From positions 1 through 51,643 of the forward strand of contig JBBRUO010000001.1 of NCBI GenBank assembly GCA_038247725.1: 51,643 nt of DNA. The letters run 5' to 3'. Positions 1 through 51,643 of this stretch are shown piece by piece. The notes beneath the pieces are model-generated. The model had not been told where the DNA came from. It did no database searches and was given only the letters and a program-made list of their open reading frames with translations. Numbering within the stretch: position 1 is the stretch's first letter; every line of letters begins with the position of its first letter. A program made the position numbers and the translations under genes. The DNA comes from Gemmatales bacterium. Lineage in GTDB: Bacteria > Planctomycetota > Planctomycetia > Gemmatales > Gemmataceae.

Positions 1-68
1 ACACATGCGAAAACACCAACAGCCCCGGAGGGGCGGCGAACCATTCAACAAAAGAGAGGGCTTCAGTC

Positions 69-701
69 ATGCACTTCGAGACCGAAGAGGAGTGGCTGGC
101 GTGCGCGGACCCGCGCGAAATCGCTTGGCACTGCAAGAATCGCGACGACGAGTCGCGGTTCCGGTGGCTGCTCATCCGGTGGGGCGAACGGATTCGCCCT
201 CTCCTTTCCATCGATGACGGCAGCTTCTTCGTCGCCTTTGCGGAATGGGCGATTGCCGGACGACCCAAGCCCAGACACCCTCACAACGTGCAAGGATATC
301 TATCCAAAATTGGCGAATCCGCGCGCGATGCGGCAACAGTCTTCGTCGGCGAGTTGTCGAGATATTGGCTGATCTACGCCTCGGCAGGTGCCGCGATTGC
401 CGCCGCGCGAGCGGGTGAGACGCGACACGATGAAATCGCGCAGCAGTTCGCCAACGAATTCCGCGATGTGGCGGGGGACCCATTTCGCCCGGTGGCCTTC
501 GATCCCGCGTGGCGGACGGAGGCCGTCGTCGGATTGGCAACCGGCATCGACGAATCCGGCGCATACGAACGCCTGCCGATCCTGGCGGACGCGCTGCAAG
601 AGGCCGGCTGCGAGGACGAACAGGTTCTCACGCACGCCCGCGGCCCCGGCCCGCACGTCCGCGGTTGCTGGCTCATCGACAGGATTCTGGGGCGGTGGTG
701 A
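69..701 (+). CDS. Hypothetical protein
   Basis: 210-aa ORF with balanced amino-acid composition, unlike the R/P/G-rich shadow frames overlapping it. The C-terminal motif LPILADALQEAGCEDEQVL...HVRGCWLIDRILGR resembles multi-copy planctomycete/myxobacterial hypothetical proteins. No function is assignable. Confidence 0.55.
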   Translation: MHFETEEEWLACADPREIAWHCKNRDDESRFRWLLIRWGERIRPLLSIDDGSFFVAFAEWAIAGRPKPRHPHNVQGYLSKIGESARDAATVFVGELSRYWLIYASAGAAIAAARAGETRHDEIAQQFANEFRDVAGDPFRPVAFDPAWRTEAVVGLATGIDESGAYERLPILADALQEAGCEDEQVLTHARGPGPHVRGCWLIDRILGRW

Positions 702-702
702 A

Positions 703-1737
703 TCACGGTGCGGCGGCGTTCAGCACATCAATGAGTTCCCGCAGGCGGCCGTGATCGTGCTTGTTGAAGCGGAACCGCAGGCGGGGCAGGTCGGCGAGGG
801 CCGGCTCGTTCGCCTCCTCCGGCAATGCCGCGCATGGCTCGAACGTGCCGCCGCTGAGGATGTCGGTGAAGTCCGCCCGCACCGTCGCCAGCGTCGCGTC
901 ACTCACCGGTTCGGTCAGTCGCAACACCAACTCGCCGCGAACGTAGCGCATGCTGTGATACACGCGGTAGAAGCGGCACACCTCCTCGACGGCGTCGTCC
1001 ACGGAATCGGTGATCCGGTACAAGCTCAGGTCTTGTCGGCCGATGTACCCGCGTGACAGCAGGTCGCTCTCGATGAACCCCTGGAACCCCCGCCAGTAAC
1101 TGCCGCCTGGCTCGTCCACCAGCACGATGGGGAAGACGTGGGATTTACCGGTCTGGATGAGGGTGAGCGTCTCGAACAGTTCGTCGTGCGTGCCGAACCC
1201 GCCGGGGAACAGCACCACCGCGTCGGACTCTTTCAAGAAGGCCAGCTTGCGGGTGAAGAAGTACCGCATGTTCATCAGCTTCGGGTCGCCGCTGATGACC
1301 GTGTTCGCCCCGCTCTCGAAGGGCAGCAAGATGTTCAGGCCGAAGCTCATGTCCCGCCCGGCCCCGACGTGCCCGGCCTCCATGATGCCCGACGCCGCGC
1401 CGGTGATGACCATCCACCCGGCCTCGGCCATCCGGCGGCTGAACGCCACCGCCGCCAGGTACGCCGGGTGGTCGGGCTTGGTGCGGGCGGAGCCGAAGAC
1501 GGTCGCCTTGCGGACGCCCCGGTACTTGGCGAAGACGCGGAAACAGTGCCGCAACTCCTTCGTCGCGCTGACGAGCAACTTGGCGTCCCCCCGCGTCGCG
1601 CCGTCGGTGGTCAACTTGTCCGCCACGTCCTTGAGTTGGGCGACGAAGTCCTCGATGTCGTCCGGCGGCAGTTGCTCGGCGGGGTCGTTGGCGTCCGGTT
1701 CCAGAAACGATTCGAACGGCGAGTCGGGCGGGCGCAT
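703..1737 (-). CDS. LOG family protein (TIGR00730-type nucleotide phosphoribohydrolase/nucleosidase) with C-terminal extension
   Basis: 344-aa ORF. It carries the LOG signature PGGFGTHDELFE (PGGxGTxxE) and the upstream ITGAASGIMEAGHVGA glycine-rich segment. About 100 extra C-terminal residues extend beyond the core. Confidence 0.85.
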   Translation of the reverse strand: MRPPDSPFESFLEPDANDPAEQLPPDDIEDFVAQLKDVADKLTTDGATRGDAKLLVSATKELRHCFRVFAKYRGVRKATVFGSARTKPDHPAYLAAVAFSRRMAEAGWMVITGAASGIMEAGHVGAGRDMSFGLNILLPFESGANTVISGDPKLMNMRYFFTRKLAFLKESDAVVLFPGGFGTHDELFETLTLIQTGKSHVFPIVLVDEPGGSYWRGFQGFIESDLLSRGYIGRQDLSLYRITDSVDDAVEEVCRFYRVYHSMRYVRGELVLRLTEPVSDATLATVRADFTDILSGGTFEPCAALPEEANEPALADLPRLRFRFNKHDHGRLRELIDVLNAAAP

Positions 1738-1877
1738 CGGGCGACCTCGGGGCGGGGCGGATCAGGGGGATTGTACGCGGTCCGGTTTCGCGGAAGAACT
1801 CGCAACAGCGGCACGGGGAAATCCGGTACAACGGTCCCATTCGCCTTTCGCCACGCGGCCCCGTATCGGACCCGCCG

Positions 1878-3227
1878 ATGCCTGACCCGATCGCCCGCTA
1901 CCACGACCTGCTGTCGGACGCCACAGTCGCGGCCGACTCGCACGAGCGGCTCACCGCGCTGCAAGAGTCGCGGGGGCTGTTCTTCGGCACCCGCCCCATC
2001 TGCACCGTCCTGCGGCCCCGGTTCCTGACGCTCCCGCAGTACGCCTTCCTCCGCGACCGGGTGAAGGTGCTGCTGCCGGCGTTCCAGACCGCCTACGACC
2101 GGGCGATGGCCGACCCGGAGTTCCGCAAGCAGTTCGGGCTGCTGCCGTGGGAGGACGAACTGCTGGCCATCGAGCCGGGGTTCCGGTCGCCCAGCCCGAC
2201 CAGCCGGTTCGACAGCTTCTTCGCCTCCGAGACCGATCTGAAGTTCACCGAGTTCAACACCGAGACGCCGGCCGGCGCGGGGTACTCGGACGCGCTCGCC
2301 GACATCTTCTACGCCATGCCGGTGTTCCAGGAGTTCCAGCGGCAGTTCGACTGCAAGCCGGTGCCGGACAAGCCCGGCATCCTGCACGCGCTGCTGGACG
2401 CTTACGCGCTGTGGCGGGGGACGAAAAACGACCCGCCCCGGATCGCCATCCTCGACTGGCGGGAGGTGCCGACGTTCTCCGAGTTCGTCCTCTTCTACGA
2501 CTACTTCCACAGCCTGGGCATCGACGTGCGGAACGTGGACCCCCGCGACGTGGAGTACACCGACGGCAAGCTGATGTGCGGCGAGTACCACATCACGCTG
2601 ATCTACAAGCGGGTGCTGATCTCCGAGTTGATCGAGCGCGGCGGCCTGGATCACCCGGTGGTGCGGGCGGTGCGGGACGGGGCGGTGTGCATGTCGAACT
2701 CGTTCCGCTGCAAGATCCTGTTCAAGAAGGCCAGTTTCGCGGTGCTGTCGGATGAGGCGAACGCCGGCCTGTTCACCGCCGAACAACTCGCCGCCGTCCG
2801 CGAGCACATCCCCTGGACGCGAGTGCTGGCCGAGCGGAAGTCGGCCATCGACGGCCAACCCATCGACCTCGTGCCGTTCGTGCTCGCCCACAAGGACCGG
2901 TTCGTGCTGAAGCCGAACGACGACTACGGCGGCAAGGGAATCGTACTCGGCTGGACGGTGGATCAGCCGGCGTGGGAGCAGGCGGTGAAGGCGGCCCTGC
3001 AAGTCCCCTACGTCGTGCAGCAGAAGGTGACGCTGCCCTACGAGCCGTTCGCCGGGTTCGACCACGGCAAGCTCCAAATCCTGCCGCGGATGCTGGACAC
3101 CAACCCGTTCGTCGCCTTCGGCACGCACATGCACGGCTGCCTGACACGGGTCAGCACTGAGGCGCTGCTGAACGTCACCGCCGGCGGCGGCAGCACCGTG
3201 CCGACATTCCTGATCGAGGAGCGGTGA
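1878..3227 (+). CDS. ATP-grasp superfamily protein (circularly permuted type-2 / glutathionylspermidine-synthase-like)
   Basis: 449-aa ORF. Segments such as FVLKPNDDYGGKGIVLG and the terminal NVTAGGGSTVPTFL resemble CP-ATP-grasp/GspS-like carboxylate-amine ligases. It is divergent from the LOG gene. The function call is tentative. Confidence 0.6.
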   Translation: MPDPIARYHDLLSDATVAADSHERLTALQESRGLFFGTRPICTVLRPRFLTLPQYAFLRDRVKVLLPAFQTAYDRAMADPEFRKQFGLLPWEDELLAIEPGFRSPSPTSRFDSFFASETDLKFTEFNTETPAGAGYSDALADIFYAMPVFQEFQRQFDCKPVPDKPGILHALLDAYALWRGTKNDPPRIAILDWREVPTFSEFVLFYDYFHSLGIDVRNVDPRDVEYTDGKLMCGEYHITLIYKRVLISELIERGGLDHPVVRAVRDGAVCMSNSFRCKILFKKASFAVLSDEANAGLFTAEQLAAVREHIPWTRVLAERKSAIDGQPIDLVPFVLAHKDRFVLKPNDDYGGKGIVLGWTVDQPAWEQAVKAALQVPYVVQQKVTLPYEPFAGFDHGKLQILPRMLDTNPFVAFGTHMHGCLTRVSTEALLNVTAGGGSTVPTFLIEER

Positions 3228-3270
3228 GGGGGAATACCGACGGCCGGCGGCTCACCTCCCCAGCCAACGG

Positions 3271-4617
3271 CTACTTCTTGGGGTCGTCCTTCATCGTCGG
3301 CAGTTGCTTGACCACCTCGGCCAGCAGGGCTGAGGCGTCCGGGCGGTACACGAACGCGCCGCGGGCGTCGAGCGCCGCCTTCAACAGCTTGTGCGCCTCC
3401 TCGTACTTCTTCCGCTCGGTCATCATCTTGCCGACGAAGTACACCGTGTCGAGCGACAACTGGCCGCCCGCCTTGAGGACCGCGTTGAAGTGCTCTTCGG
3501 CCTCGTCGGTGCGGCCGGCCTTCAGCTTGCACCAGCCGAGGACGGCGGCGGCGTCGGGCGAGCGGGAGTTCTGCTGGATCAGCGCGAGAGCCAGGTTGAT
3601 CGCCCGCTTCTGCTTCTCCGCGTCCCCGGACTCGGCCAGCACGAGGGCCAGGTTGCCGAGGGCGAACGGGTCGTTCGGGGCGTCCTTGTACAGCCCTTCG
3701 AACACCACTTCGGCGGCGGCGTACTCCTTCTTGTGCCGGGCCAGCACGCCCTTCAGGCCGAGGGTGTCGCGGGCGGTCGGCTCCAGTTGGACGGCGGCAT
3801 CGACGTAAGGGGCGGCGGCGTCCGGGCGGCCGTCGTCGAGCAGCCAGTTGGCGTAGGCGCGGAACGGGCGGGCCGACTTCGGGTGGGCGGCGACGGCCTT
3901 CTTCAACCACCCCTCGGCGGCGTCCCGGTGTGCCCGCGCCTCGTCCAGCTTGGCGGTGGCGTTCGCCTTCGCCGTCCACAGCGTAGCCATCCGCAGTTCG
4001 GGCAGTTCGACGGCCGGGTCGTCGGCGTGCGCCTTGGTCAGTTCGGCGAACGCTTCCTCCGGCTTGCCCAGGCCGAACACCGCTCCGGCCAACTGCTGCC
4101 GCACCCCGCCGTTCTTCGGGTCGTCGTTCAGCACCGCTTGCAGCGCCTCGCGGACGCCGGCGGAGTCCCCCCGCGACTCGTAGCACGCCGCCAGCCCGAG
4201 GCGGGATTCGAGCAGGAACCGTTTCTTCTGGTCGGCCGTCCACCGCACGTCGGCGGCGAGTTGCTGGGCCTGCCGCAGGTTCAGCAGGGCGTCCGTCACC
4301 CGCCCTTCCGTGAACGCGACATTCGCGTTCATCAGGTACACTTCCGGGTGCGTCGGGTCGTCGGCGGCGGCCCGCTCCAGGTTCAGCCGCGCGTCCGGGC
4401 CGCGGCCGGCCTTGGCGAACCACTCGGCCAGGATCACCCGCGGCGGGCGGAGGGCGGGGTTCGCCGTGGTCGCCTTTTTCAACTCCTCCAGGCAGTCGTC
4501 GAACTTCTGCCCCTTGAACAGTTCCAGCGGCTTCTCCAACTCGGCCGGCAGTTTAGCAGGCTGGGCCACGGCGGGGCAGGCGGCCAGCAGCGCGGCCAGC
4601 AGCGCGAATCGGGTCAT
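3271..4617 (-). CDS. Secreted TPR-repeat protein
   Basis: The start is trimmed to the ATG at 4615..4617, which gives the signal peptide MTRFALLAALLAACPAVAQ. The body is helical and TPR-like. This start overlaps the stop of the upstream gene in an ATGA (4614..4617). Confidence 0.75.
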   Translation of the reverse strand: MTRFALLAALLAACPAVAQPAKLPAELEKPLELFKGQKFDDCLEELKKATTANPALRPPRVILAEWFAKAGRGPDARLNLERAAADDPTHPEVYLMNANVAFTEGRVTDALLNLRQAQQLAADVRWTADQKKRFLLESRLGLAACYESRGDSAGVREALQAVLNDDPKNGGVRQQLAGAVFGLGKPEEAFAELTKAHADDPAVELPELRMATLWTAKANATAKLDEARAHRDAAEGWLKKAVAAHPKSARPFRAYANWLLDDGRPDAAAPYVDAAVQLEPTARDTLGLKGVLARHKKEYAAAEVVFEGLYKDAPNDPFALGNLALVLAESGDAEKQKRAINLALALIQQNSRSPDAAAVLGWCKLKAGRTDEAEEHFNAVLKAGGQLSLDTVYFVGKMMTERKKYEEAHKLLKAALDARGAFVYRPDASALLAEVVKQLPTMKDDPKK

Positions 4618-6752
4618 CGGTTCTCCCGTTGAAGGGCGTCGTAGGTGTCGCGGTAGTCGGCGTCTTCCTGTTCGGTCCTCGGCCCGATCCGGACGCGGGC
4701 GGCGGCGAAGGCCGCGCGGGCGTCGGCCGTCCGCCCCTGTTTCAGGTAGGCCTGGGTCAGGCAAAAGCGGGCCGTCGGCGTCGGGGCGACCCCCACCACC
4801 GTTTCCAGCACCCGCACCGCCGGGTCGAGGCGGCCGTCGGCCAGGTACACCGCGCCCAGGACTTCCAGTTGCCGGGGGGTGAGCGGGTCACGGCGGCCGT
4901 CGGCGGCGATCAGCGGCGCGGCGTCCGCCACCGCGCGGGGGACATTCCGCTCGCCCTTGAGCCGCAGCCACGCCAGAGCGGCAGCGGTGTCGGCGTCGTC
5001 CCCGCCCTTCCCCTTCAGTTCGATATACGCGGTGACGGCCGGGCGGACGCGAGTCTCGTTCCACGGCGGCAACACCCGCTCCGCCAGCCGCGCCAGCAGG
5101 GCGGCGCGGACCCGCAGCAGCGGCTCGCTGTTCGGCCATTGGTCCAGCCACCGGCCGGCCGTCCGCGCGGCGGTGGCGGACCACTCGGCGTCGAACTCGG
5201 CGTCGAGGATGCCGGCCAGCGCGGCGGCGATCAGCAGCGGGTCGCGCTTCCGAACCGCCACCTCCTCGCACTTCTTGAGGAACGGTTCCAACCCCTCGCC
5301 GACCGCCTCCAGTCGGCTGCGGACGTACCACCGGGCGGCGGTCGGGTCTTCACAGAGGCGGTCTTCACCGATCCGCTCGACCAACACCTGCATCGCCTCG
5401 TGCTTGTTTCCCGCGAGAAGGAGCGCGCGGGCTTCCAGGCGGGCAGCGATGGGGTGCGTCGGGTTCTGTCGGTACACCCGCTGGCACGCTTGCACAACCC
5501 AATCGTTGCGGTGGATGGCGGCGGCGGCTTCGGCGGCGATCAGTTGCAGGGGCACGTTCGTCGGGTCGCGGTCGGCCGCCGCCGCGACGGCCGCGAACGC
5601 CGCCTCCCCTTGGTTCTCTCGGAGCCACAGCACCGTGCGAAGGGCGATCAGCGGCGGGTCGTCGGCCGCCACCACCAGCCCGGCGAGGACGGCTTCCGTT
5701 GCCCGGTCGATCTCGCCGTCCCGCAGGTGCGCGTCGGCGAGGCCGCGGTACGCCTTCGCCTCGTTCGGGTCGCGATCCCGCACGGCTTGCCAGACGGCGC
5801 GGGTTCGCTCGTGGTGGTCCTTCCGCACCGCCGCGAGTTGGTCGGCCGTCATCGCCCCGTCCCGCCGCAACATCTCGAATGCCGGAAAGAGCTGCTCGCA
5901 CACCTGCCCGAGTTCCACCAGCGTGGGCACGTCGTTGGCCGCCGCCGCCGTCGTCGTCGCGGTGCCGATGAGCCGGCCGATGTCGGCCACCGCCAGGGCC
6001 AGCGACGGCGGGTTCGCCTCGGTCGGGTGGAACACTTCCAGGTAGCACTTCAGCAGTTTCACCGTGACCGCCGGCGGGTCGGCGTCGGCGGCCAGGGCCC
6101 GCAGGCGGGGCACGATGACGCCGCGGAGGAAGTCCCGCAGGGGGGCCGGGTCGCGGCCGGCGGTGCGGTAGAGTTGCACGGCGAACAGCACCCCGTCCGG
6201 GCTGATACCCACGGCCCGGCCGCCGGGGTCAGGCAGTCGGTCGAGCAGCTTGGACGCGGCCGCGCGGTCGTTGCGGGCGAAGGCGGCGGCCACCTTCGCG
6301 CACCGGCACACCCAGTCGTTCGGGTCGTGCGCCAGGCGCTTGTCCGCCTCGCGTTCGGCCTCCGCCCAGCGGCTCTCGCGGACGTGCCGCAGCACCGTGA
6401 TGGCGCACATGCTGGGGTCGGTCGGGTCGGCGTCGCCCTCGTCCAGCGCCCGCCGGCGGCGGGCGACGAGCGGGTCGTCCGGGTGCAGGGCGGCGAGGTC
6501 GTCCAGCGCCTGCCTCATGCCGGCGGGGTCCAGGCTCCGCGCCGCCTTCTCGAAGTCGGACCACCCGGCGGCCACCTGCTGCCGCTGGGCCGACCGCTCG
6601 CGGACGACGAACCAGTAGTACCCGCCGACCCCCGCCGACGCCACGCCCAGCAGGAGCACGGCGGCGCGGGTCCACCGGGGGAAGCGGCCCCACCAGCGGC
6701 GGAGCCGCCACTTCGACGGCGGAACGGGGCGGGCAATGAGCGAGGCGGTCAT
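4614..6752 (-). CDS. Membrane-anchored TPR-like helical repeat protein
   Basis: 712-aa ORF with an N-terminal basic stretch followed by a TM helix (AAVLLLGVASAGVGGYYWFVV) and a long Ala/Leu/Arg-rich helical repeat region. It is translationally coupled to the downstream TPR gene. Confidence 0.7.
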   Translation of the reverse strand: MTASLIARPVPPSKWRLRRWWGRFPRWTRAAVLLLGVASAGVGGYYWFVVRERSAQRQQVAAGWSDFEKAARSLDPAGMRQALDDLAALHPDDPLVARRRRALDEGDADPTDPSMCAITVLRHVRESRWAEAEREADKRLAHDPNDWVCRCAKVAAAFARNDRAAASKLLDRLPDPGGRAVGISPDGVLFAVQLYRTAGRDPAPLRDFLRGVIVPRLRALAADADPPAVTVKLLKCYLEVFHPTEANPPSLALAVADIGRLIGTATTTAAAANDVPTLVELGQVCEQLFPAFEMLRRDGAMTADQLAAVRKDHHERTRAVWQAVRDRDPNEAKAYRGLADAHLRDGEIDRATEAVLAGLVVAADDPPLIALRTVLWLRENQGEAAFAAVAAAADRDPTNVPLQLIAAEAAAAIHRNDWVVQACQRVYRQNPTHPIAARLEARALLLAGNKHEAMQVLVERIGEDRLCEDPTAARWYVRSRLEAVGEGLEPFLKKCEEVAVRKRDPLLIAAALAGILDAEFDAEWSATAARTAGRWLDQWPNSEPLLRVRAALLARLAERVLPPWNETRVRPAVTAYIELKGKGGDDADTAAALAWLRLKGERNVPRAVADAAPLIAADGRRDPLTPRQLEVLGAVYLADGRLDPAVRVLETVVGVAPTPTARFCLTQAYLKQGRTADARAAFAAARVRIGPRTEQEDADYRDTYDALQRENR

Positions 6753-6876
6753 GGCGACAGGCTAGCAGCGCGGAGGGATCAGTCAGTCTTCACAATTGTA
6801 GGACACGACGGCCGGCGCGGTGTGAAGGACGCGCGTGGATCGGCATTCGGCCCAGCGTGCCGGCGTCGCGGGTTAG

Positions 6877-8310
6877 TCACTTCGTCGCGATCTTGTCGAA
6901 CAGGGCGAACACGTCGGCCAGCGCCTCGCGGACGATGACCAGGTGTTCGATCCCGTCGTACTCCGTGAACGTCACCCGCTTCGCCCCGGAATCGGTCAGC
7001 GCCTTGCTCAACGACTTCGCACCGGCGCGGGCGAAGTCGGCGGTGCCGACGCCGACGAACGTGGGCAACTCGGCGAAGGATTTCGCCGTGTCCGCCTTCA
7101 CCCGCCCGCCGCCGCCCAGCGCCGCAACGGCCGCGAACTGGCCGGGGTACTTCTGCGCCGCCTCGATCGTCGCCGACGCGCCCATCGAATGACCGACGAC
7201 GAACACCGCCTTCGGGTCGATGGGGTAGCGCTCGGCGAGTTTGTCCACGATCTCGCCGACGGGGACCGGCGACCCGACGAATCCGAGGCCGAGTCGGGGT
7301 GCGACGAGCAGCCACCCTCGCTTCTCGCACAACTTGACGATGTGCCCGTTGCCGTACCCCTCGAAGAACAGGTTCTCCGACCCACCGGCCCCGTGCAGCG
7401 CCACGACCAGCGGCACCGGCTTCTTGGCGTCCAACCCCTTCGGCACCAGCAGCCGGCAGGCGGTGCGGGACTTCGCCGTCGGCACGCTCAGCCAGAACTG
7501 CCCCGTCCGGTCGGGTGTGAAGTACGGTTTCTTCGCGGCACCGAGCTTCGCCATTTCCTGCGCTTCGGTGAACAGCTTCGCGGCGGGGTAGTCCGTCTCG
7601 AACACCGTGCCCCCCGCGAGGTCTTTCAGCAACTCGACCCGGTCCTTCAGAGTGGCGAGTTCGAGCGAGTCCTTCGCCAACGTTTCCTTACCGGCGTCGA
7701 GCAGTTTGGCGGCGGCCGGGAAACCTTCGGCCGAGCCGGTGATGTGACTCACCGCGACCCGTTTATTTCCCGCGACTCTCGCGGCGATCATCGACTCGAT
7801 CCTCAATTCCACGTCGGTGCGCAGAAGAATATCGGGCACCGGCGGGAGTGGGATCACCACCGACAGCGGCAGTTTCCCCACGGCGACTTCCACCGGCTTC
7901 GTCTGTCCCAGGGTCAGTCGCACCGCCAGCCCCTTCGGCTTGTCCGCCTTCACCGGGTAGAACGCCTGCACTTTCACTGTCAGTTCTTTCGCGCCGCTGT
8001 CGATCACCCGCGTCTCCGGCTCGGCGTACAGGCTATCGGCCCACTGCTGTTCGGCGGTGCGGGGCTTGTCACTGGTCAGTGCGTGGCGGGCGTCGTCGAG
8101 TGTCCGGCCGGCCTCGCCCAACTGGAACGAGAAGAACTGGTTCGTCACCTTCGGGACGATCTTCAGCGCCCGCTTCTTGCCGGCGTCGTCGGCCGTTTCC
8201 CACGCCGCTTCGAATTGGCGGAGTCGCTGGCCGAGTTCGTACCGCGCCGTCTGGGCGAACGCGGGCGACAGGAGGGCGAGTAGCGCGAACAACGCGAGGG
8301 GGAATCGCAT
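6877..8310 (-). CDS. Secreted alpha/beta-hydrolase (carboxylesterase / PHB-depolymerase-like) with N-terminal extra domain
   Basis: The start is trimmed to the ATG at 8308..8310 (signal peptide MRFPLALFALLALLSPAFAQ). The nucleophile elbow is VVGHSMGAS (GxSxG). ALHGAGGSE and a C-terminal ...EYDGIEH... are consistent with a Ser-Asp-His fold. Confidence 0.8.
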   Translation of the reverse strand: MRFPLALFALLALLSPAFAQTARYELGQRLRQFEAAWETADDAGKKRALKIVPKVTNQFFSFQLGEAGRTLDDARHALTSDKPRTAEQQWADSLYAEPETRVIDSGAKELTVKVQAFYPVKADKPKGLAVRLTLGQTKPVEVAVGKLPLSVVIPLPPVPDILLRTDVELRIESMIAARVAGNKRVAVSHITGSAEGFPAAAKLLDAGKETLAKDSLELATLKDRVELLKDLAGGTVFETDYPAAKLFTEAQEMAKLGAAKKPYFTPDRTGQFWLSVPTAKSRTACRLLVPKGLDAKKPVPLVVALHGAGGSENLFFEGYGNGHIVKLCEKRGWLLVAPRLGLGFVGSPVPVGEIVDKLAERYPIDPKAVFVVGHSMGASATIEAAQKYPGQFAAVAALGGGGRVKADTAKSFAELPTFVGVGTADFARAGAKSLSKALTDSGAKRVTFTEYDGIEHLVIVREALADVFALFDKIATK

Positions 8311-8450
8311 GGCGGGTCTCCGGTGGGATGAAAGAAGATGATACCCGTCGTCGCCTGTCGGAGGAAAGACCGTTGCCGTTCGGCGGGGCGGCCGTATCCA
8401 TGCTGCCAACCGCGTCAACGGTTTCGCGTACCCCTCCACGGAGAATTCGG

Positions 8451-8948
8451 ATGTCCATGTTCATCGGCGAAGCGCTGGTCGGCGACGGCAACGAGATCGC
8501 GCACATCGACCTGCTCATCGGCGAGAAGACCGGCCCCGTCGGCACGGCCTTCGCCAACGCCCTGGCCACCCAGAGCCAGGGGCACAGCAGCCTGCTGGCG
8601 GTGATCGCCCCGAACCTGATCTGCAAGCCGGCCACGGTGATGATCACGAAGGTGACGATCAAGGGGGCCAAGCAGGCGGTCCAGATGTTCGGGCCGGCCC
8701 AGGCCGCCGTCGCCCGCGCCGTCGCCGACAGCGTCGCCGAGGGGGTCATCCCGAAGGACAAGGCGGACGAGTACGTGATCGTGTGCGGGGTGTTCATCCA
8801 CTGGGCCGCCGCCGACGACAACAAGATCTTCGAGTACAACTACGAGGCCACCAAGATGGCCATCAAGTCCGCCATGGCCGGCACCCCGAAGATCGACGAC
8901 ATCCTGGCCACGAAGGACACTGTCAAGCACCCGTTCAGCCCGAAGTAA
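8451..8948 (+). CDS. fae: Formaldehyde-activating enzyme (5,6,7,8-tetrahydromethanopterin hydro-lyase)
   Basis: 165 aa. Near-continuous identity blocks match the Fae sequence as I remember it: GEALVGDGNE-AHIDL-IG, LLAVIAPNL-CKP, KVTI..A.QAVQMFGPAQ, VAEG-IP, GVFIHW-AADD-KI-.YNYEATK and a C-terminal HPF. GGAGA lies upstream of the ATG. The upstream part of ORF 7848..8948 is shadow frame. Confidence 0.95.
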   Translation: MSMFIGEALVGDGNEIAHIDLLIGEKTGPVGTAFANALATQSQGHSSLLAVIAPNLICKPATVMITKVTIKGAKQAVQMFGPAQAAVARAVADSVAEGVIPKDKADEYVIVCGVFIHWAAADDNKIFEYNYEATKMAIKSAMAGTPKIDDILATKDTVKHPFSPK

Positions 8949-8958
8949 CCGGCCATCA

Positions 8959-8996
8959 AGCGGAGAGCGGGCCAACTCCGCTCACCGCTCTCCGCT
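8959..8996 (+). promoter_or_regulatory. Intercistronic stem-loop between fae and mtd
   Basis: AGCGGAGAGCGG (8959..8970) is the exact reverse complement of CCGCTCTCCGCT (8985..8996), giving a 12-bp stem and a 14-nt loop. No T-tract follows. Confidence 0.5.
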
Positions 8997-9016
8997 CATC
9001 CTCAGAGCTTCCAGAA

Positions 9017-9889
9017 ATGGAAAAGCCTTCCGTCCTCTTGCAACTGGACACCGACCCGCACCCCAGCGTCTTCGACCGGGTGGTCGCGGTCGATGCCGGG
9101 GTGCAACATATCTTCAGCTACGGCGGTGTCACGCCGGAGAACGTCAAGCCGCTGGTGCAGGGGTGCATCTTCACCCGCGGCCATGCGGACCTGAAGCGCA
9201 CCGCCATTTTCGTCGGCGGGTCGGACCTGGCAGCGGGGGAAGCCCTGTTCGACGCGGTGCAAAAGCTGCTGATTCCCGAATACAAACTGACCGTCTCCGT
9301 CATGCTGGACAGCAACGGGGCGAATACCACGGCGGCGGCGGCCGTTCGCGCGGCCGCCCGACACCTGGATTTGAGCCGGACCAAATCGCTCGTCCTCGGC
9401 GGCACCGGGCCGGTGGGTCAGCGGGTGGCGCGGCTGCTGGCCAAGCACGGCGGCCACGTCCGCATCGGCAGCCGGCAGAAGGAGCGGGCCGAGGCGGTGT
9501 GCGCCGGCCTGCGGAACATTTACCCGAACGCCGCGCTGGAAGCCGTCGCCACCGCCACCAGCGCCGACGGACCGGCGGCCCTCGACGGCCGGGAACTGGT
9601 GGTCGCGGCCGGGGCCGGTGGCGTCGTGCTGCTGCCGAAGAAGCACCGCGACACCTGCAAGACGCTGGAAGTGATGATCGACCTGAACGGCGAACCGCCG
9701 GCGGGCATTGAGGGCGTCGAGCCGTTCGACAAGGGCACCACCAAGGATGGCGTCATCGCCTACGGGTCGGCCGGCGTCGGCGGCACCAAGATGCGGACCC
9801 ACCGCGCCGCCATCGCCGAGTTATTCACCCGCAGCGACGCCGAGTTCGACATCGACGAGATTTACGACATCGCCCAGAAGCAGGCGTGA
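9017..9889 (+). CDS. NAD(P)-dependent methylene-tetrahydromethanopterin dehydrogenase (MtdA/MtdB/MtdC family)
   Basis: 290 aa from the ATG at 9017. It aligns along its length with MtdA as remembered: L-.DTD..PSVFD, AIFVGG.D.AAGE, MLDSNG.NTTAAA, L.GTGPVG.R, and a C-terminal EIY..A.. ending. It lies immediately downstream of fae. Confidence 0.9.
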   Translation: MEKPSVLLQLDTDPHPSVFDRVVAVDAGVQHIFSYGGVTPENVKPLVQGCIFTRGHADLKRTAIFVGGSDLAAGEALFDAVQKLLIPEYKLTVSVMLDSNGANTTAAAAVRAAARHLDLSRTKSLVLGGTGPVGQRVARLLAKHGGHVRIGSRQKERAEAVCAGLRNIYPNAALEAVATATSADGPAALDGRELVVAAGAGGVVLLPKKHRDTCKTLEVMIDLNGEPPAGIEGVEPFDKGTTKDGVIAYGSAGVGGTKMRTHRAAIAELFTRSDAEFDIDEIYDIAQKQA

Positions 9890-9895
9890 ATCATA

Positions 9896-9956
9896 GGTAG
9901 TCCGCTCCCTCCGGGTGCGGTTCGGAGAAGTCCGCGCCCGGAGGGGGCGGACTACC
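9896..9956 (+). repeat. Long GC-rich hairpin downstream of mtd (terminator-like, no T-tract)
   Basis: GGTAGTCCGCTCCCTCCGGG (9896..9915) pairs with CCCGGAGGGGGCGGACTACC (9937..9956). That gives 20 bp with a single T:G position. Inner GCGG/CCGC pairs can extend the stem to about 25 bp. Confidence 0.6.
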
Positions 9957-9961
9957 CTGCC

Positions 9962-11104
9962 ATGTCCTCCCACCCCCGCGTCGCGTTCTTCACCGGCAAC
10001 TACACCGACATCGTTGATGGCGTGGCGCTCACCAGCATCCGCCAGGTCGAGTACCTCGTCCGGCACAACGTGCCCGTCCGCGTGTACGCCCCGACCAGTT
10101 CCAAGCCCGCGCTCACCTCCATCGCCACCCCTGTTGACGTGCCGTCGATCGGCATCCCGACCATGCCATACCGGGTGGCGTTCGGCCTGACGCCCGGCAT
10201 CCGCGAGGACGTACGACGGTTCGCCCCGGACCTCGTCCACATCGCCACCCCGGACCTGCTCGGCTGGAACGCGCTGAATTGGGCCACCCGTCGCAAGATT
10301 CCCGTCGTCACGACCTTTCACACGCACTTCGCCAGCTACCTCAAGCACTACGGCGTCGGGTTCCTCGAACCGGTGGTGTGGCGGGTGTTCCGCCTCTTCT
10401 ACCGCCGCTGCGCCGAGGTGTCCGTGTCGTGCCAGTCGATGGCCGACGAACTGCGGCGGAACGGCCTGGATGCCAACTTCGTCATCAACCCGTTCGGCGT
10501 GGATCAAACGCACTTCAGCCCGGCGAAGCGGTCGGACGAGTGGCGAGCGGCGCACGGGTTCGGGCCGACGGACGTGGTGGTGGCGTTCGTCGGCCGGCTG
10601 GTCTGGGAGAAGGGGCTGAAGGTGTGGGCGGAGACGATTCGCAAGCTGACGGCCGACGGGGTGCCGCACAAGGCGCTGGTGATCGGCGAGGGGCCGGCCG
10701 GCGCGGGCTTCCGCAAGGTTGCCCCCACCGCCACCTTCACCGGCCGACTGACCGGGGCGGAACTCGGGGTCGCGTTCGCCAGCGCGGACGTGTTCTTCTT
10801 CCCCAGCGCCTCCGAGACGTTCGGCTGCGTGACGGTCGAAGCGCTGGCGTCCGGGTTGGCCTGCGTGGTGGCCGACGCGACTGGCAGCCGGGACATCATC
10901 CGCGATGGCATGGACGGGTTGCTTTGCCCACCGACGGACGTGGCCGCCTTCGCCGACGCCGTAACGCGGCTGGTGCGGAACGCGGAGTTGCGAACCCGTC
11001 TCCAGGCGAACGCCCCGTTCCGCGCCGCCGGGTTCCGCTGGGAGACCGTGCTGGCAACCATGCTCGACAACTTCCGCCGGGTGGCCGGGAAACGGCCGCG
11101 CTGA
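9962..11104 (+). CDS. Glycosyltransferase family 4 (GT-B, group 1)
   Basis: 380 aa. The organisation is typical GT4: an N-terminal Glyco_trans_4-like region and a C-terminal domain with VGRLVWEKG and FFFPSASETFGCVTVEALASGL (EX7E-type motif). Confidence 0.85.
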   Translation: MSSHPRVAFFTGNYTDIVDGVALTSIRQVEYLVRHNVPVRVYAPTSSKPALTSIATPVDVPSIGIPTMPYRVAFGLTPGIREDVRRFAPDLVHIATPDLLGWNALNWATRRKIPVVTTFHTHFASYLKHYGVGFLEPVVWRVFRLFYRRCAEVSVSCQSMADELRRNGLDANFVINPFGVDQTHFSPAKRSDEWRAAHGFGPTDVVVAFVGRLVWEKGLKVWAETIRKLTADGVPHKALVIGEGPAGAGFRKVAPTATFTGRLTGAELGVAFASADVFFFPSASETFGCVTVEALASGLACVVADATGSRDIIRDGMDGLLCPPTDVAAFADAVTRLVRNAELRTRLQANAPFRAAGFRWETVLATMLDNFRRVAGKRPR

Positions 11105-11242
11105 TTGGTCCTCGACCACATCCGTCATCCGGGTACGGGAGTTTCATAAGCAAATCGCCGGTGTTTCACCATTTCCGCGGCTGGCACGGAGGTTGCATTC
11201 TCGAACACCGCTGCTCTCCTCATCTCCTCCCGAGGGTCTGCG

Positions 11243-11767
11243 ATGACCCGCCTTTCCGTCCTCGCCCTCTTCGCCGGTGCTGCCGTCTCGTTCCCAGCCG
11301 CACGGGCCGAAGACCCTCCGAAGAGCGATTCCGACACCAAGCCCGCCAGCGACGTGATCGTGACGAAGTTCAACGCCGGAGACGTGACTGGAACGGTCGC
11401 GAAGGTGTCTGGGTCGCAGATCACCATCAAGGTGCCGCAACAGGTGCCTAACGGCGTCACCACTCGCTCGGTTCGTGTGCCGAACCCGCACCGTCCGGGT
11501 CACGCGCAGACGTACCACACCGTCCGCCAGAAAATCCCGAAGTACAAGACGGTCCAAACGGACGTGACGTTCGACCTGAGTGGCGAGGTCGCGGTGAAGA
11601 CGGCCAGCGGACGGGCGACGGACATGAGTATGGTTCAGACCGGTTCCCCGGTCGTCGTCCACCTGATGAAGGTGAAGGAGGGGCGGTCGAACGAAAAGGC
11701 CGAGATCCACCTGGAAGTGACCCGCATCCTGGTGCCGAACACCGCCGCTCCGCCGAAGAAAAACTGA
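11243..11767 (+). CDS. Secreted hypothetical protein
   Basis: 174-aa ORF with the signal peptide MTRLSVLALFAGAAVSFPAARA. Composition is balanced and no family was recognised. Confidence 0.55.
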   Translation: MTRLSVLALFAGAAVSFPAARAEDPPKSDSDTKPASDVIVTKFNAGDVTGTVAKVSGSQITIKVPQQVPNGVTTRSVRVPNPHRPGHAQTYHTVRQKIPKYKTVQTDVTFDLSGEVAVKTASGRATDMSMVQTGSPVVVHLMKVKEGRSNEKAEIHLEVTRILVPNTAAPPKKN

Positions 11768-11862
11768 CCGCCGCGCCCCTCCCGCACACGCCCGCCGCCG
11801 GGCGGAGGGAGGTCCGGGTTGGGCTCGGTGTCGTGGGGACACCGGGTTTGATCCGGATCTCT

Positions 11863-11883
11863 CCCGCCCGGCGGCGGGTTTTT
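11863..11883 (+). terminator. Small intrinsic terminator candidate
   Basis: CCCGCC-CGGC-GGCGGG (6-bp stem) followed by TTTTT, about 100 nt downstream of the 11243..11767 ORF. Confidence 0.45.
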
Positions 11884-11971
11884 CACGCGCCCACCGTTGC
11901 CCTTCCGCCCGGTTCGGGTAACTTGTCCGACGCCCGCCGACGCCCCCTCCTCTCCCACTCCGGAGCGACTC

Positions 11972-13435
11972 ATGCTCTCCCGCCGCTGGTCCGTCCTCGC
12001 CGTGCTTGTCGTCGCCGGCTTCGCCCGCGCCGACGTGACGCTGTACCCGCTGTTCACCGACAACATGGTCCTGCAACAGGGGGCCAAACTGCCCGTGTGG
12101 GGCAAGGCCGCCCCCGGCGAAGAAGTGACCGTCACCCTTCTCAAAGGCAAAATGAAGGCCGGCACCGCCACCGCCAAGACCGACGACCAGGGCGACTGGA
12201 AGGTGACGCTCGATGAGCAGACGGCCGGCTCAACATACCGCCTGGAAGTGAACGGCAAGAATGCCGTCGCCCTGACGAACGTGGCCGTCGGTGAGGTGTG
12301 GGTGTGCTCCGGCCAGTCGAACATGGAGTGGCCGTTGAACGCCAGCTACGACGCCGACAGGGCCAAGGCCGGCGCGCTGAACGCCAACCTGCGGCTGTTC
12401 ACCGTGGCCAAGAAGACCAGCACCACCCCGCTGACCGACTCCGCCGACCTGACGCACTTCAGCGGGTGGGCGAGCAGCAAACCGGACAACGTGGGCGGCT
12501 TCTCGGCCGTGGCGTTCCACTTCGGCCAGACCCTCCAGAAGGCGCTGAACGTGCCCGTCGGCCTGATCCACACGTCGTGGGGCGGCACCCCGGCCGAGTC
12601 GTGGGCCAGCGTCGAGGCGCTGGCGGCCGTGCCGGAACTGAAATACTACGCCGACCGCGCGACGGCGTCGGCCGCCCAGTTCGCCAAAGACAAGAAGGCC
12701 GTCGGCCCGAACACGCCGGGGTCGCTGTACAACGCCATGATCCACCCGCTGTTGCCGTTCCCGGTGAAGGGGGCCATCTGGTATCAGGGGGAATCCAACG
12801 CCGGCAAAGCCTACGAGTACCGCACCCTGTTCCGGACCATGATCCAGGACTGGCGGACGAAGTGGGGCACCGACATCGCCTTCCACCTGGTGCAACTCGC
12901 CCCGTGGCACGCGAACGACGCCGAGGGCGTGACGTGGGCCGAACTCCGCGAAGCGCAGACCGAGGCGACGAAGAAGCTCAAGGGCGTCGGCATGGCCGTC
13001 ATCACCGACGTGGGCGACCTGCTGGACATCCACCCCCGCGACAAAACGACCGTGGGCAACCGACTGGCCCGCTCCGCCCTTGCCAAGACCTACGAGAAAA
13101 GCGCGGTCGGGAGCGGCCCGACGTACAAGGAGTCCAAGACCGACGGGGACAAAGTGACGCTGGCGTTCGACAACGTCGGCGGTGGGTTGATGGCCCGGTA
13201 CGGCACCCTGAACGGGTTCACCGTCTGCGGCGAAGACCAGTACTTCTACCCGGCGAAGGCCGTCATCCAGGACAAGGACACCATCGTCGTCACCTGCGAC
13301 AAGGTGGCCAAGCCGGTGGCGGTGCGGTTCTGCTGGAAGAACTTCCCGGTGGCGAACGTGTACAACAAGGACGGCCTGCCGATGGTGCCGTTCCGGACCG
13401 ACGACTTCCCGTGGACGACCATGCCGAAGAAGTGA
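11972..13435 (+). CDS. Sialate O-acetylesterase-like SGNH/CE6-type carbohydrate esterase (DUF303 family)
   Basis: The start is trimmed to the ATG at 11972 (signal peptide MLSRRWSVLAVLVVAGFARA). It has the catalytic block VWVCSGQSNMEWP and the later blocks IHTSWGGTPAE and GAIWYQGESN, which are typical of this family. Confidence 0.8.
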   Translation: MLSRRWSVLAVLVVAGFARADVTLYPLFTDNMVLQQGAKLPVWGKAAPGEEVTVTLLKGKMKAGTATAKTDDQGDWKVTLDEQTAGSTYRLEVNGKNAVALTNVAVGEVWVCSGQSNMEWPLNASYDADRAKAGALNANLRLFTVAKKTSTTPLTDSADLTHFSGWASSKPDNVGGFSAVAFHFGQTLQKALNVPVGLIHTSWGGTPAESWASVEALAAVPELKYYADRATASAAQFAKDKKAVGPNTPGSLYNAMIHPLLPFPVKGAIWYQGESNAGKAYEYRTLFRTMIQDWRTKWGTDIAFHLVQLAPWHANDAEGVTWAELREAQTEATKKLKGVGMAVITDVGDLLDIHPRDKTTVGNRLARSALAKTYEKSAVGSGPTYKESKTDGDKVTLAFDNVGGGLMARYGTLNGFTVCGEDQYFYPAKAVIQDKDTIVVTCDKVAKPVAVRFCWKNFPVANVYNKDGLPMVPFRTDDFPWTTMPKK

Positions 13436-13440
13436 GCGCG

Positions 13441-13473
13441 AAAAAAAGAGCCGCACCCGTTTCGGTGCGGCTC
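13441..13473 (-). terminator. Rho-independent terminator of the HNH gene (sits between convergent genes)
   Basis: GAGCCGCACC (13448..13457) pairs with GGTGCGGCTC (13464..13473), giving a 10-bp stem and a 6-nt loop. On the minus strand the A7 run at 13441..13447 reads as a U7 tract immediately after the stem. Confidence 0.75.
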
Positions 13474-13484
13474 CGGTCACCCAA

Positions 13485-14123
13485 TCACTTCAGCTCGACA
13501 TTCCAGTAGGCGCTGTCCAGGAAGGACGACCACGTCCGGTACTTCTTCTGGCTCAACTTCATGTTCAGCGCCGGGCTGCGCTTCGGCTTCTCCGGCTTGC
13601 GGATGAGCGTCATGTTCGCCTGCCGGGGGGTGCGGCCGCCCTTGCGGACGTTACACCCGACGCACGCGCACACGATGTTCTCCCACGTCGTCCCGCCCCC
13701 CTGGCTGCGGGGGATGACGTGGTCCAGGCTCAGCTCGCTGGTGACGTGCTTCCGCCCGCAGTACTGGCACTGGTTGTTGTCGCGGGCGAAAATGTTCCGG
13801 CGGTTGAACTTCACCGTCTGGCGGGGCACCTTGTCGTACTCCAGCAGGCGGATGACGCGGGGGGCCTGGATCTCCAGGCCGGGCGTGCGGACCCAGTCGT
13901 CCTCTTCCTCGCGGAAGTTGGCCGCCCGGAACGCGCTCAGTTCGGCCCACGACTCGAAGTCGTAGGACAGGAACTGTCCCTCCTCGACGCTGACGACTTC
14001 GGCCTGGCCCTTGCACAGCAGGCAGAAGGCGCGGCGGACGCCGATCACGTGGACGGCCATGAACATCTTGTTCAGGACCAGCACGCTGGAGTCCAGTGGG
14101 GTGTAATTGGTGGCCGGAGTCAT
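13485..14123 (-). CDS. HNH endonuclease family protein
   Basis: 212 aa. The HNH/zinc-finger core is CQYCGRK...LSLDHVIPRSQGGGTTWENIVCACVGCNVRKGGR. Confidence 0.85.
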   Translation of the reverse strand: MTPATNYTPLDSSVLVLNKMFMAVHVIGVRRAFCLLCKGQAEVVSVEEGQFLSYDFESWAELSAFRAANFREEEDDWVRTPGLEIQAPRVIRLLEYDKVPRQTVKFNRRNIFARDNNQCQYCGRKHVTSELSLDHVIPRSQGGGTTWENIVCACVGCNVRKGGRTPRQANMTLIRKPEKPKRSPALNMKLSQKKYRTWSSFLDSAYWNVELK

Positions 14124-14460
14124 GGCGGCAAAAGACCTCCCGTAAACGACGACGAACCGGCCGGCCGGTCGGGGCCAGAGCCGGTTCGTCGGAGAAGACG
14201 CGCCAGGGGTATTGGAGGTTCATTCACAATGCCCATCATACTCCGGCGGAAAAACCGCACGCAAGGGGCTGGCCTGAACATTTCGTTCTTCCTCATCGAA
14301 AACTCACATGATTCGGGACGGGCCGAATCGCCCCGGAACCGCTGCCAGATGGTTGCGGCCCGCGCCGTCTTCGGCTACTGTCATCCTCACCGCCGGAGGA
14401 ATTCGGCGGGACGCCGCCGGCCGGTCGGCCGGACCCCAAGTTCATCTCGAGGAGGTTCCC

Positions 14461-15813
14461 GTGGTCACGCGGAAGGCGCTCCCCTGGCTCGTGCTGCTGC
14501 TGGCTCTGCCAGCCGCGCGCGGGCAGGACGAGCCGAAGAAAGACGACAAGCCGCCGCCGACGGCGAAGGAGCAGTTCACCGCGCTCGTCAAGGACCACGC
14601 TGCTGAACGGCAGAAGATGGTCACCGAAATCGGCAAGCTGAAGGGTGACGAGCGGTCGGAGTTGCTTCAGAAGTACTTCGGCCTGGGCAAGGAGTACGCC
14701 GTGAAGGTGTACCAGTTGGCCGAGGACCACCCGACCGACCCCGTCGCCGCCGACGCGGTGTTCTGGGTGCTGGCGAACGGGGCCGGTTCGACGGTGAGCC
14801 AGAAGGCCGAGGCGAAGGTCGCCGCTCTGGTCGCCGACTTGAAGCCGGCGGAACTGAAAGCGCGGCTCGGGGCGATCCGCGCGATGTCGCCCGCCCTCCT
14901 GGACGCGGTGCTGAAGCGGGCGGACACGGCCGAGGGCGACGCCGCCGCCGATCTGCTCGCGTGGGTCGCCTCCGCCAGGGGGTCGTTCGCACCGGGCAGC
15001 ATGCCGAAGAGCGTGGCCGCCGCCACCGACCGGTTGTTGGAGAAGTACCCGAACAATCCCGCCGTGGCGCGGATCGTGTCGGGTCTGGCGCGGGGCGGGG
15101 CCGCCGACGCGAAGGTCTTGGCGAAACTCGCTGACACCGCGACCGACCCGAAGTTGAAGGCCGAGGCCACCCTGGCCCTGGGGCAGAATCTGGTCGCCCA
15201 GGTGGACGCCCTCGGCGACAAGCCGGCGGAGTTGGCGAAAGTCGCCGCCGAGGCCGAGAAGACCTTGGCGTCGGCCGTGGCACTGCTCGCCAAAGCGGAT
15301 CTGGCCGCGCAGAAGGAGACGGCCGAGCGGGTGTTGACCGCCTTCCGCACCCTGCGAGTCGGGAAGGAAGCGCCGGACATCAAGGGGGCCGACCTGGACG
15401 GGAAGGAGTTCAAACTGACCGACTACCGGGGCAAAGTGGTCCTCCTCGACTTCTGGGGGGACTGGTGACCGCCTTGTCGGGCCATGTACCCGCACGAGCG
15501 GTCGCTCGTGAAGACTCTGGCGGATAAGCCGTTTGCCCTGGTCGGTGTGAACTCGGATCGGGATCTAGACGCGCTGAAGCCGGTGCTGAAGGACGAAAAC
15601 ATCTCGTGGCGGTCGTTCTGGAACGGGCCGATGGGGACCGGTGGGCCGATCTCCAAGACGTGGAATGTCCGCGCCTGGCCGACGCTGTTCCTGATCGACC
15701 ACAAGGGGGTCATCCGGCACAAGTTCGAGGGCAGCCCCGGCGACGAGAAGTTGGACAAGTACATCGAGAAGTTGGTGGCCGAGGCCGAGAAGGACGCGAA
15801 GGGCGGCAAGTGA
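14461..15813 (+). CDS. Exported TlpA-like thiol:disulfide oxidoreductase, candidate selenoprotein (in-frame UGA at 15466..15468 read as Sec)
   Basis: A GTG start at 14461 lies 5 nt after GGAGG and gives the signal peptide [21 protein letters not shown]. ORFs 14308..15468 and 15484..15813 are in the same frame and separated only by a TGA. The read-through junction [28 protein letters not shown] reconstitutes one complete thioredoxin fold with the TGA at the first Cys of WCxxC. Confidence 0.7.
15493..15510 (+). promoter_or_regulatory. SECIS-like hairpin downstream of the in-frame UGA
   Basis: CACGAGC-GGTC-GCTCGTG forms a perfect 7-bp stem with a 4-nt GGUC loop. The stem starts 24 nt after the UGA and the loop starts 31 nt after it. 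CCGCC (15469..15473) and GGCGG (15519..15523) could form a lower stem. Confidence 0.5.
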
Positions 15814-15876
15814 CGCCCCCGGCCGGCGCGGACGACCCGCGCCGGCCGCTTCATTTCGTCATCGGAAACCCACCTC

Positions 15877-16866
15877 ATGCGATTTCCACTCCTCGCGCTC
15901 GCCGGGTTGCTCGTCGGGGTCGCACTCGCGGCCGACCCGCCGCCTCCGGTGCCGAACGACACGTTGCCCAACCCGCTCGCGCTCGACACCGTCCCGCTGG
16001 GCCTGAGCAAACGCACGGTGCCGGCCGACAACCCGCTCACCGCCGACCGCGTGGCGCTGGGTCGGAAACTGTTCTTCGACCCGATCCTCTCCGCGAACAA
16101 GACGGTCGCCTGCGCGACCTGCCACCGGCCCGAGTTGGGGTTCGCCGGCCTCGGGGGGAGGGCGAAAGGCATCCACGGTAAGGAAGGCACTCGCCGCGCG
16201 CCGACGCTGCTCAACCGCGGGTTCGGCACGGCCTTCTTCTGGGACGGGCGGGCGAACTCGCTTGAGGAACAGGCGCTGGAACCGATCGCGAACCCGGTCG
16301 AGATGGGGTCCACGGTGGCCGACGCATTGGCCAAACTGAAAGCCGACGCCGACTACCCGAAGCAGTTCGCGGCGGCGTTCGACAACGGGCTGACGGCCGC
16401 CAACCTGGGCAAGGCGCTGGCCGGGTTCGAGCGAACGCTGGTCCGGGGCGACAGCCCGGTGGACCGCTTCCGCCACAACAGCGACCACGACGCATTGACC
16501 GCGACTGAGCGGCACGGGCTGTGGCTGTACGAGAGCAAGGCGGCCTGTTGGAAGTGCCACGGCGGCGGCAACTTCACCGACGACGGGTTCCGCAACACCG
16601 GCGTCGGCTGGGGCCAGGCAGACCTCGGCCGGTTTGCCGTGACCAAGACCGACGCCGACAAGGGGAAATACAAGACGCCGACACTGCGGGGGGTGAAACT
16701 CCGGCCGCCGTACATGCACGACGGCAGCCTGGACACGCTGGAAGCGGTGGTCGAGTTCTACGACCGAGGCGGCGGCAAGAACCCGCGCCTCGACCCGCTC
16801 GTGAAACCGCTCGCCCTGACCGCCGACGAGAAGCGGGCGCTGGTGGCGTTCCTGAAGGCGTTGTGA
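15877..16866 (+). CDS. Di-haem cytochrome c peroxidase (CCP/MauG family)
   Basis: 329 aa with a signal peptide and two CxxCH haem-binding motifs (CATCH and CWKCH). Family blocks FFWDGRA, LEEQA..P and TPTLRGV....PYMHDGS are present. Confidence 0.9.
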
Positions 16867-16873
16867 CGCCGGC

Positions 16874-19780
16874 TCACGTCCACTCGGCCTGGACGCGGAA
16901 CGTCTCTCCGGCGGAGAAGTCCACCGGGATCGCCCCCTCGTTCAGGGCGATTTCCCGCTCCACGGTCCCTTCCCCGTCGATCATCACCGCCTGCACCGGG
17001 TCGCGGGCGAAGCGGATGTCGGCCGCGCCGCCGAACCCGGCGCACTCGACGAACCGCATCGCCACCGCCCGGTTCATCCCCTCCCGCGCCCGCACCGGCC
17101 GCAACTGCGTCATGAGCAGGCTGGGCAGGTCCACGTGCCCCAGCCAGCCGGTCGGCCCGATGTGCGGCGGCCCCTTCTCCGTCCGCACCACCGGCGACGG
17201 GGTCACCCACCCGGCGGCCGTCTGCATCGGGTGTTCACGGTCCATCGCCAGCAGCAGGTCGAATTGTCGGCCGGTCTCGTTCTCCGGGATCAGCACCACG
17301 TCGGCCGTCCGCGGGTCGATCTTGTGGATGAACGGCAGCCCGCCGGTGAACACGAACGTCCGCTCGGCCCCCATTCGGACTTCCAGGTAATCCGGCGACA
17401 CCGGGTACGTCGAGCCGGTCTGGCAGTTGGCCCCGTTCACCCCCCGGAAGAGGGCGGCCCGGTCGCTCCGCCAGACGAACCGCGCACCGAAGTAGTTGTG
17501 CCACGGGTAGCCGGCGGGCTGCTTGACCGGGTCGAGTTCGATCCGCACCTCCAAGACCGGCCGCCCGACCCACGCCCGGAGCCGCTGCGAGAAGGTGGCC
17601 AGCACCTCGTCGTGCGCGTCCACGATCTCGCCCACGCAGGTCACCTCGCCCAGCGCGGTGCCGCTGTTCGTGACCGTCACCCCGCGGCAGCGGGTGTTGC
17701 TGCCGGGGTTGAACACCAACTGCATGCCGATGCGGTTGACCCGGTTCCGCGTGTCGCGGAGCGCCCGCATCGCCCCGGTGACGGGGTCGAAGTCGGCTTC
17801 GAGGAACTCGTTCCGCACGGCGGTCCCGTCGGCCGTCTTGAGGCGGGGTTTGGGCGGCGCGGCGGTGCCGTCGCGGGGAATCCACGCGAACCCCAGGGAC
17901 GGCACCTCCACCACCAGCTTCGCCGACGTGCCGCTGAACTCGGCCGCCTTCACCGGCCCGTCCACCGGGATCGGCCCGCCGAAGTCGTCGATCTCCAGCG
18001 CCACCCGGCGGGTGAAATTGCACGGGTTGAAGACCATCAACCCCGGTTGGTGGTCGGCCGAACGCACCTGCACGCGGTCAGCCAGCAGTTGGGCGAAGGC
18101 GGTTTCGATTCCCGCGCCGTGTTCCACCGGTGCGGTTTGGAACACCTCCCCTCGTTGAGGGGAGGTCGGTTGCGCCGCAACCGGGAGGGGAGATTCCGAA
18201 GAGTCAAGCGAAGACTCCCCTCCCGCCGCTTCGCGGCGACCTCCCCTCAACGAGTGGAGGTGGGAAGAATCCCCCCCGCCCCGCTCCATCGCCGCTTCTT
18301 CCGCCTCCACCTCCCGCAGCAACTCCGCGTCCTTTTCCCCCTCCGGGGTGAGGCTGCGGTACAGCGCCGCCAGCGCGTAGGCCGCGTCGATCCGCCGTCG
18401 CGCCCGGTGGTGTTCGGCGACCGCGGTCACCACGTCCGCCCGCTTCTGGTTCGTCACCAGGTCGTCGAGCGCGTCGAAGTGGTAGTCGTCCGCCGACGTG
18501 CTGCCGAGGTAATCGCCGTAGCTGATCTCGGACAGGAACTGGGTCAGCCCGATCCACTCGCCGCACGGGTCGCCGAGCGCGGCCGACGCCAGCAATGCGT
18601 CGTACCCCACCGCCACTGCGTCGCCGGTGTGCTTGAAGGCGATCACCGGGTTCGAATCCGTCGTGAACGCCTGGTGCAGGTGGTACACCAGGTTGAAGAA
18701 CGTCAGCGGGTCGGCGGCGTCGAGCGGCTCGCGGCCGAACGCCTCCACCGACTTGCCGTCCGGCGCGGGCCAGTTCACCACCGCCGTGTTCCGCACCGGC
18801 GTCCGCCCGCCGTCGAAGCTGACGGCGACGGCGTTCGTATACCCGACGTGCCGCAGCCAGCTCGGCAGGAGCAGGTGCTGGGCCGACCGCGCCCGCGCGT
18901 ACACGGCCGCTTCAGTGCCGAGCAGTTTGCGAACGGCCGTCCGGCCGGTCGTCAGGTTCCACAACTGCGACTCGGTGGGCAGCAGCGGGTCGTCCCGTTC
19001 GGTGTACCCGCCGCAGCACACGTCCACGTTGTCCGCCTTCAACTCTTCCAACCGCTCCGGGTGCCGCTCGGCCAACTCCTCCAGCACTTCGCCGGACGCG
19101 ATCACCGACAACGGCAACCCCGCCGCCCGCGTCGGCGGCCACGGCCGGTCGAGTTTGTCTTTGTTCAGAAGGGCGATATCGACCAGCCGCAGCGGGTTCG
19201 AGTTCAGCACCATCCGCGCGCTGGCCACCTTCTCGGCGGCGAGTTTGAGCTTCTCGGTGATCGCCTCCGTGCCGGCGTTTTGCCGGACCGACTCCACGGC
19301 CTGCTGAACGTCTTCCCAGAACGCCGGCACGTCGAGCAAATGTTCGTGGTCCATCGCGTCGAACAGGGATTCGACCACGAGGTAGGCGTACCCCAGCCCG
19401 GCGAACAGGCGGACGACCTCGGCCGGCGCGGTCTGCAGGTCCGGGTTCAGCCCGGTGGCGCGGAAGTGGGCGGCGGTCTCGAACTCGTCCGACGAGATGG
19501 CGAAGCCGACGGCGTTCGCGGCGGCGAGCCGGTCCTTCCAGTCGTCGGGCTGGTACAGGGACGGGTCCGTCGGGACGGCGTACAGGAACCCCTCGCCGGG
19601 CTTGTCGTGGTCGTAGGACGACGACGCCAGCGGGGGCTTGCTCAGGCCGGCCAGGGCCGCCGGGTGCCACAGTTGCAAGTACCCGTTCAGCCAGGCGGTG
19701 GCCTCGTCCGGGTTCAGGCTGACCGGGTACGAGGTGGGTGGGCGGTACGGGGAGAGCAGGTGCGCTTCGCGGTCGGGCAT
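16874..19780 (-). CDS. Large conserved protein of unknown function (weak GH38 N-domain-like segment, catalytic motif not evident)
   Basis: This is the 968-aa portion of the 1755-aa track ORF, starting at the ATG at 19778..19780 (MPDREAHLLSPYRPP...). Composition is balanced from here on, whereas the upstream 787 residues are R/P/G-rich and overlap two better genes in other frames. The segment VCCGGYTERDDPLLPTESQLWNLTTGR loosely resembles GH38-type barrels. Confidence 0.65.
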   Translation of the reverse strand: MPDREAHLLSPYRPPTSYPVSLNPDEATAWLNGYLQLWHPAALAGLSKPPLASSSYDHDKPGEGFLYAVPTDPSLYQPDDWKDRLAAANAVGFAISSDEFETAAHFRATGLNPDLQTAPAEVVRLFAGLGYAYLVVESLFDAMDHEHLLDVPAFWEDVQQAVESVRQNAGTEAITEKLKLAAEKVASARMVLNSNPLRLVDIALLNKDKLDRPWPPTRAAGLPLSVIASGEVLEELAERHPERLEELKADNVDVCCGGYTERDDPLLPTESQLWNLTTGRTAVRKLLGTEAAVYARARSAQHLLLPSWLRHVGYTNAVAVSFDGGRTPVRNTAVVNWPAPDGKSVEAFGREPLDAADPLTFFNLVYHLHQAFTTDSNPVIAFKHTGDAVAVGYDALLASAALGDPCGEWIGLTQFLSEISYGDYLGSTSADDYHFDALDDLVTNQKRADVVTAVAEHHRARRRIDAAYALAALYRSLTPEGEKDAELLREVEAEEAAMERGGGDSSHLHSLRGGRREAAGGESSLDSSESPLPVAAQPTSPQRGEVFQTAPVEHGAGIETAFAQLLADRVQVRSADHQPGLMVFNPCNFTRRVALEIDDFGGPIPVDGPVKAAEFSGTSAKLVVEVPSLGFAWIPRDGTAAPPKPRLKTADGTAVRNEFLEADFDPVTGAMRALRDTRNRVNRIGMQLVFNPGSNTRCRGVTVTNSGTALGEVTCVGEIVDAHDEVLATFSQRLRAWVGRPVLEVRIELDPVKQPAGYPWHNYFGARFVWRSDRAALFRGVNGANCQTGSTYPVSPDYLEVRMGAERTFVFTGGLPFIHKIDPRTADVVLIPENETGRQFDLLLAMDREHPMQTAAGWVTPSPVVRTEKGPPHIGPTGWLGHVDLPSLLMTQLRPVRAREGMNRAVAMRFVECAGFGGAADIRFARDPVQAVMIDGEGTVEREIALNEGAIPVDFSAGETFRVQAEWT
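18143..18262. repeat. Composite GC-rich palindromic element embedded in frame in the 16874..19780 CDS
   Basis: Local hairpin: ACCTCCCCTC-GTT-GAGGGGAGGT (18144..18166). Long-range inverted repeat: CTCGTTGAGGGGAGGTC (18151..18167) with GACCTCCCCTCAACGAG (18238..18254). Inner hairpins are GGGAGGGGAG...CTCCCCTCCC and GCCGC-TTC-GCGGC. The element is translated as a low-complexity insert: ...GGGDSSHLHSLRGGRREAAGGESSLDSSESPLPVAAQPTSPQRGE... Confidence 0.6.
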
Positions 19781-19875
19781 GGGAACGGCCTGTCGGCGGG
19801 AGGAAATCCGATACGGAGATGATAAGGCGTTCGGCGAGCGGGGCCGGCCGAGTTGAGGCGCTTCCGCCGTCTTCC

Positions 19876-19945
19876 GTGGCCGGACTCTCCAGAGTCGGGC
19901 CGAACCGCCTGGGTACTTCGGCCCGACTCTGGAGAGTCCGGCCAC
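19876..19945. repeat. Perfect 29-bp-arm hairpin in an intra-cluster spacer
   Basis: GTGGCCGGACTCTCCAGAGTCGGGCCGAA (19876..19904) is the exact reverse complement of TTCGGCCCGACTCTGGAGAGTCCGGCCAC (19917..19945). The loop is 12 nt. No U-tract is present on either strand. Confidence 0.85.
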
Positions 19946-20055
19946 GGGGAAGGCAGCCCTCGCTCCCCTCCCAGTGGTAGCCTTCCTTCCCGCCAATGCC
20001 CAAGAAGTGCGGCGACGGGGCCGGCCGCGCCGCCACCCGCCGCGGCCGCGCCGCG

Positions 20056-21267
20056 TCACGGGGTCAGCGGCATCGTGACGAAGCGGTAGTGGCCGTTGTT
20101 GTCGCCCTTCAGTTGCAACTTGATTTCCGCCTTCTGGCCGAGGAACTTGGCGTCTTCCACTTCGGCCTCGCCACTCCCCCGCGTGTCCATTTTGCCGTCG
20201 TCCGGGATGAGCACTTTCAGGTCGGCGGTCCCCTTCAACTTCCCTTCGAGTCCCTTCGGCAGCCCCCACGCGGCCGGCAACTTCTGGACGTCCACGCCGT
20301 CGGCCTTGACCTTCAGCGTGAGGACGTAGGTTTCCGCGTCGAAGACGAACTCGCCGCTGGCCGTCACATTCCCGGTGGCCAGCGACAGCGAACCGCCGTC
20401 GGCGGTCACTTTGCCGTTCGCGATGCGGATGTCGCCGGTCACGTCCGTCAGCGTGGCGTCCACGTCCGGCAGGGTGAGAGACGCCCCGTTCGGCCTGACT
20501 GAGACGGCGTAATCCAGGTCGCCGGTCGGCTTGAAGGTGAGCGTCACCGAGGCCGCCGCCGACCCCGACGCCGACAGGTGCTGCCACACCTTTTCGGGCA
20601 CGAACGGGATGCTCTGCAGGAGCGGGTCGCTCAGCGTCGCGTCGGCGCACGAGAGCGTCACGTGACCGTCGGCCGGGTCGGCCCCGAGTTTGCCCTCGAT
20701 CTTCCACTGGCCCCACTTCGGGTCGGCGATGTCGCCGGTGATCGCGTACCCGTCCCCGTCGGCGCGGAGGCTGCCGTTCACCCCGCCGATGTCGAACTCC
20801 GGCTTGCCGGGCTGGCGGATGCGGATGCGGGCGTTCTCCAGCTTGATCGCTGGCAATTTGCCCCCGCCCCCGTCGCCCTCGAACTTCGGCAGCGGGGAAA
20901 CGATCTTCCGGTTCGCGTCCAGTCGCAGCACGATGTCGGCGTCGCGGACGGTGACGGCGGTCGGGGACGCGGAGCCGGTCGCCAGCCCGCCGAGGGTGAT
21001 GTCGGTCTCGATCTTGCCGACGCGAACGAAATGCCCCGGCGTCTCGGCGGCGGGGTCCGGGATGGTCACGGACACGGACGTGCCGCCGAACCCGACGTCC
21101 AAACTCGTCACCTCGACGGGCAGTCCGATGATTCCGCTCACCTCGCCGGCGACCATCCGGCGGGCACTCTCCGTGCTCAGGTACCACCGCAACCCGAACC
21201 ACCCGACGGCGGCCACGACCACCATGATGCCGACAAACCAAAGGGCGATTTTCCGGACCCGTCTCAT
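20056..21267 (-). CDS. Membrane-anchored AsmA-like / beta-rich envelope protein
   Basis: The start is trimmed to the ATG at 21265..21267 (MRRVRKIALWFVGIMVVVAAVGWF is a TM anchor). It is followed by a repetitive G/T/D/V-rich beta-strand region typical of AsmA/DUF748-like proteins. Confidence 0.6.
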   Translation of the reverse strand: MRRVRKIALWFVGIMVVVAAVGWFGLRWYLSTESARRMVAGEVSGIIGLPVEVTSLDVGFGGTSVSVTIPDPAAETPGHFVRVGKIETDITLGGLATGSASPTAVTVRDADIVLRLDANRKIVSPLPKFEGDGGGGKLPAIKLENARIRIRQPGKPEFDIGGVNGSLRADGDGYAITGDIADPKWGQWKIEGKLGADPADGHVTLSCADATLSDPLLQSIPFVPEKVWQHLSASGSAAASVTLTFKPTGDLDYAVSVRPNGASLTLPDVDATLTDVTGDIRIANGKVTADGGSLSLATGNVTASGEFVFDAETYVLTLKVKADGVDVQKLPAAWGLPKGLEGKLKGTADLKVLIPDDGKMDTRGSGEAEVEDAKFLGQKAEIKLQLKGDNNGHYRFVTMPLTP

Positions 21268-21333
21268 GTTGAACCCCTCCAAAGTGTGGGCGACAGTTCG
21301 TCGCCCCACGAGGGATGCAACCGCCGTGCCGGG

Positions 21334-22134
21334 TCATCGCGTCACCGCCACCGGCGGGCACCCCCCACCAGTGTAACAGGAGGCGTGCGGCTTGCAGCAC
21401 GGACCGGTCGTCTTCGACAGCGACGGGAACAGGCTTTCCAGCATGCCCTGGCTCGGCACGTAGATGCGGTCGCCGGGCCGCAGCTGGTAGTTCGTGGCCG
21501 TGTCGCCGAGTTGCACGATCTGCGGGTAGCAGACGGGCAGCACCTCGCGGCAGCCCTCCGGGTGGCTGGGGCGGACGAGGACGATCTTCTTCCGCTGCGC
21601 GGCGGAGGTCAGATCGCCGGCCGCCATGATCCCGTCCAGAACCGTCTCGCGGCCGGCCAACGGATACGAGCCGGGGGCGTTCACCTCGCCGATGACGTAG
21701 TACACCTTGCTCTGCCGGCCGATCAGTCGCACGGTGATCGCCACGTCCTTCTTCTCCTTCGCTTTCACCAGTTCTTGCACTTCGAGTTCGATGGCCCGCG
21801 CCGTCTTGCCGGCCACCATCGGGCGGCCGTACTCGCCCAACTCGATGGTGCCGTCGGGCAAGATCGGCTGGTCGGCGGGCAGGCGAACCGGGGAGTCCAG
21901 ATCGACCGGCTGGATCAGGAGGGCGTCGCCCGGCTCGACGAGGTACTCGGCGAGCGGGACTTTCGCCAACTCGCGGGCGAGCGGCGGCGGCGGCACGGTC
22001 GAGTCGCGAAACTGCTCGGCTTCCGGCAGGAGTTTGTACCGGGGGGTGGACAACCCGAGGGCCGAACAGCCGGTCTGGGCCAGCGTCGCCGCCGCGAGAA
22101 GAGCGAGGAGCGACCGAGGGCGGGTAGCGAACAT
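21334..22134 (-). CDS. Polysaccharide export lipoprotein (Wza-like: Poly_export + SLBB)
   Basis: 266 aa. The lipobox is LAQTGC. Family blocks include YLVEPGDALLIQ, LPDGTIELGEYG...VAGKT, VIGEVNAPGSYPL and YQLRPGDRIYVP. Confidence 0.8.
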   Translation of the reverse strand: MFATRPRSLLALLAAATLAQTGCSALGLSTPRYKLLPEAEQFRDSTVPPPPLARELAKVPLAEYLVEPGDALLIQPVDLDSPVRLPADQPILPDGTIELGEYGRPMVAGKTARAIELEVQELVKAKEKKDVAITVRLIGRQSKVYYVIGEVNAPGSYPLAGRETVLDGIMAAGDLTSAAQRKKIVLVRPSHPEGCREVLPVCYPQIVQLGDTATNYQLRPGDRIYVPSQGMLESLFPSLSKTTGPCCKPHASCYTGGGCPPVAVTR

Positions 22135-22245
22135 ACGACACCTCCGTGTGGGTCTACCACGGAGTTATCGGCCCACCCGGAACCGTCAGTTCATCCGAAT
22201 CCCCCCGGATAATCCACCCCGCCCCGCCTCGCGACTCCACCCGCA

Positions 22246-24933
22246 TTAGCGATTCGTCCGGGGCGACACCTCCGGCAGCACCTCGGCGGCGATCGGAAAG
22301 TACCGGCGGAGGAAGAAGCGGACGGCTTCTTCGGTCAACAAGGCGGCGGTGTTGACCCGCGGCTGCGGCGAGGAGGTGGTCCCGGTGATCGTGAGCCGGA
22401 CCGTGCGGTTCGACAGGAACTCGCTCACGTCGCGGATGAGGGCGATCGGGATGGGGCCGAGGGTGAGCGGCAGCCCCAACCCGATCCGCCGCACGACGGC
22501 GTCGTTCAGCCCGACCGAGCCGGTCCGGATGATGACGCCGAGGTCGAGGCGGCCGGTCAGCGCCACGGTGCCCTCGGCGAACAGTTCGGCGTTCGAACTG
22601 GCCAGCGTCAGCCGCTCGAGGCGGAACACGCCCCGCGACAGCCGCCCGCGGAGTTCCCCGACGTCGAACGGCTTGACCAGGGCGGACGGGGAGACGAACG
22701 GCAGGACCGACGTGAGCACCGGCAGGTCGCGCAAGCCGGCTTGCCCGATCTTCGCCACCACCGAGCCTCTCAAGTCGTCGATCGACAGCATGTTCTCGCC
22801 GGCAAGGTCGATGCGGCCGGTCACCCGCGCGGCCCCGAAGTAGTTGCTCTGGTTCAGGTCGGACAGCACGCGGCCGATCTTGACGTTGGTGAACTTGAGT
22901 TGGCCGGACGTTCGGGCGGTGGCCCCGCTGGAGTACTCGAACTGCCCCGACACCCGCCCACCGCCGAGGCTGCCAGTCACGTCCCGCACGGTCAACAGCA
23001 TGCCGCCGCCGGGGGTCGCGCCGAAGCGGAACGGGATCCGCAGGTCGGAGGCGGTCATCCCGGCGAGCCGCCCGCGGGTCATCACTAGGGTGCCCGTCGC
23101 CGTGAACCGCGGCCACAGTTTCCCCCGCACGGTGAGCGCCACGCCGCCGTCGAACATGGTCGGCCCGGTGGCGAACGAGGACAGCAGCCGGCCGATGTCC
23201 GCCCGGTCCACGTCCAGCCGATAGAAGCTGCGCTCCGGCTGGTTCAAGTTCGCCCGCACCCGCGCCCGAACGGTGCCGCTAGCCAGCGGCCCGACCGCGT
23301 CCACCACCTCCAGGGTGCCGTTTCGCAGCCGCAATCGCCCGCCCAAATCCTGGAAGAGAAGCGACCCGTTCACCCCCAGTTGGCGGATCCGGTAGCGGCC
23401 GTCGCCGTCGTTCAAGTCGGCCGAGTAGCGGAACGATAAATCGACGATCCCCTGTAGTCGCGTCCCTTGCAGCCGCAGCGCCCGCGACAGCCCGCCGAGG
23501 TCGAGGGAGCGGACGACGATGACCCCGTCCTCCTCCTTCTCGCCCTTCTTCGCCTCCGGGTACTGCCCTTTCACCTCGAAGGACCCCCCGGTCTTCAACT
23601 GGCCTTCCAGTTCGTAGCGGAGGGTGGAACCGGCGACGGACAGTTTGCCGACCAGCTTTTCGGCCGGGATGCCTTGCACGGTCAGTTCGGGGGCGGCCAG
23701 GTTCACGTCCGCCGACACCGCCCGCGCCTCGTCCGCCTGGGTCGCCGGTAATTTGCCCGTGATGTCGCCGGAGATCGTGCCCGTCAGCCGCACGGGAATC
23801 GACGGGAAGGTGGCCACGACCGCCGCCGCGTCGATGTCCTTGAAGGCCAGCTTGAAGTCGCCCGCCGCGTCCCGCCCCAGCGGCACATCGGCCGACCCGG
23901 TGAGGGTGCCCTTGAATAGTCCGGCCGTCACGTCCGTGACCGTCACCCGGTCCTGCGTCACCTTCCACTTGGCGGAGAATTTCTCCCCGGCCGTCCCGCC
24001 GACGGCGAGGTCGGCGGCGGACACGTTGCCGGACGCCGTCACGGTGAACGGGGTGAGGGTGCCGGCGGCGGTCGCGTCCAGGGCCAGTTTCCCCTTGATC
24101 GCCACCGGCGACGCCAGCTCGGGCACTAACTTCTGAATCTCGCTCACGTCCTTCGGGGTGGTCCGGACGGTGGCGGAATAGGCGTACTTGCCGGACAGGG
24201 CGAGGCTGCCGTTGCCGGTGACGGGGACGCCTTCCAGCACCGCCGCCACCTCGGACAACACCGCCTTGCCGTCACTCACGGCGAGCGTCAGTTTGGTGTC
24301 GCGGATGGCGCGGCCGAAGACCGTCAGCGCCGGGGCCGTCAGGGTGCCGCTGCCGGCCCAGGTGGCGGGGTCGCTCAATTTGTCCACCGGCGCGCGGAAA
24401 TCGGCCTTCCCACTCACCGCGCCGGCAACGTCAATGCCACCGGGGAGCGTCTTGAAGAGGATGCCGAGCGGCACGCGGGTGAGCGTCAGGTTCGCCTTCA
24501 GGTCGCCGCGGGGTTCGATGGCGGCGGAGGCGGTGCCGGTGATCTGGCCGGCCGGGTCACCGGCCACGTCCGACGGCACCACCGCCGTCAGTTTGGTGAG
24601 CGTCAGTTTGCCGGCCGCGTACCCGAGTTCGGCCGTGAAGTCGCGGACCTTCAAGTCGTCCAGCATCAATTCCGGCGCGGTCACTTTCCCTTGCAGAACG
24701 TAGTTCTTTGTCTCGGCCGCTTCGCCGAGCGGCACCGAGAAGTTGGCCACCACCGTCACCTTGCCCGTCAGTTTGTAGCCGAGGTCGAGCTTCGCCGTCT
24801 CGATGAGTTCGGCCAGATTCACGTCGCGCAGGGTGATCGTCGCGCCGAGCGTGGTCGGTTCGTCGGCGGCGGCGACGGGGACCGCGAGGAGGAGTGTCAG
24901 GAGAAGAACGGCCAGGGGCGAGCGCGGTACCAT
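22246..24933 (-). CDS. Large AsmA/TamB-like envelope protein
   Basis: The start is trimmed to the ATG at 24931..24933 (signal/anchor MVPRSPLAVLLLTLLLAVPVAAA). The protein is 895 aa with repetitive beta-strand modules (G.L.L.G..., KVTAPEL..., TVRGKL...) and an AsmA-like C-terminal region. Confidence 0.7.
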   Translation of the reverse strand: MVPRSPLAVLLLTLLLAVPVAAADEPTTLGATITLRDVNLAELIETAKLDLGYKLTGKVTVVANFSVPLGEAAETKNYVLQGKVTAPELMLDDLKVRDFTAELGYAAGKLTLTKLTAVVPSDVAGDPAGQITGTASAAIEPRGDLKANLTLTRVPLGILFKTLPGGIDVAGAVSGKADFRAPVDKLSDPATWAGSGTLTAPALTVFGRAIRDTKLTLAVSDGKAVLSEVAAVLEGVPVTGNGSLALSGKYAYSATVRTTPKDVSEIQKLVPELASPVAIKGKLALDATAAGTLTPFTVTASGNVSAADLAVGGTAGEKFSAKWKVTQDRVTVTDVTAGLFKGTLTGSADVPLGRDAAGDFKLAFKDIDAAAVVATFPSIPVRLTGTISGDITGKLPATQADEARAVSADVNLAAPELTVQGIPAEKLVGKLSVAGSTLRYELEGQLKTGGSFEVKGQYPEAKKGEKEEDGVIVVRSLDLGGLSRALRLQGTRLQGIVDLSFRYSADLNDGDGRYRIRQLGVNGSLLFQDLGGRLRLRNGTLEVVDAVGPLASGTVRARVRANLNQPERSFYRLDVDRADIGRLLSSFATGPTMFDGGVALTVRGKLWPRFTATGTLVMTRGRLAGMTASDLRIPFRFGATPGGGMLLTVRDVTGSLGGGRVSGQFEYSSGATARTSGQLKFTNVKIGRVLSDLNQSNYFGAARVTGRIDLAGENMLSIDDLRGSVVAKIGQAGLRDLPVLTSVLPFVSPSALVKPFDVGELRGRLSRGVFRLERLTLASSNAELFAEGTVALTGRLDLGVIIRTGSVGLNDAVVRRIGLGLPLTLGPIPIALIRDVSEFLSNRTVRLTITGTTSSPQPRVNTAALLTEEAVRFFLRRYFPIAAEVLPEVSPRTNR

Positions 24934-25455
24934 GATCGGCCTCGCGGGACGGGTGTCCGGCAACGGGTCTGTGGCAGTTGTAGTCGGTCGATCGGGCGGG
25001 GGCACGCGCGGTCGGTCGGGCGGACTCCCGGCGTTCGGCGCGAGATTTCGGCGGTCGTAGGAGTTGTGCCGGAAATGGACTCGGGCCGCGTGCCCCGGGA
25101 GGATCGGCCCGGCCGCGACTCGCATCGGGTCGCAGTCACGCACGATCCTCGCCGGGGCACGCGGCCCAGACAGTTGACCCGCTCGGCGGGTGGGGGTGGG
25201 AGGGCGGAGCCTAGCCCCCCGGCTGTCGCTCCGCCCTCGCCGCCGCCCGGCGTCCGATCACCCCGCTCCATCACTTCGGTGTCGGTCCGTGTTACGCGAG
25301 CCGGGGAGCGGGTGCGGCTGACAGCCCAGGGGACTCGCCTGCTTCGCTCGCCCGGTCGGCCCTCGGTTGGAGGATTCGACGCGGCATCCGGATGTGTTGG
25401 GGCGGTGCGGTCGCCGCCACCGCGAACGTCACCGTCGCGGTTCGTCGGCCGCCGA

Positions 25456-25695
25456 TCAGGCGGCCATTTCTTCTTTCCATCCGGCCGTGGCGTCTTCCGA
25501 GTTCTTGCTGATGTGGACTTGTTCGTCCACCCGCTCGACCCAGTCCAGCGGCACCCAGTGGTGCTTGCCGCCGGCGGTGGGGTCGCTGCGGGTCAGCTTG
25601 ATGCTGCTGCCGTCCAGGTGGTCCACCTTGCCGATCTTCGTGCCGCACGAGCAGACCACATCCATCTTGTCGCGGATTTTCGAGGTGTCGGTCAT
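25456..25695 (-). CDS. DUF2171-like small protein
   Basis: 79 aa. The pattern MDVVCSCGTKIGKVDHLDGSSIKLTRSD...GKHHWVPLDWVERVDE-VHISK matches the DUF2171 pattern as I remember it. Confidence 0.65.
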   Translation of the reverse strand: MTDTSKIRDKMDVVCSCGTKIGKVDHLDGSSIKLTRSDPTAGGKHHWVPLDWVERVDEQVHISKNSEDATAGWKEEMAA

Positions 25696-26060
25696 GACTG
25701 CCTCCGGTTGTGAGTCGTGATGGTGATCGTGTCACCGGGAGTCGCGGCCGTTCAACCCGTTTGGAATTGCCGGTCCGTGATCGAAGGCAATGTGGCAGCA
25801 ACGCGTGTGCCGAACGCCGTTTCGAGTGAAAAACCGCTCCCGACTGGGGTTTCCGTCCCCATTCCCGCTCAGTCGATGGCGAATCGCGTATCCGGCTGCC
25901 ACCAGCGGCGCAACCCGCTGCGCGACCGCGGCGGGTGAGTTTCCCAACCAGGTGGGGGATCCTCCACTGGCGACGGTGAATCCGTCCGGCGGACGCAGCG
26001 TCTATCTTTGATAGATTGACCCGCGCAGCCTTCTCGTCACTCCGTCCGAGGTGCCGACTC

Positions 26061-27353
26061 ATGCGTTTCCGGATCGCGTCCGTAATCAGTGCCCTGCTGG
26101 TGTCCGCCGTCACCCTTTCGGCCGCCGACTGGCCACAATGGCAGGGGCCGAACCGGGACGCCGTGTCCGGCGACACCGGGTTGCTGAAGTCCTGGCCGGC
26201 CGACGGCCCGAAACTGGACTGGAAGGTCGAAGACCCGAGCATCGTCGGCACCGGGTACGGCTCCCCGGCGGTGGTCGGCGACAAGGTGTTCATCCTCGGC
26301 GCGACCGGCGCGAAGAAGGACGCCAGCGAGTTCTGCACCTGCCTGAACGCGAAGGACGGGTCGAAGGTGTGGCAGACCCCACTCACAACCGCCAGCGGGA
26401 ACTTCAACGACGGCTGGGGCGGCGGTCCCCGCTCCACCCCGTCCGTGGACGGCGCGCTGCTCTACGTCCTCGGGGTGACCGGCGACCTGACCTGCCTGAC
26501 GACGGACAAGGGCGAAGTGAAGTGGACGAAGAACCTGGTCAAGGACTTCGGCGGCAAGATCCCCACCTGGGGGTACAGTGAGTCCCCGCTGGTGGACGGC
26601 GACCAGGTGGTCTGCACGCCGGGTGACGGCGGGGGGATGATCGCCCTCGACAAGAAGACCGGCAAGACCGTGTGGCAGTGCAAGGAGTTCAAGGACGGGG
26701 CCGGCTACTCGTCCGTCATCCCGACCGAAGTGGGTGGGGTGCGGCAGTACGTCCAGCAGACGATGGCGTCCGGCGTCGGAGTGCGGGCGACGGACGGGAA
26801 ACTGCTGTGGAAGGTGGGCGCGTCCGGCCGCCGTACCGCCGTCATCCCGACGCCCGTGGTGGCCGACGGGTACGCGTTCTTCACCGCCGGTTACGGGTTC
26901 GGCAGCGAATGCTTCAAGCTGGAGAAGGACGGCGACGGCACCAAGGCGACCAGCGTGTACCCGAAGACCACTTCCCTCATCAACAAGCAAGGCGGAGTCG
27001 TGCGGATCGGCGACTACCTGTACGGGCACTCGGAAGGCGGCGGCGGCGGCTGGGTGTGCTTCGACTTCAAGAAGGGCGGCGAGCCGCTGTGGAAGGACAA
27101 GGGGGTCGGCGGCATGGGGTCGATCAGCGCCGCCGACGGGATGCTGTACTGCTACGCCGAGAAGGACGGCACCGTCGCGCTGGTGAAGGTGACGCCCGAG
27201 AAGTACGACGAAGTGAGCCGGTTCAAGATCCCCAGCACCAGCAAGCTGCGTCCGGGGTCGGGGAAGGTGTGGGCACACCCGGTCATCGCCAACGGCAAAC
27301 TGTACCTCCGCGACTACGAGAAGCTGTTCGTTTTCGACGTGTCGGCGAAGTGA
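26061..27353 (+). CDS. Secreted PQQ-like (BamB-like) beta-propeller repeat protein
   Basis: The start is trimmed to the ATG at 26061 (signal MRFRIASVISALLVSAVTLSAADWPQWQGPNRD, a typical planctomycete propeller N-terminus). Repeated motifs of the form G.LY..G..G.L.CLD..TG...W are present. Confidence 0.85.
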   Translation: MRFRIASVISALLVSAVTLSAADWPQWQGPNRDAVSGDTGLLKSWPADGPKLDWKVEDPSIVGTGYGSPAVVGDKVFILGATGAKKDASEFCTCLNAKDGSKVWQTPLTTASGNFNDGWGGGPRSTPSVDGALLYVLGVTGDLTCLTTDKGEVKWTKNLVKDFGGKIPTWGYSESPLVDGDQVVCTPGDGGGMIALDKKTGKTVWQCKEFKDGAGYSSVIPTEVGGVRQYVQQTMASGVGVRATDGKLLWKVGASGRRTAVIPTPVVADGYAFFTAGYGFGSECFKLEKDGDGTKATSVYPKTTSLINKQGGVVRIGDYLYGHSEGGGGGWVCFDFKKGGEPLWKDKGVGGMGSISAADGMLYCYAEKDGTVALVKVTPEKYDEVSRFKIPSTSKLRPGSGKVWAHPVIANGKLYLRDYEKLFVFDVSAK

Positions 27354-27514
27354 CATCTTCGGGAGGGCGAGGCTCCCGCCGAGCCAACGTGATTCGCGGC
27401 TCGGCGGGAGTCTCGCCCTCCCAAAACAGATTCGCGCCGGAATCGCCTGTAAGCCCGGCCCGTCGCCCGTGGTACAGCACCGCGGGCGGCGTCGTTTTTC
27501 CCGCGAGGGGCGCG

Positions 27515-28732
27515 ATGGCATCGTCCGACCAACTGACGCGACTCCGCGCCGTCCCCGTCTCCGCCTTCTACCGCGCGAAAGGGGTGGACCCCGCCGCCGT
27601 ACGAACGCCGGACGAGTTCCGCCGACTGCCGCTCACGACGAAGGCCGAGTTAGTCGCGGATCAGGCGGCGCACCCGCCCTACGGGTCGAACCACTCCGGG
27701 ACACTGGCCGACTACGGCCGCGTCCACCAGACATCGGGCACCAGCACCGGCCGGCCGCTGAAGTGGCTGGACACCCCCGCGAGTTGGAGCTGGCTGCTCG
27801 ACTGCTGGGCCGACGGGTTCGCCGACGACATCGGCGTTCGGCCAGATGACCGGGTGTTTTTCCCGTTCTCGTTCGGGCCGTTCCTGGGGTTCTGGGCCGG
27901 GTTCGAGGCGCTCGCCCGACGGGGGACGTGGGTGATCCCCGGCGGCGGCATGACGACCGCCGCGCGACTGCGATACCTGCTCGAACACGCGGCGACGATG
28001 GTGTGTTGTACCCCGACTTACGCCCTGCACCTGGCCGAAGTGGCGGCGGCGGAAGGGCTGAATCTGACCGACTCGCCGGTGCGGGCGGTGGTGGTCGCGG
28101 GCGAACCGGGCGGCAGCATCCCGGCGACCCGAACCCTGATCGAAACCGCCTGGGGCGCGCGGCTGTTCGACCACTACGGCCTCACCGAGGTCGGGCCGGT
28201 CGCCTTCGAAACCATCCAGACACCCGGCCGACTTCGCGTGCAGACGGACCGGTTCATCGTGGAGTGTCTGGAGCCGGACTCCGACCGCGACGTGCCGCCC
28301 GGCGAAGTCGGCGAGTTGATCGTCACGAACCTCGGCCGGCACGGGTCGCCGCTGATCCGCTACCGCACCGGGGATCTGGTGAAGCTGACGGAAAGCGCCG
28401 CCGGCACCTACCTCGACGGTGGCGTGCTGGGGCGGGTGGATGATATGATCCATGTCCGCGGGAATAACGTGTACCCGGCGGCCGTGGAGGCGATCGTGCG
28501 GCGGTTCCCCGACGTGGCCGAGTTCCGTATCGTGATCGACACCGCCCGCCCGCTGGCCGACTTGCGGCTGGACGTGGAGCCGACACCGACCGCCGACGCC
28601 GGCCGCGTGTGCGCGGCGGTCGCCGACGCCATCCAAAACGACCTGCTGTTCCGCGCCGCCGTCACCGCCGTCCCGCCCGGCACGCTGCCCCGATTCGAGA
28701 TGAAGGCGAAGCGGGTGGTGAAGGTCGGCTGA
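27515..28732 (+). CDS. Phenylacetate-CoA ligase (PaaK) / coenzyme F390 synthetase family adenylate-forming enzyme
   Basis: 405 aa from the ATG at 27515. AMP-binding core: HQTSGTSTGRPLKW. Other blocks: VVAGEPGG, FDHYGLTEVGPV, and RYRTGDL...GRVDDMIHVRGNNVYP. Confidence 0.85.
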   Translation: MASSDQLTRLRAVPVSAFYRAKGVDPAAVRTPDEFRRLPLTTKAELVADQAAHPPYGSNHSGTLADYGRVHQTSGTSTGRPLKWLDTPASWSWLLDCWADGFADDIGVRPDDRVFFPFSFGPFLGFWAGFEALARRGTWVIPGGGMTTAARLRYLLEHAATMVCCTPTYALHLAEVAAAEGLNLTDSPVRAVVVAGEPGGSIPATRTLIETAWGARLFDHYGLTEVGPVAFETIQTPGRLRVQTDRFIVECLEPDSDRDVPPGEVGELIVTNLGRHGSPLIRYRTGDLVKLTESAAGTYLDGGVLGRVDDMIHVRGNNVYPAAVEAIVRRFPDVAEFRIVIDTARPLADLRLDVEPTPTADAGRVCAAVADAIQNDLLFRAAVTAVPPGTLPRFEMKAKRVVKVG

Positions 28733-28750
28733 CCCGTGCTCGTGTGGGTT

Positions 28751-28823
28751 TTGTTAACCCGCCGCGCGAGCAAGGGCCAACCCCATAAGCGGTTCGCCCC
28801 TTGTTCGCGCGGCGGGCTAACAA
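28751..28823. repeat. Imperfect inverted repeat upstream of the second propeller gene
   Basis: TTGTTAACCCGCCGCGCGAGCAAGGG (28751..28776) against CCCTTGTTCGCGCGGCGGGCTAACAA (28798..28823) gives 26-nt arms with 2 mismatches and a 21-nt spacer. It could be a terminator for the ligase gene or an operator. Confidence 0.45.
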
Positions 28824-28854
28824 AACCATCACCTTCCCGACCCGGAGACTCTCC

Positions 28855-31173
28855 ATGACACGCTGGCTGCTGCCGCTTTTCCTTCTCGTGGTCGCGGTGC
28901 CCGCCGCCTCCGCCGCCGACTGGACCCACTGGCGCGGGCCGGAACAGGACGGCGACGCCGGGAAGGTCGGCCTGCCCGACACCTTCGACCTGTCCAAGGT
29001 GGGCGCGGGCAACCTGATCTGGAAACAGCCGTATGGCGGCCGCTCCGCCCCCATCGCGCTGGACGGCAAACTGTACGTCATGAACGGGTACGACCCGCGA
29101 CTGTCCACCGAGGGCGAGCAGATCCTCTGCCTCGACGCGGCCACCGGCAAGAAGGAGTGGGAGTTCAAGTTCGGCGTGTTCCACTCGGACATCGTCACCA
29201 GCCGCCTGGGGTGGACGACCCTGACGGCCGACCCGGACGCCGGCACCGTCTTCGCCCACACCACCGGCGGCTTCCTGTTCTGCCTCGACGCCAAAACGGG
29301 CAAGGTCGTGTGGCAGCGGCAACTGACCGAGGAGTTCGGCCGCATCACCGGGTACGGCGGGCGGATCTCGTCCCCCATCTTCGACAGCGGCCTCGTCATC
29401 GTCGGCATCGTCAACGGCAGTTGGGGCGACAACGCCCGCCCCGGCAACCGCTTCTACGCCTTCGACGGCAAGACCGGCAAGGTGGTGTGGATCCAGGAAG
29501 TGACCACCCCGCAGCGGCCCATCTTCGGCACTTACTCGTCGAACCCGGTCATCGCCGTCATCAACGGCCAGCGGCTGCTCATCAGCGGCGGGGCCAACGG
29601 CGTACTGCACGCACTGAAGGTCCGCACCGGCGAAATCGTGTGGCAGTACCACTTCGCCGCCGGGTGCATTAACCCGTCGCCGGTGGTGAGCGGCGACCTC
29701 GTGTACTGCTGCCACGGCGAGCCGAACCCGGAAGGCGGCGGCGAGGGGCGGGTGATCTGCCTGGACGCCGGCAAAGTGACCGACGGGAAGCCGAAACTGG
29801 TGTGGGAGTACAAGCGGGCGAACCGGTTCGGGCTGGCCTCCCCGGCCCTGCACGACGGCCGGCTGTACGTCCCCGACGACGGCGGCGAGCTGTTCTGCTT
29901 CAACGCCAAGACCGGCAAGGTGCTGTGGAAGTACAAGTACGGCACCGTCGCCCGCGGCGCGCCGCTCATCGCCGACGGCCGCCTCTACATCTTCGAAGTG
30001 TTCTCCAAGATGACCGTCCTGAAGAAGTTGACCGACGAGGAGCCGGAGGACGACGACATCGAGGAGTTCCGGTTCCGGGCCAAGTCCGGCACCGGCCTGC
30101 TGGAAACCAACGCCACCCCCATCGCGGTGGACGGCAAACTGTACTTCCAGACCGCCGAGGACACCTACTGCGTCGGGAGCAAGGCGAAAGCGTCGGCCCC
30201 GGTTTACAAGCCGCTGCCGCCGGAGACGCCGTCGGACGGCAAAGTGGCGGGCGTCCGGCTGTTCCCGGCGGACCTGAGCGCGAAGCCGGGCGAGAAGGTG
30301 ACATTCGAGGTGGTGTATTACGACGCCAACGGCCGCACCGTGAAGGCCGAGCCGAAGGGGACGTGGGCACTGGCCCTGCCGCCGAAGACGCCGACCGGGG
30401 CGCAACCGCCGGCGCTGGCGGGCAAACTGGACGCCGGCACCCTGACCGTCGCCGCGATGCCGCCCAGCCAGCAAGGGTATGTGGACTACACCAGCGGCCC
30501 GCTGACGGCCCGCGCTCGCGTCCGCGTGGCGGCCGAAATCCCGTACAAGCAGGACTTCGAGAAAAGCCCGGTGGGCAGCGCCCCCGGCGGGTGGGTGAAC
30601 GTCACCGGCAAGTACAACGTGGTGGAACTGAAGGACGGCGACACGACGGCCAAAGTGCTGAGCAAGGTGAACACCAACCCGCTGCCGGGCGTCGCCCGCG
30701 CCATCTCGTACATCACCCCGCCGACCAGCACCGGGTACGCCATCCAGGTGGACGTCCGCGCCACCGAGGTGGCCGAGAAACTGCCCGACATGGGCGTGGT
30801 GGCGAACCGCTACCTGTTCACGCTGGACGGCAAGCCGGACCCGGCGGCGAACGGCCAGACCACGTTCCGGGTCGTCACCTGGGAGGCCCGCAACCGCATC
30901 AACGTCGGCGTCCCGTTCCCGTGGAAGCCGGGCACCTGGTACACCGTCAAGGCGACCGTCGAGGTGGCCGGCGGCAAAGCCGTGGTGAAGGGCAAGGCGT
31001 GGCCGCGGGGAACGCCGGAGCCGGAGAAGTGGACCCTGGAGCACACCGACGAGAACCCGAACGTGGAAGGGGCCGCCGCCATCTACGGCTACGTCCCCAA
31101 CGCCAGCCAGGCCGTCCCCGGCTCGAACATCTACTACGACAACCTGATCATCACTCCGAACGCGAAGAAGTGA
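28855..31173 (+). CDS. Secreted PQQ-like beta-propeller repeat protein with large C-terminal beta-rich domain
   Basis: The start is trimmed to the ATG at 28855 (MTRWLLPLFLLVVAVPAASAADWTHWRGPEQDG). Propeller repeats occupy the first ~430 aa. A C-terminal region of about 340 aa ends ...SNIYYDNLIITPN and may be a jelly-roll/lectin-like fold. Confidence 0.8.
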   Translation: MTRWLLPLFLLVVAVPAASAADWTHWRGPEQDGDAGKVGLPDTFDLSKVGAGNLIWKQPYGGRSAPIALDGKLYVMNGYDPRLSTEGEQILCLDAATGKKEWEFKFGVFHSDIVTSRLGWTTLTADPDAGTVFAHTTGGFLFCLDAKTGKVVWQRQLTEEFGRITGYGGRISSPIFDSGLVIVGIVNGSWGDNARPGNRFYAFDGKTGKVVWIQEVTTPQRPIFGTYSSNPVIAVINGQRLLISGGANGVLHALKVRTGEIVWQYHFAAGCINPSPVVSGDLVYCCHGEPNPEGGGEGRVICLDAGKVTDGKPKLVWEYKRANRFGLASPALHDGRLYVPDDGGELFCFNAKTGKVLWKYKYGTVARGAPLIADGRLYIFEVFSKMTVLKKLTDEEPEDDDIEEFRFRAKSGTGLLETNATPIAVDGKLYFQTAEDTYCVGSKAKASAPVYKPLPPETPSDGKVAGVRLFPADLSAKPGEKVTFEVVYYDANGRTVKAEPKGTWALALPPKTPTGAQPPALAGKLDAGTLTVAAMPPSQQGYVDYTSGPLTARARVRVAAEIPYKQDFEKSPVGSAPGGWVNVTGKYNVVELKDGDTTAKVLSKVNTNPLPGVARAISYITPPTSTGYAIQVDVRATEVAEKLPDMGVVANRYLFTLDGKPDPAANGQTTFRVVTWEARNRINVGVPFPWKPGTWYTVKATVEVAGGKAVVKGKAWPRGTPEPEKWTLEHTDENPNVEGAAAIYGYVPNASQAVPGSNIYYDNLIITPNAKK

Positions 31174-31178
31174 CGGGG

Positions 31179-31370
31179 TCTTCCGGCCTGAAGGGCCGGT
31201 TCTACTAGCCCAGGCCGTGAGGCCTGGGGTTATGGTCGAACAAAAACCCCGGCCCTGAAAGGGCCGTTCGTGGCTCGCCGTGAATGACCCTTTCAGGGCC
31301 GGGGGTGGAACGGACGGGTACCCAGGCCTCACGGCCTGGGCTAGTAGAACCGGCCCTTCAGGCCGGAAGA
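31179..31370. repeat. Nested giant palindrome (49-50-bp perfect arms)
   Basis: 31180..31228 (CTTCCGGCCTGAAGGGCCGGTTCTACTAGCCCAGGCCGTGAGGCCTGGG) is the exact reverse complement of 31321..31369, and T31179:A31370 adds one more pair. An inner 17-bp inverted repeat is CCCCGGCCCTGAAAGGG (31247..31263) with CCCTTTCAGGGCCGGGG (31288..31304). Each arm also contains local hairpins (CCGGCC..GGCCGG and CCCAGGCC-GTGA-GGCCTGGG). Confidence 0.9.
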
Positions 31371-31423
31371 ATTGAGCCGCTGAACATCGTAACGTCTCCC
31401 CCATTCAACAAAGGGACATCCCC

Positions 31424-33178
31424 ATGACATCCTGTCCGTGTGTCGCCCGCGCCACCCGCCTCGGCGCACTGCTGCTCGCCCTCGGCGTCCTCGCCGGGGC
31501 CGGGTTGGTCTTCTCCCAAGCTCAAGACCCGCCGAAGCCGGCCGCCGGCAAGACCGACGCCCCCATGTTCGGCAACGGCCCCGGCCGAAACATGGTGAAC
31601 CTGACCGACACCAACATCCCGGACAAGCCAGACCCGAAGGACGCGAGCGTGCTGAAGTGGAAGGCGGAACTGGGCAGCCGCGCCTACGGCGGCCCGGTGA
31701 TCGCCAACGGTAAGGTCCTCGTCGGCACCAACAACGAGCGGCCCCGCAACCCCCGCGACATCAAGAAAGGGCCGGACGGCGACGAGCCGCTCGATAAGGG
31801 TGTGGTCATGTGCTTCGATACGGCGAACGGCCAGTTCCTGTGGCAGGCCATCCACGACAAACTGCCGGACAAGTTCGCCAAGGACTGGCCGAAGGAAGGC
31901 GTCTGCGCCACCCCGCTGATCGACGGCGACCGGGTGTATTACACGTCCAACCGCTGTGTCCTCCTGTGCCTCGACCTGAACGGGTACAAGAAAGGGCTGA
32001 AGCCGCTGGAGAACCACGACGCCAAGAACAAGGACGCCGTCTACGCCACCCCCACCGACGCCGGTGTGGTGTGGGAACTGGACATGATTAATGAGCTGGG
32101 CGTGGCCCCGCACAACATGACCGCCGCCAGCCCGCTGCTGGTCGGGGACATCCTGTACATCACCACCGCCAACGGGGTGGACGAGAACCACACCAACATC
32201 CCGGCCCCGAACGCCCCCAGCTTTCTGGCGGTGGACAAGAACACCGGTAAGGTGCTGTGGAAAAAGAACGACCCCGGCACGGCCATCATGCACGGGCAGT
32301 GGTCGAACCCGGCCTACGCCGACGCCGGCGGGGCCAAGCAGGTGATCTTCCCCGGCGGCGACGGGTGGCTGTACGCCTACGCCCCCGTCACCGGCGAGCT
32401 GTTGTGGAAGTTCGACGCCAACCCGAAGAACGCCGTGTACGACTTGGGTGGGGCCGGCACCAAGAGCGACTTCATCGGCACCCCGGTGATCGTCGGCGAC
32501 AAGTTGTACATCGGCACTGGTCAGGACCCCGAGCACTTCACCGGCGTCGCCCACTTCTACTGCATCGACCTGACCAAGGCCGTGGCCAACGGCAAGACGA
32601 ACAAGGACGTGTCGCCGGAGGTGGTGGACAAAGTGACGAAAGGCGAGGACGGAAAGGACCAGTTCACCGGCAAGCCGAACCCGAACTCGGCCGTCGCCTG
32701 GCACTACGGCGGGCGGGACGACCGGAAGTTCGTCCCCCGCGATTTCAATTTCGGCCGCACCATGAGCAGCGCCTGCGTGGTGGATGGCATCGTCTACATC
32801 TCGGAGTTGTCCGGTTATCTGCACTGCCTGGACGCCAAGACGGGCAAGAAGTACTGGCAGTACGACTGCAAGGGGGCCATCTGGGGGTCGCCGTACTACG
32901 TGGACGGCAAGGTGTACCTGGCCACTGAGGGGGCCGACTTGTTCGTGTTCAAGCACTCCAAGACGCCGAAGGAGATCGACGAACTGGTCAACCCCGACGC
33001 GGCCGACCAGAAGTCGTACAACACCCAGATGAAGGCCAAGCGGAAGCAGGTGGAGGCAGAAGTCCTGATCGCCAAGATCGAGTTCGACGCGGCCATCCGC
33101 AGCACCCCGGTGGCGGCCAACGGCGTCCTGTACGTGATGACCGAGAACGCCCTGTTCGCGTTCGAGAAGAAGAAGTGA
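31424..33178 (+). CDS. Secreted PQQ-like beta-propeller repeat protein
   Basis: 584 aa with an N-terminal hydrophobic signal (LGALLLALGVLAGAGLVFSQA). It has repeated propeller motifs (G.VY....G.L.CLD..TGK..W) and a C-terminal ANGVLYVMTENALFAF. Confidence 0.8.
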   Translation: MTSCPCVARATRLGALLLALGVLAGAGLVFSQAQDPPKPAAGKTDAPMFGNGPGRNMVNLTDTNIPDKPDPKDASVLKWKAELGSRAYGGPVIANGKVLVGTNNERPRNPRDIKKGPDGDEPLDKGVVMCFDTANGQFLWQAIHDKLPDKFAKDWPKEGVCATPLIDGDRVYYTSNRCVLLCLDLNGYKKGLKPLENHDAKNKDAVYATPTDAGVVWELDMINELGVAPHNMTAASPLLVGDILYITTANGVDENHTNIPAPNAPSFLAVDKNTGKVLWKKNDPGTAIMHGQWSNPAYADAGGAKQVIFPGGDGWLYAYAPVTGELLWKFDANPKNAVYDLGGAGTKSDFIGTPVIVGDKLYIGTGQDPEHFTGVAHFYCIDLTKAVANGKTNKDVSPEVVDKVTKGEDGKDQFTGKPNPNSAVAWHYGGRDDRKFVPRDFNFGRTMSSACVVDGIVYISELSGYLHCLDAKTGKKYWQYDCKGAIWGSPYYVDGKVYLATEGADLFVFKHSKTPKEIDELVNPDAADQKSYNTQMKAKRKQVEAEVLIAKIEFDAAIRSTPVAANGVLYVMTENALFAFEKKK

Positions 33179-33218
33179 GACGGCGAACCGACGGGTCGCG
33201 ACTCCAGCGCGGAAGAAC

Positions 33219-33252
33219 GCCCACCACGCTCGTGGTGGGCTTTTTTCGTTTT
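33219..33252 (+). terminator. Rho-independent terminator after the third propeller gene
   Basis: GCCCACCACG (33219..33228) pairs with CGTGGTGGGC (33231..33240) and is followed by TTTTTTCGTTTT. Confidence 0.75.
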
Positions 33253-33314
33253 CCCCGCCTACAAAGTACGGTAACAGACGTGACCCCCGCCTCCCCGACA
33301 GGACACCTCCCGCG

Positions 33315-34499
33315 ATGAAAGACACTCCCGGCAAGCCGGACCCCGTCACCGGCTCCACCCTCGACGAACGGATCGCCAACGCCCGCGCCCAACTGGACGC
33401 CCACGTCCGCGACATCGTCCGCTGGCACTTCACCCCGGACACCGGCACCCCGTTCTGGCTGGAAAAGGCCAAGGAGTTCACGTTCGACCCGCTCACCGAG
33501 GTGAACGGCTGGGACGACATCAAGAAGTTCCCCATCTTCGAGGACGACTGGCTGCGCGGCGGGCCGGTGCGGAAGTGGGTGCCGAAGGGGTACGCCGACC
33601 GCCCAGTGTACGTGTTCGAGACGGGCGGCACCACCGGCCTGCCGAAGTCCCGCATCGTCATCGACGACTTCAAGATCGACTACGAAATGATGTCCGACAC
33701 GCTGCCGGAGAAGTCGTTCCCGAAGGGCGGCAACTGGCTCATGCTGGGGCCGTCCGGCCCGCGCCGGCTGCGGCTGGCCATCGAGCATTTGGCGCAGTAC
33801 CGCGGCGGCATCTGCTTCGCCATCGACCTCGACCCGCGTTACGTGGTGAAGTGCATCAAGGCGCGGAAGATCGCCGAGGCGAACGCCTACAAGGAACACT
33901 GCATCGACCAGGCGATTACCGTGCTGGCCGGCGGGCACGACATCAAGTGCATGTTCACCACCCCGAAGCTGCTGGCCGCGTTCGACGAGGCGCTGCGGGC
34001 CGGCAAGTTGGAGGCGAAGTACCGGGAGTTGAAGAAGCCGATCCCGCCGGGCGGGCTGACCACCATCAAGAGCACCGGCATCACCGGCATCTTCAGCGGC
34101 GGCACCGAGTTCACCCCGGACTTCACCCGCGAGGCCTATGAGGAGATGCTGGACAACGGTGAAGTGTACATGACTCCGACCTACGGGAACACCCTGATGG
34201 GGCTGGCGTGCAGCAAGCCCATCGGCCCGCACGACGGGTTCAAGATCAGCTACTACGCCCCGCAACCCCGCGCCGTCATCGAGGTGGTGAACCCGAAGGA
34301 CTTCGACGAGCTGGTGCCCTACGGCGGCACCGGCCGGGTGCTGCTGTCCACGTTCACCAAAGAGTTTTTCGTGCCGCGCTTCCCGGAACGAGACGAGGGC
34401 GAGCGGGAGAAGCCGTTCGACAAGTACCCGTGGGACGGCGTCAGCGGCGTCCGCCCGTTCGCCGAGTTGTCCGGCGGCACCGTCGTCGGCGTGTACTGA
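33315..34499 (+). CDS. Adenylate-forming (ANL/PaaK-like) enzyme, divergent
   Basis: 394 aa. A P-loop-like AMP motif FETGGTTGLPKSR lies at the position of T[SG]GTTG.PK. Size and order are comparable to PaaK-like ligases, but the rest is divergent. Confidence 0.65.
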   Translation: MKDTPGKPDPVTGSTLDERIANARAQLDAHVRDIVRWHFTPDTGTPFWLEKAKEFTFDPLTEVNGWDDIKKFPIFEDDWLRGGPVRKWVPKGYADRPVYVFETGGTTGLPKSRIVIDDFKIDYEMMSDTLPEKSFPKGGNWLMLGPSGPRRLRLAIEHLAQYRGGICFAIDLDPRYVVKCIKARKIAEANAYKEHCIDQAITVLAGGHDIKCMFTTPKLLAAFDEALRAGKLEAKYRELKKPIPPGGLTTIKSTGITGIFSGGTEFTPDFTREAYEEMLDNGEVYMTPTYGNTLMGLACSKPIGPHDGFKISYYAPQPRAVIEVVNPKDFDELVPYGGTGRVLLSTFTKEFFVPRFPERDEGEREKPFDKYPWDGVSGVRPFAELSGGTVVGVY

Positions 34500-34525
34500 T
34501 TCGCGACTCGTGGTCAAGAATCTCA

Positions 34526-34554
34526 GCGAACCCGACTCCGCCAGTCGGGTTCGC
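34526..34554 (+). terminator. Stem-loop downstream of 33315..34499 (no T-tract)
   Basis: GCGAACCCGACT (34526..34537) pairs with AGTCGGGTTCGC (34543..34554), giving a 12-bp perfect stem and a 5-nt loop. Confidence 0.5.
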
Positions 34555-34588
34555 CGATGCCGAACGTCACATCTCCGCTCTCGCGCCC

Positions 34589-34618
34589 TTGACAAAGCGA
34601 TAGGTTCGGCCGTACACT
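34589..34618 (+). promoter_or_regulatory. Sigma70-like promoter candidate upstream of polA
   Basis: TTGACA (34589..34594), an 18-nt spacer, then TACACT (34613..34618), about 165 nt upstream of the polA ATG. Planctomycete promoter rules are poorly known, so confidence is low. Confidence 0.25.
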
Positions 34619-34781
34619 TCCCTCAATCATTGTCTAACGTCCGCCTGAACCGCTCCGGCCATTTTCCCCAGCGCGTCCCTGACCGTTTTCGGGGCCTTGG
34701 CCGGCGAATTGCATCCCACCCCGGTTCACGCGGATCGCCACAATCCCGGCCGCCGTCTCGCCCACCCCGGCGACCCGCCCG

Positions 34782-37700
34782 ATGGCTGCCCACCGCCCCC
34801 TGCACCCCGGCAGGCTGCCCGTGACCGCCTCCAACCCGAACCCGCTCGCAACCGGCCCCGGCCGCGCGTACCTCCTGGACGCGCACGGCATGGTGTTCCA
34901 GATGTTCCACGGCATCCCGCCGATGACCGCCCCGGACGGCCGGCCGACGAACGCCGTGTTCGGCGTCACGCGGGCCATCATGGACCTGTACGACCGGGGC
35001 GCGGACTATCTCATCGCCACGTTCGACTGCCCGGAGCCGACGTTCCGCGACGCACTGTTCGCCGAGTACAAGGGCCACCGCGACCCCGCCCCGGACGACC
35101 TCATCGCCCAGGAACCGCTCATCGACCAAGTGCTAGACGCGATGCGAATCCCGGTCCTGCGGGTGCCGGGCTTCGAAGCCGACGACGTGATGGCGACCCT
35201 CGCCACCGACGGTTCCGCCCGCGGGTTGGAGGTGTTCCTCTGCACGTCCGACAAAGACTGCCGGCAACTGCTGTCGCCGACGGTGCGGATGCAGAACCTG
35301 CGCAAAGGGGCGATCCTCGACGAAGCCGGACTGATGGCCGACTGGGGCGTGCGGCCGGATCAAGTCGTGGACTTCCAGGCACTCGTGGGCGACAGCGCGG
35401 ACAACGTGCCGGGCGTGAAGGGGTGCGGGCCGAAGACCGCCACCGCCTGGCTGAAGGAGTTCGACACCCTCGACCACCTGATCGCCAACGCGGACAAGAT
35501 CGCCAAGCCGAAGTTGCGCGAGTCGCTGAAGAAGTCCATCGCCGACGGCGGACTGGCGCTCAGCAAGACGCTGGTGAAGTTGCGCACCGACGTGCCGATG
35601 GCCCTCGACTGGGACGGCTGGCGTCGCCGCGACTGGGACGGCCAACGGCTTCTCGAGTTGTTCCAGGAGTTCGGCTTCCGCGGGTACGCCGAGCGGGTGC
35701 GCAAAACCCTGGCCAAGAGCGGGGCGAAGAAGAACGAGGCGATGTTGGGCGATGCCGGCTTGTCCCCCTCCCCCCTCCCGCCAGGGGAGGGGGGAACCGG
35801 CAAAGAAACCAAAAAAAAGCCGAAACTGCCCCGACCCGGTCAGCCGTCGCTGTTCGACCAGATCGACGGCGAGGGCGATGCGTCGTTCGAGTTCGGGCTG
35901 AACGCGCCCGTCGATGACGGCTGGAAGACCGACTACCAGTGCATCGATACCCCAGCGAAGTTCGCCGACTTCCTGGTGGCATTGAAGGCGCAACCGCGGT
36001 TCGCCTTCGATCTGGAAACGACCGCCCTCGACCCGCTGCGGTGCGAGATCGTCGGTTACTCCTTCTGCTGGCAAGCCGAAAAAGCGTACTACCTGCCGGT
36101 GCGCGGGCCAAAGACCGACGCGGTGCTGGCCCCCGCCGCCACGCTCGCCGCGCTGAAGCCCGTCCTCGAAGACGCCGCCGTTCAGAAAGCGAATCAGAAC
36201 ATTAAATACGATCTACTCGTGTTGCGCAACAACGGCATCACATTGCGCGGCGTCGCCGGGGATTCGATGGTCGCGCATTACCTGCTCGACGCCGGCGCGC
36301 GGTCGCACAATCTTGATGATTTAACCCGCGAGTGTTTTCAGCACGAGAACATCTCGATCAAGACGCTGATCGGCACCGGCAAGAAGCAGGTCACGATGGC
36401 CGAAGTGCCGGTGGCGAAGGCGTGCGCCTACGCCGCCGAGGACGCCGACGCCGCGTGGCGGCTGACGGAGCGGTTCGAGTCTTCGCTGGTTCCCCCCTCC
36501 CCCCTCACCCCCCTCCCGCCAGGGGAGGGGGGAACCAGCGAAGACACATTCCCACTCTTCCCGGGGAGAGGGGGACAAAGCCTGAAGAAGTTGTACGACA
36601 CGCTGGAAATTCCACTCATCGACGTGCTGGCGGAGTTGGAGTTCAACGGCATCCGGCTGGATGTACCGTTCCTGGCGAAGCTGTCACAAGAGATGGAGGT
36701 TCAACTCGTCGCCCTGGAACAGGACGCGCATAAACTCGCCGGCCGGGGGTTCAATCTCGCCTCGCCGAAACAGTTACGGGAAATTCTGTTCGACGAGATG
36801 AATCTGCCCGTCCAGAAGCGCACCGGCACCACGAACGAGCCGAGTACCGATCAGGAGTCGCTCGAACGCCTCGCTGCGCTCGGCCACGACTTGCCGAAGA
36901 CGCTCATTGGGCACCGACAGGTAGCGAAGTTGAAAGGCACTTACGTCGATACCCTGCCCGCGCTGGTGAACCCGACCACCGGCCGGTTACACACGTCGTT
37001 CAACCAGACCGTGGCCAGCACCGGCCGACTGAGTTCGTCGGACCCGAACTTGCAGAACATCCCCGCTCGCACCGAACAAGGGCGACAGATCCGGCAGGCG
37101 TTCTTACCCCGCGACGGCTGGCAACTCCTGACCGCCGACTACTCGCAGATCGAGTTACGGCTGCTCGCGCACTTCTGCGAGGACGAGAACCTGTGCCGCG
37201 CGTTCGCCGAGGATCGGGACGTTCACGCGGCCGTCGCCGCGCAGGTGTTCGGCGTGCTCGAAGCCGAAGTCACGAAGGATCAGCGCGGCGCGGCGAAGAC
37301 GGTGAACTTCGGCGTCATCTACGGCATCAGCGCCGTCGGCCTGTCGGTGCAACTGGGCATCCCGAAGAAGGACGCGGCCAAGTTCATCGACGAGTATTTC
37401 GCCAAGTACCCGAATGTGCTGGCGTATCAGAACGGGCTGCTGGCGCGGGTGCGGAAGGACGGCTTCGCCGCGACGGTGCTGGGCCGCCGGCGGGCGTTCA
37501 ACCCGGACGCCATCCGGCCGAAGTCCAGTTACGAGCAGCGCAACCAGGCCGAGCGGGAAGCCATCAACATGGAGATTCAGGGGTCCGCCGCAGACCTGCT
37601 GAAAGTCGCCATGCTGAACCTGGACCGCCGGATGAAGGCCGAGAAGTTGGCAGCGAAGATGCTACTGACGGTGCATGACGAACTGGTGTTCGAGGTGCCG

Positions 37701-37829
37701 CCGGCGGAGTTAGCCGCCGTCGCCGCGCTGGTGCGGCACGAAATGACGACGGCCCTCCCCTTCCGCGTGCCGCTGAAGGTGGATGTCGCCGCCGGCCCCA
37801 ACTGGCTCGACGTGGAGGACCTCGCGTGA
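34782..37829 (+). CDS. polA: DNA polymerase I
   Basis: 1015 aa. It contains a 5'-nuclease domain (LLDAHGMVFQMFHG..., GFEADDVMATLA), a 3'-5' exo-like domain (FAFDLETTALDP, YAAEDADAAW) and the family A polymerase motifs (LLTADYSQIELRLLAH, RGAAKTVNFGVIYG, LLTVHDELVFE). Two repeat-derived inserts account for the extra length. Confidence 0.95.
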   Translation: MAAHRPLHPGRLPVTASNPNPLATGPGRAYLLDAHGMVFQMFHGIPPMTAPDGRPTNAVFGVTRAIMDLYDRGADYLIATFDCPEPTFRDALFAEYKGHRDPAPDDLIAQEPLIDQVLDAMRIPVLRVPGFEADDVMATLATDGSARGLEVFLCTSDKDCRQLLSPTVRMQNLRKGAILDEAGLMADWGVRPDQVVDFQALVGDSADNVPGVKGCGPKTATAWLKEFDTLDHLIANADKIAKPKLRESLKKSIADGGLALSKTLVKLRTDVPMALDWDGWRRRDWDGQRLLELFQEFGFRGYAERVRKTLAKSGAKKNEAMLGDAGLSPSPLPPGEGGTGKETKKKPKLPRPGQPSLFDQIDGEGDASFEFGLNAPVDDGWKTDYQCIDTPAKFADFLVALKAQPRFAFDLETTALDPLRCEIVGYSFCWQAEKAYYLPVRGPKTDAVLAPAATLAALKPVLEDAAVQKANQNIKYDLLVLRNNGITLRGVAGDSMVAHYLLDAGARSHNLDDLTRECFQHENISIKTLIGTGKKQVTMAEVPVAKACAYAAEDADAAWRLTERFESSLVPPSPLTPLPPGEGGTSEDTFPLFPGRGGQSLKKLYDTLEIPLIDVLAELEFNGIRLDVPFLAKLSQEMEVQLVALEQDAHKLAGRGFNLASPKQLREILFDEMNLPVQKRTGTTNEPSTDQESLERLAALGHDLPKTLIGHRQVAKLKGTYVDTLPALVNPTTGRLHTSFNQTVASTGRLSSSDPNLQNIPARTEQGRQIRQAFLPRDGWQLLTADYSQIELRLLAHFCEDENLCRAFAEDRDVHAAVAAQVFGVLEAEVTKDQRGAAKTVNFGVIYGISAVGLSVQLGIPKKDAAKFIDEYFAKYPNVLAYQNGLLARVRKDGFAATVLGRRRAFNPDAIRPKSSYEQRNQAEREAINMEIQGSAADLLKVAMLNLDRRMKAEKLAAKMLLTVHDELVFEVPPAELAAVAALVRHEMTTALPFRVPLKVDVAAGPNWLDVEDLA
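35769..35798. repeat. Polypyrimidine/polypurine hairpin repeat, copy 1, in frame in polA
   Basis: TCCCCCCTCCC (35769..35779) pairs perfectly with GGGAGGGGGGA (35785..35795) around the loop GCCAG. The 29-mer CCCCCCTCCCGCCAGGGGAGGGGGGAACC (35770..35798) recurs identically at 36508..36536. It is translated as ...SPSPLPPGEGGTGKE... Confidence 0.8.
36486..36576. repeat. Polypyrimidine/polypurine hairpin repeat, copy 2 (composite), in frame in polA
   Basis: CTGGTTCCCCCCTCCCC (36486..36502) is the exact reverse complement of GGGGAGGGGGGAACCAG (36522..36538), giving a 17-bp stem. An alternative 10-bp stem forms around the same GCCAG loop as in copy 1. A second module, ...CTCTTCCCGGGGAGAGGGGGAC (to ~36576), follows. 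The whole is translated as VPPSPLTPLPPGEGGTSEDTFPLFPGRGGQS. Confidence 0.8.
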
Positions 37830-38545
37830 TCGCCACCGCCCCCCAACCGCCGGTAATCGAGTACCCGAGTAGCGACGGTGCACCGATGGCCGAGACCGGT
37901 ACACATGTGGAATCCATCTACATGCTCCGCGAATCGCTGTTGACGTTTTACGCCGGGCGGGCGGACGTACTCGTCACCACCGATCAGTTCTTGTACTGGG
38001 AGCAGGGCAGCGCGAGGCGGCGACGGTCGCCGGACATCATGATTATTCCGGGCGTCGCGAGCGGGCTGGTGGACCGCTACTGCATTTGGGAACACGCCGG
38101 CACGATCCCCGCCGCCGTGTTCGAGTTCTCCTCGGCCGGTACCGTGGCGCGCGACCTCGGCGTGAAGCGCCGCGACTACCGGCGGATCGGCATCGCCGAA
38201 TACTTCTTGTTCGATCCGAGTGGATTGCACCTGAACCCGTCGTTCCAAGGGTTCCGGCTGCGCGGGACGCGCTACGTCCCGATCCGCCCGGTGAACGGGG
38301 CGATGGAGAGCCGCCTCGGGTTCACGATGACGCCGGAAGGGATCATGCTGCGCGTGAGGGACTCGGCGACGGGCACACCCGTTCTCCTGGGGCGCGAACT
38401 GGCCGCAGTCGAACAGCAACGGGCGGACGCTGAGCAACAGAAGGCGGAGGCCGAGAAGGCTCGTGCCGATTCGCTCGAGGCGAAAGTAGCCCGGCTCCAG
38501 GCGCTTCTTCAACAGCACAACATCCCCAGCGGGAACGGCTCATGA
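37826..38545 (+). CDS. Uma2 family (DUF820) putative restriction-endonuclease-like protein
   Basis: 239 aa. Typical Uma2 blocks are present: PDIMII, AVFEFSS, IAEYFLFDP and a coiled-coil tail. The GTG start overlaps the polA stop (GTGA at 37826..37829). Its stop overlaps the coaE ATG (ATGA at 38542..38545). Confidence 0.8.
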   Translation: MIATAPQPPVIEYPSSDGAPMAETGTHVESIYMLRESLLTFYAGRADVLVTTDQFLYWEQGSARRRRSPDIMIIPGVASGLVDRYCIWEHAGTIPAAVFEFSSAGTVARDLGVKRRDYRRIGIAEYFLFDPSGLHLNPSFQGFRLRGTRYVPIRPVNGAMESRLGFTMTPEGIMLRVRDSATGTPVLLGRELAAVEQQRADAEQQKAEAEKARADSLEAKVARLQALLQQHNIPSGNGS

Positions 38546-39147
38546 CCCTCCCCATCATCGGGCTGATCGGAGGCATTGGCGCGGGCAAGAGTACTGCCGG
38601 GCGGTGCCTGGCCGCGCGCGGCGGGTTCGTCATCGACTGCGACAAGCTCGGCCACGACGCACTGAACACGCCGGAGGTGCTACGACAACTCGTCGCGCTC
38701 TGGGGCGACCGAGTAGCGAATCCGGACGGCACCGCGAACCGCCGGGCCGTCGCCGGCATCGTGTTCGGCAGTGACGCCGAGCGCAAGCGGTTGGAAGCGG
38801 TCGTGTTCCCGGTCATCGGCGAGATGACCGAGGGGCTGATCGCGAGCGGGAGTGAAAACCCGGCCGTCCGCTTCGTCGTACTCGATGCCGCCGTGCTGCT
38901 CGAAGCCGGGTGGAAGGGCCGCTGCGACCGTGTCCTGTACATCGACGCGCCGCGCGAGCTGCGCGAGCAACGAGTATTCGCCCGGAGTCAGTGGTCGCCC
39001 GCCGACTTGACCGCCCGCGAGGCGGCCCAGTGGCCGACCGACGAGAAGAAGACCCACGCCGACGCCGTGATCCTGAACGACGGCACCGAAGCCGGACTTC
39101 AGGAGAAGATCGATCACATCTTGACCGAGTGGCACCTGACGCCCTGA
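38542..39147 (+). CDS. coaE: Dephospho-CoA kinase
   Basis: 201 aa. It has the P-loop IGLIGGIGAGKST followed by D.D.LGH and VLDAAVLLE blocks, and sits in the classic position downstream of polA. Confidence 0.9.
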   Translation: MTLPIIGLIGGIGAGKSTAGRCLAARGGFVIDCDKLGHDALNTPEVLRQLVALWGDRVANPDGTANRRAVAGIVFGSDAERKRLEAVVFPVIGEMTEGLIASGSENPAVRFVVLDAAVLLEAGWKGRCDRVLYIDAPRELREQRVFARSQWSPADLTAREAAQWPTDEKKTHADAVILNDGTEAGLQEKIDHILTEWHLTP

Positions 39148-39168
39148 CCGCCGACCGAGGACCGACCG

Positions 39169-40755
<1,587 letters not shown>

Positions 40756-40918
40756 CCGGTGGAGCGGCCGCGGCATGCTACGCGGGAATGGAGAACGACC
40801 GAACCGCGCAGAGGTGGCAGGTGATCTCGCGCGGCACGCCCGCGTCCGCTACTGGCCTACCCGATTCGCCGGGCCGCCGGGTACAACACCTTTTTCCGCT
40901 TCCTTCCCGGCTGCTCCC

Positions 40919-41800
40919 ATGACCGCCCGGTTCACGGTTCTCGCCAGCGGCAGTTCCGGCAACGCGAACCTCGTCGAGACGCCCGGCTTCGGCCTGCTCA
41001 TCGACTGCGGACTGCCGCCGCAGGAGTTGTCCGCGCGGATGCAGGCGAGCGGCGGTTCGTGGAACGCGGTGAAGGCCGTCGTCATCACGCACACGCACAC
41101 CGACCACTGGAACCGCCACACCCTGGAGCACCTCCGCCGGTTGAACGTCCGGCTCTTCGCCCATCCCGACCATCACGCCCGCCTCGCCGCCGTGCCGGCC
41201 TACGAGCCGCTCCGCCGCGCCGGGCTGATCGCCGAGTTCACCGCCGACGTGCCGTTCGAGGCGGGCGGGTTGACGCTGACGCCGACGCGGGTGCCGCACG
41301 ACTCCGACCCGACGTTCGCGTTCCGCATCGACGGCCCCGGCTGGGGCATCGGGCTGGCCTCGGACCTGGGCTGTGTGCGGGAGGAGCTGCTGGCCGCGTT
41401 CCACGGGGTGGACGTACTGGCACTGGAATTCAACCACGACGTCGCCATGCAGCGGAAGAGCCGCCGGCCGCGGTTCCTGGTGGAGCGGGTGTTGAGCGAC
41501 CTCGGCCACCTGTCGAACGCGCAGGCGGCGGACGCGGTGGCCGCGTGGGCGCGGGCCGGCGACTTGGCCGCCGTGGTGCAACTGCACGTCAGCCGGGACT
41601 GCAACACGCCAGAACTGGCGCACGCGGCCGGGGTGACGGCGGTGGCCGGCCACTCGCCGGCCACTCACGTCGTGACGGCCAGCCAGCACCGGCCGATCCC
41701 GCCAATCCCGCTCGTCCCGCGGCCCGAACGAAAAACCCCCGGCGCGGTGCCGAGGGTCGTGCGGAGTTACCAGCCGCTGCTGCCGGGGTTGGACGCCTGA
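40919..41800 (+). CDS. MBL-fold metallo-hydrolase
   Basis: The start is trimmed to the ATG at 40919 (MTARFTVLASGSSGNANLVE...). The HxHxDH motif is ITHTHTDHW, and a later block is VPHDS. Confidence 0.8.
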   Translation: MTARFTVLASGSSGNANLVETPGFGLLIDCGLPPQELSARMQASGGSWNAVKAVVITHTHTDHWNRHTLEHLRRLNVRLFAHPDHHARLAAVPAYEPLRRAGLIAEFTADVPFEAGGLTLTPTRVPHDSDPTFAFRIDGPGWGIGLASDLGCVREELLAAFHGVDVLALEFNHDVAMQRKSRRPRFLVERVLSDLGHLSNAQAADAVAAWARAGDLAAVVQLHVSRDCNTPELAHAAGVTAVAGHSPATHVVTASQHRPIPPIPLVPRPERKTPGAVPRVVRSYQPLLPGLDA

Positions 41801-41908
41801 CCGCACCAAAATCCGAAAATTTCCCGCGAACGGGGACGAAACCTCGGTAGGCTGGTCGCTATCGTAGTGATATCATTTCGATACCACAGCGGCCAAACGA
41901 GGTGCGCC

Positions 41909-42844
41909 ATGCAAGAGCGAGAAGTCCGTCTGCGGTCGGGATTCGTCATGTTACTTGTGATCTTGCTGTGGCTGGCGGGCACCGTCGCCCTCTTCGTCTA
42001 CGGCGGGGTGACGAAGCAATTCGGGTTCGTGTACGCCGGCATCCCCCTGGCGGTGGTGTGGGTGTTCCTGCCGTTCGGGTTCATCGTCAACGGGCCGAAC
42101 CAGTCGCGGGTGGTGCAACTGTTTGGCACGTACGTCGGGACGCTCAAGCGGATCGGCTTCTTCTGGGGCAACCCGTTCTACTACCGGACGGCGGTGTCTC
42201 TGCGGGTGCAGACGTTCGAGACCGGGGTGCAGTCCACGCCGGAGCGGAAGGACGCCACCGGCAAGGTGACACAGGACGCCCAGAGCCGGCGGATGCCGTC
42301 CAAGGTGAACGACAAGGACGGCACCCCCATCGAGGTGGCGGCGGTGGTCACGTTCAAGGTGCAGAACCCGGCCGAAGCGGTGTTCATGGTGGACGACTAC
42401 GAGGAGTTCATCCACATCCAGAGCGAAGCCGCGCTGCGGACGCTGGTCGGTCAGTACCGGTACGACGCGAACGAGGGCGACGAGGAGTCCCTGCGGGGGC
42501 ACATCGACGAGGTGGCGAAGAAGCTGAAGAGCGTCCTGCAACTGCGGATGACGCAGGCCGGCATCGACATCCTCGACGCGCAGATCAGCTACCTGGCCTA
42601 CGCCCCGGAGATCGCCTCCATGATGCTCCAGCGGCAGCAGGCGGGGGCCACCATCGCCGCCCGCCGGCTCATCATCGAGGCCGCCGTCGGCATGGTCGAA
42701 CACGCCCTGGACGAGCTGTCGAAGAAGCAGATCGTCGAACTGGACACCGAGCGGAAGGCGGCGATGGTGTCCAACTTGCTGGTGGTGTTGTGCGGTCACT
42801 CGGCCCCGCAACCGATCCTCAACACCGGGACGCTCTACAACTAA
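41909..42844 (+). CDS. SPFH/Band-7 domain membrane protein
   Basis: The ATG at 41909 precedes two TM helices. These are followed by an SPFH-like core (VVQLFGTYVGT...VVTFKVQNPAEAVF...EAALRTLVGQY) and a coiled C-terminal part. Confidence 0.75.
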   Translation: MQEREVRLRSGFVMLLVILLWLAGTVALFVYGGVTKQFGFVYAGIPLAVVWVFLPFGFIVNGPNQSRVVQLFGTYVGTLKRIGFFWGNPFYYRTAVSLRVQTFETGVQSTPERKDATGKVTQDAQSRRMPSKVNDKDGTPIEVAAVVTFKVQNPAEAVFMVDDYEEFIHIQSEAALRTLVGQYRYDANEGDEESLRGHIDEVAKKLKSVLQLRMTQAGIDILDAQISYLAYAPEIASMMLQRQQAGATIAARRLIIEAAVGMVEHALDELSKKQIVELDTERKAAMVSNLLVVLCGHSAPQPILNTGTLYN

Positions 42845-42911
42845 ACCGTTTTTGCCGCGAGGCATTACCGAGCGCGCTCGGCGATGCCTCGACTTCTCTA
42901 AAGGTCTGATC

Positions 42912-43847
42912 ATGCCTGCCCTGCTCCTCCTGGCTCTTTCGCTCGGGGCCGACCCGACCTCCGAGTCGGTCGAACTGACGACCGCCACCGGCACCTTGTA
43001 CGGCACCTTCGACCTGCCCGCCGGGAAGGGGCCGTGGCCGGTGGTCCTGATTCACGCCGGGTCCGGCCCGACCGACCGCGACGGCAACCAGGCGCGATTG
43101 AAGAACGACTCGCTCAAGTTGCTCGGCAAAGGGCTGGCCGAGAAGGGGTTCGCCTGCCTGCGGTTCGACAAGCGGGGTGTCGCCGCCAGCGCGAAGGCGA
43201 TGACGAAGGAGGAAGACCTGCGGGTGACCACCTTCACCGACGACATCCTCGGCTGGGTGAAACTGCTGCGGGCAGACAAGCGGTTCACGAAAATCGGGTT
43301 CGTCGGCCACAGCGAAGGGTCGTTCCTTGGGTCGCTCGTCCCGCAGGCGAAGTTCGACGCCTTCGTCTCCCTGTGTGGTCTCGGCCGCAAGTTCGGCGTC
43401 ACCGTCCGCGAGCAACTGAAGAAGAACTTATCGGCCGAGTTATACGAGAAGTCCGACGCCGTCTTCACCGCGCTGGAAGCCGGGAAGACCGTCACCGACC
43501 CACCAAAGGAGTTGGCCGCGCTGTTCCGGCCGAGTGTGCAGCCGTACCTGATTTCCGTGTGCGCCCCCGACCCGGCAACGGAACTGGCCAAGCACCCGTG
43601 CCCCATTCTGGTGGTGTCCGGGACGACCGACATTCAGGTGAACGAGGCCGACTACAAGCCGCTGCTGGGTTGCCGGAAGGGGGTGATCGGGGTGCGGGTG
43701 GAGAACCTGAATCACATCCTCCGCGAGGTGAAGACGACGGAGAAGTTGCCGCAGACGCTGTCCTACGTCAACGCGAAACAGCCGCTGCACCCGAAGTTGG
43801 TGTCCGAGATCGTCGCGTTCCTGACCACGGCCTTCGTGGAGAAGTGA
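42912..43847 (+). CDS. Secreted alpha/beta-hydrolase
   Basis: The ATG at 42912 gives the signal MPALLLLALSLGA. The nucleophile elbow is FVGHSEGS. It also carries the blocks VLIHAGSGPTDRDGN and a late NHILRE. Confidence 0.75.
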   Translation: MPALLLLALSLGADPTSESVELTTATGTLYGTFDLPAGKGPWPVVLIHAGSGPTDRDGNQARLKNDSLKLLGKGLAEKGFACLRFDKRGVAASAKAMTKEEDLRVTTFTDDILGWVKLLRADKRFTKIGFVGHSEGSFLGSLVPQAKFDAFVSLCGLGRKFGVTVREQLKKNLSAELYEKSDAVFTALEAGKTVTDPPKELAALFRPSVQPYLISVCAPDPATELAKHPCPILVVSGTTDIQVNEADYKPLLGCRKGVIGVRVENLNHILREVKTTEKLPQTLSYVNAKQPLHPKLVSEIVAFLTTAFVEK

Positions 43848-43849
43848 CC

Positions 43850-44041
43850 ATGGCACGCAAGGCGTTCCTGCTCCGTATCGACCCGGACGTGCTGGCCGCC
43901 GTGGAGCGACTGGCCGACGCCGACCTGCGGTCGCTGAACGCGCAGATCGAGTACCTGCTGCGCGAAGCCGTGGTGAAGCGGGACGGGAAGAAGGCGGCAC
44001 CGCCGAAAGCGGACGTGGAGGACGAGGACGGGGCCGAGTGA
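43850..44041 (+). CDS. Arc-like ribbon-helix-helix DNA-binding protein
   Basis: 63 aa. MARKAFLLRIDPDVLAAVERLADADLRSLNAQIEYLLREAV matches the Arc/MetJ-type RHH pattern (beta strand, helix, helix). The start lies 2 nt after the hydrolase stop. Confidence 0.6.
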   Translation: MARKAFLLRIDPDVLAAVERLADADLRSLNAQIEYLLREAVVKRDGKKAAPPKADVEDEDGAE

Positions 44042-44110
44042 CGGCATGGTCACACGGATCGGCCATCACTATAGAAGCTTCATCGTGTAGTGTACTCCGA
44101 GGTGCGAGCG

Positions 44111-45064
44111 ATGCGACTGACGATCCTGGCCGGCTGCGTATTCGCCTTCGTTGTAGGATGTGGGCGGCCACAATCGACGGAACCGACCCCGCCGTCGTCA
44201 TCGGAACCCATCGCCGTCCAGCCGTCGGAACCAACTCCCACCGAGCCGCCGACCGAAGTGGCGAAACCGCCTGAGCCGAAAGTGGAGGAACCCGTTCGGC
44301 CGAAGCACGACCCCAAAGCTCTCGCCGCGATCCACGCGGCCGTGAGCGAATTCGGGGGGAACGCCTTCCACGATTACACGCTGGAGATGTCTTACGTCTG
44401 CATGGGGAAAACCGGGTCCGCCGCGGACCTCGCGGCTCTCCCTGTGGTGCCGTTCGTGTTCACGCTGGATCTGACCAACTCGCCGATCGGGGACGAGGGT
44501 ATCCCCCACATGCTCCGGCAACCGAATCTGGCAAGCGTCTACGCGGCGACATCGAAAATCACGCCCGCCGGACTCAAGCAACTGAAGTCGGTGCCACCCG
44601 GCTCCGGTCTGGTCTTCACGCCCCCCATGAAGGACACGGACGCCGTCCTCCGCAACGCCGCTGAAGCGGGCGTGCTTCGCTTGCTCCCGGGTTCTCGCGG
44701 CTACTCCCCCGGCCTGAGTGGCACGCTTGCGGCGACGGATGAGGACCTCAATGCCCTGTCGCTCTGGCGGACCAACGTGACGGGTGTCGGATTGAAAATC
44801 CTGACCAAGTACAAGAAAATCGCGAAACTGGACCTCACGGAGACACGACTGACCGACGCGGATGTCGAACTGTTCAAGCAATTCCCCGCGCTCGTCCACC
44901 TTAAATTGGACAAAATTCCGATCACGGATGCATCGATTCCGGCGCTACTGAAACTAGAGGCCCTGAAAGAGTTGTCAATCAAGGGTACCAAAATCACCGC
45001 CGACGGTGCCCGGAAACTCCGAGCGAAAGCCGGGCTGACCCTGGTATCGGACTGGGAACGCTGA
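44111..45064 (+). CDS. Leucine-rich-repeat lipoprotein
   Basis: The ATG at 44111 gives MRLTILAGCVFAFVVGC (lipobox). A Pro/Glu-rich linker follows, then LRR units (LDLTNSPIGDEGI, LSLWRTNVTGVGL, LDLTETRLTDADV, LKLDKIPITDASI, LSIKGTKITADGA). It is visibly less GC-rich than its neighbours. Confidence 0.7.
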   Translation: MRLTILAGCVFAFVVGCGRPQSTEPTPPSSSEPIAVQPSEPTPTEPPTEVAKPPEPKVEEPVRPKHDPKALAAIHAAVSEFGGNAFHDYTLEMSYVCMGKTGSAADLAALPVVPFVFTLDLTNSPIGDEGIPHMLRQPNLASVYAATSKITPAGLKQLKSVPPGSGLVFTPPMKDTDAVLRNAAEAGVLRLLPGSRGYSPGLSGTLAATDEDLNALSLWRTNVTGVGLKILTKYKKIAKLDLTETRLTDADVELFKQFPALVHLKLDKIPITDASIPALLKLEALKELSIKGTKITADGARKLRAKAGLTLVSDWER

Positions 45065-45099
45065 ATACCGACAGCCGCAACGTGATCGCAACGCGGGTA

Positions 45100-45546
45100 T
45101 TACCCCCACTTGATGCACACCACACCGACGACGACCAGCACCGCGCCGATCACCCGGCCGAGCGTGATCTCGCGTTGAACCAACCCCATCAGACCGAAGT
45201 GGTCGAGCAGCAGGGAGCAGAGCAGTTGCCCGCCGACCACGAGGGCGATGAACGCCGCCCCACCAAGGTCGCGCACCAAAGTCGCGCCGGCCAGCACGAT
45301 CAGCGTGCCGAGCGGCCCGCCGACCCAGTTCCACCACTGCGTACCGTTCAGCGACTCCCGACTCGGCAGCGCCGGCCGGAGAACGAGCATCGCCAGGGTG
45401 GCCGTCAGGATGGTGCCGCAGATGGAGAAGTACGCCGCCCACGCCGGGCTTTGCAGGTTCTCGCGGAACTTGCCGTTGGCGGACGCTTGCAGGGCGATAC
45501 AGGCACCCGCGAGCGCGGCGAGGACGGCGGCGAGGGAGACGGGCAT
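45100..45546 (-). CDS. DMT-superfamily small membrane transporter (YdcZ/DUF606-like)
   Basis: 148 aa with about 5 hydrophobic helices. Blocks such as GGPLG...GATLV and VVGGQLL.SLLLDHFGL are typical of DUF606. Confidence 0.7.
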   Translation of the reverse strand: MPVSLAAVLAALAGACIALQASANGKFRENLQSPAWAAYFSICGTILTATLAMLVLRPALPSRESLNGTQWWNWVGGPLGTLIVLAGATLVRDLGGAAFIALVVGGQLLCSLLLDHFGLMGLVQREITLGRVIGAVLVVVGVVCIKWG

Positions 45547-45558
45547 CTTCGGCGGTTC

Positions 45559-45627
45559 CAGGTTTCAAGTTTCAGAGTTTCAGGTTGTGTTTGCGGTGTC
45601 ACGGTTCTGTTTTCAACTTGAAACCTG
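45559..45627. repeat. Low-GC spacer with GTTTCA iterons and a 13-bp inverted repeat
   Basis: CAGGTTTCAAGTT (45559..45571) is the reverse complement of AACTTGAAACCTG (45615..45627). GTTTCA occurs three times at 8-nt spacing (GGTTTCAAGTTTCAGAGTTTCAGG). AACTTGA..CAC is repeated at 45615 and 45636. Confidence 0.6.
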
Positions 45628-45648
45628 ACACTCCGGAACTTGACACAT

Positions 45649-47016
45649 CTACATCGGGCCATCGATGGCGCGGTTCTCGTAGCGCATGAACTGCTTGAAA
45701 TACGCCAGGCTGATCTCCCCGGTCGGGCCATTGCGCTGCTTGGCGATAATCACTTCGAGGATGTTATCTTCCTGTCCGCCGTCGAACTTGCCCGGCCGGT
45801 GCAACATCATGCAGGTGTCGGCGTCCTGCTCGATGCTCCCGGACTCGCGCAAGTCCGACAGCCTCGGTTTGTGATCTTGCCGGTCTTCCGAGGAGCGATT
45901 CACCTGGGCCAGCGCGATGACGGGGATTTGCAACTCGCGGGCGAGGAACTTCAACCGGCGGGAGATCTGCGCCACCTGTTCCTGACGGGGGTCACGGCGG
46001 TTCTCCGGTTCGATCAGTTGCAGGTAGTCGATACAAATCAGCCGGATATCGTGTCGCAGTTTCAACCGGCGGGCGTTGGCGGCGATCCTGAGCATCCCCT
46101 GGGCCGGGCTGTCGTCGATGAACAACTTCACCTTGCCGGTCGCGGCGTTACCGTTCAACTGGTCGTTCGCCCGCAACAGCTTGTCGATCTCCTCGGACCC
46201 GAGGTGCCCCTTGCGGAGCCGCTGCCCGTCCACCTTCGCCTGACAGCAGAGCAACCGCTCGGCCAACTCGATCCGCGACTGCTCCAGGCTGACGAAGAAG
46301 ACCGGCAACTTCTCCTCGACGATGACGTGCCGCACCACATTTAACGCGAACGCCGTTTTCCCAACGGACGGCCGCGCGGCGATGATGATGAGTTCGTTAT
46401 TCTGCAACCCGGCGAGCATGTTATCCAGATCGACGTACCCGGTCGGGATGCCGGACACGTCCTTGTGCTCCTTGCCGGTCCGCTCGTCGATGCGGGTGAG
46501 GGCGATTTTGAGCGTGTCGGCCAGCGTGTGGGTGACGCCGGTGGTGCCCTTCTCCGCGATCTCCAACACCTTTCGCTCGGCGGTACCGAGCAGTTCGTCG
46601 GCCCCCGTCGCCCCGTCGTAGGCGTCGCGGATCAACTCGTTGGACACATGGATCAGGTTCCGCACCACGGCCTTATCGCGGACGATGCGGGCGTAATACT
46701 CGGTGTTGGCGGCGGTCGGCGCGGCCTCCCACAACTCCATCAGGTACGCGGCCCCGCCCACGTCTTCGAGTTGTTTTCGCGTCTTGAGGATTTCGAACAG
46801 GATGACCAAATCGACCGGCTTGCCGTCGCTATACACGTCGATGATGGCCTGGATGATCTTCTGGTGCGCGTCGAAGTAGAAGTTGTCCGGGCGGACGATG
46901 GTGAGGATGTCGTTGAGGACCTGGTTGTCGCGCAGCACCCCGCCGATCACCCCCTTCTCGGCGTCCTTGGACTGCGGCGGGAGTCGGTCGGCGGGAAACA
47001 CGTCGGCGGCGGACAT
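45649..47016 (-). CDS. dnaB: Replicative DNA helicase DnaB
   Basis: 455 aa. It has the N-terminal block PPQSKDAEKGVIGGVL, Walker A IIAARPSVGKTAF, FFVSLEQS, IDYLQL and SGSIEQDAD. No intein-sized insert is present. Confidence 0.95.
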   Translation of the reverse strand: MSAADVFPADRLPPQSKDAEKGVIGGVLRDNQVLNDILTIVRPDNFYFDAHQKIIQAIIDVYSDGKPVDLVILFEILKTRKQLEDVGGAAYLMELWEAAPTAANTEYYARIVRDKAVVRNLIHVSNELIRDAYDGATGADELLGTAERKVLEIAEKGTTGVTHTLADTLKIALTRIDERTGKEHKDVSGIPTGYVDLDNMLAGLQNNELIIIAARPSVGKTAFALNVVRHVIVEEKLPVFFVSLEQSRIELAERLLCCQAKVDGQRLRKGHLGSEEIDKLLRANDQLNGNAATGKVKLFIDDSPAQGMLRIAANARRLKLRHDIRLICIDYLQLIEPENRRDPRQEQVAQISRRLKFLARELQIPVIALAQVNRSSEDRQDHKPRLSDLRESGSIEQDADTCMMLHRPGKFDGGQEDNILEVIIAKQRNGPTGEISLAYFKQFMRYENRAIDGPM

Positions 47017-47137
47017 GGCCGGACTCCGGGGGTGTCACGAAGTGGGCATTCTACCGGCGGCCGGCGGGAAAATCTTGTCCACCTTCCGCCGGCGGTGTAC
47101 CATTCGATGAAGACGCCCTCACAAATGGACCACGCTC

Positions 47138-47719
47138 ATGAGTCGCACCGTCTGGGTCTTGACGATGGTGGTCGGCTTCGCCGGAACGAGCTGGGCCGAT
47201 CCGCCGCCGGGGCGCGGCATCGGTACGATCTTCCTCGGCACCCCGATTCACGCCGGCGGTCCCGCCTCGTTCGGTGGGTACGGCGGCGGCGGACTGAGCA
47301 TCGGCTTCAGCAACGGCCGCGGCTTCGGGATCGGCATTCACATCCCGGCCAACCCCGCCCCGCGTTACTACCCCGCGCCGCTCTACCCGCCGGTGCAATA
47401 CACCCGCTCCTCGGTCATCTACCGGTCGCCGGCTTACGCCCCCGGTGGCGTGTTCGACCTGCCGCCGCTCACGATCTCGAACCCGCTCGCCGCCCCGCGC
47501 CCGACGAACCCCGGCGCGATCCCGCCGGCCGCCCCGATCAACCGGCCGCCCGACACTTTCCGCTACGACGGCGGACCCGCCACCCCGGTGCCGCTGCCGG
47601 CCCCGGACGCCCGCCCGCCGGCCCAGGTGAAGCCGCCGAGCGACGGGGTTATGGTGTCGCTGCCCGGCCGGCCGGTGGCGAAGCCGGGATACGGCTACCC
47701 GGCGCACACGCCGAAGTGA
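47138..47719 (+). CDS. Secreted Pro/Gly-rich hypothetical protein
   Basis: 193-aa ORF with the signal MSRTVWVLTMVVGFAGTSWA. It is low complexity (P, G, Y rich), and the coding status is only moderately supported. Confidence 0.5.
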   Translation: MSRTVWVLTMVVGFAGTSWADPPPGRGIGTIFLGTPIHAGGPASFGGYGGGGLSIGFSNGRGFGIGIHIPANPAPRYYPAPLYPPVQYTRSSVIYRSPAYAPGGVFDLPPLTISNPLAAPRPTNPGAIPPAAPINRPPDTFRYDGGPATPVPLPAPDARPPAQVKPPSDGVMVSLPGRPVAKPGYGYPAHTPK

Positions 47720-48001
47720 GCCGAGTTACTACCGTTGCAGCGGTAGGCGGATGACGAACACCGCCCCGCCGCTCGGCCGTGGCGAATGATCATGTCCCCG
47801 CCGCGTTCGCGGAGCGCCTTCCGCACGTCAGCCCCTCGCGCCGACACCGCCTGGAATCTATCCGTCCGGCCCCTGCGATCACCTCCGTCACCCGTCCCGC
47901 CACTCCGATTGCGACCTCTTCCCCCATCGCCACCGCTGCCGACTTTGACGCTCCATTTCAGACGGTTAAGCTGTCCTCACTCTCACCGATGAGGTTCCGC
48001 C

Positions 48002-48679
48002 ATGCCGCCGGAAGAGGAAATGCTCGTCGCCCTCGCCGACACCCGCTGCCGGGGCACCTTCGAGGGGCACGTCACCACCCGCGCCACCGATGACGCCACC
48101 CGCGCGCGGTTTCAGGCCGCCTGCGCCGAGATGGGCGTGAAGCCGGTCCTCATCGACCTGCCCGAAGGGGTGGAGCCGTCGCAGCCGATGACCGCCTCGT
48201 ACCACCGAGGCGAGGTGCTCAGCGCGGCCGGCGAGCTGGCGGCCGTCGCGCGGCAGTTGCGACACGCCGGCTTCGCCATCGTGCGGGTGAAACTCGAAGC
48301 GGTGACGACGAACGACGGCATCCCGGAGGCTGACACCGACCCACAGCCGACGGAGCGTTACTTCGAGTATCACGTCAAGTTGCGATTGCCCGCGACCCCA
48401 GACGAGGTTTCGCTGAACGCCGTGTGCGACCGGCACGCGGCGAAGTTGTCGCGGAATGCGTTCAAGACCGACCCGGCCGGAAGCTGCGAGCGATTCGTCA
48501 CGCTCCGGGCCTACGGCGTCGGGCGGGTGACGGCCGAGTCCCGGCTCGACGCTCTGGTTGCGGACCTCGTTCAGGCCGGGTTCGACGTGCGGAACAAGCA
48601 GAAGGAGTATTCGCTCTTCGACAGCCATGTCCGGTTGGATGCCGGGTGGATCGACCCGCCCGCCGGGGGCACGCCGTGA
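48002..48679 (+). CDS. Two-lobed protein of unknown function (2H-phosphoesterase-like duplicated FE-x-HV motif), partner of the AbiEii-like gene
   Basis: 225 aa. An internal duplication is visible by eye. Lobe 1 reads GTFEGHVTTR...LRHAGFAIVRVKLE and lobe 2 reads RYFEYHVKLR...LVQAGFDVRNKQKE. No HTH was recognised. Its stop overlaps the downstream GTG. Confidence 0.6.
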   Translation: MPPEEEMLVALADTRCRGTFEGHVTTRATDDATRARFQAACAEMGVKPVLIDLPEGVEPSQPMTASYHRGEVLSAAGELAAVARQLRHAGFAIVRVKLEAVTTNDGIPEADTDPQPTERYFEYHVKLRLPATPDEVSLNAVCDRHAAKLSRNAFKTDPAGSCERFVTLRAYGVGRVTAESRLDALVADLVQAGFDVRNKQKEYSLFDSHVRLDAGWIDPPAGGTP

Positions 48680-49518
48680 CCGACCCCCTGCTCTCGCACC
48701 TGATCGGCGTGGCGAACGACACCGGCCGGCCGCTCGGCGAGGTGCTGCGGCACCACTTCCTCGAAGGCATTTTGCGACGGCTCGGCGGGACCGACGCCTT
48801 CGCCCTGGCCGGCAGCATGTTGACTCGCGTCTGGTCCGGGGCCTTCCCCCGCGCGGCGGCCGACGTGGACTTCCTCGGCACCTTTCCGCACGATGTCGCG
48901 GAGACCACCCGGCGGTTCGTGCCGCCGCTCGCGGCCGACCACGACGACGGCATCCGCATCGACATCACACGCGGCTTTTCAAAAGGCATCTGGCAAGACA
49001 CGGCGTTTCCCGGCGTCCGGCTGTCGGTCATCGGCAAGCTGTTCAGCCAGCGGCAAGCGACGACCGTGGACATCGGGTTCAACGACCCGCTGGTCCCGCC
49101 GGCGGAGCGCATCGCGTACCCGCCCGTGTGGGGCGACCCGGTTCCGGTTTTCGCCGTGCATCGGGCGACGTTGGCCGCGTGGAAACTGCACGGCCTGGCC
49201 GAGTGGGGCGACCACAACTGGCGGGCGAAGGACGTTCTCGACTTGTGGCTGTTGACGGTCGAACCGCTCCCGGCTGATGAGATGACGGACGCGATTCGCG
49301 CGGCGTTCGTCAGCCGGGGTTACGCCGTCGCGGACGCGGCGCGGGTGCTGGCGGACGCGGCCCGGTGGGGCGATGCCGCCGCGCAAGCCAAGTGGGCGGC
49401 TCTGTTCCGCGAGTGCCAGCCCGACCCCGTTCCCGTGATGTTGACGGACGCGATTGCCGACATCCGCCGCCGACTGGCCGGTTGTTTAAGACCTCACCCC
49501 CCGTCCCCCTCTCCATGA
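48676..49518 (+). CDS. AbiEii/AbiGii (DUF1814, MenT-like) nucleotidyltransferase family protein
   Basis: A GTG at 48676 forms a GTGA overlap with the upstream stop. Pol-beta-type NTase motif: LAGS-x15-DVDFLG. Further blocks are TVDIGFND, AAWKLHGL and RAKDVLDLWLL (the R.KD..DL motif typical of AbiEii). The last ~10 codons and the stop are supplied by the repeat element at 49488. Confidence 0.75.
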   Translation: MTDPLLSHLIGVANDTGRPLGEVLRHHFLEGILRRLGGTDAFALAGSMLTRVWSGAFPRAAADVDFLGTFPHDVAETTRRFVPPLAADHDDGIRIDITRGFSKGIWQDTAFPGVRLSVIGKLFSQRQATTVDIGFNDPLVPPAERIAYPPVWGDPVPVFAVHRATLAAWKLHGLAEWGDHNWRAKDVLDLWLLTVEPLPADEMTDAIRAAFVSRGYAVADAARVLADAARWGDAAAQAKWAALFRECQPDPVPVMLTDAIADIRRRLAGCLRPHPPSPSP

Positions 49519-49676
49519 ATGGAGAGGGGGTGTTCAACCCGCAACGGTGGAACGACCTCCGGCGTGTGGAACCGAACCACCCAGGAAAACCAAGTTCGGA
49601 ACGCGGCGGATCGGCAACGTTTTCGTTTTGAACACCCCCTCTCCGGGACGGAGAGGGGGCCGGGGGGTGAGGTCTT
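49488..49676. repeat. MITE-like element with ~49-bp terminal inverted repeats, each arm itself a hairpin
   Basis: Left arm 49488..49537: AAGACCTCACCCCCCGTCCCCCTCTCCATGAATGGAGAGGGGGTGTTCAA. Right arm 49628..49676: TTGAACACCCCCTCTCCGGGACGGAGAGGGGGCCGGGGGGTGAGGTCTT. The arms are reverse complements apart from one mismatch and the differing inner loops (ATGAAT and GGGAC). A 90-nt core lies between them. Confidence 0.8.
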
Positions 49677-49789
49677 TCGACTTGCCAGAAAGTTTTGCCA
49701 GACCCGATCCAGGACCATTTCTGGTTCGAGGTTGGCAAAGGTTGGGGGCTTGGATACGGGCTGCCTTCCGCCGTCCGGGAGGTTGAGCC

Positions 49790-50600
49790 GTGCCGAAGTC
49801 GCTCGTCGAGGTGTTCCACGCCGTCTTCGATCCCCGCTCCCGCCAGGGGTTGATCCACGACTTGGTGCCCACCCTGTCCCTGGCCGTGGTCGCCATCCTG
49901 CCCACCCTCTCCCGCCTGTTCCGACGCCTCGACATCGACTCGAGACCGCACTCGGCGACTGGGTGGTCCAACGGTGCCCGGATCTGGGCGACCATTTCGC
50001 CCTCGACGGCAAGACCCTCCGCCGCAGCCACGACGGGCAGACGCCAGCCGTCCACCTGCTGTCCGCGTTCGCCCCGAAGGTCCAAGCGGCGATCGGCCAA
50101 CTCCGCGTCGATGCCAAGACGAACGAACACAAGGCGGCGTTGCGATTGCTCGGCGTGCGGCCCGCGTTGGCGGGCAAGGTGGTCACCGGCGATGCCATAT
50201 TCTGCCAGACCGAGGTGGCTGAAGTGCTGGAAAAGCAAGGGACGGAGCAAGTGATCCGGGTCGAGCGGGTGCGGGCGGTGGCGGGGACGACGACGCGGAG
50301 CGTGGACTATGACCTGACCAGCCTGGACGGGTTGCGGGCCGGGGCGTTCGACTTGCTGGCGTGGATCCGCGCCCACTGGGCCATCGAGAACCAGTTGCAT
50401 GACGTCCGCGACGAGACGCTGGGGGAGGACCGGTGTCGGGTACGGAAAGGAGGTTCGGCCCAAGTGCTGGCGGCCCTCCGCAACGCCGCCCTGCACCTGA
50501 TCCACGACGCCGGTCGGACCAACCGGCGGGCCGCCACCGAGCACTTCCAGATCCACCCCGAGGACGCCATCGACCGCATCCACGCTCAGCAGTGCGAAAC
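49790..50600 (+). pseudogene. Degraded ISAs1-family transposase
   Basis: The N-terminal block PKSLVEVFHAVFDPRSRQGLIHDLVPTLSLAVVAIL is in one frame. After ~49940 the rest continues in another frame (FALDGKTLRRS..., VVTGDAIFCQTEVAE..., AHWAIENQLHDVRDETLGEDRCRVRKGG...LRNAALHLI). About 100 aa of the expected middle are missing, so the gene is frameshifted and internally deleted. Confidence 0.65.
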
Positions 50601-50606
50601 GTGTAA

Positions 50607-50945
50607 TGGCCCTGGGATCGGGATCGGGGGCGTCAACTGGCCGAGCAAGTGCCGACGCTCTGGCACGCGGCGACGACGACCCCGGCCGACCGGCGGCAGA
50701 TCGTGCGACTGCGGATCGAGCAGGTGACCGTGACGGTGCTCCCGGCCGACAAACGGGTGGCGGTTCGCATCGCGTGGCACGGCGGGGCGGTTCAATCGCG
50801 GACGGTTCGCCGGGCGGTGTCGGCGTGTCGGCAGTGGGTCGGTGGCCAGGAGAGGAAGCGACTGGGCGCGTTGCGGGAATGCCCGCGGTTGTGGTCGAAT
50901 CGCGAGAAGTTGAAAGCGTTGCGAACGCCGGGGCAACGTAAGTAA
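50607..50945 (+). pseudogene. Fragment of a large serine recombinase C-terminal region
   Basis: The translation ...QLAEQVPTLWHAATTTPADRRQIVRLRIEQVTVTVLPADKRVAVRIAWHGGAVQSRTV... resembles the conserved LW.A..T..ERK.I.R.LIE.V.V....V.I.W.GG block of planctomycete large serine recombinases. There is no catalytic N-terminal domain. It abuts the ISAs1 remnant. Confidence 0.4.
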
Positions 50946-51403
50946 GAAGACCCAAGCGGGATCGGTCTCGAACGGGTCTTCGAGTCTGACCCCGCACAAC
51001 GTATCCCGAGGAGGACATTGTTGTGGCAGGTCCATCGAAGAGTACCACCGCCGGTGGAAGCAGTTCACCGGGAGCGGAACAGTGCCAGGTGCGTTCGGCA
51101 CGAGGCCAACGGAGCCACATCGGGTTCTCGATCTAATAAATATTATAGTTATATTTTCATTTGTTTATAATAGATACAAGTTGGTTCGCGGCTAAGATCG
51201 GCATCATTCGCGAGGCCGCCCGCGACTACCTCGCGAACCCGACGTTCGTACTGCCAAACAGGGCAACTGCGTAACTCGCAAAGGGATTATCTCAAGTCGG
51301 CCGGAATCGCTCTTTATCATTCAGATGTTAAGACACGCACAAGTCGAAATTTGGAGAAGCCTCGGAACATGATGATCTCGAGGTCTTCTCCGCTGGGAGA
51401 CTG

Positions 51404-51643
51404 TCAGAACAATTCGCGGATCGGCTTGCCGCCGTCGGTGATGGGCACCGGCCGCTGGCCGTCGTGCAACTCGTGCGCGGGGTCGATGCCGAGCGCGGCG
51501 TGTATGGTGGCGTGGAAGTCCGGGATGGACACCGGACTCTCGACGATCGCCTTGCCCGCGTCGTTGGTGGTGCCGTACGCGCCGCGATGTTTCAACCCGC
51601 CGCCGGCCAGCACCAGCGAGAACGCCGTCCCCTGGTGGCCGCG
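51404..51643 (-). CDS. DUF1501 (sulfatase-like) protein, C-terminal part; 5' end lies beyond the window
   Basis: The reading frame stays open to the window edge. The translation is ...[30 protein letters not shown]...[21 protein letters not shown]...PIRELF, the typical DUF1501 C-terminus that is abundant in planctomycetes. Confidence 0.8.

Follow-up and report, generated by a model that had tools for sequence, protein, structure and literature searches.

Known relatives and the gene in the window

Proteins of the TlpA-like family (cd02966) with selenocysteine (Sec) in a U-x-x-C motif have been described as the 'Thiol-disulfide isomerase-like protein' of the Sargasso Sea (PMC1088965) and as the 'Thiol:disulfide interchange protein' (PMC1794560), and both are listed in PMC13188914. 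Zhang, Gladyshev, and colleagues, who reported these two families, defined them from a few sequences of marine or deltaproteobacterial origin (PMC1088965, PMC1794560). Another ResA/TlpA-like family with Sec in its redox motif has been curated as NCBIfam NF041054 (ResA-like WAxxUGC selenoprotein). For the planctomycete strain P1, split 'thiol-disulfide isomerase-like thioredoxin' genes were tabulated as selenoprotein candidates; bSECISearch gave 'no SECIS' for these possibly related candidates, which appear in a supplementary table only, without family-level analysis (Kim et al., 2016; PMC4807772, Table S9).

We analyzed a 51.6-kb stretch of DNA (the window), in which an earlier note had proposed a probable unannotated, exported TlpA-like selenoprotein. 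This main reading was supported by the TGA column among homologues, the downstream hairpin, its fit to the bacterial SECIS model, and independent assemblies. We estimate at roughly 90% the probability of the whole explanation, in which a single gene would encode an exported oxidoreductase with its in-frame UGA decoded as Sec by means of a SECIS hairpin. TlpA-like U-x-x-C selenoproteins are already an established kind, and the window gene is a new, uncurated member; with Sec-for-Cys replacement in such redoxins established, it should cause specialists little surprise.

As far as published descriptions allow comparison, the window gene and the two TlpA-like U-x-x-C families have in common the thioredoxin fold, a predicted Sec for the first Cys of CxxC, a SECIS element just downstream, and widespread Cys homologues, whereas the window protein has an additional N-terminal domain, helical and about 270 aa long, and its family differs, again by description only, in the motif FWGxW-U-[GP]-P-C, a Planctomycetota-wide range, and a near-invariant SECIS. 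Against NF041054 the window protein scored 32.5 bits (cutoff 300); its motif is W-U-P-P-C rather than WAxxUGC with UxC spacing, and its architecture also differs. Likened by description, the P1 candidates are likewise annotated as two adjacent genes, are thioredoxin-like, and have Cys in their closest database homologue. ResA, CcmG/DsbE, and TlpA (PDB IDs: 4nmu, 1st9, 3k8n, and 1jfu) share the fold, the active-site position, the genomic link to a c-type cytochrome, and an extracytoplasmic location, which for the window protein is a prediction, whereas the window protein has a predicted Sec in place of the nucleophilic Cys and an extra large helical domain.

The features of the locus are listed in Table 1. 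The earlier note had described an ORF at 14308..15468 with an in-frame continuation, and this layout was found: the ORF terminates at the TGA at 15466-15468, and the same frame runs on to the next TGA at 15814-15816. The likely start is GTG 14461 rather than ATG 14308, because a Shine-Dalgarno-like motif lies just upstream, the gene is called from there in the database (P0001, 335 aa), and the N-termini of orthologues fit it. These N-termini have in common the appearance, by inspection, of a Sec-pathway-like signal peptide.

Table 1. Positions of the gene, its predicted elements, and its neighbor in the window
Feature	Position	Strand	Basis or remark
Shine-Dalgarno-like GAGGAGG	14449..14455	+	5 nt 5' of GTG 14461; read from sequence
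Full predicted selenoprotein CDS	14461..15816	+	450 codons and the terminator TGA; starts with GTG, contains an in-frame UGA
Probable signal peptide, 21 residues then QDE	14461..14523	+	Basic N-terminus, hydrophobic core, AxA-like site; by inspection
N-terminal all-alpha domain, about 270 aa	14548..15345	+	AlphaFold2 model of the Cys-form homologue P0002
TlpA/ResA/DsbE-like thioredoxin-fold domain	15346..15813	+	Pfam AhpC-TSA, Redoxin, Thioredoxin_8
In-frame UGA, predicted Sec codon, first position of U-P-P-C	15466..15468	+	Aligns with first Cys of WCxxC in ResA, P0002, and P0006
TGT, resolving Cys of UxxC	15475..15477	+	Read from sequence and translation
Possible weak 5' mini-hairpin CGGG-CCAUGUA-CCCG	15478..15492	+	85% of cells paired, two compensatory cases
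Conserved putative SECIS core, stem ACGAGC/GCUCGU of 6 bp, GGUC tetraloop 15500-15503	15494..15509	+	RNAalifold consensus
Di-haem cytochrome c peroxidase gene (CCP_MauG)	15877..16866	+	Pfam PF03150, E = 2e-54

The C-terminal domain of the read-through protein exceeded the cutoffs of both Pfam PF00578 and PF08534, and its PDB matches included ResA (4nmu, E = 1e-19), TlpA (1jfu), and CcmG. With the Cys-form homologue P0002 standing in for the read-through protein, we obtained an AlphaFold2 model in which the N-terminal domain comprises 13 helices with pLDDT >90; for the thioredoxin part confidence was modest, as few rows of the alignment continue beyond the UGA. A fold search with this model gave TM-scores of 0.65–0.72 to ResA, DsbE, and CcmG, and the CxxC-type motif, which is U-P-P-C in the window protein, lies at the start of helix alpha-1. 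The same search of the PDB returned nothing informative for the N-terminal helical domain, for which some homologues carry a precomputed match to the HEAT-like PF13646. The nearest NCBIfam models of the window protein were ResA (NF002854, 81.5 against a cutoff of 170), TlpA (NF047696, 61.5 against 230), and DsbE (TIGR00385, 53.3 against 123). Since these scores fall below the cutoffs, the protein, judged by its predicted sequence, is a relative of ResA, TlpA, and DsbE and not an orthologue of any of them.

The following order of events is what we infer for selenium insertion, SelB binding, export, and substrate choice. The region 14461-15816 would be expressed as one gene, whose product is an exported thiol-disulfide oxidoreductase with a length of about 450 residues, built from a signal peptide, the all-alpha N-terminal domain, and a C-terminal TlpA/ResA-type thioredoxin fold. 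Its active site would be Sec-Pro-Pro-Cys, the UGA being read as Sec and not as a stop, with the ACGAGC-GGUC-GCUCGU hairpin serving as a bacterial SECIS. [quoted passage not shown] The mature protein may act as a selenol/thiol reductant outside the cytoplasm, and by analogy with ResA and CcmG its likely clients would be c-type cytochromes, either the di-haem cytochrome c peroxidase encoded next to it or others.

Conservation of the UGA and of the downstream hairpin

To compare the codon at the redox position, we collected homologous domains from 80 species-representative genomes, mostly of Planctomycetota with a few of Verrucomicrobiota, which together with the window gave 95 domains. The codon at the Sec column was TGA in 89 of the 95, TGC or TGT in four, which are Cys paralogues within the loci, and GGC and TGG once each; neither TAA nor TAG occurred. 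A scan of environmental sequences added 122 further sites, each with TGA (122/122). The resolving-Cys column was Cys in 99% of the TGA copies. The UGA column aligned with the first Cys of the ResA motif WCKPC, and the same-architecture homologues P0002 and P0006 carry TGT/TGC there. The alignment to ResA and to these two homologues thus bore out the placement of the UGA at the first Cys of WCxxC that the earlier note had given, and the proposed comparison of orthologues likewise came out in its favor, with Cys-codon homologues beside the predominant TGA. Among the best database homologue clusters (45–64% identical), the gene calls of 114/120 end exactly at DFWGxW, that is, at the same column.

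Coding continues beyond the UGA, as judged from in-frame alignments and from the pattern of codon-position entropy. In 88 other copies, tblastn alignments crossed the TGA in the same frame with 55–76% identity over about 150 aa, and in codons 3' of the UGA, entropy was low at the first two positions and high at the third. These data demonstrate conservation of both the TGA column and the downstream frame. The UGA at 15466-15468 almost certainly specifies Sec, at the active site of a thiol-disulfide reductase that would be secreted. No other gene with a read-through TGA was found within the window, where long extensions past TGA proved to be adjacent genes in the same frame.

We next focused on the hairpin downstream of the UGA. 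The perfect hairpin that had been pointed out, CACGAGC-GGUC-GCUCGUG at 15493-15510, was present as described, with the loop 31 nt after the UGA (15469 to 15499). Its 7-bp stem exists in the window, but conservation extends to only six of the seven pairs; the seventh, C15493-G15510, extends the stem in the window, and the 6-bp core stem starts 25 nt after the UGA. The 12 central nucleotides were identical in all 89 TGA copies, including an invariant GGUC loop, and the outer two pairs were kept in 87. The 6-bp core had a free energy of −7.9 kcal/mol and the 7-bp form one of −10.5 kcal/mol, and the window hairpin folded alone reached z = −4.0 relative to shuffled sequences. The core sequence was not found elsewhere in the window or in the 80 loci. 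Recurrence of the TGA and of the hairpin across these copies greatly exceeds what chance would give.

The hairpin is under RNA-level selection. Synonymous entropy was essentially zero at its codons: within CAC GAG CGG TCG CTC, a single one of the six Arg, Ser, and Leu codons was used in all 88 unique sequences, and at equally conserved residues outside the hairpin every synonymous codon was in use. At every degenerate site in the stem, including fourfold-degenerate ones, only the base that completes the pair occurred, and the degenerate G of the loop was fixed as well. The hairpin was present in 89/89 TGA copies versus 1/8 non-TGA copies, and the stems of Cys forms were weakened to −4.5 and −1.4 kcal/mol compared with −10.5 kcal/mol in the window. 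A decayed copy with GGC at the Sec column (L003) retains the hairpin. The expectation that the hairpin would be conserved was borne out: TGA forms keep it, even at synonymous sites, and in Cys forms it has decayed. We detected no base-pair covariation in the hairpin, whose stem hardly varies; because the stem is nearly invariant this test was uninformative, and synonymous-site entropy and the Sec/Cys contrast were used instead. What supports the hairpin is thus the invariance of its synonymous sites and its loss in Cys forms rather than compensatory changes.

Two larger structures were considered and rejected. The outer closure of CCGCC (15469-73) with GGCGG (15519-23), also suggested in the earlier note, can form in the window, but it pairs in only 39% of cells, with covariation no better than that of shifted controls. 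The single-sequence minimum free energy fold of 15460-15530, a long stem reaching from the UGA, has central pairs that occur only in 33 'PPC' variants. Rfam returned 0 matches for the whole window at the gathering threshold, and chance-level matches only for 15430-15560 at E up to 10.

The bacterial SECIS model comprises an apical loop of 3–9 nt on an upper stem of 4–16 bp, a G at loop position 1 or 2 (as a rule G[G/U]), a spacing of 16–37 nt between UGA and apical loop, and a minimum free energy no higher than −7.5 kcal/mol (PMC13188914). The hairpin agreed with this model on all four points, with a 4-nt loop on a stem of 6–7 bp, a loop starting with GG, a spacing of 31 nt, and −7.9 to −10.5 kcal/mol. 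The SECIS of E. coli fdhF is likewise a hairpin inside the coding region, 3' of the UGA, and has the same GGUC apical tetraloop (fdhF positions 22-25, GCA GGUC UGC), in which G23 and U24 are conserved and G23 is a SelB contact (PMC8659212). The fdhF element has a bulged U17 in its upper stem, and the minimal hairpin starts 11 nt after the UGA (PMC8659212). By comparison, the window stem is perfect, without a counterpart of the bulged U17, and starts 25 nt after the UGA, 14 nt further, with the loop at 31 nt instead of 18; the window family also has no conserved lower stem reaching back to the UGA.

Selenocysteine machinery and other readings of the UGA

To locate the Sec machinery, we used tblastn with E. 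coli SelA, SelB, and SelD as well as ARAGORN, covering 126 additional loci besides the window and the 80 genomic ones. The window contained no selA, selB, selC, or selD and no tRNA. In about 1.7 Mb of flanking DNA from related loci, the only such gene was a tRNA-Sec in locus L056, which scored 72 bits against Rfam and has a family member 1.6 kb downstream of it; a GTPase match in the tblastn search was spurious. All four genes, selA, selB, selC, and selD, have been listed for Gemmata obscuriglobus, a member of Gemmataceae (PMC4807772, Table S8). L056 also contains a second TGA candidate of the CxxU type, whose downstream fold was not significant (z = −0.34).

These results bear on a reading in which the UGA is read through with Cys, Trp, or another residue by a near-cognate or suppressor tRNA, the hairpin being a general stimulator of read-through. 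In its favor, the searches found no Sec machinery in the window and none beyond the L056 tRNA-Sec in the flanking DNA of related loci, the hairpin has neither the bulged U nor the 11-nt spacing seen in E. coli, and the case for Sec is sequence-based. We nevertheless consider this reading improbable, given that the UGA falls exactly at the redox Cys, for which homologues have Cys codons. Exchange between UGA and a Cys codon at a redox Cys is the classic Sec/Cys signature. The agreement of the hairpin with every point of the bacterial SECIS model and its fdhF-type loop also argue against a general stimulator, as do the tRNA-Sec adjoining a family member in L056 and the documented Sec machinery in Gemmataceae. 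For the insertion of Cys in particular, there is no evident reason why a costly UGA and a hairpin should be kept across the phylum in place of TGC.

That the TGA is a true stop, giving a 335-aa N-terminal protein and a separate 109-aa protein restarted at ATG 15484, with the gene either split or using termination as regulation, is very improbable. Gene callers annotate the split everywhere, and the ATG at codon +6 is invariant, but contiguous Cys-form homologues have this Met too (CRSMFP), and no ribosome-binding site is apparent in the 15-nt gap. The conserved [GP]-P-C-R-A, to which the resolving Cys belongs, is encoded there, and a stop would cut the thioredoxin fold through its active site. 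Only TGA occurs, to the exclusion of TAA and TAG (89/89 and 122/122), and a true stop would leave the freeze of synonymous sites in the hairpin unexplained. A general reassignment of UGA was also rejected, as TGA is the terminator of 26/31 ORFs in the window, including this gene.

The notion of a pseudogene, or of a sequencing or assembly error for TGC/TGT, is already refuted: a one-base change to TGA would look so in one isolated sequence, but the 161-nt context of the TGA recurs without a single difference in two independent Logan assemblies, the 335-aa truncated product appears in four Logan assemblies, and TGA recurs in 88 other genomic and 122 metagenomic copies with coding constraint kept downstream, which leaves it a negligible probability. 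The base call questioned in the earlier note was thereby confirmed in independent assemblies.

Genomic neighbor and extent of the family

For the predicted selenoprotein gene, we examined the adjacent gene as a possible functional partner. The CCP_MauG gene begins 61 nt 3' of the selenoprotein-gene stop, and the same adjacency was found in six related loci (L001, L002, L005, L010, L053, and L079) and in Logan assemblies. It is likely an operon partner.

The prediction that gene callers would split or truncate the gene proved right throughout, and hundreds of public records contain a truncated 'hypothetical protein' and a small thioredoxin-like fragment. No model in NCBIfam or Rfam captures the protein or its SECIS. 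All matches found to the pattern TGA-N25-ACGAGCGGTCGCTCGT, 90 genomic and 122 metagenomic, lay within this protein family, so that the pattern is a simple and specific marker that could serve to repair split annotations. If the UGA is decoded as proposed, the family would indicate a use of selenium for thiol-disulfide chemistry outside the cytoplasm in Planctomycetota, soil and aquatic Gemmataceae among them.

A sister subfamily with a U-x-x-U motif, in which two UGA codons lie 9 nt apart, was found in passing. Both groups may be read jointly as a very large, uncurated family of exported selenoproteins in Planctomycetota, whose U-x-x-C and U-x-x-U forms, the latter likely with a diselenide, would share a near-invariant 16-nt SECIS, such that one SECIS would serve two UGAs; in the lineage of the window, it would form a dedicated, selenium-dependent redox module outside the cytoplasm with the di-haem peroxidase. 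We offer this joint reading tentatively, at somewhat less than even odds. If it is true, the frozen hairpin would imply unusually sequence-specific recognition of the SECIS by SelB in Planctomycetota. A SECIS frozen across the phylum and apparently serving two UGAs in the sister group would be convenient for studying SelB recognition and spacing tolerance.

The 5' mini-hairpin that precedes the SECIS core forms in 116/125 U-x-x-C sequences with a mean of −3.3 kcal/mol, and we regard it as a weak candidate for a real element in the window's own subfamily. Its equivalent in the U-x-x-U sister group is stronger, forming in 36/36 sequences at −7.9 kcal/mol.

Gene layout and conservation of the in-frame TGA

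The earlier note had described a split ORF with one frame across the UGA, and this layout was borne out on the window sequence. The start is likely GTG 14461 rather than ATG 14308; it is preceded by GAGGAGG and agrees with the 335-aa database call and orthologue N-termini. The encoded N-terminus looks like a signal peptide.

Coordinates of the probable selenoprotein gene, its RNA elements, and neighbouring features in the window
Feature	Position	Strand	Remark
Protein with a methylene-tetrahydromethanopterin dehydrogenase N-terminal domain, and HNH endonuclease	8783-9889 and 13485-14123 (-)		Neighbouring genes
GAGGAGG	14449-14455	+	Precedes GTG 14461
First ORF	14308-15468		Closes on the in-frame TGA
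In-frame TGA	15466-15468		Frame stays open beyond it
GGUGA	15464-15468		Includes the UGA
Equivalent of UxxU 5′ hairpin	15478-15492
Small 5′ hairpin, GGG/CCC	15479-15481/15489-15491
Hairpin	15493-15510		Loop begins 31 nt past the UGA
UCGCU	15502-15506		3′ part of the SECIS
Terminal TGA	15814-15816		End of the read-through frame
Di-haem cytochrome c peroxidase (CCP_MauG) gene	15877-16866		Starts 61 nt past the selenoprotein stop

Using the read-through protein with Sec written as Cys as the query, we took the best 120 cluster representatives, which were 45–64% identical. Among these, 114 were 250–373 aa long and terminated at the identical column (...DFWGxW), and the homologues P0002 and P0006 were full-length exceptions with unchanged architecture and the motif WCGPC or RCGPC. 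The thioredoxin domain was then aligned by tblastn to 80 loci fetched from species-representative genomes (Gemmataceae, Pirellulaceae, Planctomycetaceae, Mariniblastus, a small number of Verrucomicrobiota, and two MAGs with odd labels). The codon at the first-Cys column, which the earlier note had proposed to record in orthologues, was TGA in 89 copies and a Cys codon in four (TGC, 3; TGT, 1), with GGC and TGG once each and zero TAA or TAG in these loci. The alignments crossed the TGA in-frame at 55–76% identity over ~150 aa. On the 3′ side of the UGA, codon positions 1 and 2 were kept and position 3 was free, which indicates protein-coding selection on the downstream part. The base call was confirmed by the exact window context, which recurred in Logan assemblies built independently from different sequencing runs. 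TGA was the stop of 26 of 31 heuristically chosen ORFs in the window (GC 67%), including the terminator of the studied gene itself. The conserved TGA, the coding selection, the independent assemblies, and the use of TGA as an ordinary stop together rule out that the TGA is a sequencing error, that the gene is a pseudogene, or that the genetic code is reassigned.

Several family copies showed atypical arrangements. Two TGA-containing copies lay 0.6–3.3 kb apart in loci L002, L006, L009, L011, L015, L044, L059, L071, and L073. One decayed copy (L003:8710) had TGA replaced by GGC and the resolving Cys by Trp (W-G-G-P-W-R) with the SECIS hairpin sequence intact, and may represent a paralogue that was recently inactivated or repurposed. 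Some database proteins (P0024, P0086, and P0116 were noted) open at the Met lying just past a hidden UGA (MYPHERSLV...) and continue into a second TlpA-like domain, in which Cys is present or both redox residues are gone (FQGNRYSPGRDM). Contigs labelled as ‘Akkermansia muciniphila’ (L037) and ‘uncultured Bacteroidales’ (L056) MAGs carried the planctomycete-type family, which indicates that they were either mis-binned or received it by horizontal transfer.

The hairpin downstream of the UGA

The perfect hairpin reported previously, CACGAGC-GGUC-GCUCGUG, was found in the window. Its 16-nt core ACGAGCGGTCGCTCGT, coding (H)ERSLV, was essentially identical in all 89 TGA copies, the sole exceptions being three single-base substitutions, all within the two outermost pairs. 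In the 88 unique sequences, the synonymous-codon entropy of CAC GAG CGG TCG CTC was approximately zero: Arg, Ser, and Leu each used one of six codons, and a single CAT for His was the sole synonymous change, whereas equally invariant residues at other places (e.g., Leu −17, Ser −16, and Gly +26) employed all their codons. The degenerate sites of the stem were all fixed to the pairing base, the degenerate second loop G was fixed as well, and the third position of Val, a potential seventh pair, varied freely. The RNAalifold consensus comprised only the 6-bp stem and the GGUC loop. The equivalent 18 nt of close Cys-form homologues, CACCAGCGUUCGCUUGUG and CACCAACGGUCGCUCGUG, folded at −4.5 and −1.4 kcal/mol versus −10.5 kcal/mol in the window. 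Other than at these sites, the core was absent from the window and the 80 loci. The hairpin thus accompanies the UGA: it was kept in 89/89 TGA copies versus 1/8 non-TGA copies and was weakened in close Cys forms.

The outer closure CCGCC/GGCGG suggested earlier did not hold, pairing in only 39% of cells, and a long stem from the single-sequence MFE was rejected because it needs pairs existing in only 33/88 sequences. The small GGG/CCC hairpin was weakly supported in the subfamily of the window. GGUGA was complementary to UCGCU in 88/88 unique sequences; this alternative pairing would sequester the UGA, and conservation is uninformative either way because all bases are invariant.

Bacterial SECIS elements are defined by an apical loop of 3–9 nt on a stem of 4–16 bp, a G within the first two loop positions, a UGA-to-loop distance of 16–37 nt, and an MFE no higher than −7.5 kcal/mol (2026 review, PMC13188914). 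The window element has a 4-nt loop (GGUC), a stem of 6–7 bp, and an energy of −7.9 to −10.5 kcal/mol, and the SECIS-like spacing of 31 nt and the G-containing loop claimed for it lie within these limits. In E. coli fdhF, whose sequence was drawn from the genome record (UGA CAC GGC CCA UCG GUU GCA GGUC UGC ACC; GGUC at positions 22–25), the bulged U17, G23, and U24 are conserved, and U17 and G23 contact SelB (PMC8659212). The GGUC loop is identical in the window element, but the bulged U is absent and the stem begins 25 nt past the UGA, compared with 11 nt in E. coli. The element matched no Rfam family. The conserved TGA, the frozen hairpin, and the fit to the SECIS model support the selenoprotein interpretation, and we consider it very probable (roughly 0.9) that the UGA encodes Sec and has a functional SECIS.

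Protein domains, genomic context, and known relatives

The C-terminal domain matched Pfam AhpC-TSA, Redoxin, and Thioredoxin_8, and its nearest solved structures were ResA, TlpA, and DsbE/CcmG. Alignment to these relatives placed the UGA at the first Cys of WCxxC, in agreement with the initial reading. The protein scored under the cutoffs of the NCBIfam ResA, TlpA, and DsbE models and reached 32.5 against a cutoff of 300 for the ‘ResA-like WAxxUGC’ selenoprotein model (NF041054). The N-terminal domain was confidently predicted as 13 helices in an AlphaFold2 model of a Cys-form homologue, and a structural search with it gave no informative match.

The peroxidase gene also lay immediately downstream in the closest orthologues (L001, L002, L005, L010, L053, and L079); no such gene adjoined the Cys-form homologue in L088. 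ResA and CcmG reduce the haem-binding cysteines of apocytochromes. By analogy, the protein might be an extracytoplasmic selenol/thiol reductant serving the neighbouring peroxidase or other c-type cytochromes. Other neighbours included a divergently transcribed HNH endonuclease gene just upstream and a protein with the N-terminal domain of methylene-tetrahydromethanopterin dehydrogenase (C1 metabolism).

Selenoprotein forms are well established among thiol-disulfide oxidoreductases with a thioredoxin fold. For one planctomycete, split genes have been listed as ‘thiol-disulfide isomerase-like thioredoxin’ candidates, in which bSECISearch found no SECIS (Kim et al., 2016; PMC4807772). Given both precedents, the kind of protein is already known, and the studied subfamily is an uncurated addition to it, characterized by the helical N-terminal domain, the motif FWGxW-U-[GP]-P-C, and the single frozen SECIS. 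None of the NCBIfam or Rfam models tested covered the subfamily, whose public annotation consists of truncated hypothetical proteins.

The UxxU subfamily and decoding machinery

A scan of metagenome contigs for TGA-N25-ACGAGCGGTCGCTCGT gave at least 120 stretches, which came from marine, freshwater, and soil samples. There were at least 122 matches; among those listed, 122/122 were in a TlpA-like context, 83/122 encoded U-x-x-C, and 39/122 formed a sister subfamily with a second in-frame TGA in the column of the resolving Cys (U-x-x-U; ...FWSEY-U-L-T-U-RAxWPHERSLV..., two TGA 9 nt apart), this second stop being TGA in 39/39. The UxxU loci (e.g., L105, L107, L111, and L121 within the metagenome loci L090–L209) kept the SECIS hairpin of the U-x-x-C group, with the thioredoxin frame intact beyond the second TGA, and their motif is probably a diselenide active site that depends on one SECIS for both UGA codons. 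Adjoining the SECIS hairpin on its 5′ side, a hairpin GGGCC-NNNU-GGCCC at nt +13 to +27 past the first UGA was found in 36/36 UxxU sequences (mean −7.9 kcal/mol). Where an Ala codon supplies its third base to this pairing, it was GCC in 30/30 cases. The UxxC group, including the window, had only the weak GGG/CCC mini-hairpin (mean −3.3 kcal/mol), and there the equivalent Ala third base was a loop position and varied freely.

The 51.6-kb window contained neither a tRNA nor a SelA, SelB, or SelD homologue. Evidence for the decoding machinery was indirect and of two kinds. First, selA, selB, selC, and selD are listed in Gemmata obscuriglobus, Isosphaera pallida, and two further planctomycetes (PMC4807772, Table S8). 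Second, in L056, ARAGORN and Rfam (RF01852, 72 bits) identified a tRNA-Sec at 7249–7346, 1.6 kb upstream of the family member. Directly after this tRNA-Sec and just upstream of the TlpA-like gene (L056:7249–8007), a small ORF with a signal peptide contained an in-frame TGA (7612–7614) in the context C-L-V-[TGA] (CxxU), and its frame ran to 8005–8007. The fold downstream of this TGA was not significant, and the ORF may represent a second selenoprotein gene.

Follow-up and report, generated by a model that had tools for sequence, protein, structure and literature searches.

Copies of a dispersed hairpin repeat, probably retained in frame in two loops of DNA polymerase I of a Gemmataceae planctomycete

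We find that the DNA polymerase I gene (polA) of a Fimbriiglobus-like planctomycete (Gemmataceae) carries two segments which are very probably copies of a dispersed hairpin repeat that resembles REP/REPIN elements and Rickettsia palindromic elements (RPE), and which have been retained in frame in loops of the protein. The repeat is dispersed over the genome, resides in frame in genes, is present in a lineage-specific manner, shows a phase bias and lies in PolA in segments predicted to be disordered. The gene is part of a stretch of DNA of 51,643 nucleotides, the whole of which we call the window.

The polA reading frame matches Pfam families for the 5'-nuclease, 3'-5' exonuclease and polymerase domains (PF02739, PF01367, PF01612, PF00476) and in the PDB Taq, Klenow and Bst. 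The domain 5_3_exonuc ends at aa 286, DNA_pol_A_exo1 extends from 385 to 568 and DNA_pol_A from 631 to 1009. An earlier reading of the letters, in the following the sequence-only reading, had placed copy 1 of the repeat in the linker between nuclease and exonuclease and copy 2 between the YAAEDAD exo motif and the LYDTLEIPL segment, and the Pfam boundaries agree with both positions. The AlphaFold model has a mean pLDDT of 85, and its only internal segments with pLDDT below 50, residues 326-377 and 574-598, hold the two inserts. The second of these segments is flanked by helices 544-568 and 601-622. On the predicted structure both inserts are thus found in disordered segments between folded domains, in keeping with the loops presumed earlier.

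Table 1. Features of polA and its two insert sites; positions are those of the window
Feature	Position	Strand	Remarks
polA, DNA polymerase I, 1015 aa, intact ORF	34782..37829	+	host of both inserts
Site-1 repeat unit, forward orientation, about aa 324-344, reads ..SPSPLPPGEGGTGKETK	35752..35811	+	nhmmer/census cluster
46-nt direct repeat D1 at site 1	35764..35809		
29-mer core copy 1, aa 331-339	35770..35798	+	arms 35769-35779 / 35785-35795
Site-2 composite, about 103 nt, about aa 567-600, reads SSLVPPSPLTPLPPGEGGTSEDTFPLFPGRGGQS	36479..36581	+	exonuclease-polymerase junction
24-bp perfect inverted repeat	36479..36545	+	arms 36479-36502 / 36522-36545, 19 nt between
29-mer core copy 2, aa 577-585, PLPPGEGGT	36508..36536	+	exact match to copy 1
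Degenerate second hairpin unit, ttcccactcttccc-gggg-agagggggacaaagc	36549..36581	+	right border GGGGAGAGGGGGACAAAGC

Within the window the 29-mer CCCCCCTCCCGCCAGGGGAGGGGGGAACC occurs only as the two polA copies, and 100 shuffles gave no match at up to 3 mismatches. As the sequence-only reading had stated, the copies are identical, are read in the same phase and both encode PLPPGEGGT. Its hairpins were largely correct. Copy 1 forms a perfect 11-bp stem with a 5-nt loop (RNA fold -30.8 kcal/mol) and the core of copy 2 a 10-bp stem; the alternative stem given for copy 2 as 17 bp measures 24 bp and is perfect. Three parts make up site 2: the reverse complement of the unit's 3' arm, a complete unit in forward orientation and, in tandem with it, a second, degenerate unit. 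This last part is the second hairpin module ending GGGGAGAGGGGGAC of the earlier reading, which is indeed there and belongs to the same repeat family (91% identity to C657 over 90 nt). The gain of 40-50 residues that had been estimated has to be lowered, however. At site 2 the segment from EDAD to E.PL measures 60 aa instead of the usual 33, that is about 27 aa more. At site 1 the element contributes about 15-20 aa and the linker is not longer, with 129 nt versus 141 and 126 nt in the two nearest relatives.

Outside the window the repeat is abundant. On both strands of the genome we counted 20 exact copies of the 29-mer, 40 with at most 1, 78 with at most 3 and 120 with at most 5 mismatches, while the shuffle control gave 0 matches; a search with nhmmer retrieved 128 matches to the repeat. 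The unit has about 60 nt and reads TCCCCCTCCCCCC-TAA-CCCCCCTCCC-GCCA-GGGAGGGGGG-AACCAGCAAAGAC. Its palindrome has a stem of 10-11 bp and a loop of 4-5 nt, and as the stems are pure C-runs and G-runs we speak of the C/G-run family. A generic hairpin pattern matches the genome 87 times versus 6 times for the control. Copies occur as singlets, as tandem arrays with a period of 42 nt and as head-to-head doublets: there are 11 direct neighbouring pairs, 7 of which show a spacing of exactly 42 nt (14 codons), 8 head-to-head pairs with a spacing of 57-123 nt and a single tail-to-tail pair. No GTAG or CGTC tag was found beside the stem, where the flanking bases are mostly CTAA/TTAG and weakly conserved. 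At positions -3 to -1 the majority triplet is TAA, which is kept by 27-28 of 62 copies; on the 3' side we find AACC, and a few copies have CTAC.

Alignment of PolA orthologues shows that the inserted segments are not conserved. Neither of the two outcomes that would have spoken against the sequence-only reading, a repeat confined to polA and conserved insert segments, was thus observed. The site-1 insert is not found in the two nearest relatives, G007 and G012 (86% and 84% identical), and inserts in HisF and in an Hsp70 paralogue are likewise missing from the nearest relatives. Of 72 Gemmataceae PolA proteins, 59 have a site-2 loop of standard length, and in most orthologues this loop consists of 4 aa. 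Among metagenomic Logan contigs we observed one of 157 nt (run X11) which is about 94% identical to the window and has a short loop at site 2; this loop contains GGGGAGG, and the short site could thus be the ancestral state or a deletion remnant, so that we do not build on it. G007 bears a related insert of the C/G-run family at site 2 with the same right border. In the site-2 loop of G012 two further dispersed families form a nested pair; that of G003 is occupied by a GTAG-like dimer and that of G013 by another palindrome. Over all these genomes, the present one included, five unrelated kinds of insert are found in this exonuclease-polymerase loop, and the loops of Hsp70 and HisF show the same recurrent pattern. 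Independent hits of the C/G-run family itself are seen in G017 and G018, whose PolA linkers contain it (in G018 in reverse orientation), and in the distant planctomycete L120, in the site-2 loop.

The copy number differs strongly between genomes. At up to 3 mismatches each of 30 relatives has only 0-6 copies of the 29-mer. The generic hairpin reaches at least 18 copies in 13 of 90 other Gemmataceae genomes, a patchy distribution, and in 150 other genomes across the phylum there is next to no match to the strict hairpin pattern. A phylum-wide superfamily, which we also considered, is ruled out by this near absence and by the patchiness within the Gemmataceae. Thus, the family is restricted to the Gemmataceae, with lineage-specific bursts.

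One could argue that the mobile repeat has become a domesticated regulator and that a hairpin of -70 kcal/mol modulates polA expression by ribosome pausing, RNase III processing, replication or transcription pausing, or gyrase binding. The 116-nt region of site 2 folds as RNA with a minimum free energy of -70.2 kcal/mol, and the perfect 24-bp stem which dominates this fold is unusually strong (z = -5.45). Retention of a related insert in G007 would also fit, and Di Nocera et al. (2013; PMC3733652) speculated that REPs in repair genes alter activity. However, G012, G013 and G003 carry unrelated palindromes at site 2, so no specific sequence is conserved there, and the X11 contig has a short loop instead. 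In our view such a regulatory role is unlikely.

How the repeat behaves in other genes was assessed with a census. The host MAG (5.96 Mb, 757 contigs) is 87% complete and its genes were called with a purpose-made codon-bias caller; of 106 repeat clusters, 70 could be assessed for gene context and 36 could not. In 16 of these 70 (23%) the repeat lies in frame in a gene interior, in the other 54 it does not. As 46% of random 60-nt windows fall inside genes (binomial p = 6e-5), the family is about two times rarer in gene interiors than expected, yet it is not excluded from them. Pfam matches the host reading frame in 15 of the 16 in-frame cases, the match being weak for one, and in most of them Pfam domains span or flank the insert. 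The clearest hosts by Pfam are Hsp70, PheT, HisF, SelB, RsgA and AcrB; further ones are an M32 peptidase, a GT2 enzyme, a methyltransferase, a PKS of 2618 aa and a PSCyt/PSD1 protein. Apart from the essential polA, some dozen housekeeping genes are hosts of in-frame copies. Copies inside genes have not diverged further from the consensus than those between genes (mean 1.7 versus 2.5 mismatches).

The phase of the intragenic copies is strict. All 10 cores in the same orientation as the gene (9 clusters) give PLPPGEGGT and none of the 10 uses the other open forward phase, PPPARGGGN (two-sided p = 0.004). Three phases are in use altogether. With four of six frames free of stops, a period of 42 nt and a single phase in the same-orientation class, the C/G-run family may perhaps be adapted to a life in genes. 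The uniform peptide could also mean that selection acts on the protein, that PLPPGEGGT is a Pro/Gly-rich linear motif, useful for instance in an interaction or as a flexible linker, acquired by convergence or by a recombination similar to exon shuffling, and that the palindrome is incidental; the repeated use of the same loops in related species would be compatible with this. Yet about three quarters of the assessable copies are outside gene interiors, and copies in reverse orientation are read as the unrelated peptides VPPSPGGRGVRGEG and FPPPLAGGG. What is conserved is the hairpin in the DNA. The host proteins have no function in common, and close relatives lack the segments, which are predicted to be disordered. 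Purifying selection that removes copies in the alternative, Arg-rich frame explains the phase bias equally well. We therefore give little credence to selection of a protein motif.

The repeats evidently break the assembly, as 34% of the clusters are found within 240 nt of a contig end versus 6% expected, and repeats of this kind fragment short-read MAGs. Some contig ends bear poly-C or poly-G runs. In so fragmented an assembly, with many repeats at contig ends, mis-joins or collapsed repeats might have been placed in polA. The PolA reading frame is, however, collinear with its orthologues across both repeats and stays in frame. In metagenomes of three independent studies there are Logan contigs which connect unique polA sequence with the repeat, from both sides and at both sites; those of run X1 cover window positions 35500-35792, 35769-36492 and 36533-36800. 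Together with the related insert of G007, which has the same site and the same right border, these contigs make an assembly artefact very improbable. Finally, a simple duplication inside polA, without any mobile family, would account for the confinement of the 29-mer to polA within the 51.6-kb window and can practically be dismissed, as about 100 other contigs contain the 29-mer with its flanks, both in unrelated genes and between genes, and the family occurs elsewhere in sister genomes.

For the dispersed repeat retained in frame, we suggest the following course of events. This sequence variant would have been amplified recently in the Fimbriiglobus-like lineage, with copies landing throughout the genome. 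Those intragenic copies would survive which fall into a surface loop or an inter-domain linker and keep a stop-free phase, and they would add short peptides that are rich in Pro, Gly, Ser and Glu and predicted to be disordered. The inserts in PolA are most likely near-neutral passengers. As to the copying, the most plausible route might be a single-stranded hairpin moved in trans by a HUH/Y1 (RAYT-like) tyrosine transposase. The genome has four Y1_Tnp-like genes (PF01797), and in this 87%-complete MAG no C/G-run copy was found within 700 nt of them or on their contigs. Two of the four, the RAYT-like genes on C198 and C77, have other REP families at their sides, which bear the GTAG tag. We looked for a tie between these RAYT-like genes and the C/G-run family and found none. 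Alignment of filled and empty DNA sites in HisF (G000 versus G007 and G012) and in PolA gave no target-site duplication. In both genes 12-21 host nucleotides are replaced, which is not a clean insertion. Insertion may thus take another route, such as recombination, template switching or the exchange of an element that was there before.

It is possible, and we put it forward tentatively, that permissive loops serve in this clade of the Gemmataceae as reusable landing pads, where unrelated palindromic families insert into or replace one another. If this were true, REP-like elements would target existing palindromes or hairpin-prone DNA even within open reading frames and would be an ongoing source of variation of loop length in essential proteins. 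Loops that are used repeatedly by different families make it possible to examine whether existing hairpins are the targets of REP-like elements. Palindromic repeats colonise essential genes in frame outside reduced intracellular bacteria such as Rickettsia as well, and this is both frequent and active in free-living planctomycetes with large genomes. The inserts also map positions in Pol I, Hsp70, HisF, PheT, SelB and RsgA that tolerate 13-54 extra residues. In addition, the low-complexity segments of the type PLSPGGRGVRGEG to which the repeats give rise can mislead homology searches and domain calls.

Several known systems can be compared with the C/G-run family. Bacterial MITEs reside in frame in genes, for example Nezha in cyanobacteria and Chunjie in Geobacter. 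Like these, the family consists of non-autonomous palindromic elements that are occasionally tolerated in open reading frames, and its long form has inverted arms of 24 bp. Unlike MITEs, it shows no target-site duplication in the HisF and PolA comparisons, its units are shorter than typical MITEs and we identified no parent IS whose terminal inverted repeats would match. A further comparison is with the REPIN-RAYT system (Bertels & Rainey 2011; Nunvar et al. 2010). There, head-to-head REP doublets are said to fold into a longer hairpin. The 8 head-to-head pairs, the species-specific variant with its burst in copy number and the RAYT-like genes in the genome are reminiscent of that system. On the other hand, the RAYT-like genes on C198 and C77 adjoin GTAG-tagged REPs and not our family, in which tandem arrays of direct 42-nt repeats occur as often as inverted doublets.

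The RPE are reportedly palindromes that lie in frame in many functional open reading frames, housekeeping genes included, at surface-exposed positions and in a preferred phase. They are said to occur in coding and non-coding DNA alike, RPE-1 with a size of about 100-150 nt. In-frame residence at positions compatible with the protein fold is also seen for the C/G-run family. By description, however, the sequence is unrelated, the host belongs to another phylum and is free-living with a large genome, the units have only about 42-60 nt, and several distinct families are found in the same loops of sister species. By this comparison we regard the C/G-run family as an analogue of the RPE and not as a member.

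Closest to our case are the intragenic REPs, which are known in several phyla, with an excess in genes for replication and repair (Di Nocera, De Gregorio, Rocco 2013, BMC Genomics 14:522, PMC3733652). REPs are GTAG- and CGTC-tagged, mostly intergenic stem-loops, which occur as singlets, dimers and groups; some of them lie in frame in known proteins, to which they contribute about 10-80 aa (PMC3733652). In the PVC superphylum they were found in Opitutus terrae and Planctomyces, and the same study cites Ogata et al. 2000 on RPE. According to its supplement, a REP dimer occupies aa 338-367 of DNA polymerase I of Rhodopseudomonas palustris (RPE_4821, 1012 aa), which is the very Pol I linker that holds site 1 here. 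Both kinds of element are short, high-copy stem-loops that are partly in frame and have replication and repair genes among their hosts. The C/G-run family differs in that it lacks the GTAG or CGTC tag, has C-run/G-run stems and has no cognate RAYT found adjoining; its intragenic share of 23% and its strict phase use appear high for a REP family in what is a qualitative comparison. The colonisation of reading frames for which the sequence-only reading had named Rickettsia as the precedent is thus borne out by the in-frame clusters. Rickettsia is not the sole precedent, however, and given the intragenic REPs in several phyla the process is less novel than had been assumed. In the literature on palindromic repeats of Planctomycetes, Gemmata or Fimbriiglobus we found no description of the C/G-run family, the relevant paper being Di Nocera et al. 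(2013). In summary, the phenomenon was already known in other bacteria, and the C/G-run family itself is new.

The 29-mer CCCCCCTCCCGCCAGGGGAGGGGGGAACC occurs without mismatch at positions 35770-35798 and 36508-36536 of the window, and it was not matched once in 100 dinucleotide-preserving shuffles with up to three mismatches allowed. Both copies lie in a reading frame which, according to Pfam, encodes a complete DNA polymerase I with a 5'-nuclease (residues 29-286), a 3'-5' exonuclease (385-568) and a polymerase domain (631-1009). The exonuclease and polymerase motifs DLET, NIKYD, YAAEDAD, DYSQIELR, KTVNFG and VHDE are all intact in the translation. Both copies are read in one phase and encode PLPPGEGGT, at residues 331-339 in the linker between 5'-nuclease and exonuclease (site 1) and at residues 577-585 in the loop at the exonuclease-polymerase junction (site 2). 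Copy 1 forms a perfect hairpin of 11 bp and copy 2 one of 10 bp. In all this the sequence-only reading was accurate. It had also given copy 2 an alternative stem of 17 bp; a longer stem does exist, but the perfect inverted repeat has 24 bp (36479-36502 / 36522-36545). As RNA, the site-2 region is predicted to fold with -70.2 kcal/mol (z = -5.45). The second hairpin module noticed at site 2 is present as well. It matches contig C657 of the same genome at 91% over 90 nt and is a further, degenerate unit of this repeat family, arranged in tandem.

We searched the whole MAG (G000; 5.96 Mb in 757 contigs, 67.7% GC, estimated 87% complete), whose closest relatives by PolA bear the label Fimbriiglobus sp. 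(Gemmataceae) and are likewise MAGs. On both strands together the 29-mer has 20 exact copies, 40 with at most one mismatch, 78 with at most three and 120 with at most five, and nhmmer reports 128 hits of what we call the polA family. The repeat is thus genome-wide, and these dispersed copies rule out a local duplication within polA. The fuller unit of about 60 nt reads (a/t)TTCCCCCTCCCCCC-TAA-CCCCCCTCCC-GCCA-GGGAGGGGGG-AACCAGC(A/G)AAGACACAA. Units occur as singlets, as direct tandem arrays, in which 7 of 11 neighbouring pairs are spaced exactly 42 nt (14 codons), and as head-to-head doublets, whose eight pairs resemble REPINs. For a third of the clusters a contig end is no more than 240 nt away, whereas 6% would be expected. 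Thus the repeats break the short-read assembly, and the real copy number is probably higher. Long poly-C/poly-G runs adjoin repeat copies at several contig ends (C538, C524, C403, C293); these runs, which inflate loose pattern counts, probably arose in sequencing or assembly rather than in the cell.

Coding regions were called with a codon log-odds model trained on long, high-GC3 open reading frames, which scores the true frame of polA at +0.35 to +0.43 and every other frame negatively. Each cluster was classed by the codon signal in its 240-nt flanks. From the 106 clusters 36 were too near to contig ends, which leaves 70. Sixteen of these (23%) are in frame within an uninterrupted reading frame with coding signal on both sides, five lie between same-strand reading frames in different frames, and the other 49 are mostly intergenic. 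Since 46% of random 60-nt windows score as gene-interior, the family is about twofold depleted from gene interiors (binomial p = 6e-5), yet far from excluded. The intragenic copies are not older relics, because they are as near to the consensus as the intergenic ones (on average 1.7 versus 2.5 mismatches). Fifteen of the 16 host reading frames have a Pfam match, one of them weak.

Host genes of the polA family in which Pfam domains span or flank the insert
Host	Gene	Strand	Insert	Remarks
PolA, 1015 aa	window 34782..37829	+		two sites; contains both 29-mer copies
Hsp70 paralogue				
PheT core				
HisA/HisF-family barrel protein (HisF)				
SelB, selenocysteine elongation factor	C22:858-3188		C22:1637-1796	54-aa insert, three units, GTPase domain/domain II junction
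RsgA				
AcrB-type RND pump				
M32 carboxypeptidase				
GT2 glycosyltransferase				
Methyltransferase				
PKS/PUFA-type synthase, 2618 aa				
PSCyt1-PSCyt2-PSD1 protein				

Four of the six frames of the consensus unit are free of stop codons. All ten same-orientation intragenic cores (nine clusters) use one phase, (S)PLTPLPPGEGGTSKD, and the other forward phase that is open, with the Arg-rich PPPARGGGNQQRH, is not used at all (two-sided binomial p = 0.004). Copies in the opposite orientation read VPPSPGGRGVRGEG (n = 4) or FPPPLAGGG (n = 4). As insertion itself is blind to the reading frame, the bias most plausibly reflects selection that filters copies by the peptide they encode.

From a 40-sequence alignment (A1), AlphaFold2 gave a model of PolA with a mean pLDDT of 85.2. 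Values below 50 are confined to the N-terminus (1-24), the linker with site 1 (326-377) and site 2 (574-598), the latter flanked by confident helices (544-568 and 601-622). The Klenow, Taq and Bst structures match the sequence again from residues 590-603, where the polymerase domain starts. Both inserts therefore lie in inter-domain segments that are probably disordered.

Alignment with orthologues from 30 relatives confirms that the PolA segments are lineage-specific. At site 2, where PolA of G000 carries about 30 extra residues, the loop is four residues long (E-P-L-G type) in most orthologues from the same genus and in all from the same order. Among 72 PolA proteins of Gemmataceae and other planctomycetes from public genomes, the EDAD-to-E.PL segment has 33 residues in 59 and at least 41 in only seven, PolA of G000 counted. 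The site-1 repeat is missing in the nearest relatives, G007 and G012 (PolA 86% and 84% identical). At site 2, G007 has a related insert with the same borders (TCTTC.CTGGT... and ...GGGGAGAGGGGGACAAAGC) and an inner unit in opposite orientation, reading VPLSPGGEGLGVRG, which suggests a shared ancestral insertion with later internal turnover. Independent insertions of the family are present in the site-1 linkers of two further relatives, G018 (reverse orientation, reading PLSPGGRGVRGEG) and G017, and, in a distant planctomycete (L120, PolA 51% identical), in the site-2 loop.

In other species the site-2 loop holds unrelated palindromes. G012 (L003/L050) has a 107-nt nested perfect palindrome from two other dispersed families, with outer arms CCGCTCGCGGAGCGAGCAGAACAC and inner TGGTGGCACCGGC...GCCGGTGCCACCA; these families have 133 matches in G012, 86 in G007 and 24 in G000. 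The G003 insert resembles a dimer of a GTAG-tagged REP, and that of G013 is another perfect palindrome. Likewise, the HisF and Hsp70-paralogue inserts of G000 are missing in the nearest relatives, and these loops carry different inserts in other species, several of them palindromic. In the Hsp70 paralogue of G007 (L131) the loop contains a further perfect palindrome, GCGAGCGGGGGGCGTAAGCCCCCTGTT paired with AACAGGGGGCTTACGCCCCCCGCTCGC, a motif also found in G000 at C637:~900-1000, about 600 nt from a RAYT-like gene. When occupied and empty sites in HisF and PolA were aligned as DNA, no target-site duplication was seen. In HisF 12 nt of host are replaced by 51 nt of repeat, and at PolA site 2 about 21 nt are replaced by the insert.

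The exact 29-mer variant has undergone a burst specific to this species: G000 has 78 copies (at most three mismatches), whereas each of 30 relatives has 0-6, and in these CCCCTCTCCC...GGGAGAGGGG predominates. Within the Gemmataceae, amplification of the generic 10-bp hairpin is patchy: 13 of 90 other genomes sampled have 18-170 copies and 54 of the 91 searched have none. In 150 genomes across the rest of the phylum the hairpin is all but missing. The polA locus was also recovered in metagenomes assembled by several independent studies, with samples described as freshwater sediment, 'outdoor' and sediment; at both sites, contigs from either side pass from unique polA sequence into the repeat and end there. 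No RNA runs with the locus were found. A 157-nt contig of the freshwater metagenome X11, about 94% identical, has the short loop FESELGGEVRKLYD at site 2. It aligns to window positions 36391-36481 and again from 36594 onward, with 28 nt (GGAACTGGGCGGGGAGGTACGGAAACTC) against the 112-nt stretch that holds the site-2 composite. The short loop is either the ancestral state, with the site still empty, or what a deletion left behind, and the contig is no more than a hint of a presence/absence polymorphism.

Of the routes by which the repeat might be copied, the most plausible is that an HUH transposase mobilises it in trans as a single-stranded hairpin, a possibility to which we give somewhat less than even weight. 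G000 has four Y1_Tnp (IS200/RAYT-type) genes, and no polA-family copy lies near any of them. The two RAYT-like genes in the regions C198:1-900 and C77:13000-13821, outside the window, have GTAG-tagged REP hairpins of their own on their flanks (e.g. GGGTAGGCCCGACAAC..., GTAGCCCGACTCTCCGAGTCGG), distinct from the polA family, and look like canonical REPtrons. Other palindromic blocks of the window, at 18143-18262, 31179-31370 and 49488-49676, are dispersed in G000 at about 187, 37 and 87 places (blastn-short), and the ACCTCCCCTCAACGAGGGGAGGTG hairpin of the first often adjoins polA-family copies in BIME-like mosaics.

In summary, the polA family is a dispersed, recently amplified hairpin repeat whose in-frame copies in functional genes are lineage-specific, sit in linkers and loops predicted to be disordered and are biased in phase. 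Palindromic elements inserted in frame are known from Rickettsia (RPEs), and the RPE-like interpretation first proposed has held: the copies are dispersed, in frame in functional genes and lineage-specific. The literature yielded no description of the polA family or of in-frame palindromic repeats in Gemmataceae. The observation stands, as a phenomenon already known but in a new family and a new lineage. Less expected are how large the intragenic share is and how strict the phase use, the frame-preserving 42-nt tandem period, and the fact that in sister species unrelated repeat families have repeatedly colonised the same loops. Intragenic REPs have been catalogued in several phyla and are prominent in replication and repair genes; they include a REP dimer in DNA polymerase I of R. 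palustris (aa 338-367), REPs are reported from Planctomyces, and intragenic REPs are abundant in the PVC bacterium Opitutus terrae (Di Nocera et al. 2013, PMC3733652). We regard the polA family as similar in its workings to a REP/REPIN or RPE element and, since it has no GTAG/CGTC tag, no target-site duplication and no nearby Y1_Tnp gene, do not class it with the GTAG/CGTC REP superfamilies or with the MITEs.
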